NCBI RefSeq assembly: GCF_018263925.1 | Contig: NZ_JAEVHF010000011.1 | Coordinates: 66,119-98,118 of the forward strand | Reading direction: 5' to 3' | Length of the DNA: 32,000 nt | From: Kistimonas asteriae | Lineage (GTDB): Bacteria; Pseudomonadota; Gammaproteobacteria; Pseudomonadales; Endozoicomonadaceae | Shown here: piece after piece, positions 1-32,000 of the stretch | Layout: each line of letters starts with the position of its first letter | Numbering within the stretch: position 1 is the first letter of the stretch | Translations under genes and position numbers: made by a program | The notes under the pieces: model-generated | Databases searched by the model: none | Told to the model about the DNA's origin: nothing | The model's input: the letters and a program-made list of their open reading frames with translations, nothing else

Positions 1-1218
1 GGCAGAGATGTCTTCAGCGAGATCCAGGTGGATTTCCATGCCATTATGCCGAGCATCCACTTCCGCGAGTTTAACGACATCCTGCACCAGCCGGTTACAG
101 TCGACAACCTGAAGACAATGATCAGGCTTTTTCACAAAACTGCGAATACGGGCAATGATATCGCCGGCACGCCGTGCCTGAACGCCGATTTTTTCCAGCC
201 CGTCGCGCAAGGATTCCATATTGATAGGATCACGCTGCATCAGGCGCAGGCAGACCTGGGCATAATTATTGATCGCCGTCAGCGGCTGGTTCACTTCATG
301 GGCAAACCCGGACGCCATTTCCCCCATACTGCTCAAACGGGACATATGCATCAGCTTGTCCTTCTGCTCCTGCAATTCGTCCAGCGCGTTCTGCAGTGCA
401 TCCTGATGCCGCTTTTTCTCGGTAATATCCCGAAAAACAATCACCGCGCCATCCGCTTCGCCATCACGCATAAAAGGCGTACAGGAATAATCCACAGGGA
501 AGCTGGTTTCATCCCGCCGCCAGAACACATCATCCTCCACGGCCTGGATGATATTTTCTGTTAGCGTCGTATAAAGTGCCGTCTCTTCACGGGGACGGAT
601 GGCTCCGTCGGCACAACGGGGCATTAACAGGCCATGGGCGTCAGCGCCAATCAACTCTGCCGCTTCCCAGCCCGTGATCCGGCTGGCCGCCGGGTTGGCA
701 AAGGTAATCTTGCCGTGACCATTGATCCCGACAATCCCTTCCCGCATTGACTCAAGAATATGTTCATTCTCAGCCTCCAGCTGGCGGTTCCTGCGGGCCA
801 GCGCCTGCTCCAGACGATGAATCTTGAGGTGGGTCTCCACCCGGGCAATTACTTCCTCGGCCTGGAAGGGCTTGGCAATGTAATCCACCGCACCGGTTTC
901 CAGCCCACGGACCTTGTCACGGGTATCATCCAGGGCGGAAAGGAAAATGACTGTCACGCCCGAGGTCGCCGGATCATCCTTCAGGCGCTTGCAGACTTCA
1001 TAGCCGTCAATACCTGGCATCATGATATCCAGCAGCACCAGCGCGGGCCGGACCTTGTGGACAATTTTCAGGGCATTGTCGCCATTTTTGGCTATCAGCA
1101 ACTTGTAGCCGCGCCCACTGAGTGTCTGCAGCAGCACCTGCAGGTTGGTCGGATTGTCATCGACCAACAGAATTTTTTCTTCCTCGTGATCCGCCGCCAA
1201 TGGCGCTAACTGCCTCAT
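1..1218 (-). CDS. Response-regulator receiver / PAS / histidine-kinase fusion protein, partial (C-terminal part lies beyond the left window edge)
   Basis: Absent from the ORF track because it is open at the window edge. Hand translation of the reverse strand from ATG (complement of 1216-1218) gives MRQLAPLAADHEEEKILLVDDNPTNLQVLLQTL...LLDIMMPGIDGYEVCKRL...VDYIAKPF (REC), then ILESMREGIVGINGHGKITFANPAASRITGWEAAELIG (PAS), then SRLSSMGEMASGFAHEVNQPLTAI (HisKA H-box). Plus-strand ORFs 28..564 and 760..1209 are antisense shadows of it. Confidence 0.85.
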   Translation of the reverse strand, partial: MRQLAPLAADHEEEKILLVDDNPTNLQVLLQTLSGRGYKLLIAKNGDNALKIVHKVRPALVLLDIMMPGIDGYEVCKRLKDDPATSGVTVIFLSALDDTRDKVRGLETGAVDYIAKPFQAEEVIARVETHLKIHRLEQALARRNRQLEAENEHILESMREGIVGINGHGKITFANPAASRITGWEAAELIGADAHGLLMPRCADGAIRPREETALYTTLTENIIQAVEDDVFWRRDETSFPVDYSCTPFMRDGEADGAVIVFRDITEKKRHQDALQNALDELQEQKDKLMHMSRLSSMGEMASGFAHEVNQPLTAINNYAQVCLRLMQRDPINMESLRDGLEKIGVQARRAGDIIARIRSFVKKPDHCLQVVDCNRLVQDVVKLAEVDARHNGMEIHLDLAEDISA

Positions 1219-1312
1219 ACCACCACTCTTACTGCTGTCATGTCGAAACCGTGCACCATACGCCGGTTCATCACCAACGCCAACCTTGGCCCGTATTTTT
1301 CGTTGCCAGTGG

Positions 1313-4300
1313 TCAGGCTACATCCTGGGCCTGCCGTCGGAGACTCATCAACAGCGTTTCCAGCTGTCCTACCGCAAAGCTGTCGCACAATGTGTCCAGC
1401 CGCTCCCCCCAGGCTTCAATACCAGGCATCGCAGCGTAATGATGCGCCAGCCCACGGATCGCTTCGATATCCCCCATTTCCATCGCATTTTCCAGAGAGT
1501 TGGCAAAATCTGTCGCAATATCGGGCGTCAGTATCGGGAGATCAGGCAGGGCTGATGACGATTCACAGTCACTGCAATACTGTAGGCCCAGATGCTTCTG
1601 CAAGGTGTCAAAAATCTCATCGGCACGGAACGGTTTACCCACAAAGTCTGTAAACCCATGCAGGTGTACCTTTTCACGCAACTCACTGTAAACACTGGCC
1701 GTGACAGCAATGATAGCCGGGGCATGTGTGCCTTCAAGGCTTCGAATGGCATTGGCGGCGTCGAAGCCATCCATGACGGGCATGCGTAAATCCATCAAGA
1801 TGGCATCAAATGCCTCCTGCTGCGCGCAATCCAGTGCAACCTGCCCGTTTTCTGCCTGCCGGACAGTAAAACCAGAACTCTGCAACAACGTCACCAGAAT
1901 ATCCCGGTTAACGGCATTATCATCCACCACCAGCACTTTCACCTGCTGCCCCGGCGCTAGCACTTTACGACAGTGACCATCATCCGATGGAGAGCCTGAC
2001 GCCAACACCTGCACTTCGTCATTGCAGCGAATCAGCGGCAAATCAAAATGAAAACAGCTGCCTGTCCCCAGAATGCTTTCCACACGAATCTGCCCACCCA
2101 TGATTTCGACCAGGCGACGACTGATCGCCAATCCAAGCCCTGTCCCGCCCGCCTGGCGTCCGCCTTCGGTCTGGCGGAAAGGCTCAAAGATAAGCTCAAG
2201 GCTGTCTTTATCGATACCGATACCGGTGTCTTCCACCCGGAAACACAGCCGATCGTCCTGATTGTCACCATGGCACTCCAGAGATACTGACAACAACACC
2301 TGGCCAGATCGGGTGTATTTGATGGCATTGCCTGCCAAATTGATCAACACCTGTCGCAGGCGCGTACTGTCGAGCCAGATCATACGGGGCAGCGCTGTCT
2401 CCAGACTGTCCGGATCAAACTCAACATGATTGATTCTCTGGCCGCCAAGATTCAGCTTGAACTGAATGCCTTTGTTCTGTGCCCGCTGAAACAGCATCTG
2501 GTGCACTGACAATACCAGCCGGTACAAATCCACTGGCTCCGTAATCACTTCAAGGCCGCCTGCCTCAATTTTGGCAAGATCCAGGATGTCGTTAATCAAG
2601 GTCAACAGGTGCTGGCCACAGTCTTCAATCGCCACCAGGCTGCGGCGATGCTGTGGACTCAACTGTTTATCCCGCAACATAACCTGCGTATAACCCAGTA
2701 CCCCATTAAGCGGTGTGCGCAACTCATGACTCATGTTAGACAGGAACAGACTCTTGGCATGACTGGCCGCTTCAGCAGCATCCCGGGCGCGGCGAAGATC
2801 CTCCTGCGCCTTTTTGTCACTGGTGCGATCCCGGGCAATGCCTTCTACGGCCTTAACCTTGCCGTCACTGCCAAAGGCAGGCACTTCAAGCACTTCCAGT
2901 ACACTGACCGCACCGTTGCCGCGGTAAATCTTGACTTCATAGCTGGGCCGGATCTGCCCATTGGCCACTCTCTGGGTGTTTTCCTGTACCCAGGTACGCT
3001 CATTGTCGTCGTACAGATAATCACGGGAATGTTTCATGAAGTCCGCCGGGCGATACCCCAGAATTCGCTGCACGGAATCCGTGACATAGATATAACTGCC
3101 GTCCGGATTCAACGAATAGAAGAAATATTCCTGCTGCAAACCTTCCACCAAACGGCGGAACCGCGCCTCACTCAATCGCAACGCAGCCTCAGCCTGCTTG
3201 CGATCCGTGATATCCCGCACTGACACCGAAAAGAGCGTACCTTCCCAGGTTTCCAGTGGACTGAGTGTATACTCGACGGGGAACTCTTCGCCCGAAGCCC
3301 GTCGGCAAGCGCCTTCACGCCCCCGGTTGATTTTCAGCGTTGCACGCTGCTCCAGCGGCGTTGTCAGCAATGGAAAGATGCCGGACTGATCATGATCCGG
3401 GAAAAGACAAGCGACAGACTGACCGATCAGATCATCCCGCTCCTGTTCAAACAGGGTTTCGGCCCGCTCATTGACGATAAGAATCTGACCCTCAATATCC
3501 GTGATGACCATGGCATCCGGCGCAGACTCCAGCAGCCCGCGGAATTTTTCCGTATCGCTCACCCGCGCAGTGATGTCATGAGCCAAACCTTCAATACCGC
3601 TGATGCTGCCATCCGGCTCAAACATCGGCACCTTGAAAACTTCGATATAACGCCTGCGACCTTGGCTATCGAACATCTCCACTTCATAACCATTGGCCTG
3701 ACCTGTCGTCAGTACCTGGTCTGTAATAGTCAATGAGGTGCGGTTTGATTTCTTTCTGGTCTGATGCGTAGTGAAATGCTGGCAATACTCTTCCACCGTG
3801 AAACCCAACACATCCGTCACCGAAGGACTGGCTGATGTGATATTGCCGTCCCGATCATGGCTGAAATAGAAATAGCGCCCTTTCAGGCCCTGCACAATGC
3901 TGTCAATGGCGAAGTTCTTGGACGCACGCAACGCCTCTTCACGCAGCGCCAGTTGCCCCGTCATTTCTGAAAAATAGCGGGCAAGGCTACCGGTTTCATC
4001 CCGGTTGGGAATATGCACACTGGCATTCAAATCACCGGATGCCACTCGGCGTACCGCACGCTCAAGTTGGCGGATGGGACGAGAAATACGCCCTGAGATA
4101 AACCAGACACAACCAAAAATCAAAACCAGCGAGATGAGTAGAATCACCGCCTGGGTTACGGCATGTGCACGTAAATCAGCCAGAGCCCGGGAACGCGGTA
4201 CCGACGCAGCCAGCATCCACCCCGCCGAGCGTACCGGTGCATAAAACAGCCAGTGATCCTCATCCCCCATTTTAAGGCGGATCTTGCCAGACTGACTGCC

Positions 4301-5056
4301 GGTCATGATATTCGCAAACTTCAGGTAATCCGGATGATTCAGACGCTTTGCGGTATCAAAAACGCTTTCTCCCCGCGCAATGGCATAGGGGGCGTAGATA
4401 TAGGAACCATCATTGGCAACCACCATGAAATCCATCTCAGATGACGATTTCCAGGACGATACATCATTCAACTGGTTTAGATTGACATCCAGTGCCACCA
4501 TACCTCGAAGCTGTCCATCCCGATAAATGGGTTCCAGGAATGTTGAGATCTGTTGTGGATGATTAGGATGCTGCTCAGGTGGGCACCACTGCCGCCGCAG
4601 GTACGATTTATCGTTCAGCCACGCATCAATCCGGCTCCGAAAATCTGTATCGCTGCCCCGATCCCGAAACAGGACTGAGCCACTGTTTCGCCAGGCCGTT
4701 GGCGCAAACAGCGGCTGATCAGGCCCTCTCATGTCCGGCAGGAATATCAGACTGGCGCTGACCAGCATGGGATTATCCGACACGCTGTTTGCCACAAGAC
4801 GATACAGATGTGCATCATCCAGTCGGGGGCTGATCTCAATAAACCCGGCAATAGAACGGGCAACCTGAGAGGATTCCATCAAGAAGTTGTCAAATTGACC
4901 GGCGTATCGCCACGCCGTTTCTGCCATCCGGTTCTCAAGCGCCTGCGACGAACGTTGAACGGATTGATACAGGTTTATTCCGAACAGCAGGTTATAGATG
5001 ACGGTGACAGGCACCACCGTAAAAAGTATGATTTTCTGCCGTATCGTGGAGGTCAC
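1313..5056 (-). CDS. Hybrid sensor histidine kinase: TM, Cache-like periplasmic domain, TM, HAMP, three PAS, HisKA, HATPase, REC, C-terminal Hpt-like tail
   Basis: 1247-aa ORF with a GTG start. Two hydrophobic segments (IILFTVVPVTVIYNLLF and AVILLISLVLIFGCVWFISG) flank a ~270-aa region. Also present: a HAMP-like RPIRQLERAVRRVASGDLN, PAS-like blocks (e.g. LLESAPDAMVITDIEGQILIVNERAETLF), H-box SHELRTPLNGVLGY, N/G boxes LINLAGNAIKYT and GGTGLGLAISRRLVEIMGG, and a REC (VLVVDDNAVNRDIL...ILMDLRMPVMDG...GKPF). Confidence 0.9.
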   Translation of the reverse strand: MTSTIRQKIILFTVVPVTVIYNLLFGINLYQSVQRSSQALENRMAETAWRYAGQFDNFLMESSQVARSIAGFIEISPRLDDAHLYRLVANSVSDNPMLVSASLIFLPDMRGPDQPLFAPTAWRNSGSVLFRDRGSDTDFRSRIDAWLNDKSYLRRQWCPPEQHPNHPQQISTFLEPIYRDGQLRGMVALDVNLNQLNDVSSWKSSSEMDFMVVANDGSYIYAPYAIARGESVFDTAKRLNHPDYLKFANIMTGSQSGKIRLKMGDEDHWLFYAPVRSAGWMLAASVPRSRALADLRAHAVTQAVILLISLVLIFGCVWFISGRISRPIRQLERAVRRVASGDLNASVHIPNRDETGSLARYFSEMTGQLALREEALRASKNFAIDSIVQGLKGRYFYFSHDRDGNITSASPSVTDVLGFTVEEYCQHFTTHQTRKKSNRTSLTITDQVLTTGQANGYEVEMFDSQGRRRYIEVFKVPMFEPDGSISGIEGLAHDITARVSDTEKFRGLLESAPDAMVITDIEGQILIVNERAETLFEQERDDLIGQSVACLFPDHDQSGIFPLLTTPLEQRATLKINRGREGACRRASGEEFPVEYTLSPLETWEGTLFSVSVRDITDRKQAEAALRLSEARFRRLVEGLQQEYFFYSLNPDGSYIYVTDSVQRILGYRPADFMKHSRDYLYDDNERTWVQENTQRVANGQIRPSYEVKIYRGNGAVSVLEVLEVPAFGSDGKVKAVEGIARDRTSDKKAQEDLRRARDAAEAASHAKSLFLSNMSHELRTPLNGVLGYTQVMLRDKQLSPQHRRSLVAIEDCGQHLLTLINDILDLAKIEAGGLEVITEPVDLYRLVLSVHQMLFQRAQNKGIQFKLNLGGQRINHVEFDPDSLETALPRMIWLDSTRLRQVLINLAGNAIKYTRSGQVLLSVSLECHGDNQDDRLCFRVEDTGIGIDKDSLELIFEPFRQTEGGRQAGGTGLGLAISRRLVEIMGGQIRVESILGTGSCFHFDLPLIRCNDEVQVLASGSPSDDGHCRKVLAPGQQVKVLVVDDNAVNRDILVTLLQSSGFTVRQAENGQVALDCAQQEAFDAILMDLRMPVMDGFDAANAIRSLEGTHAPAIIAVTASVYSELREKVHLHGFTDFVGKPFRADEIFDTLQKHLGLQYCSDCESSSALPDLPILTPDIATDFANSLENAMEMGDIEAIRGLAHHYAAMPGIEAWGERLDTLCDSFAVGQLETLLMSLRRQAQDVA

Positions 5057-5250
5057 AGTTTACGTTCTTTGAGAAGGGGTTATCAGGTAAGACCCGCTAA
5101 GGTAACGTGACTCCGGCAAACGGCTGAATAAGTAATACTTCGTAGCCAACACACCCTTACCGTACCAATGACAGTTGTCGCACATAGTCAGCCTGTCACA
5201 ATACCGGTATCAGCCAGTGAATCAGCGCACCGTTTCCAGGAAATATACAG

Positions 5251-6132
5251 ATGAAGGTTCTTATCATAGGCGGTAATGGACAGATCGGTTATGAACTCCG
5301 GGCACTACTGAAGGGAGCCGGCATCCCTCACTACGCCCCGGGACGTGACCAGCTGGACCTGACCGTCCCACGCCAGATTGAGGAAGTGATTGCCGAATAC
5401 CGGCCGACGATTGTCGTCAATACCGCTGGCCACCGGAACCCGGCACGGGCAGAAACCGAACCCTCACGCTGCTTTGCCCTGAACCGTGACGCTCCTGCCG
5501 CACTGGCCAAAGTCTGCGACCAATACAAATCCGTTCTGATTCATATTTCATCCTGGCGGGTTTTTGATGGCATGAAGCAGGAGGTGTATACCATCAAGGA
5601 TATCCCCAATCCTTCCGGCGTACTGGGCGGCAGCTTCTGGCAGGGCGAACAACAGATCCGGGAACACTGCTCACGCCATGTCATTCTTCGCCTGTCATGG
5701 GTCATCAGCCCCCAGGGACGCAACCGCCTGACAGGCATTCTCAACAGCCTGACCCAGGGTGAACCCGTCCTCGCTTCCGCCAACAGCCGGGGACGTCCGA
5801 CGCCGGCCGATGATGTTGGCCGGGTGATCTTGGCTATCATGCGACAAATCGATTGTGATGCGCAGGTCTGGGGAACCTATCACTACAATGCGGCGGAAAC
5901 CGTTGATGAGGAGTCTCTGGCAGAAGTCATACTGGCAGAAGCGTCGCAGTACCGTGATTTCTCCCCCAACACGACAGAGCCGTTTCCGGAATCAAGCAAC
6001 AACGGTAAAACCGTTAACGCCTGCCTCGACACAACCCATTTGCGCAATACCTTTGGTATTCACAGTAAATCCTGGCGCAGTGGTGTCGCACGACTCGTGA
6101 GGGATATTTACGTCACGGGCAAGGAGGAGTGA
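5251..6132 (+). CDS. RmlD-like (dTDP-4-dehydrorhamnose reductase family) NAD(P)-binding protein; catalytic YxxxK apparently absent
   Basis: 293 aa with an N-terminal Rossmann motif MKVLIIGGNGQIGYEL. It is collinear with remembered enterobacterial RmlD (RPxxVVNxAxH, ...RxSWV...). The region that aligns to PLNVYGKTK reads PSGVLGGSF. Confidence 0.65.
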   Translation: MKVLIIGGNGQIGYELRALLKGAGIPHYAPGRDQLDLTVPRQIEEVIAEYRPTIVVNTAGHRNPARAETEPSRCFALNRDAPAALAKVCDQYKSVLIHISSWRVFDGMKQEVYTIKDIPNPSGVLGGSFWQGEQQIREHCSRHVILRLSWVISPQGRNRLTGILNSLTQGEPVLASANSRGRPTPADDVGRVILAIMRQIDCDAQVWGTYHYNAAETVDEESLAEVILAEASQYRDFSPNTTEPFPESSNNGKTVNACLDTTHLRNTFGIHSKSWRSGVARLVRDIYVTGKEE

Positions 6133-6160
6133 CGTTTAAAGCAGAGAAAATTTATACCCA

Positions 6161-6190
6161 AGAAACAAAAGTGCAGGCAAACGCCTGCAC
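6161..6190 (-). terminator. Rho-independent terminator of ompW (may also stop the convergent RmlD-like gene)
   Basis: Stem GTGCAGGC (6171-6178), loop AAAC, stem GCCTGCAC (6183-6190). On the minus strand the stem is followed by TTTTGTTTCT. Confidence 0.65.
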
Positions 6191-6212
6191 TTAATCGAAC
6201 ACTAGAAATTTT

Positions 6213-6920
6213 TTAGAACTTGTAGGCAATGCCAACCATGTAAACCATGGGATCCAGCTCTACATCAACCTTGTACTTATTACCGGCTGTATCCTTAAAC
6301 TTCGCTTCAGTATCGATATCGACATACCAAACAGCAGCATTCACGCTCCAGTTATCATCGATTCGATAGTCGGCTCCCAGTTGCGCTGCGAGACCCCAAG
6401 AATCTTTCAACTCCAATCCACTGTATGTTGCTTTGTGCTGACTCTTAAATTCTTCATCAAAGAACGTAGTGTAATTCAAGCCAAGTCCAACATATGGTTG
6501 AAAAGCCGAAGAGCTCTCCATTGGATAGTATTGAAGGGTCAGAGTAGGCGGCAAGTGCTTAACATCAGCCAACTTACCCAGTGCGGGACCCAAGCCACCT
6601 TTGGTTTTAATAGTATGCTGGAAAGGCGTTGCAGCAAGTAATTCAATACCAAACTTGTCATCCAACATATAGGTCATTGAAAGACCAAGTTGTGTATCAG
6701 AATCGACATCAACGGTCGTTGTTGCACCATTAGTAATATTTGCTACGCCATTGACCTTCAACGCGCCACTATCAACATCCGGATCAACAGTCGCAGCACC
6801 GGCACGGACAATCACATCACCGGCCTGGTAAGCCATGACAGGACCAGACAACGCAGCAACGACAGCCATTACCGCAGCAGCAACAGGCAATTTTTTCACA
6901 GAAGACCCCTCCAGTTTCAT
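6213..6920 (-). CDS. ompW: Outer membrane protein OmpW
   Basis: 235 aa with a signal peptide ending PVMA. Collinear with E. coli OmpW: VRAGAATVDP, LGLSMTYM, ELLAATPF(Q/R)H, HLPPTL, (F)QPYVGLGLNYTTFFD, LKDSWG(L/A)A, terminal aromatic (AYKF). AGGGGG lies 6 nt upstream of the ATG. Confidence 0.92.
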   Translation of the reverse strand: MKLEGSSVKKLPVAAAVMAVVAALSGPVMAYQAGDVIVRAGAATVDPDVDSGALKVNGVANITNGATTTVDVDSDTQLGLSMTYMLDDKFGIELLAATPFQHTIKTKGGLGPALGKLADVKHLPPTLTLQYYPMESSSAFQPYVGLGLNYTTFFDEEFKSQHKATYSGLELKDSWGLAAQLGADYRIDDNWSVNAAVWYVDIDTEAKFKDTAGNKYKVDVELDPMVYMVGIAYKF

Positions 6921-7161
6921 AGAAACCCCCTAACAATTCCTTGTGATTTGTTGTTCATCTGCCGGCCCCTTCAACTATGAAGGGCCGACACGATACTTAT
7001 TGTCTACTTATGGTAATCCGTACAAACCGAGGGTCTTTTGATCTGGCTCAACAAATCATCCCTTTCACGCCAGTGAATAGTCTTCTTGCACCAGCTATCT
7101 GCGGAGCAGCATAATAGACAAGCACTAGCCTATAACGCATTCATCAGAACAAACAATAACA

Positions 7162-7944
7162 ATGCAAGCTATTGTCAGAATCTCTATCGCCATTGTCTTA
7201 CTGGCTTCATCTCTGCAGGCAAAGGTCATCGCTGCCGATGCTGCCACGCTGGACGATGCCATCAGCCTGCAGAAAGATACCCAGCAGCGCTCAGCCCATT
7301 CTCAGCAGGCGATCAACCGTCTGGATGATGATACCCGGCGCATGCTGGCAGAGTACCAGTCGCTTCAGGACGCCATTGATACCCTCCACCAGGAAAATCG
7401 TCACCTGGACAATCAACGTCGAAAAATTGCCCAAAAGCGCGCCTCGCTGGAAGCTGACATCCAAAAAACGACACAGCTGCTGGCTACGCTGCCATCCCTG
7501 AACCAACAGATTCATGAAATTTATGGCCATTTTATTGCCCTGGATCTCCCCTATCAGGGCAATCGCCGTGAACAGGAACATCGGTTTCTGGGTGAACTGT
7601 TGAACGACGCTGACCAGACACCGGTGGAAAACTATCTCGCACTTGTCCGTCAACTACGGGAAACAGCTGAACAGGGACTCCATATTCAACACTGGACCGG
7701 CAAACTGTCCGATAAGCGACAGGTCACCTTCTTCCGACTCGGTCACATTGCCCTGTATTACCTGACGCCTGATGGCGAGGAAGGCGGCATCTGGGATCGA
7801 ACCACAGAAACCTGGTCCACCCTGCCCATGGAAGACCGGCACAAACTGTCACGCGCTATCCGGGTAGCGGCCAAGCACGAGCCGGAAGGCTGGCTTGTCC
7901 TTCCGCTACCGACCCATCGTTCGCTACCGGAGGGTGATGCATGA
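7162..7944 (+). CDS. ttpB: DUF3450-family periplasmic coiled-coil protein, first gene of a TonB2-type cluster (TtpB-like)
   Basis: 260 aa with signal peptide MQAIVRISIAIVLLASSLQA and a long Q/L/R-rich helical region. C-terminal FFRLGHIALYYLTPDGEEGGIWD is typical of DUF3450. Its position and 4-nt overlap with the next gene match the Vibrio ttpB-ttpC-exbB2-exbD2-tonB2-ttpD layout. Confidence 0.75.
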   Translation: MQAIVRISIAIVLLASSLQAKVIAADAATLDDAISLQKDTQQRSAHSQQAINRLDDDTRRMLAEYQSLQDAIDTLHQENRHLDNQRRKIAQKRASLEADIQKTTQLLATLPSLNQQIHEIYGHFIALDLPYQGNRREQEHRFLGELLNDADQTPVENYLALVRQLRETAEQGLHIQHWTGKLSDKRQVTFFRLGHIALYYLTPDGEEGGIWDRTTETWSTLPMEDRHKLSRAIRVAAKHEPEGWLVLPLPTHRSLPEGDA

Positions 7945-9296
7945 AATCTCTCCTGATCCTGATGGGTACTGTGCTTGCCTTAACCGCACAGACCAGCGCC
8001 GCCGAAACAGCAGCCTCCAGTACGCCGCTGGATGAACTGGTAGCCTCTGTACAGGAAGCACGAAAAAAGGAAATCGCACGAAACAGCGAACGGGAACAAA
8101 AGTTCCTGAATGCGCACCAGCAACAAAAAGCGCTGCTTAAAGAAGCTCAAGATACATTTTCCGCACTACAGAAAAAAAACAGCAACCTCAAACAATCACT
8201 GGCCGAAGACAAGAAAATACTGGCTAAGCTGGAGCAGGAACAACAGACACTGCTACACGAAAGCCGCCTGTTAACGGAAGCTATCAAAGACGAAGCCGGA
8301 CGCCTGAGTCGCAGCTTCAACCATTCCGTTCTCCCTGCATTCAACGCTGACCGATCAGCGCGTCTCAACCAGCTGGCACTGAACCGCACCGTCCCGTCCC
8401 GTGAGCAGCTTTATCAGTATTGGGAAGACCTCAACACCATCCTGGCGGACAGTAGCCGTATAACCCGGACAACAACCACCATCACACGAAGTACCGGTGA
8501 CCCCATCACTGCCCCTGTCACCTTTATTGGCCCCTTTACAGCCGTCAGTAATGGTAACTTTCTGCGTTACTACCCTGAAACCGGTCAGCTTGGTATTCCG
8601 GTCAAACAACCCCGTTTCAATCTTCGAATCGATGCAGAAGGCTTCGAACGGTCTCATGAACCCATGGCATTAATGGCCATTGATCCAGGCCGCGGGAAAC
8701 TGCTGGAACAGCTGGAAACCAGCCCGTCCATCATTGAACGAATTGACCAGGGCGGCTTTATTGCCTGGCTGATTATCGCTCTTGGGGCTTTCGGTGTCGG
8801 GCTTCTCATCACTCGTCACATGAGCCTGATGCGTGAAAATCGTCGTATACAGCAGCAACAGGTGCATATGGACGACCTGAGCCGCAGCAATGCCCTGGGC
8901 AGGGTGCTGATGGCCTGGGAAAAACATCGTCAGCAGGGATCACCAGAGAATCTCGAACTCCGCCTAGACGAAGCCATCATGGCGGAAATACCGCGCCTCG
9001 AAAGCTGGCAAAGCGCGATCAAACTGATGGCAGCTATTGCCCCCATGCTGGGTCTGCTGGGCACCATTACCGGCATGATCCGAACTTTTCAGGGTATGTC
9101 TGGCAATGCGGGTCAGCACCTGATGGCCGTCGGGATATCCCAGGCACTGATCACAACCGCCATTGGCCTGATGGTCGCCATTCCACTGCTGCTGGGACAC
9201 GCTTTCCTGACCAATCGCAGCCGGCAACTCGTCCTCCTGCTGGATCGTCAGGCGGCAGGACTGATGGCTGAGCACCTGGAGAAAAAGGCATGCTGA
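7941..9296 (+). CDS. ttpC: Large MotA/TolQ/ExbB-family proton-channel protein (TtpC-like)
   Basis: 451 aa with a signal peptide and a long periplasmic coiled-coil N-terminal half. The C-terminal half carries the MotA/ExbB-type TM bundle (AIAPMLGLLGTITGMIRTF...ALITTAIGLMVAIPLL). ATGA overlap with the upstream gene. Confidence 0.8.
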   Translation: MKSLLILMGTVLALTAQTSAAETAASSTPLDELVASVQEARKKEIARNSEREQKFLNAHQQQKALLKEAQDTFSALQKKNSNLKQSLAEDKKILAKLEQEQQTLLHESRLLTEAIKDEAGRLSRSFNHSVLPAFNADRSARLNQLALNRTVPSREQLYQYWEDLNTILADSSRITRTTTTITRSTGDPITAPVTFIGPFTAVSNGNFLRYYPETGQLGIPVKQPRFNLRIDAEGFERSHEPMALMAIDPGRGKLLEQLETSPSIIERIDQGGFIAWLIIALGAFGVGLLITRHMSLMRENRRIQQQQVHMDDLSRSNALGRVLMAWEKHRQQGSPENLELRLDEAIMAEIPRLESWQSAIKLMAAIAPMLGLLGTITGMIRTFQGMSGNAGQHLMAVGISQALITTAIGLMVAIPLLLGHAFLTNRSRQLVLLLDRQAAGLMAEHLEKKAC

Positions 9297-9838
9297 TCCC
9301 CTTGCCGATTCTCGACTACCTCACCCGTGGCGGCTGGGTACTCTGGATCGTGTTCGGACTGACCAGTGTCATGCTGACGCTGCTATCTGAACGCTTTACG
9401 TACCTTGCCTGGCACTGGAAAAAGCGTCATCGCAAAATCATTACGCTCTGGCGAACCAGAACAGATCGTTCATCATGGCGCGCGCGCAAGGTACGTGAAA
9501 CGCTGCTGGCCCGCGAACAGGCCGTAATGGAAGCCGGGTTCCCTGTCATTAAAGGCTTGATTGCCATCTGCCCTTTGACCGGATTGCTGGGAACAGTCTC
9601 CGGCATGATCACACTGTTTGAACGGATGGGTTACCACGGCCTCACCGTTGGCCCGATGCTGCTGGAAAGTCTGTCGCGGATAACCCTCCCCACCCTGGCG
9701 GGCATTCTGGTCACCATTGTCGGCGTATATGCCTACACCTGGTGCCTGCGACTGGCTGAACGCCGGCAACACCGATTGGCGGATGCGCTCACACTGTCGG
9801 ATCCAGCCGCAAGCCTTCGTTCGGCCAACGCAGGATAA
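9290..9838 (+). CDS. exbB: ExbB/TolQ-family proton channel subunit
   Basis: 182 aa containing LIAICPLTGLLGTVSGMITLF and TLPTLAGILVTIVGVYAY, the signature TM2/TM3 region of MotA/TolQ/ExbB. Overlaps the ttpC stop. Confidence 0.85.
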   Translation: MLIPLPILDYLTRGGWVLWIVFGLTSVMLTLLSERFTYLAWHWKKRHRKIITLWRTRTDRSSWRARKVRETLLAREQAVMEAGFPVIKGLIAICPLTGLLGTVSGMITLFERMGYHGLTVGPMLLESLSRITLPTLAGILVTIVGVYAYTWCLRLAERRQHRLADALTLSDPAASLRSANAG

Positions 9839-9853
9839 TCAGAGGGATACCGA

Positions 9854-10264
9854 ATGCGTGCCCGACGCCATATCACAACGGACGCTGAAGACACCGGCAT
9901 CGATATGACGCCAATGCTGGATGTCGTCTTTATCATGCTGATTTTCTTTATCACCACGGCGACGTTTATTCAGCAGTCAGGCATTACGCTGGAGCGTCAG
10001 GAAGCCGTGACCGCACAACCTATTCAGGGTCAGGCGACAACGATCAGCCTGACAGAAGCCGCCAGCATCCATATTGATGGCGATACCATCGAACCGACCA
10101 ACCTGAAACGCTACCTGATCAAACGCCTCCTGCCCGGCACCGCCATTATCATTGATTCTGATCGCAAGGCGCCTGGCGGCCTGTTAATTCAGGTGATCGA
10201 TATTGTCCGCCAGGCCGGTTTTGACGACATTACGCTGGCGGCAAAACCAGGGCATGTGCAATGA
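9854..10264 (+). CDS. exbD: ExbD/TolR-family protein
   Basis: 136 aa. The N terminus DMTPMLDVVFIMLIFFI is the classic ExbD/TolR TM with the conserved Asp. GAGGGA lies upstream of the ATG. Confidence 0.88.
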   Translation: MRARRHITTDAEDTGIDMTPMLDVVFIMLIFFITTATFIQQSGITLERQEAVTAQPIQGQATTISLTEAASIHIDGDTIEPTNLKRYLIKRLLPGTAIIIDSDRKAPGGLLIQVIDIVRQAGFDDITLAAKPGHVQ

Positions 10265-10887
10265 ACCATGTGCTGGCCGGGCTGTCCGTGACCCTGCTGC
10301 TGTTTCTCATGATGCAGTGGATGGTTGAACCGGACAAATCGGCTGACAGCGGCACTCAAACCGTTTCAGTCAATGCCCCAAGGGTCAATCAGGCGTTGGC
10401 AGGAACAACATCGGACAATCACAGGTCTGAGAATCAGGTAAAAAAAGCACCCGATAGCCTGCCACGGCCTGGCTTCACGCCGTCGCTCAGTACGGTCAGC
10501 AGCTTGCACTCAGGCGTCAGTGGTAGCCTTTTTGCGCCACCGGACGCCGAATCCCTGCTGAGTACTCTCGAAGCGCCGGGGTTAGCCGGAAAATCCGGAA
10601 GCAATATCCCTACCATCAACCCCGACGCCCTGCCACTGGCCAGCCTGGATCCAGACTATCCGCGTCAAGCCGTCAATCAAGATCAAAGCGGCTGGGTGAA
10701 AGTCCGTTTTACCGTGACCGAACAGGGAACTGTGGATGACATCCGGATCATTGAAGCCAACCCGAAAGGTGTGTTTGAGCAGGCCGCCCTCAAAGCCGTT
10801 CGCGAATACCGTTTCAGGCCCCGTATGGTCAACGGAAAAGCGGTTCCTCAACGGGCAGAGCGAACCATCAGGTTTCAACTGCAATGA
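10261..10887 (+). CDS. tonB: TonB-family energy transducer (TonB2 type, no Pro-rich EP/KP spacer)
   Basis: 208 aa with an N-terminal TM (LSVTLLLFLMMQW). C-terminal TonB domain: YPRQAVNQDQSGWVKVRFTVTEQGTVDDIRIIEANPKGVFEQAALKAVREYRFRP. ATGA overlaps on both sides. Confidence 0.88.
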   Translation: MNHVLAGLSVTLLLFLMMQWMVEPDKSADSGTQTVSVNAPRVNQALAGTTSDNHRSENQVKKAPDSLPRPGFTPSLSTVSSLHSGVSGSLFAPPDAESLLSTLEAPGLAGKSGSNIPTINPDALPLASLDPDYPRQAVNQDQSGWVKVRFTVTEQGTVDDIRIIEANPKGVFEQAALKAVREYRFRPRMVNGKAVPQRAERTIRFQLQ

Positions 10888-12143
10888 CTATTTTGGGGAT
10901 CATTCGAACACTGGTCGTGAATAAGCGCATATCCCTTGTTCGGGCATTCCAGCTCTACATTCTGCTGATACCAGCACTCTCGCTGATCACACCCGAAGCC
11001 CATGCTGGTAAGGCGCTACAACAACTGCTGGCTGACATACAGCTTTTCATCACAGCCGGGCGTTACGAGAAGGCACAGATGGATGCGGAAGTCTTGCTGG
11101 AACAAACCAAACCCGGCTCACAAAAACGGGCGATGGTACTGCGTACCCTAACCCAGATTGCCATGCTGCAGGGCGACTATACGACAACCAGCAATCATAT
11201 CCTCGAATTGCTGGATAATTACACGTTGCCCAATGACCTGCGCATTACCCTGGAAACGTCCCTTGCCCAGGCCTGGCTGCAACAGGGCAAGGTGGATAAC
11301 GTCATTGACCGTTTAACGCCTTTGCTGAATAACGAACAATTGTCTGTTAACAATCCCCTGCCCTGGATGATTCTGGCGTCAGCCCTGGTATCCAAGGAAC
11401 GTTATGCCGAGGCCCTGCCAACCATGACAAAAGCCATCGCCCTCCATCGTCAACCGCCTATCGCCTGGCATGAATTATTACTCAGTATTCAGTTTCAGCT
11501 TGAAGCCTATGAGGACAGTATTGTCACCGTTAAAACCCTACTGGATTACCGCCCGAATCGGGCACGCTACTGGCGTCAACTGGCCAGCCTCTACCTGATG
11601 CTTGATCAAACGGATGAAGCCCTGGCCATCATGGAAACAGCAGCATCACATGATCTTCTGAATCGACTGTCTGATATTGGCCAGATGACCTGGCTGCGAC
11701 AAAGCAATGGCCAACCCTCTGAAGCTGCCAGACACCTTGCCCGCGCCCTTGAAAACGGCACCCTTGCCAACCATGCTCAACACTGGGAGCAACTCGGGGA
11801 ACTCTGGCTCAGTGCCCGAGAAACTGAGCGGGCTATCAGCGCCTTTGCCAAAGCGGGAGAACACGCCGACAACGGTCAGCCGTGGCAGCGTCAGGCCGAA
11901 TTACAAATACATATCCAAGACTGGCAGGGTGCTTCTGCCAGCCTTTCCAGGGCCATTGAGAAAGGCGAACTGCAAGATTCTGGCAAAGCGTGGCTACTGC
12001 TGGGCTATCTGTATCTCAAGAGTGATAATATTGATCAAGCGACCAAAGCCTTCCAGAACGCCACTGACTGGGAGACCGTGCAGGATGATGCCCGACAATG
12101 GCTGACCTGGCTCGCCCAATCCAACGGCCAACCGAACGACTGA
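10884..12143 (+). CDS. ttpD: TPR-repeat protein closing the TonB2-type cluster (TtpD-like)
   Basis: 419 aa with an N-terminal hydrophobic segment and repeated TPR-like A/L/Y/W helical pairs (e.g. YWRQLASLYLMLDQTDEALAIME, AWLLLGYLYLKSDNIDQATKAFQNA). Translationally coupled to tonB through an ATGA overlap. Confidence 0.75.
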   Translation: MTILGIIRTLVVNKRISLVRAFQLYILLIPALSLITPEAHAGKALQQLLADIQLFITAGRYEKAQMDAEVLLEQTKPGSQKRAMVLRTLTQIAMLQGDYTTTSNHILELLDNYTLPNDLRITLETSLAQAWLQQGKVDNVIDRLTPLLNNEQLSVNNPLPWMILASALVSKERYAEALPTMTKAIALHRQPPIAWHELLLSIQFQLEAYEDSIVTVKTLLDYRPNRARYWRQLASLYLMLDQTDEALAIMETAASHDLLNRLSDIGQMTWLRQSNGQPSEAARHLARALENGTLANHAQHWEQLGELWLSARETERAISAFAKAGEHADNGQPWQRQAELQIHIQDWQGASASLSRAIEKGELQDSGKAWLLLGYLYLKSDNIDQATKAFQNATDWETVQDDARQWLTWLAQSNGQPND

Positions 12144-12156
12144 TAACGATTCCCTG

Positions 12157-14709
12157 ATGAGCAACACCTTGTCCTCCACCTTGCCCTCACTGCCTGTGAC
12201 CGAGGTACTGCCCGATATTGCCCATGCACTCTCACAGCATGACCGCCTGTTATTAAAAGCGCCTACCGGGGCCGGAAAAACGACACTGGTACCACTTTAC
12301 CTGCTCGACGCGGCCTGGCGTGGTGACGGCAAGATCCTGATGCTGGAACCCCGCCGACTGGCCACCCGGGCGGCCGCATCCCGCATGGCGCAGCTTCTGA
12401 ACGAACCGATCGGCAAAACCGTTGGCTACCGCATGCAGCTGGACAGCAAAACCAGTGGCGAAACCCGTATCGAAGTCATCACCGAAGGGATACTGACCCG
12501 CATGCTGCAGCATGACCCGGCACTCAGCGGTGTCAGCCTGGTGATCTTTGACGAATTCCATGAACGATCCCTGCAGGCGGATCTCGGACTGGCACTGGCG
12601 TTGCAATCCCAGCAAGGCTACCGCGAACCCGACGATCCATTAAAACTGCTGGTCATGTCCGCTACACTGGATACCCCCGGGCTGGCTGAATTGCTGGATT
12701 GTCCGGTCATTCACAGTGAGGGCCGGAGCTATCCGGTAACCGTCCACTACAGTGAGCGTCCACTCCCTCCCGGCGATATTCGTGCTGCCTGTGATTGCAT
12801 GGTGGATACCATTCGCCAGGTAATACATGAAGAAGAAGGTCATCTGCTGGCTTTTTTACCGGGTACTGCAGAAATCCGGAGAGTCGCTGACAGACTTCAG
12901 GACTATGGATTACCTGCACATGTCGATGTTTACCCATTACATGGCAGCCTTTCCCAGTCCGAACAGGATCAAGCCATACAACCGTCACCTGCCGGTCGCC
13001 GAAAAATCGTGCTGACCAGCGCCATCGCAGAAACCAGCCTGACCATTGAAGGCATCCGCCTGGTGGTGGATGCCGGATTGATGCGCATCCCCCGCTTTGA
13101 TCCACGTACCGGAATGACCCAGCTGGATACCATCCGGGTATCAAAAGCGAGTGCCGACCAACGCAAGGGCCGTGCCGGACGACTAACATCCGGCAAATGC
13201 TACCGTCTGTGGACAGAACAGGAGCACCAGCAGCTCTTACCCTTCTCTCCGCCTGAAATTACCGATGCGGATCTGGCTCCGGTTGTCCTGGAACTACTGA
13301 ACTGGGGCATGTCGGACTGTGATGAACCGAATTGGGTCACAGCACCACCGAAAGCAGCGGTTGAACAGGGGTATCAATTGCTCGAAACACTCGGTGCGAT
13401 TGAGCACAAACATCATCGCTTGAGTATCACACCCCATGGACGAGCTATGGTGGAAACAGGACTTCATCCTCGCCTGGCCCATATGGTGTTAATCGCACGC
13501 CAACAGGGACAGGATTATCTGGCGGCGCAATTATGTGTACTGCTGACGGAAAAAGATCCTGTCCGAGGTTATGCGTCAGAACGTCCGCTGGACATCCGGT
13601 TACGACTGGCACTACTGGATGGTGAGCCCGTTTCCGGCCTCAGTGTTGATCAGCCAGCCGTTAAACAGATGCGACGACTGACTGCCCGCTGGGCACGACG
13701 TCTGCAAGCCAAAAGGCCAGCAGCCTACAGAACAGAGACCATTGCGACATTACTGGCATGTGCTTACCCGGATCGCATTGCACGTCGCAGAGCACAATCC
13801 GGACAGTTCCTCCTGAGTGCAGGACAAGGCGCTGCTGTGCCCGATCACGATCCACTGTCAGCGTCTGATTACCTCGTCATCCCCGCATTAGGCGGCCAAC
13901 GGAAACAGAGTAACGCCACAGCCTTTCTTGCCTGTGCACTGCAACCGGAACAGATCTCTGCCCTCTACCCTGATCGTCTTGAAACGCACGATAACATTGG
14001 TTGGGATAAATCCACCAAAAGCGTTATCGCGAACAGGGAGATTCGTTTTGGCGCTCTGGTTCTGGAGCGTCAGCCCCTAGCCTCCCCCCCTGCCGAAGCA
14101 ATGAGTACCGCGCTTATTGAGGGGATACGCCAAACAGGACTTCAGGCCTTACCCTGGACACGCGAAAGCGAACAAATACGGCAGAGAATCTGCTGTGTGG
14201 CGCAATTTGAACCTAGCTGGCCTGATGTCACAGAGGCTGCATTGCTGCAGTCGTTGGAAGATTGGCTTGCTCCCTTCCTGACAGGTATGACCAAGCTTGA
14301 CCATCTGAAAAAAATCGACCTTATCGCCTGCCTGAAAGCGCTGCTGGACTGGTCTTCCCAACAACACCTTGAACAGGAAGCACCTGATCGATTCAAAGTC
14401 CCCAGCGGCTCGCAAATCCGTATTGACTACAGCAATCCCGCTGACCCCAGATTATCCGTCAAACTTCAGGAGCTGTTTGGCTTACTGGAAACCCCTGTGA
14501 TCTGTTCAGGAAAGCTGCCGGTAACCATTGAGTTGCTGTCACCGGCCATGCGTCCGGTACAGACTACGCGGGATTTAAAGAATTTCTGGCACACCACCTA
14601 CCACGAGGTCAAAAAAGACCTGAAAGGACGCTACCCCAAACATTACTGGCCTGATGACCCATTCACGGCGGTGGCAACACACCGGGTTCATCCTGACAAA
14701 CAACGGTGA
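12157..14709 (+). CDS. hrpB: ATP-dependent RNA helicase HrpB (DEAH box)
   Basis: 850 aa, collinear with E. coli HrpB: APTGAGKTT, LEPRRLA(T/A)R, VGYRM, FDEFHERSLQADL, SATLD, TSAIAETSLTIEGIR, QRKGRAGR, and C-terminal ELLSPAMRPVQTTRDLKNFW...KGRYPKHYWPDDP. Confidence 0.95.
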   Translation: MSNTLSSTLPSLPVTEVLPDIAHALSQHDRLLLKAPTGAGKTTLVPLYLLDAAWRGDGKILMLEPRRLATRAAASRMAQLLNEPIGKTVGYRMQLDSKTSGETRIEVITEGILTRMLQHDPALSGVSLVIFDEFHERSLQADLGLALALQSQQGYREPDDPLKLLVMSATLDTPGLAELLDCPVIHSEGRSYPVTVHYSERPLPPGDIRAACDCMVDTIRQVIHEEEGHLLAFLPGTAEIRRVADRLQDYGLPAHVDVYPLHGSLSQSEQDQAIQPSPAGRRKIVLTSAIAETSLTIEGIRLVVDAGLMRIPRFDPRTGMTQLDTIRVSKASADQRKGRAGRLTSGKCYRLWTEQEHQQLLPFSPPEITDADLAPVVLELLNWGMSDCDEPNWVTAPPKAAVEQGYQLLETLGAIEHKHHRLSITPHGRAMVETGLHPRLAHMVLIARQQGQDYLAAQLCVLLTEKDPVRGYASERPLDIRLRLALLDGEPVSGLSVDQPAVKQMRRLTARWARRLQAKRPAAYRTETIATLLACAYPDRIARRRAQSGQFLLSAGQGAAVPDHDPLSASDYLVIPALGGQRKQSNATAFLACALQPEQISALYPDRLETHDNIGWDKSTKSVIANREIRFGALVLERQPLASPPAEAMSTALIEGIRQTGLQALPWTRESEQIRQRICCVAQFEPSWPDVTEAALLQSLEDWLAPFLTGMTKLDHLKKIDLIACLKALLDWSSQQHLEQEAPDRFKVPSGSQIRIDYSNPADPRLSVKLQELFGLLETPVICSGKLPVTIELLSPAMRPVQTTRDLKNFWHTTYHEVKKDLKGRYPKHYWPDDPFTAVATHRVHPDKQR

Positions 14710-14838
14710 ATAGCCATCATGGTGCACCGTTGACACAAACGGAGAGCGCTTCATGCGCTCTTTGGTTTGCCGCCCTTGACCTTATCATGGCAGTTATTAT
14801 TTACTCTTCGACTCATGCTCAACGATTGGCTGCCACGA

Positions 14839-15402
14839 ATGAACAAACAACGCTGCGAATGGTGCACGTCGGATCCACTGTATCAACACTACCATGATCA
14901 TGAATGGGGACGCCCTGTGCATGATGATCGCACGCTGTTTGAATTACTGATCCTTGAAGGGGCACAGGCAGGTCTCAACTGGCTGACGGTTCTGAAAAAA
15001 CGGGAAGGCTATCGGGCAGCATTTGATAATTTTGATGCTGAAAAGATCGCCCGTTATGATCAGGAAAAAATTGAAACACTGATGGCTGATAGCAACATTA
15101 TTCGTAACCGGCTGAAAATATTGTCAGCGATCAAAAATGCTCGCGCCTTTTTAACCATAGTTGATGAATTTGGCTCATTTAACGACTTCATGTGGCAATT
15201 TGTTAATTACGAACCTCGCCTGAACCATTGGAGTACTCAGGCGGAAGTCCCAGTCGTTTCACAAGAGTCAGAAACAATGAGTAAAAAATTGAAGAAGCAG
15301 GGATTCAGTTTTATTGGTCCAACAATCTGTTACGCCTATATGCAGTCCAGCGGTATGATAAACGACCATACTCAATACTGTTTTTTATACCATGGCAATT
15401 GA
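14839..15402 (+). CDS. tag: DNA-3-methyladenine glycosylase I
   Basis: I start at internal ATG 14839 (MNKQRCEWC...), giving 187 aa as in E. coli Tag. Matches: RC(E/G)W...DPLY..YHD.EWG.P, L(I/C)LEG.QAGL.W.TVLKKRE.YR, GPT(I)CY(A/S)(Y/F)MQ..G..NDH. The 24 extra N-terminal codons of track ORF 14767 have no counterpart. Confidence 0.92.
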   Translation: MNKQRCEWCTSDPLYQHYHDHEWGRPVHDDRTLFELLILEGAQAGLNWLTVLKKREGYRAAFDNFDAEKIARYDQEKIETLMADSNIIRNRLKILSAIKNARAFLTIVDEFGSFNDFMWQFVNYEPRLNHWSTQAEVPVVSQESETMSKKLKKQGFSFIGPTICYAYMQSSGMINDHTQYCFLYHGN

Positions 15403-15608
15403 AAAGAGGGCGTCACTGGTTATCCAGATAGCATTCTAGACATCAGAACTCTATATATCCCTAAAGATTAGACACAATAAAATAATTGCATTGAAAACTT
15501 GATTTGCATGCTAGCCATGCAATATAAATCATGTAAGTAGCATCAATATAATCCTCGTTTTCACGCAGCCAAACCCCAAAATAAATCCCTAAAAATTCAT
15601 CCTGCAAT

Positions 15609-15657
15609 CTGGCAATATCAACAGCATCACCTACACTCCAGCATCAAGTCGATATTG
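15609..15657. repeat. Conserved noncoding element, copy 1 (about 150-195 bp upstream of the secreted-protein gene)
   Basis: CTGGCAATATCAACAGCATCACCTACACTCCAGCATCAAGTCGATATTG versus copy 2 CTGGCAATATTAAAGCCATCACCTACACTCCTGCATCAAGCCAATGATA. The core CATCACCTACACTCC is identical in both. Flanking intergenic DNA is much less similar. Confidence 0.6.
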
Positions 15658-15802
15658 CGTGAAGTCTAGCCATATCGACTACACCAGCAGACTGCTTACT
15701 ATATACAAACCTCTCTTTTGGCATGGGTTGAATATAGAAAGCAAGCGGCTTGGGCACGTGCAATGGATTTTGTGTTAATACTGATATTGGGTGAGATGTA
15801 CC

Positions 15803-16264
15803 ATGAAGATAGTCCGACTATATCCCTTATTTTTTTTCTCGCTGCTTTTGGCCTTATTTTCAAATGCCCACGATGAGCCGATTGAAAAAAGTGCCAATCA
15901 CAATGACCGAACGCTAGTTCGCCGGGCAGATTTAGCAGAAATTTCAGTAAAATTTTTACCAGGCACTGCTTATTTGGCTTACATCTACGCACGCAACAGT
16001 GAAACTGGCGTTCTCCATAATTATGGAACTTATTATGTTAACTCGCACTGGCATACCTTTTTGCCCGTTGGCTCAAGGTTCAAGATCACTGTGCTCGGTG
16101 CAGGAAAGCACTGTCGCTTTTTCACTGTAGTCAATCCTACACACTCACAACTTGAGTTTTGGGGATCGTCAGACCATTCAAAATATGAACATGTTTCTGG
16201 TGATGCTGTAGTGCTTGATGATTTTTACACAACACACGCTGTTTATGGATGCCCTGATCCGTAA
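15803..16264 (+). CDS. Small secreted protein, unrecognised family, paralog 1 (two conserved Cys, C-terminal CPDP)
   Basis: 153 aa from ATG 15803; the track's GTG start at 15791 adds MRCT. GGGTGAG lies 7 nt upstream. Signal peptide MKIVRLYPLFFFSLLLALFSNA followed by HD. About half of the mature residues are identical to the downstream paralog. Confidence 0.7.
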   Translation: MKIVRLYPLFFFSLLLALFSNAHDEPIEKSANHNDRTLVRRADLAEISVKFLPGTAYLAYIYARNSETGVLHNYGTYYVNSHWHTFLPVGSRFKITVLGAGKHCRFFTVVNPTHSQLEFWGSSDHSKYEHVSGDAVVLDDFYTTHAVYGCPDP

Positions 16265-16304
16265 ATGGTTATACCAATCACGTGGATACTCTACAATAGC
16301 ACTC

Positions 16305-16334
16305 GAACAAACCTCACCTATGTGAGGTTTGTTC
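16305..16334 (+). terminator. Perfect 13-bp stem-loop downstream of paralog 1 (putative terminator, no U-tract)
   Basis: GAACAAACCTCAC (16305-16317), loop CTAT, GTGAGGTTTGTTC (16322-16334), 40 nt after the stop codon. The hairpin is followed by ATAGCAAG, so it is not a canonical intrinsic terminator. Confidence 0.45.
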
Positions 16335-16621
16335 ATAGCAAGAAAAAGTTATATCCTGCATTTTTTATAATCACATTTCATTCATGAAAAATCAAAAAAT
16401 AACAGACAGCTGTCATAAATTATGAAATAGATTTATGCAGGCAAAATTGAAGCTATCCCAGAAGATTCCTACCCGCACCACTCTCTTTAATTTTGCAAAA
16501 ACCCTTTAAACAAAAAAATTCATTTTTGGCAAACCACAATAAAACTCAAGATGCTTTTCCAGCATACAGCATAGTCACGAGCCTGTTTTTTGATATAGAC
16601 GCAGAAATTGCCTCCTCTCTT

Positions 16622-16670
16622 CTGGCAATATTAAAGCCATCACCTACACTCCTGCATCAAGCCAATGATA
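16622..16670. repeat. Conserved noncoding element, copy 2
   Basis: See copy 1. It sits at the same distance from the start codon of paralog 2. Confidence 0.6.
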
Positions 16671-16816
16671 TGAACATGGGACACATTGGCTATAGCAGCA
16701 TTGTGAATTGCACCATTCCAACCCTGTGATTTTCATCCGCATGGCGCGAATGATGCAAACAATAGACTGAACACATGCCGCGGGTTTTTAATCCCAAAAT
16801 TTGAGTGAGATGTACG

Positions 16817-17278
16817 ATGAAAACAAACCGATTATTTCTATTCTTTTTTTTCTCACTAAACATCGTTTTTTTTGCACACGCTAGCGAGGAAGATATTAAT
16901 GATGGTAATCACCACGCTTACAAGGTGTCCGGAAACCTCGATGACCGAGCAGAGGTTTCTGTCAAGTTTCTACCCGGTACGGGTTTTGTATCATGGATTC
17001 TTACTCGAAACAGTGAAACGGGTGTTTTAGATGACTATGGACGATTTTATGTTGATGACCATTGGACCGGGTATTTGCCAGAAGACTCACGCATTCTCAT
17101 CGCAATGCGGGGTAATGGCGTAAACTGTTATTATTTCAGAGTCGTCAAACCCACATTTGGCCATGTTGAGCTGGTAGGTGCATCTGGAAGTCCCAGTATT
17201 GAAGTTGCCGCAGGTGACGCGCTTGTTATAGAAAGGCTGTATAACACACACAGTGCGGCATGGTGCCCTGATCCGTAA
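16817..17278 (+). CDS. Small secreted protein, unrecognised family, paralog 2
   Basis: 153 aa from ATG 16817. Signal peptide MKTNRLFLFFFFSLNIVFFAHA followed by SE. Shares with paralog 1 the blocks AE(I/V)SVKFLPGT, RNSETGVL, YG..YV..HW, LP..SR, an internal Cys, and the terminal CPDP. Confidence 0.7.
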   Translation: MKTNRLFLFFFFSLNIVFFAHASEEDINDGNHHAYKVSGNLDDRAEVSVKFLPGTGFVSWILTRNSETGVLDDYGRFYVDDHWTGYLPEDSRILIAMRGNGVNCYYFRVVKPTFGHVELVGASGSPSIEVAAGDALVIERLYNTHSAAWCPDP

Positions 17279-17304
17279 ACGCATTGTCCTAAGGTTCACT
17301 TTTG

Positions 17305-17340
17305 GACGAACCGTAGGATTTTCCTTTCATACGGTTCGTC
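17305..17340. terminator. 11-bp perfect hairpin between convergent paralog 2 and parA
   Basis: GACGAACCGTA (17305-17315), 14-nt loop, TACGGTTCGTC (17330-17340). No clear U-tract on either strand. Confidence 0.4.
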
Positions 17341-17374
17341 ATTAATATGCATAAATGGACTCAATTATGATTTA

Positions 17375-18160
17375 TCAATCGACATTCTCAACGATACCAT
17401 CAAGACAGCAATGCAACGCTAGATATTGTCGTGATAGTTTGTGGTTAGGCGCTAAAAATACGAGGGGAGTACAAGCATAGTGTGACTCTCTCATTTTGAC
17501 TGACTGATTGAGATAGGTGGGTAAGACAGGGTACCCTTCCTCAATGAGTTCCTCTATCAGCTGAAGAGGCAGCTTAGCCTGTGGCTGAAACTGATTAACA
17601 ATAATCCCTTCAATCATCAATTTCTGGTTATGGTCTTCTTTTAGCTCCTGGATTTCCCCCAGAATACCGAACAAAGCCTGACGTGAAAACGCATCACAAT
17701 CAAAAGGAATCAAACAGCGTTCGGTAGCAATCAAGGCTGAGCGGGTATAGAAGTTCAACGCAGGTGCCGTATCAATGTAAATGCGGTCATACTTAGCCGA
17801 GAGACTCTTAAGAGCATCACGCAATTTGTATATTTTATGCTTACTTTCTAACTTATGCTGGAGTTCTTCCAGCTTCTGGCTGGCGGGCATAATATCCAGA
17901 CTTTCAAACGGTGTTCGATGGACAAAGTCTGTCGGCTCCTTGGCAAAGAGATTAAACGAAAGCGTCTGCTCAAAGAGGTCAGCGACCGTATTTTTTAATA
18001 CCTCCGCGCCTTTCCCCAACAGATAATGCGTTGCATTTCCCTGAGGATCTAAATCAACGACCAGGGTCTTCAAGCCTTCACTGGCACTAATTGCGGCCAG
18101 ATTACAAACAATGCTGGACTTTCCAACACCACCCTTTTGATTAAATATCACCCGCCGCAT
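17375..18160 (-). CDS. Orphan ParA/Soj/MinD-superfamily ATPase
   Basis: I start at the internal ATG (complement of 18158-18160), with AGGGGGA upstream, giving 261 aa. Deviant Walker [23 protein letters not shown], then [12 protein letters not shown] and [11 protein letters not shown]. No ParB-like gene is adjacent. Confidence 0.85.
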
Positions 18161-18357
18161 GTTATTCCCCCTGGTTACCTGGCTAAGCCATCGCATGACG
18201 TTAACTGCCATGCAGCGGCAATTCAATAGTTTACGACTCCGGACACACTAAAAGCTTCAAGGATTCAGCCGGTAGCTCTACGTATTGTCACGCACAACAA
18301 ATGGACTAGGATACGTTAGCGAGCCCAACAACAATCAACAGATGTCGTGTTCCAGCC

Positions 18358-19143
18358 ATGCTGCCAACCAATGAGACGGAACCGTTTGCACCGCCACGCG
18401 AAACTGCCAACCTGTTACTGGATATTGCCATATTGCAGCTGCGGTGTGGTGCCCATACCGAACGGGTCAATCGTAACGTCAAACGGTTTGCACGTGCCCT
18501 GGGGTATGAACCAGAACTGTTCTTTTCCTTTTCCGGCGTCACACTGACCCTGCAAAATCAACAGCACACGATCACCCTGTTTCGTCGCGTCGAAACCCAC
18601 GGTATCAAATTAAGTGTTCTAGTCGGCATCAGCCGCCTTAGCTGGCGGGCACAGGAAGAAAAGCTGTCCATTGATGAAATCAGGGAAGAAGTCTATCGAC
18701 TCAAAGAAAGCCCTGCCTATCCATTTCCCCTGATTGTCGCACTGGTCTCCCTGGCCTGTGCCAGTCTGGCGCGTCTTTTCGGTGCGGATGCGTTAGTCAT
18801 GCTGACAACGGCCGTCGCCACCATGGCCGCGCTGGTTACACGTCATACCCTTCAGCAATGGGGATTCAATATTTTTCTTGTCATTGCCTGTTCCGCCTTT
18901 ATCGCTGTCACTGTCAGCGGCATGGGGGTTCATCTGGCAATAGGAAGCGTCCCTCATTTGGCCATAGCGACCTCGGTGCTTTTTCTTGTGCCCGGTGCAC
19001 CACTGATCAATGCTGTTATCGACCAGATCAATGGCCATATTCTGGTGGGTGTTGCCCGGGGCATCATGGGCACGGTGATCGCTTTCGCCATAGCGCTCGG
19101 CATGCTGGTAGCGCTTAACCTGCAGGGACTCGGACAACCATGA
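18358..19143 (+). CDS. yjjP: Threonine/serine exporter family protein (ThrE / YjjP-like, DUF1212)
   Basis: 261 aa. The soluble N-terminal region (LLLDIAILQLRCGAHTERVNRNVKRFARALGY) is followed by several TM helices. A 4-nt ATGA overlap links it to a YjjB-like partner, as in the E. coli yjjP-yjjB pair. Confidence 0.75.
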   Translation: MLPTNETEPFAPPRETANLLLDIAILQLRCGAHTERVNRNVKRFARALGYEPELFFSFSGVTLTLQNQQHTITLFRRVETHGIKLSVLVGISRLSWRAQEEKLSIDEIREEVYRLKESPAYPFPLIVALVSLACASLARLFGADALVMLTTAVATMAALVTRHTLQQWGFNIFLVIACSAFIAVTVSGMGVHLAIGSVPHLAIATSVLFLVPGAPLINAVIDQINGHILVGVARGIMGTVIAFAIALGMLVALNLQGLGQP

Positions 19144-19649
19144 TGCCTGGTTTTGAAGCATTCCTCGAAGCCGCCTTCTGGTCAGCCGCTACGGCCACCG
19201 GATTTGCCGTACTGTTTCATGTACCGCATCGTTCACTCCCGCTGGTTGCTCTATTGGGCGCCCTTGGCTATTGCCTGCGAGTGGCGTGGCTGGCGCATGG
19301 TGGCAGCATCGTGCCGGGAACACTATTGGCCTCATGCAGCATCGGTGTTGGCAGTATGGTGCTTTCCTATTTCATTCATTCTCCCGCCGTCGTTTACTCC
19401 ATGCCCGCCGTCATCCCGATGGTGCCTGGCACTTACGCCTATAAAACCATGATTGGTCTGATGCAGATCGCTGATAATGGCGCCACGCTCGACGTGCTGA
19501 TTAAAACTGTCAACAATGGACTGATTACCGGATTTATCCTGGTTGTGCTGGCGATTGGCGTCTCGATTCCCAACCTGTTACTGAGAGGCAGGAGTATTCG
19601 GGAGATTCGCTGGCTGTCAGCCAAAAAATCTGACAGCCCTCCGGTATAA
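19140..19649 (+). CDS. yjjB: Threonine/serine exporter family protein (YjjB-like, DUF3815)
   Basis: 169 aa and almost entirely hydrophobic (4-5 TM helices). Contains the PMVPG motif region (AVIPMVPGTYAYK). Translationally coupled to the upstream gene. Confidence 0.72.
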   Translation: MMPGFEAFLEAAFWSAATATGFAVLFHVPHRSLPLVALLGALGYCLRVAWLAHGGSIVPGTLLASCSIGVGSMVLSYFIHSPAVVYSMPAVIPMVPGTYAYKTMIGLMQIADNGATLDVLIKTVNNGLITGFILVVLAIGVSIPNLLLRGRSIREIRWLSAKKSDSPPV

Positions 19650-19651
19650 CA

Positions 19652-20122
19652 CTATGAGTCCGCGGACAACGCACGCTCTCGCTGATACGCCTCATAATCA
19701 GGCACAAGCCGCTCAAATGGCTGGTTAAACAGCGGTGATGAAACGATAAAGTCCGCAGAGGAGGCGTTGCAGGCAACGGGAATATTCCAGACAGCGGCCA
19801 GACGCAACAATGCTTTGACATCCGGGTCATGCGGTTGTGAGGACAGCGGATCCCAGAAGAATATCAAGGTATCCAGACGTGATTCGGCAATCATTGCGCC
19901 AATCTGCTGGTCGCCGCCCAGCGGGCCGCTCATGAGGGGATGAACCGGCAAATCAAGCTGCTGATTCAATAGCTCTCCCGTTGTACCGGTCGCATAAAGA
20001 TGATGCGATGCCAGTTGGGCCTTATGGCGCTGGCTCCACGCCAACAGGTCCGGTTTCTTGTTGTCATGGGCAACCAGCGCGATATGCCGACTCTCAGGCA
20101 TGGTCACAGTTTTATAGCGCAT
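19652..20122 (-). CDS. mgsA: Methylglyoxal synthase
   Basis: 156 aa, collinear with E. coli MgsA: HIALVAHD..K, LYATGTTG, MSGP(L/M)GGDQQ(I/V)GA, LIFFWDPL...PHDPDVKALLRLA.VWNIPVA.N..(S/T)ADF. Confidence 0.95.
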   Translation of the reverse strand: MRYKTVTMPESRHIALVAHDNKKPDLLAWSQRHKAQLASHHLYATGTTGELLNQQLDLPVHPLMSGPLGGDQQIGAMIAESRLDTLIFFWDPLSSQPHDPDVKALLRLAAVWNIPVACNASSADFIVSSPLFNQPFERLVPDYEAYQRERALSADS

Positions 20123-20151
20123 AGCATCGGCTCACATAAACAGGTCGATAT

Positions 20152-20177
20152 AAAAAAGGCTGCCAGATGGCAGCCTT
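20152..20177 (-). terminator. Rho-independent terminator after the phosphofructokinase gene
   Basis: AAGGCTGCC (20156-20164), loop AGAT, GGCAGCCTT (20169-20177). On the minus strand the stem is followed by TTTTTTATA. Confidence 0.7.
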
Positions 20178-20185
20178 ATATTTGC

Positions 20186-21445
20186 TCAAACATCAAAGGC
20201 AGGTAATTTCTTTTCCACACAGGCCCGGTTCAAACGGGTATGCACCGGCACGCCATTTTTGAAGGGAGGATAGTCTTCTCCCATGATCAGAGGCGCGAGG
20301 TAACGCCGGCACTCTTCAGTGATATGCAACCCATCCCCACGGATAAAGTGACGGGGCATTTTCATTTCCACGTTGGCGACCATTTCCAGTGGTACTTCAC
20401 CGATTGACCAGTTGTATTCAGGGCCTTCACCACGAACAATGGTAGGCATAATGCCATTTTTGCCCTGTACGGCATATTCAACCGCCGCCGCGCCAACCGC
20501 ATAGGCTTGCTCCACATCCACGGCTGAAGCCATGTGACGGGCAGCACGCTGCAGATAATCCACAACCGCCCAGTGATACTTGTAGCCTAGGGAATCCTTG
20601 ATCATTCGAGCCAGGATCGGTGCTGTCCCCCCCAGCTGAACGTGGCCGAACGCATCGGTGGAACGTGAGGCTGACAGGAAGGTACCGTCACCATAGTGCG
20701 TACCTTCTGAGGCGACAACCACACAATATCCATGGTCTTCGACGGTCTGTTCGACCTGAGCAAGGAACGTTTCCCGGCAGAAATCGATCTCCGGGAACAA
20801 CAGCATATGGGGCGGGTCATTTTCCTTATCCATGGCCAGTGCCGCGGCGGCAGTGATCCAGCCGGCATGGCGCCCCATGACTTCCATGATGAATACCTTG
20901 GTCGAGGTTTCATGCATGGATTCAATATCCAGCGAGGCTTCCTTGACCGATGTCGCGATGTATTTCGCGACAGAGCCGAAACCGGGGCAGTTATCCGTTG
21001 CCGGGAGATCGTTATCAACGGTTTTGGGAACACCGATACAGGTGATGGGGTACCCCATTTCCTTGCTGTACAGGGAGACCTTATGGGCGGTATCCATGGA
21101 ATCCCCACCGCCGTTATAAAAGAAATAACCAATATTATGGGCCTTGAAGACTTCAATCAGGCGCTGATATTCGACCGGTTTGTCTTCAGGGGTTGAGAGC
21201 TTGTAACGGCAGGATCCAAAAGCACCGCCCGGGGTGTGGCGCAGTCCCGCAATCGCATCAATAGACTCGAGACTGGTATCAATCAACTCTTCCTTCAGGG
21301 CACCGAGAATGCCGTTATGGCCGGCGTACACCTTGCCGATCTGATCCGGATACTGGCGAGCGGTTTCAAGGACGCCACAGGCGCTGGCGTTTATGACAGC
21401 GGTGACACCTCCGGATTGGGCATAAAAGGCATTTCTGACGGGCAT
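20186..21445 (-). CDS. PFK-A family phosphofructokinase, long (~420 aa) type, probably pyrophosphate-dependent
   Basis: 419 aa containing AQSGGVTAVINAS, FFYNGGGDSMDTA, GVPKTVDNDL, MEVMGRHAGW. Lys in PKTVDND and Asp in GGGDS occupy the two positions that separate PPi- from ATP-dependent enzymes. Confidence 0.85.
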   Translation of the reverse strand: MPVRNAFYAQSGGVTAVINASACGVLETARQYPDQIGKVYAGHNGILGALKEELIDTSLESIDAIAGLRHTPGGAFGSCRYKLSTPEDKPVEYQRLIEVFKAHNIGYFFYNGGGDSMDTAHKVSLYSKEMGYPITCIGVPKTVDNDLPATDNCPGFGSVAKYIATSVKEASLDIESMHETSTKVFIMEVMGRHAGWITAAAALAMDKENDPPHMLLFPEIDFCRETFLAQVEQTVEDHGYCVVVASEGTHYGDGTFLSASRSTDAFGHVQLGGTAPILARMIKDSLGYKYHWAVVDYLQRAARHMASAVDVEQAYAVGAAAVEYAVQGKNGIMPTIVRGEGPEYNWSIGEVPLEMVANVEMKMPRHFIRGDGLHITEECRRYLAPLIMGEDYPPFKNGVPVHTRLNRACVEKKLPAFDV

Positions 21446-21835
21446 CCAAGACGCTCCTGTTACTTGTGTCTATCCTGTTGGGCAGCACACCATGCTGCAA
21501 GGGCTCAATGATGGCGTGGCAATCATACTGGAAAACAGCGGTCTGAGCCAAAGTGATAGCCATGTGGCCGGTCGTTTTTCCTAGTCTGCGATATTTGACA
21601 ACGGCCTGAACAGAAATATCCTTCTCGCCCGCAGAAATAGCTGAAAACCTTCATGTCCGGAATACACCGAATGATATAACCGGATTCTCACTCAGATGCA
21701 TTGATCGTTGATTTGACAGACAGGGAGCAAGCTTCTATTTCTTTCTCTGTCCTTTCAGCGGAGGGCTGAAATAAAGTCGTTTCTTTTTCAAAAAGGCCTT
21801 CACTGGATTCCCTGTATCCACTGGTGGATGTTGTC

Positions 21836-23035
21836 ATGATTAAATGCGCTGCACGTTTTCTGGTTCTTTGCTGTCTTGTTTCGGCCTCCTACAGTACGGC
21901 CTCAACATCCTCTTTTAACTGCGATTCATTTCTCAGCCAGCCTATCGAAAAACAGCGAGCGGAATTCACAAAAGCCAGGGACTTATTCATCCGGAATTTC
22001 AGCCAGATAAAAGACGTCGATAATTCTGCCTGGGAGCTTACCAGGCTCCTTCAACAAAAGCGTTTTGACCCGGATATTGAAAAAGGCATCTATCTGGCCC
22101 ACCTTCCTGGCCACCTGCTGAATTACAACGAAAATATAGACACCATTTTTTTAAAAAACCTGCAACAAGCCATCAACAATCTTGAAGACATCGGTAAATG
22201 TTTCCATTACCGAAAAAATAATACTAAAAAGAAAAACCCATTAATGGCGCTAAAACTCTATGAGAATGACAGTGCCCAATCCCAGGATGATGTTTCTCAT
22301 ATTTTCTTTGGCTATACCACCTCTGCAATGCAACAGGGAAATGCTATAAAAGTTGCCCGGGGTGCCGACACCAGAGAATGCTCATTAGCAAATTGTGTTT
22401 TCAAAAACATTCCTATTGAAAAGGCCCGTGAGTTTGTAAAATCCCATACGGTCATCCGCCTTGTTCATAGCCCGGTCGAGCTTCAACGCATACAGGCTAA
22501 TGCCCAGGCACAACCCCATGAAAAACAATTACCGGCCAAAAGCTGGCTGACCGGCGTCAAGCTTTATAAAACCGGGGAGATATTTACCAGTCCTGAAATT
22601 TACGTCAACATTGGTTACTATGCAGGAGAACAGCTGATTGGCAAAAATGTCCTGCAATTACCCTGGGTTACCAAGAAAGGCATGAACCGTGGCAACACCT
22701 TGCTACTCGACTGGCCCATCGGCAGTGACAAAGCCAAGGTCGTCGTCATGGAAAGTGACGTCGATATTCCCTATGACGTGATGCTGGATGCAGCCTTTGG
22801 TATTGGAAAATATTTTACTGACGAAACCTCAACAACCGGTTCTTTGCTGAGCAGTCTACACAGCGCTATTTCCGGCTGGTTCAGTGGTACGGGCTGGGGG
22901 GAAGATGACTACATCGGAACCGTTGTGATTGACCGGAATGCGCAGATGCCTGAAATCGCTACGGATGAAGGTTCTGCCATATTGCAACTCCGCCATGAAG
23001 TCACCGCGAAACGTTATCCTGTCTATGGTCAATAG
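21836..23035 (+). CDS. Secreted protein of unknown function (orphan, AT-rich islet 2)
   Basis: 399 aa from ATG 21836; the track's GTG start at 21824 adds MDVV. N-terminal signal peptide MIKCAARFLVLCCLVSASYSTAS. I find no motif I can assign. A strong bidirectional terminator follows the gene. Confidence 0.65.
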   Translation: MIKCAARFLVLCCLVSASYSTASTSSFNCDSFLSQPIEKQRAEFTKARDLFIRNFSQIKDVDNSAWELTRLLQQKRFDPDIEKGIYLAHLPGHLLNYNENIDTIFLKNLQQAINNLEDIGKCFHYRKNNTKKKNPLMALKLYENDSAQSQDDVSHIFFGYTTSAMQQGNAIKVARGADTRECSLANCVFKNIPIEKAREFVKSHTVIRLVHSPVELQRIQANAQAQPHEKQLPAKSWLTGVKLYKTGEIFTSPEIYVNIGYYAGEQLIGKNVLQLPWVTKKGMNRGNTLLLDWPIGSDKAKVVVMESDVDIPYDVMLDAAFGIGKYFTDETSTTGSLLSSLHSAISGWFSGTGWGEDDYIGTVVIDRNAQMPEIATDEGSAILQLRHEVTAKRYPVYGQ

Positions 23036-23064
23036 ATCGCTTCAGAAAGATTAGGTGACATAAT

Positions 23065-23098
23065 TAAAAAAGCAGTACCTCGATGGGTACTGCTTTTT
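23065..23098. terminator. Bidirectional rho-independent terminator between the convergent islet-2 genes
   Basis: AAAAAA, then AGCAGTACC (23070-23078), loop TCGATG, GGTACTGCT (23085-23093), then TTTTT. There is an A-tract on one side and a T-tract on the other. Confidence 0.8.
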
Positions 23099-23126
23099 TA
23101 GTGTGCAAAATCACTACAAAATGCTT

Positions 23127-23945
23127 TTAAGCAGCAGATGCAGCTTCAAAGAACGCTTTCATCCTTTCAACATGTCCTTTAAAACTCTCATTGCCCTTGG
23201 TCTTAGATACTGTCAGATGCTTGCTGACAGCTTCTTTGACTGGAACTTCAGAAACCGTACGCTCTGACGCAGTTTCATTTTCCATCTGCTCCAAGAAATC
23301 GACATCTTCGACACTATCAATAAAAAGGTCAAAATCTTTAATAGCATTTTGTGCACGCGCTCTTGCATCAAATACTGCGACTTCATCTTCCATAGTGAAT
23401 TCATCATCAGTAATAGCATCTTCAGCATCGTCGAGATCAAGATCAAAAGCCAGTGCGTAATACCCATGTGTCAATGGCATTTTCATGGCATCAACTGTTG
23501 CTGTTACTGATAAATCTTCTTTATAGTCACTACATTGTGACGAGCCGGCTTCTTTTGAATAATGCTTCAGATCAATCTCCGCCTTCTCAGCATCTTCTTT
23601 TAACTCACGCTCAAGCTTATCGACTTCTTCTGTGATAGTATCCCACGTAACCCAACTTGATTTACTTCCCCCGGGATGAGAAAAGTCATTATTTTCGACA
23701 GCTACAGAGCGACTTGTGAGATTTAGATCCATATCACACTCATCACCAGCAGAGACAGTACGCTTTTCAAGTGACGGTGCAACTTTATCAAATTTCAACG
23801 CCATTGCTAAAACAGAACCCACACTTACTGGAGTTAAGTATCTACCATTTAGTTCACCCTTAACTTCAGGCTTCGCACTAACAGCACTATCATAAGCCTT
23901 AAAGATAGAAAGCTTTTCTTTAAAATTAAGATTTTCTATACTCAT
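23127..23945 (-). CDS. Highly acidic cytoplasmic protein of unknown function (orphan)
   Basis: I start at the internal ATG (complement of 23943-23945), which is preceded by GAAGGAGGAATTCCG, giving 272 aa (MSIENLNFKEKLSIF...). No signal peptide. Long D/E-rich runs such as DLDLDDAEDAITDDEFTMEDE. The 58 upstream codons of track ORF 24119 have no RBS and look like read-through of AT-rich DNA. Confidence 0.6.
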   Translation of the reverse strand: MSIENLNFKEKLSIFKAYDSAVSAKPEVKGELNGRYLTPVSVGSVLAMALKFDKVAPSLEKRTVSAGDECDMDLNLTSRSVAVENNDFSHPGGSKSSWVTWDTITEEVDKLERELKEDAEKAEIDLKHYSKEAGSSQCSDYKEDLSVTATVDAMKMPLTHGYYALAFDLDLDDAEDAITDDEFTMEDEVAVFDARARAQNAIKDFDLFIDSVEDVDFLEQMENETASERTVSEVPVKEAVSKHLTVSKTKGNESFKGHVERMKAFFEAASAA

Positions 23946-24135
23946 CGGAATTCCTCCTTCATTATTGTGAGTTAAAGATACCCTAGCTATTGAAACAGAG
24001 AAATTAGACCAACGCTCAATAGTGCAAACAGCTATAATAATTAACTGATTAATTTCCCTATTAAATATTGCTACAACACCAAAATTGATTGAATACCGGT
24101 TAGACGCAAACGTTATCAACTAGATCTTCTATATA

Positions 24136-25377
24136 ATGCAAAATAATATTACGGTTCTTGGCGCTGGCATGATAGGCACCTGCTGTGCAATACAGCTGGC
24201 AGAACGGGGTTATTCCGTCACGCTGATTGACAGGCAGCGACCCGGGCACGGCACCTCCTATGGCAATGCCGGCCTGATCAACCGGGGCTCTGTGTTTCCG
24301 CTGGGTATGAACGAATTGGTACACCACCTGTTTCCAGCCCTGCTTAAGCAGACACCCCATGTTCATGTCCACCTACGCCACCTGCCCACGTATTGGCGCT
24401 GGCTCGTCACTTTGATCAAAAACAGCCGTACCCGTTTAGCCTATCAAAACACGGTGATTTCGCTTGATGCACTGTTTCAACATTCTCTGGACGAACATAA
24501 GCGATTACTGCTTAAAGCCAACGCCTGGGACATGCTGCTCGAGGGCGGCTGGCTGAAACTCTACCAACATGAAGACGCCTTTCAGGACAGCCATCGCGAA
24601 AGAACCTTTTATGATCAGCTGGCCATACAGTACGACATCCTTTCCCCCTCGCAGATTAGCGAGCTAGAGCCCGCCATCCTCCCAAGTTACGCCAAAGGGA
24701 TACTGATTAAGGACACCGCCTCTTTGTCAGACCCCTGTGCCGTCGTTAACCGTTATGTTGACCTGTTGCTGTCACTGGGGGGCAAATACCTTCAGAGAGA
24801 CATCCAACGACTGATTCCACACCATCAAGCCTACACAGTGGAAACGACACAGGAAACATTCGAAACCGACCAGGTCATTCTGGCTATGGGCCCATGGAGT
24901 GACAACCTGCTTCAGCCACTGGGTTACCACTATCCCATGGCCTGGGAACGAGGTTACCACCAGCACTATCAACCAGAAGATGGTTGTCGTTTGAATCGTC
25001 CCATCTACGATGTCGAAGGGGGTTTTGTTATCGCTCCCATGGTACAGGGACTTCGCTTAACCACCGGGATAGAGCTCACCCACCGTGATGCACCCGCCTC
25101 TCCCCGCCAACTACAGCAGGCAGCATTGGCAGCACTACGCTGCCTTCCCCTTGGAAACCCGATAGGTGACACATGGCACGGCAGTCGTCCCTCCATGCCT
25201 GATAGCTTGCCGGTGATCGGTGCAGCCCCCAAGCATCCCGGCCTGTGGTTTGCGTTTGGCCATGGTCATGTCGGGATTGGCACCGGCGCTCTTACTGGGC
25301 GGTTACTGGCAGAACAGATCAGCAACGAAAAACCACTCATCGATATGACACCGTTTTCCCCCTTGCGGTTTCTGTAA
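24136..25377 (+). CDS. FAD-dependent oxidoreductase, DAO family (D-amino-acid dehydrogenase-like)
   Basis: 413 aa with N-terminal dinucleotide fold ITVLGAGMIGTCCAIQLAERGYSVTLIDR followed by TSYGNAGLI. C-terminal GHGHVGIGTGALTGRLLAE is typical of DadA/DAO-type flavoproteins. Confidence 0.8.
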   Translation: MQNNITVLGAGMIGTCCAIQLAERGYSVTLIDRQRPGHGTSYGNAGLINRGSVFPLGMNELVHHLFPALLKQTPHVHVHLRHLPTYWRWLVTLIKNSRTRLAYQNTVISLDALFQHSLDEHKRLLLKANAWDMLLEGGWLKLYQHEDAFQDSHRERTFYDQLAIQYDILSPSQISELEPAILPSYAKGILIKDTASLSDPCAVVNRYVDLLLSLGGKYLQRDIQRLIPHHQAYTVETTQETFETDQVILAMGPWSDNLLQPLGYHYPMAWERGYHQHYQPEDGCRLNRPIYDVEGGFVIAPMVQGLRLTTGIELTHRDAPASPRQLQQAALAALRCLPLGNPIGDTWHGSRPSMPDSLPVIGAAPKHPGLWFAFGHGHVGIGTGALTGRLLAEQISNEKPLIDMTPFSPLRFL

Positions 25378-25403
25378 CCCGCACACCCACTGCTCATTAT
25401 TTG

Positions 25404-25448
25404 TGCACCATCGTTCAATTTATATACACTGTGTTAACGATTGGTGCA
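25404..25448. repeat. Imperfect inverted repeat between the oxidoreductase gene and the esterase gene
   Basis: TGCACCATCGTT (25404-25415) pairs with AACGATTGGTGCA (25436-25448) with one bulged base. GTGCA(CC)ATCGTTC also recurs as a direct repeat at 25444-25454. Confidence 0.35.
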
Positions 25449-25593
25449 TCGTTCGCCCTGCCGAACACCACAACCGTGCACATCACCCATGATGATTAAC
25501 CAATCGACGCCGTAGCGATCCGTAATAAAGGAGTAGTCACCCAGCAGTCATTACGAATGAAGTACCCACGATAACAATGAGAGAGGGTATGAC

Positions 25594-27048
25594 ATGCAAT
25601 TCCGCACAAGAGCACTGAGTACAACCATCCTTACACTGCTTATGCTGTTTGGCAGTCTTCCAGCCCATGCCGAAGAGGGCGATTATTCCTGGTGGCGCAG
25701 TTTTCTGAATCTGTTTAATCCACCGGGTGCTGACAATCCCGTAAACGACAGTGATACCCAGGGAATGTATCCTTTGGCAAAACCGGAATCCGGTTTCAAC
25801 GACGGCTATGATCCCAAGCGCTATTATGCGTGGCAAAAAATTGAGGTACCGGTCAGCACCGGAGCAGTCTGTGGGAATGGCTCGCCCTACAAGTTCTTTG
25901 TCAGTACGGTGCCCAATACCAAAAACACCCTGATCTACATGGAAGGCGGTGGCGCCTGCTGGGACTACGAGAGCTGCTCCGGACAATCCGGCATACGTGG
26001 CGCACGGAATCCCAACGGAATTCCGGATAACTATATGGAAGTGCTGGATCCAACCACCATCATCAATACCGGTTCCATCGCGCAGGTGGCTGTGACACCG
26101 TTTATTTTCCGAGCGCATCCCTGGGATCGAGTGAAAACCCAGAACTGGAATCTGGTTTATATCCCTTACTGTACCGGTGATATCTACGTCGGTGACAAGG
26201 CGGCGGTTTACCAGGATCCCAAGGGGGAAAAACCCGATCTGGTCTGGCTGCACAATGGAATCAAAAATACCCGCTCAGTGATCACCTGGTTAAAAAATAA
26301 TTTACCCAGACCAACGCAAATGATGACGGCAGGATGTAGCGCAGGCAGTGTCGGTGCCCTGCTGAACTATATGCACCTGCGTGAGGACATGGCGCCCACC
26401 AGAAGCTATCTGTTTGACGACTCCGGCCCTGTATTCCAAGCGCCATACAGCAGCAGCGACTCGGCAACCTATCCACAACTGCCACTCCAGAAAACAATCA
26501 TTGACGCCTGGACCACATGGACACCAAACGGCGGCCCGATGGATGAAAATCCACTCAATGCGCTTCTGGAGCGTTATTCGGCATTTGATACCAATGACTG
26601 GTCGTCCATCTACAGCAGCCTTGCCAATCGCTTCCCATCGGACCGTCTGGGCATGACGCATTTCCTGGATGACGCTAACTATTCCTCTTACTCCTATGAG
26701 CGTTTTTATGAGGATATCTACAATGATCCGGATGCCACCTCACGGCTGGAAAAAATCAAGACACTCTGGCAACAGGATACGTTTGACAACCTGATCCCCC
26801 TGCTGGATCAGACCCATAACTGGGGATACTACTTCCCGAGATACCGGAACGTGAACGAATCCCACTGCACTTCCATCATTGAATTCGGCAATGCCGATAT
26901 TCAGGAACAGAATCTGGTTCTGAAGGATTTTGTGAATAACATCATGGACGGTAACGGTCCCCTGATGCGTGCCCATGAAACCGATGAAGTCAGTGATTAC
27001 CAGAAGCCTTTCAACCTGCTGTACTGGCTGGTAGGTCAACTGCTCTAA
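25594..27048 (+). CDS. Secreted pectin-acetylesterase / Notum-family alpha/beta hydrolase
   Basis: 484 aa with signal peptide MQFRTRALSTTILTLLMLFGSLPAHA. Family-typical blocks: LIYMEGGGACWDYESCSG, YIPYCTGDIYVGD, and the nucleophile elbow MMTAGCSAGSVGA. Confidence 0.75.
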   Translation: MQFRTRALSTTILTLLMLFGSLPAHAEEGDYSWWRSFLNLFNPPGADNPVNDSDTQGMYPLAKPESGFNDGYDPKRYYAWQKIEVPVSTGAVCGNGSPYKFFVSTVPNTKNTLIYMEGGGACWDYESCSGQSGIRGARNPNGIPDNYMEVLDPTTIINTGSIAQVAVTPFIFRAHPWDRVKTQNWNLVYIPYCTGDIYVGDKAAVYQDPKGEKPDLVWLHNGIKNTRSVITWLKNNLPRPTQMMTAGCSAGSVGALLNYMHLREDMAPTRSYLFDDSGPVFQAPYSSSDSATYPQLPLQKTIIDAWTTWTPNGGPMDENPLNALLERYSAFDTNDWSSIYSSLANRFPSDRLGMTHFLDDANYSSYSYERFYEDIYNDPDATSRLEKIKTLWQQDTFDNLIPLLDQTHNWGYYFPRYRNVNESHCTSIIEFGNADIQEQNLVLKDFVNNIMDGNGPLMRAHETDEVSDYQKPFNLLYWLVGQLL

Positions 27049-27057
27049 CGATTGGCT

Positions 27058-27079
27058 GCCGGACGATAACGTCCGGCAC
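27058..27079. terminator. GC-rich hairpin between convergent genes
   Basis: TGCCGGACG (27058-27066), loop ATAA, CGTCCGGCA (27071-27079). No U-tract. Confidence 0.45.
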
Positions 27080-27108
27080 TGCCTGTGCCCTTACCCTCTT
27101 ATGCCGAA

Positions 27109-27738
27109 CTACTGCGCATACACGTTTTCACGCAACGCCTGCAGTTTCTTCGCCAGATAGCGTGAACGACTTTGCTCATCAGGAAACTGCTCCATGGTCA
27201 TCACTTCTTTGACCAGTTCTGCTTCCAGTGTCTTATATTCCTGAAACTGTGGATTATCCGTTGGATCCTGTTGTTGCAGTGCTCCGGCCTGAACGGAAGC
27301 TTCAATAAGACGGGCGGCTTTTTCCTTGAGAACATCGGTATCAGTTTCTGTCTGGTTCAACCATGCCAGCTTCAGGAACAAGGATTCACCGGCTGAGATT
27401 TCAGCGCGCTCTGCCATAGTAGTAATATCGGTCATAACCTGTTCAGCATCGGTCTTTTCACCATTAAAAAAACCGATGACATTGTCATACTGCTGCTGAC
27501 GCGACATGAGTTGCTGATAAGCCCTTTCCGCTTCTTCCGGGCTGACACCGGCTTCCTGGGCAACCGTTGTCCAGTTAAATGCGACATCGGGGGATTCATC
27601 GGCCTCTTCAGATGTCTGACCCCTTTCAACAGTCAGATTGGAAGCATCAAGCGCAGGTTCAGGCAGTAACAACTGCCAGCCCGCTACCATCATCACCAGT
27701 AATACCAGAAATCCTGTTATTCTTGTCTTCATTGTCAT
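27109..27738 (-). CDS. N-terminally membrane-anchored, Q/E-rich helical protein of unknown function
   Basis: 209 aa with a single N-terminal TM (ITGFLVLLVMMVAGWQLLL). The remainder is predicted helical and acidic. No motif I can assign firmly. Confidence 0.6.
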   Translation of the reverse strand: MTMKTRITGFLVLLVMMVAGWQLLLPEPALDASNLTVERGQTSEEADESPDVAFNWTTVAQEAGVSPEEAERAYQQLMSRQQQYDNVIGFFNGEKTDAEQVMTDITTMAERAEISAGESLFLKLAWLNQTETDTDVLKEKAARLIEASVQAGALQQQDPTDNPQFQEYKTLEAELVKEVMTMEQFPDEQSRSRYLAKKLQALRENVYAQ

Positions 27739-27834
27739 CTGCCTGCAGGTATCAGATTATTGTTGTTAAGGTAACGAACAGCAATGACAGCATTTATCCA
27801 CACTACAAAGATCACTGGACAGATGGCAAGTAAG

Positions 27835-27866
27835 AAATACAAAAGCGGCTATCTTCAGCCGCTTTT
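27835..27866 (-). terminator. Rho-independent terminator of gltS
   Basis: AAAAGCGGCT (27841-27850), loop ATCTTC, AGCCGCTTTT (27857-27866). On the minus strand the stem ends in TTTT and is followed by GTATTTCTT. Confidence 0.65.
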
Positions 27867-27900
27867 CAGGGAAACCGCACAACTCGTTAACGATGCATAT

Positions 27901-29100
27901 TCATACCAGCAGGTCCATAAACAGACGGATCACAACGCTGTTAACAATATCAATAAAGAACGCTCCCGCCAGTGGCACGACGATAAAGGCTTTGGGTGAC
28001 GCACCGTAGTGTTGTGTCACTGCAGTCATATTCGCCATGGCATTCGGTGTTGCGCCCAGACCGATACCGACCATACCGGAACTCATCACGGCGGCATCGA
28101 AATTCCGGCCCAGCAATCGATAAACGACAAACCATGTAAATGTCAGCATCAGGCATGTCTGGACCATTAGCAGGATAAACAATGGCCCAGCCATGCTGGC
28201 GAGAGTCCAGAGCTGCATGCTCATTAGCGACATCGCCAGAAACAATCCCAGGCAAACATCACTGATCACCGCCAAGGAAGGCACGGTTGACGACCACTGT
28301 TGTTTACGGAAAACCTTGGGAATCAAATTAGTGACCAATATGCCGGCAAACAGACACCCGACAAACTCCGGGATCTGAATTCCCTGACTCACCAGAAAGC
28401 GGGCACTTGTCGCACCAGCCACCATGGCCAATACCAACGTAAACAAGGCTAACAGGGTATTTTCCGCATCAATCGGTTCATGTTCCTCGTTATAGCGGCT
28501 ACCGATCGTGATATGTTCTTTGCTGCTCGACTTAAGGCGATTGATGCGAATCAACCGTTCGGCCAACGGGCCGCCGGTAAATCCACCCAGTACCAGACCA
28601 AACGTGGCACAAACGGTGCCCAGCTCCATGGCATTGGTAATCCCGTATTTCTCAAACACCGGCGCCCAGGCGATCGCCGTACCATGCCCGCCACTCAGAG
28701 AGACCGAGCCGCTGATCAGCCCAATCAATGGATCAAGCCCCAGCAGGCTGGCAATCGTGACACCGACGGTATTCTGGAACAGCAACGCCAATATCAGCAA
28801 CCCCAGGAAAATCACCAGTGTTCTGCCACCCTGTACCAGGGTATCCACCTTGGCAGATAGCCCAAGGCTGGTGAAAAACGCCAGCAACAGGGAATCGCGC
28901 AAGGTGGTGTCAAACAGAACATCCACCCCTTCAACGGCATGAAACAGACCCAGGATCATGGAGGCAAACAACCCGCCCGTCACCGGCTCGGGAATATCAT
29001 AATTACGGAAAAAAGGGACGCGTCGGTTAATGAACTTGCCGATAAACAGCACCAGAATTGCAATCAGCAGTGTCCTGTGGGTAGACAGCTCAACTACCAA
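27901..29100 (-). CDS. gltS: Sodium/glutamate symporter GltS
   Basis: 399 aa, collinear with E. coli GltS: IPEPV(T/A)GGL, LRD.L(L/M)LAFF, LLGLDPL.GL..GS..LSGGHGT, CATFGLVLGG..GGP, NYDAAV....G.GLGATP.A.ANM.A(V/I)T, VVP..GAFFIDIVN. TTG start preceded by AAGGAG with a 6-nt spacer. Confidence 0.95.
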   Translation of the reverse strand: MVVELSTHRTLLIAILVLFIGKFINRRVPFFRNYDIPEPVTGGLFASMILGLFHAVEGVDVLFDTTLRDSLLLAFFTSLGLSAKVDTLVQGGRTLVIFLGLLILALLFQNTVGVTIASLLGLDPLIGLISGSVSLSGGHGTAIAWAPVFEKYGITNAMELGTVCATFGLVLGGFTGGPLAERLIRINRLKSSSKEHITIGSRYNEEHEPIDAENTLLALFTLVLAMVAGATSARFLVSQGIQIPEFVGCLFAGILVTNLIPKVFRKQQWSSTVPSLAVISDVCLGLFLAMSLMSMQLWTLASMAGPLFILLMVQTCLMLTFTWFVVYRLLGRNFDAAVMSSGMVGIGLGATPNAMANMTAVTQHYGASPKAFIVVPLAGAFFIDIVNSVVIRLFMDLLV

Positions 29101-29395
29101 ACCAGACTCCTTTATCAGATGGAAAAGGCTGGTCGTCTGCCAGCACTCCCTCCCGACAGTGTTCAGTCGCCTGCGCAGTCTGGGCGGGCATCACTCATGG
29201 GAACACCGAAAGATTGTGCAGATAAACAACGCTCACTGTGCACAAACCATGATCAGGCTCGGGGAATTTACGGGAATGGAAACAAAGTACCAGGAAAAAA
29301 GGCTGGCAACGCTAACACACAGTAGGACACGTGTCATTGCTTTCCATGGTAACGACTATAGACCCGTTATCATGGTTTAGCTGGCTTGGACCGCT

Positions 29396-29420
29396 AAAAA
29401 AGCCGGATAAATCCGGCTTT
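29396..29420 (-). terminator. Rho-independent terminator of the Tim44-like gene
   Basis: AGCCGGA (29401-29407), loop TAAA, TCCGGCT (29412-29418). On the minus strand the stem is followed by TTTTTT (complement of 29396-29400 plus the adjacent base). Confidence 0.8.
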
Positions 29421-29443
29421 CTCATTGTTTGAATCCGTCAGGA

Positions 29444-30406
29444 TCAGCCTTCGATACCAACAATCAACCAGGGTGCATTGGGCTGATTGATATCCCGCTC
29501 CAGGTGCCAGATATCGTGAATATCATCTTCCGTCCCTTCGGCAGTATCCCGATAACGGCCACTGAAACGGATACTGACCTGCGCCTTGCCGGACAGGGTG
29601 TCGGCACGCACCAGATCAGCATCCACATACATCACTTCGGTGTACTGGTCACCCGCAAGCGATTGTCTCTCCTGTACCAACTGCTCAAAGAGCTCTGGCG
29701 CCAGGTATTCCCGCAGGACGCTCTGGTCATTGCGGTTCCAGGCTTCCTGCAGGGTACGGTAATGCTCACGGGCGCCTTTCAGGAAAGCAGTCAGATCGAA
29801 ACCCGGCGGCAGGCTCATGGGGACATCACTGTCTGAAAATCCCTGCCCTATTTCGGAAACAGGTGTATTGCTGCCACCCGCCAGTCGCTCGGTATCAAAA
29901 CTGGCATCCTGAGCGGTATAACGGTTATCCATTGGAGCACCCATCGTGCTGCCAAACGGGCTGGACGGTGTATGTCCGGCGAAAGCCGCACGGCGTTTCA
30001 TATTCCGGAACAGGACAAAAAGGCCAAATGCCAGCAAACCGATGATCAGGAAATCCATGATCTGCAGTCCGTTAAACGCCCCACCGCCGAATAGCGAGGC
30101 CAGCAAACCACCTGCCAGCATACCGCCCAGCAATCCGCCCCACAGGCCGCGATTAGAGGACTTCTGCGTGCCCTGCGCCGACTGCTGCGAAGATTTCTGT
30201 GCATTCTGGGTGGTTGTCGATTTCTGGCTATTCTGGGAATTGCCAAACAACCCACTGCCCGGCTGGCTCTTGCTGGGCGCCGGCGCCGTCTTGAACGACT
30301 TGCCGAAGCTCTTGCTGCCACCGAATTTCTTGGCTTCCACCATAGGAGCGGAAATCATCAAGGTGGCGGCCAGGAAAACGGTGAACAATGTTGTTATACG
30401 CTTCAT
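29444..30406 (-). CDS. Tim44-like domain-containing membrane protein
   Basis: 320 aa with signal peptide MKRITTLFTVFLAATLMISAPMVEA. This is followed by a Q/S/K-rich low-complexity region, a Gly-rich TM (LWGGLLGGMLAGGLLASLFGGG) and a second TM. The C-terminal ~140 aa (FLKGAREHYRTLQEAWNRND...WHLERD...PWLIVGIE) is typical of the bacterial Tim44-like domain. Confidence 0.75.
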   Translation of the reverse strand: MKRITTLFTVFLAATLMISAPMVEAKKFGGSKSFGKSFKTAPAPSKSQPGSGLFGNSQNSQKSTTTQNAQKSSQQSAQGTQKSSNRGLWGGLLGGMLAGGLLASLFGGGAFNGLQIMDFLIIGLLAFGLFVLFRNMKRRAAFAGHTPSSPFGSTMGAPMDNRYTAQDASFDTERLAGGSNTPVSEIGQGFSDSDVPMSLPPGFDLTAFLKGAREHYRTLQEAWNRNDQSVLREYLAPELFEQLVQERQSLAGDQYTEVMYVDADLVRADTLSGKAQVSIRFSGRYRDTAEGTEDDIHDIWHLERDINQPNAPWLIVGIEG

Positions 30407-30520
30407 GGTGCTCTGTTACTCACTGAACCAGAGTCGCCATGCTATGAGGTTTGCATATTTTTTCAACGTTTTTTACAGATAAACGATGTTGACCCGCTCG
30501 TCACACACGGAACCCTGCTA

Positions 30521-31384
30521 TCAAGCAACATCCGCATTGAGTAATGCTAAAAATGACGGAACCTCCCGCAAGTTCCTGAATGCATCCTCATTATCCAGTT
30601 CGTCTTTCAACGCCGGTGATTTTTCAATAGCGATCGTGATATCACGCACAGCAGCCTCCTGCTGGCCCAGCTCTGCCTCGGCGCAGGCCCGTTGCCAGTA
30701 AGCCAGTGGATACTCCGCATCGTGTTCAATGGCCTGATTTGAGAGTGACAACGCCCAGCGGGTTTCGCCCAGGTCCATCAATACATCCGCCTTGTAAGTC
30801 AGTGCTTCCACGTCTTCGGGGTGAATTTCCAGAATCTGGTCATAAATGTTGACCTGCTCATGCGGGCTGGATTCCAGCCCCGCCCGCATCCAGAGTGAGT
30901 GAATCTGATTCGTTTCCGAGATCTTTTCCTGTGCGGCAATAATCTGATCCGAACGCACCTTGAGTTTGTGCTCCACATCATGCAGCCTTTGCTCATATTC
31001 ACCGGTCAGTTTGGAGACCTTGCGCTCAACCGTCGCCTCAACGTTTTCCTGGACTTCGCGCAGGGAACGCCAGCCCAGCAAGACCAGAATGGAAGCCGCC
31101 CCGGTGATGATAAAAAAGATATTGTTGGTGGTGTCCGTGGTATAGCGCATGGCGCGATCCGAGGCGTCCAGCCGGGCTTCCGCCACTTTTTCCGCCATCT
31201 CTGCCCGCATAGACTGCAACTGCTGACGCAACAGTTTCAGCTCATCCAGTATGTAACGCTCAATAAACGGCTTGTAGAGGGGTTCATCAATGGGTTCAAC
31301 TACAGGAGTTTGCTCTTGTGCATGTACATTACCCAGCGTAATCAGGATAAGCGTCAGGGTTGCCAGCAGAGAGTGTTTGATCAT
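30521..31384 (-). CDS. Signal-peptide / TM protein with coiled-coil and C-terminal TPR-like repeats
   Basis: 287 aa containing MIKHSLLATLTLILITLGNVHA, an internal TM (IFFIITGAASILVLLGW), and TPR-like pairs (ALTYKADVLMDLGETRWALSLSNQAIEHD, PLAYWQRACAEAELGQQEAAVRDITIAIE). Confidence 0.6.
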   Translation of the reverse strand: MIKHSLLATLTLILITLGNVHAQEQTPVVEPIDEPLYKPFIERYILDELKLLRQQLQSMRAEMAEKVAEARLDASDRAMRYTTDTTNNIFFIITGAASILVLLGWRSLREVQENVEATVERKVSKLTGEYEQRLHDVEHKLKVRSDQIIAAQEKISETNQIHSLWMRAGLESSPHEQVNIYDQILEIHPEDVEALTYKADVLMDLGETRWALSLSNQAIEHDAEYPLAYWQRACAEAELGQQEAAVRDITIAIEKSPALKDELDNEDAFRNLREVPSFLALLNADVA

Positions 31385-31708
31385 GTCAGGCCTATTCCTT
31401 CAGTCCATAAAATACAGCCTAGAACGCCTGTTCAAATTAAAAAGGCTTTTCCTGTCACGGCATGAAGATTAACGTCGTATCTGCCAAAAATTCAGTGTTC
31501 GAATCCACCCCTGTTATCTTTTAGTCTCATTTTTAACCTTATCCGTCTAACGTTATCGTGACAGAGAAACACCACGGAACCGGTGCGATATGTCGCACTC
31601 TAGTCACGCGAAACCGCTCTGTTCTTGCTGTCACCAGACTGCCCCCGTTAATATCAGCTATGTTTTCGGCCATTTTCATGGTCTGCGATCATTTCCGAGG
31701 ACGATCTC

Positions 31709-32000
31709 TTGCACGTACATATTCTGGGTATCTGTGGCACCTTCATGGGCAGCCTGGCGCTCCTGGCCAGGGAGCTGGGCATTCATGTCACCGGTTCGGA
31801 CCAGAACGTCTACCCCCCCATGAGCACCCAGCTGGAAGAGCAGGGCATTGCACTGGTGGAAGGCTACAACCCGGAACAGTTCAATCCCCGTCCCGACCTC
31901 GTTGTGATCGGGAATGCCATGTCCCGCGGCAACCCAGCCGTCGAGTTTGTACTGAACGAAGGGATTCCCTATACCTCCGGCCCCCGGTTCATGGCTGACC
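31709..32000 (+). CDS. mpl: UDP-N-acetylmuramate:L-alanyl-gamma-D-glutamyl-meso-diaminopimelate ligase (murein peptide ligase), 5' partial
   Basis: Absent from the ORF track because it is open at the right edge. Hand translation from TTG 31709 (GAGGA lies 7 nt upstream; an in-frame TAA at 31649-31651 limits any extension) gives (M)HVHILGICGTFMGSLALLARELGIHVTGSDQNVYPPMSTQLEEQGIALVEGY...DLVVIGNAMSRGNPAVEFVLNEGIPYTSGP. This is nearly collinear with the E. coli Mpl N terminus. Confidence 0.9.
   Translation, partial: MHVHILGICGTFMGSLALLARELGIHVTGSDQNVYPPMSTQLEEQGIALVEGYNPEQFNPRPDLVVIGNAMSRGNPAVEFVLNEGIPYTSGPRFMAD

Follow-up and report, generated by a model that had tools for sequence, protein, structure and literature searches.

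A tandem pair of genes for predicted secreted proteins, each with a conserved leader, between tag and parA in Kistimonas asteriae

HIUases, members of the transthyretin/HIUase family (PF00576), have catalytic His and Arg residues and a C-terminal Tyr-Arg-Gly-Ser motif, and we know of no member of the family with a disulfide to a CPDP C-terminal tail. The inhibitors Ivy, MliC/PliC, PliI, PliG and ecotin are small, Sec-exported, beta-rich proteins from host-associated bacteria. At the RNA level, the E. coli ompA leader is a long 5' UTR of an envelope-protein mRNA with a 5'-terminal stabilising stem-loop. Corals, molluscs, echinoderms and fishes have in Endozoicomonadaceae one of their most widespread bacterial partners, which may occasionally be pathogens, and to our knowledge few host-interaction factors of these bacteria are known. 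The locus described here holds two tandem genes for small, presumably exported proteins, each preceded by a copy of the same conserved leader.

The window, i.e. the whole stretch of 32,000 nt that was analysed, corresponds to positions 66,119–98,118 of contig NZ_JAEVHF010000011.1 of Kistimonas asteriae, which is associated with starfish (assembly GCF_018263925.1), and the features of the locus are collected in Table 1. Copies A and B are contained in two plus-strand ORFs, 15791..16264 and 16805..17278, with ATGs spaced by 1014 bp, confirming the two 153-residue ORFs starting at 15803 and 16817 of the first-pass annotation. By BLASTP the two products are identical in 68 of 153 residues (44%) in an ungapped alignment with an E value of 5e-43, and the 53 identities counted earlier from AE(I/V)SVKF to the C terminus were found again, but over 109 positions and not 108. 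The mature proteins are 14.8 kDa with a pI of 6.4 (copy A) and 14.5 kDa with a pI of 4.8 (copy B), and the database entry identical to copy B is annotated as a "hypothetical protein".

Table 1. Positions of the features of the tag–parA locus in the window.
Feature	Position	Strand	Basis and remarks
tag (3-methyladenine DNA glycosylase I), left flank	14839..15402	+	PF03352, E 6e-82; GC 0.43
Upstream module A (promoter and ~160-nt leader)	15608..15802	+	nhmmer profile, conservation
Candidate σ70-type promoter A	15609..15637	+	CTGGCA 15609–15614, 17-nt spacer, TACACT 15632–15637; by eye from alignments
Leader hairpin P1 of A	15647..15680	+	arms AGTCGATAT / ATATCGACT, 16-nt loop; covariation
Shine-Dalgarno-like GGGTGA	15789..15794	+	8 nt upstream of ATG 15803
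Copy A CDS, 153 aa	15803..16264	+	signal peptide 1–22 (predicted), disordered linker 23–43, beta-sandwich 44–153 (predicted)
Terminator-type hairpin 3' of A	16305..16334	+	13-bp stem, CTAT loop
Upstream module B	16621..16816	+	alignment, nhmmer profile, conservation
Candidate σ70-type promoter B	16622..16650	+	CTGGCA 16622–16627, 17-nt spacer, TACACT 16645–16650; by eye
Leader hairpin P1 of B	16660..16691	+	arms AGCCAATG / CATTGGCT; compensatory changes relative to A
Copy B CDS, 153 aa	16817..17278	+	architecture as copy A; identical to K. asteriae WP_211828970.1
Hairpin I6 between convergent copy B and parA	17305..17340		14-nt arms, 8-nt loop
parA (orphan ParA-like ATPase gene), right flank	17375..18160	-	PF13614, E 1e-35; GC 0.45

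The region 15403–17374 has a GC content of 0.406 compared to 0.513 for the whole window, in line with the AT-rich islet described earlier, but the contrast to the flanks had been overstated as the low GC reaches past both edges into tag (0.43) and parA (0.45). Two further low-GC patches are located at 6.0–7.2 kb and 21.6–24.4 kb of the window. The ORF list contains no integrase or transposase in the islet, as had been noted before, and neither a tRNA nor flanking direct repeats were found at the tag–parA site. Among the usual marks of a genomic island there is thus the deviant composition, shared with tag and parA, while mobility genes, tRNA and repeats are missing. No homologue of the gene pair was found by tblastn of plasmids and phages.

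The tandem pair is located between tag and parA also in K. scapharcae, in two Kistimonas MAGs, in a MAG from lucinid-clam gill and on one further contig. At least five other genomes keep both copies in tandem among the relatives gathered by a search anchored on tag, and no empty tag–parA site was seen in the five related genomes recovered by this search. The dN/dS between orthologues is 0.02–0.13 for copy A and 0.05–0.22 for copy B, i.e. well below 1, which rules out that the ORFs are spurious, and both copies are real genes. Between A and B the synonymous sites are saturated (pS 0.67–0.80) with a dN of about 0.48–0.63. Low dN/dS, saturation between the copies and retention in tandem bear out the earlier suggestion of two functional, long-diverged paralogues, and the duplication is old, apparently older than the divergence of the Kistimonas lineages. 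The location of the pair is unchanged in genomes with saturated synonymous sites (dS 1.1 to >2). Since the pair is syntenic in five relatives, across saturated lineages, lacks mobility genes and has a low GC that continues into tag and parA, the islet is not demonstrably an insertion, and it is old and syntenic rather than recently inserted.

The duplicated unit takes in an upstream module of about 195 nt whose conservation exceeds that of the coding sequence and which had gone unremarked in the first-pass annotation. According to an nhmmer profile the module occurs only upstream of A/B-type genes; the leader is absent, by nhmmer and by eye, before the third Kistimonas paralogue (L090) and before distant homologues. 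The leader of copy A has an identity of 0.88 between the window and the lucinid MAG, whereas third codon positions and the sequence further upstream both have 0.52, and the overall range is 0.86–0.88 for the leaders against 0.52–0.53 for third codon positions. The leaders of A and B show an identity of 0.59–0.64, compared to 0.35–0.42 at third codon positions, and a direct repeat (D1, 15592–15653 and 16605–16666) is 77% identical. The conservation runs for about 160 nt from the candidate -10 region up to the ATG, and no Rfam family was matched by the leader, the only hits being at chance level (E 1.7–6) and outside it.

The position of the promoter of each copy may be deduced from two hexamers, spaced by 17–18 nt, that are present in 14 of 14 leaders, the -10 region varying only as TA[C/A/T]ACT and the -35 region being CTGGCA, or CTAACA in L091. 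These candidates match the consensus in 8 of 12 positions and were not reported by the promoter scan, which had a threshold of 9 of 12; transcription is predicted to start near position 15643 for copy A and near 16656 for copy B. A σ54 promoter in TGGCAA-N5 was rejected, the GG-to-GC spacing and the -12 element varying between A, B and L086, and so was a conserved upstream ORF inside the leader, the short ORFs there being different in A and B. GTGAGA is invariant in all 14 leaders, and the 3' end of 16S rRNA can base-pair with GGUGA. 

Within the conserved leader one hairpin, P1, covaries, and 94.8% of its cells are paired in the 14 sequences compared to 18–46% with slid partners. Compensatory changes are found in four of the six core pairs (from A to B, U-A is replaced by C-G and G-C by A-U), and none of 500 shuffles reached the observed score. 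The leader groups of A and B fold independently to the same layout of P0, P1 and a long P2; beyond P1 most predicted pairs are invariant. By minimum free energy the leader folds no better than shuffled sequences, with z-scores of -0.66 and -0.33. The terminator-type hairpin downstream of copy A is kept with compensatory changes in orthologous loci, in L003 followed by a T-run, and the hairpin at the convergent end is likewise kept with compensatory changes in L003 and L006 and is probably a terminator common to copy B and parA.

The upstream block could instead act as double-stranded regulatory DNA, i.e. a promoter with operators for a dedicated transcription factor, P1 being a palindromic operator. 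In favour of this, the stretch that varies least (TCTGGCAATAT...CATCACCTACACTCC) overlaps the candidate -35 and -10 regions, and the folding energy is unexceptional. However, the arms of P1 show compensatory changes from A to B and once more in L086 and L091, and any sequence recognized by a protein would change with them; six P1 cells pair only by G-U, which is meaningless in duplex DNA, and some 160 nt are conserved beyond the candidate -10 region up to the ATG. This alternative is accordingly considered unlikely, though it is the one to be taken most seriously.

By inspection, the N termini of both proteins have the features of Sec/signal-peptidase I substrates, namely a basic K/R n-region, a hydrophobic core of 12 residues (10 being the minimum for the h-region of such substrates; mean Kyte-Doolittle value about 2.5), small residues at -3 and -1, and no lipobox Cys. 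Copy A starts with MKIVR and LFFFSLLLALFS followed by a cleavage-type site SNA/HD, and copy B with MKTNR and LFLFFFFSLNIV followed by AHA/SE. Each protein has exactly two Cys, at positions 104 and 150, and none before residue 104. Across 17 family members, distant ones included, C150 is invariant and C104 is conserved to at least 90%. Both proteins are thus predicted to be exported via Sec, and Cys104 and Cys150 probably form a disulfide in each of them. AlphaFold models of A and B, with a mean pLDDT of 79 and 84, show a nine-strand beta-sandwich; in the domain of residues 44–153 the pLDDT is above 90 over most of the length and nearly all blocks of ten residues score 86–96, pointing to a beta-sandwich as the predicted fold. 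The Sec-type signal peptides with AxA-like sites, the conserved cysteine pair and, as far as the models go, the beta-rich domain of the first-pass annotation hold up well. The Foldseek neighbours of these confident models are cytolysin domain 4, transthyretin/HIUase and the pVHL beta domain, all weak and generic matches (E 5e-4 to 2e-2, TM 0.3–0.5, rmsd 4.5–8 Å, about 10% identity) that give the fold class and not the function. A structure search of BFVD gave only uncharacterised giant-virus and phage proteins that are equally weak.

As in the first-pass annotation, the proteins fit no recognised family: no Pfam match at E up to 1 was found for A, B or any of the 17 members, there was no match in NCBIfam, PHROGs or PADLOC, and a sequence-profile search of the PDB gave only TIM21 at an E of about 1. 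Among 5.8 billion proteins there were 3 + 3 matches, and a profile search of 1.84 billion representatives gave 12 clusters, about 11 of them genuine and one, P0014 (a repeat protein of 552 aa), probably spurious. All members that could be placed are from Endozoicomonadaceae, and those with a name are hypothetical proteins of K. asteriae, K. scapharcae and an Endozoicomonas sp. The family is rare and restricted to a few Endozoicomonadaceae-type bacteria living with marine animals; the host association of Kistimonas has been described (PMC12491435, PMC6461927). Scans of JGI metagenomes with the leader DNA pattern and the protein alignment gave nothing, and no mention of the protein accessions was found in a literature search. 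The only conserved columns are F51, T55, I61, G75, L87, P88, S91, C104, F107 and C150. These are structural residues (hydrophobic core, Gly/Pro and the two Cys) with no catalytic-looking set, and the sole semi-conserved loop is TR(N/D)(S/G)E. Distant members adjoin a gene for an invasin/intimin-type adhesin, or ankyrin, RING-like and ricin-lectin genes, and one is located downstream of a CusB/RND efflux pair that does not recur elsewhere. No neighbour was found to recur across lineages, and the context therefore names no functional partner.

The reading that we favour, with moderate confidence, is that of two separately transcribed, identically wired genes for Sec-exported beta-sandwich binding modules. 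Each unit would consist of a weak σ70-type promoter, a structured leader of about 160 nt, the CDS and its own terminator hairpin, and would give a Sec-exported protein of about 14.5 kDa. Signal peptidase I should cut near residue 22, leaving a flexible linker of about 20 residues followed by the nine-strand beta-sandwich, with the C-terminal CPDP tail probably stapled to strand 6 by the Cys104–Cys150 disulfide formed in the periplasm. Strong purifying selection has kept the two copies next to each other, each with this regulatory module, so that A and B most likely answer the same signal and act together, possibly in one pathway or as a hetero-oligomer. As only structural residues are invariant and the weak structural neighbours are binding modules, we infer that the family serves as an extracytoplasmic binding module without enzymatic activity, either at the cell envelope or where the bacterium meets its host.

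Periplasmic inhibitors of host hydrolases (of the Ivy, MliC/PliC, PliI/PliG or ecotin-like kind) would shield the bacterium from invertebrate immune enzymes, and two paralogues could hit two different enzymes. The small size, signal peptide, beta-rich fold and single conserved Cys pair would fit, as would the confinement of the family to animal-associated bacteria and the high expression of host lysozyme transcripts in lucinid gill carrying a Kistimonas-like bacterium (PMC6461927). Against this, no inhibitor family was matched in Pfam or NCBIfam even with E values as high as 1, no inhibitor structure is among the best 50 Foldseek PDB matches of either model, and nothing like the conserved exposed loop motifs of known inhibitors is evident, making an inhibitor quite improbable. 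A more far-reaching version of the binding-module reading gets a still lower probability: the leader would be a new cis-regulatory RNA switch, responding to a ligand, temperature, an sRNA or a protein, with its 5' end pairing to the segment that separates the ribosome-binding site from the AUG, and it would co-control a symbiosis-specific secreted heterodimer docking on host membranes or glycans like cytolysin domain 4. If true, switch and heterodimer would constitute a new Endozoicomonadaceae-specific host-interaction module.

Very little probability is given to periplasmic binders of small molecules or metals with a transthyretin-like or CueP-like fold, which might for example chaperone or buffer a metal or metabolite. 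For both models the Foldseek neighbours include transthyretin/HIUase, E. coli YedX and Salmonella CueP (TM 0.40–0.49 for the transthyretin type and 0.30–0.32 for CueP), and mature copy A is rich in His (10 of its 131 residues), but there are only 5 in copy B, the family has no invariant His, Met, Asp or Glu, PF00576 gave no match, the C terminus is CPDP and not the HIUase signature, and the CusB/RND neighbour was seen for one distant member only. Stand-alone modules targeting membranes or glycans, akin to domain 4 of cholesterol-dependent cytolysins and secreted to attach to host membranes, are scarcely probable either. Among the Foldseek PDB matches of A, this domain is both the best (E 5e-4, probability 1.0) and the most frequent, and it turns up again with B; some relatives also adjoin adhesin or invasin genes; however, the TM is only 0.3–0.5 with an rmsd of 5–8 Å and about 10% identity, PF17440 is without a match, no undecapeptide-like Trp-rich loop is found in the family sequences, and pore-forming domains are neither attached nor adjacent. 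That foreign DNA was recently inserted here to form the islet, or that its ORFs are spurious in AT-rich DNA, can hardly be credited, since the low GC of 0.406 (compared to 51.3–57.5% in Kistimonas genomes, PMC12491435) and a nearest tag match outside the clade of only 64–65% identity, in Calditrichaceae and KSB1, are outweighed by synteny at saturated dS and dN/dS below 1, which refute both versions, and by the missing mobility genes, tRNA, repeats and plasmid or phage homologues, though the whole tag-to-parA block may be an ancient acquisition.

A lineage-restricted, strongly constrained and predicted-exported pair with its own conserved leader is a concrete and inexpensive candidate for functional study, and both K. 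asteriae and K. scapharcae can be cultivated. The family is at present without a Pfam or NCBIfam model and merits a database entry, and the leader is a candidate for a new RNA motif. On current evidence it is another orphan family of small secreted proteins, and no established picture is altered.

Compared to known systems, the proteins resemble transthyretin/HIUase, including periplasmic E. coli YedX/HiuH, in having a predicted all-beta sandwich domain of about 110 residues (weak Foldseek matches, E 2e-3 to 2e-2), and some bacterial members of that family are periplasmic as well. They differ in having no profile match, nine strands in the model compared to eight in the prealbumin-like sandwich, and a conserved Cys pair with a predicted disulfide to the CPDP tail; the C terminus is (G/W)CPDP, with no invariant His or Arg and no YRGS-type motif. 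With cytolysin domain 4 (PF17440; perfringolysin O, intermedilysin) they would share a similar-sized beta-sandwich that in the cytolysins is an extracellular binding module (best PDB matches E 5e-4 to 1e-2). The Kistimonas protein is, however, a stand-alone mature unit of 131 aa without domains 1–3 and with no MACPF/CDC gene nearby, it has no PF17440 match and no ECTGLAWEWWR-like undecapeptide, and the rmsd is 4.5–8.8 Å. The small periplasmic inhibitors are alike in size, in Sec export (predicted in Kistimonas), in being beta-rich and in their host-associated carriers, but there is no profile match and no common motif, and they are absent from the best 50 structural matches. To 5' UTRs of the ompA type there is no sequence or Rfam relationship, and the Kistimonas transcription start is a predicted one, but by analogy the leader of about 160 nt would be similar in length and placement, with a hairpin close (a few nt) to the predicted 5' end, and it likewise precedes the gene of a presumably exported protein.

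The two tandem genes, here called A and B, are located between tag (PF03352) and the gene of a ParA-like ATPase (PF13614), and the list of open reading frames and BLASTP confirm the first-pass annotation in that they encode 153 residues each with the start codons 1014 bp apart (Table). The proteins align from end to end without gaps, with 68 of 153 residues identical (E 5e-43); the 53 C-terminal identities counted by hand are right, but the length is 109 residues and not 108. The two cysteines noted as conserved are the only ones in each protein, at positions 104 and 150, and nearly all true clusters of the family keep both. Copy B is 100% identical to WP_211828970.1 of Kistimonas asteriae, labelled 'hypothetical protein'.

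Table. Coordinates of the gene pair, its upstream and downstream elements and two further low-GC genes
Feature	Position	Strand	Remarks
ORF with copy A	15791..16264	+	153 aa from ATG 15803
ORF with copy B	16805..17278	+	153 aa from ATG 16817
Upstream module of A	15608-15802		
Upstream module of B	16621-16816		
Hairpin P1 of A	15647-15680		directly 3' of candidate promoter
Hairpin P1 of B	16660-16691		directly 3' of candidate promoter
Hairpin after A	16305-16334		conserved, compensatory changes
Hairpin after B	17305-17340		conserved, compensatory changes
403-aa protein gene	21824-23035	+	apparent N-terminal signal peptide (MIKCAARFLVLCCLVSASYSTA)
330-aa acidic protein gene	23127-24119	-	

By the Nei-Gojobori method the dN/dS is 0.02–0.13 among A orthologues and 0.05–0.18 among B orthologues, with 0.22 in one nearly identical B pair, at dS from 0.2 to >2, while A and B within one genome differ with a saturated pS of 0.67–0.80 and a dN of 0.48–0.63. 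Since the orthologue ratios are far below 1 and the pS between A and B is saturated, the duplication is old, with both copies under strong purifying selection and A more constrained than B. These ratios exclude spurious reading frames or decaying copies and bear out the proposed two functional, long-diverged paralogues. A and B are thus real and ancient paralogues, kept together in a very rare family.

A scan of species-representative genomes with Tag as anchor recovered four related loci, in K. scapharcae JCM 17805, two uncultured Kistimonas MAGs and 'Oceanospirillales bacterium LUC14_002_19_P2', which we take to be the MAG of the Kistimonas-like bacterium in the gills of Phacoides pectinatus (PMC6461927). 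By tblastn, both copies are found in unchanged order between tag and parA in 4 of 4 loci and in one more metagenomic contig, and all have the gene order exbB-exbD-tonB-TPR-hrpB-tag-A-B-parA-thrE-mgsA-pfk. The pair being present in all five, the tag-parA junction gives no evidence of an insertion, and no relative with an empty site was found among the genomes recovered by the scan. A distant A-type gene adjoins flagellar export genes and a distant B-type gene adjoins pfk. Copy A of the lucinid-MAG lineage (L003 3664-4191, L006 8007-8531) has 22 additional residues in the disordered linker, giving 175 residues against 153, which fits a tolerant spacer between signal peptide and domain.

The GC content of the stretch 15403-17374 is 0.406, compared to 0.513 for the window and 51.3–57.5% for Kistimonas genomes (PMC12491435). 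The AT-rich islet described earlier is therefore borne out, but it is not confined to these limits, as tag (0.43) and parA (0.45) are low too, and further low-GC patches are located at 6.0-7.2 kb (an ompW gene) and 21.6-24.4 kb. The latter patch (0.39-0.45) contains two genes without Pfam match (Table), and genes of similar size, likewise without Pfam match, are found at the same position after pfk in three related loci (L001-L003). As stated previously, the islet has no integrase or transposase ORF, and neither tRNA genes nor flanking direct repeats were found at the locus. A mobile island was rejected, as only composition points to it and the locus is old and syntenic. Tag (14839-15402) is 80–91% identical inside the Kistimonas clade. 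Outside the clade, the closest matches in 185,579 species genomes reach only 64–65% identity and belong to Calditrichaceae and KSB1 instead of other Endozoicomonadaceae; because these relatives belong to unrelated phyla, the block from tag to parA may have been acquired as a whole in ancient times.

In both copies the duplicated unit begins some 195 nt ahead of the ATG, and this upstream module is conserved in both paralogues and all genomes compared (six or more), above the level of the CDSs. For copy A, the identity between the window and the lucinid MAG is 0.88 in the leader (about 160 nt within the module) and 0.77 in the CDS; third codon positions and the 200 nt that precede the module both have 0.52. 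Between A and B it is 0.59–0.64 in the leader and 0.35–0.42 at third positions. A profile of the module matches only before A- and B-type genes, including the distant copies L086 and L091; it is absent before the third paralogue and from the rest of the window, and has no Rfam match. Its 5' end has an invariant core, CTGGCA-N17-TACACT, with the hexamers and a spacing of 17–18 nt kept in 14 of 14 leaders, position 3 of the second hexamer being C, A or T and the most divergent leader having an altered spacer sequence. The core could be a weak σ70-type promoter, with 8 of 12 consensus positions and a score below the threshold of the scan tool, and transcription would then start at about 15643 (A) and 16656 (B). 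The window contains four matches to the invariant -35 part of the leader core (CTGCAATCTGGCAATATC) compared to 0.44 expected, two being the leaders themselves. The others are within thrE, one of 18 nt at 18421-18438 on the minus strand, a reverse complement with 94% identity, and a 12/14 match at 18933-18946 on the plus strand, and may be due to chance or to a shared protein-binding site.

The leader contains one covarying hairpin, P1. Its arms show compensatory differences between A and B and are changed again in L086 and L091; 94.8% of the cells are paired compared to 18–46% with slid partners, four of six core pairs have double changes, six cells are G-U, and the score was reached by 0 of 500 shuffles. 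The upstream block might alternatively be a DNA operator, but the compensatory changes, the shuffle test and the G-U cells favour a sense-strand RNA hairpin. Folded separately, the A-group and B-group leaders both give a short helix, P1 and a long second hairpin, the short helix pairing 5' GCAUC with a GAUGU that follows the Shine-Dalgarno-like GGUGA and precedes the AUG. Most pairs of this layout never vary and the single-sequence folding energy is unexceptional, and only P1 can therefore be considered solid. Downstream, each gene has a terminator-type hairpin of its own (Table), with a T-run in L003. With its own module and its own terminator hairpin for each gene, the anatomy suggests two autonomous, identically wired transcription units, and the module is a candidate new cis-regulatory leader.

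Pfam, NCBIfam, PHROGs, PADLOC and PDB sequence-profile searches gave no match, in line with the absence of a recognised family. Word-indexed searches of 5.8 billion proteins gave three matches per paralogue, and 1.84 billion cluster representatives, searched in full with a HMMER profile, yielded 12 clusters, one of which, a 552-aa repeat protein (P0014), looks spurious. The true clusters have 124–203 residues and nearly all an N-terminal signal peptide. Columns F51, T55, I61, G75, L87, P88, S91, C104, F107 and C150 are invariant or nearly so among 17 members, and are structural residues, not a catalytic or metal-binding set. A third Kistimonas paralogue (WP_211829544.1 in K. asteriae, WP_345196533.1 in K. 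scapharcae, L090 5001-5459 in a Kistimonas MAG), about 43% identical to A and lacking the conserved leader, is located elsewhere in the genome, flanked by a GntR/FCD regulator and an EamA transporter, and an Endozoicomonas sp. has a member (MDT0253490.1). Three or four copies are clustered on both strands in a 3.2-Mb AT-rich genome (L084). There, 6097-8525 holds several small genes on both strands from lepA to rseC, including the confirmed members P0015 and P0017, a copy at about 7475-7940 that a stop codon seems to interrupt (frameshift or sequencing error) and a 170-aa neighbour gene. The distant member P0016 (L085 453-9045) is flanked by an 1817-aa invasin/intimin-type protein with IAT_beta, Big_1 and Invasin_D3 repeats and an 857-aa Beta_helix/SdrD_B protein, the sole context hinting at adhesion, and another copy sits among ankyrin, RING-like and ricin-lectin genes, in the company of IS66 and reverse-transcriptase genes. 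These contexts have no neighbouring gene in common. Searches of plasmids, phages and JGI metagenomes gave no match, and the protein accessions are not mentioned in any paper found. The hosts of this very rare family are animal-associated Endozoicomonadaceae, Kistimonas living with echinoderms, bivalves and annelids and being suspected as pathogens in some cases (PMC12491435). The family's proteins have database entries, unnamed and labelled 'hypothetical', but the family has neither model nor literature.

AlphaFold2 models built from shallow family alignments have a mean pLDDT of 79 and 84, with 86–96 in almost every 10-residue block of the domain. For both copies they show a disordered signal peptide and linker of about 20 residues, nine beta strands and a well-ordered C-terminal tail, and the fold is confidently predicted to be a beta-sandwich, in keeping with the proposed beta-rich domain. 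In the PDB, Foldseek gave the two models one common set of weak neighbours, namely cholesterol-dependent cytolysin domain 4 (best E 5e-4), transthyretin/HIUase, the pVHL beta domain, PUD-1/PUD-2, TssJ and CueP, with TM 0.3–0.5, rmsd 4.5–8 Å and about 10% identity. These would represent a common beta-sandwich class and not a family, and the structures thus gave no confident match to a characterised one; a BFVD search added nothing informative.

By inspection, the proteins would be exported by Sec and cleaved by signal peptidase I near residue 22, and the co-conserved Cys104 and Cys150 together with the ordered tail suggest a periplasmic disulfide that staples the CPDP tail. As A and B share the module, they would be under common regulation and thus probably act together. 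Since the invariant residues are structural only and the weak fold matches are to binding modules, the role may be non-enzymatic binding at the envelope or the host interface. They could instead be periplasmic inhibitors of host lysozyme or protease, binders of a metal or small molecule, or membrane docking modules resembling cytolysin domain 4; what speaks for these, as for the DNA operator, is limited to fold class or ecology. Overall, the first-pass observation holds and its interpretation is supported. This is a new sequence family of a familiar kind, the small disulfide-bonded beta-sandwich proteins that host-associated bacteria secrete, to which the candidate RNA leader is added; it merits a database entry and a few bench experiments, and would be unsurprising to a specialist. 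The defining profile, motif or architecture of transthyretin/HIUase, of cytolysin domain 4 and of the known inhibitor families is missing in A and B, which are not members of these, and in how they work the proteins probably come closest to exported binding modules of small size with a beta-sandwich fold.
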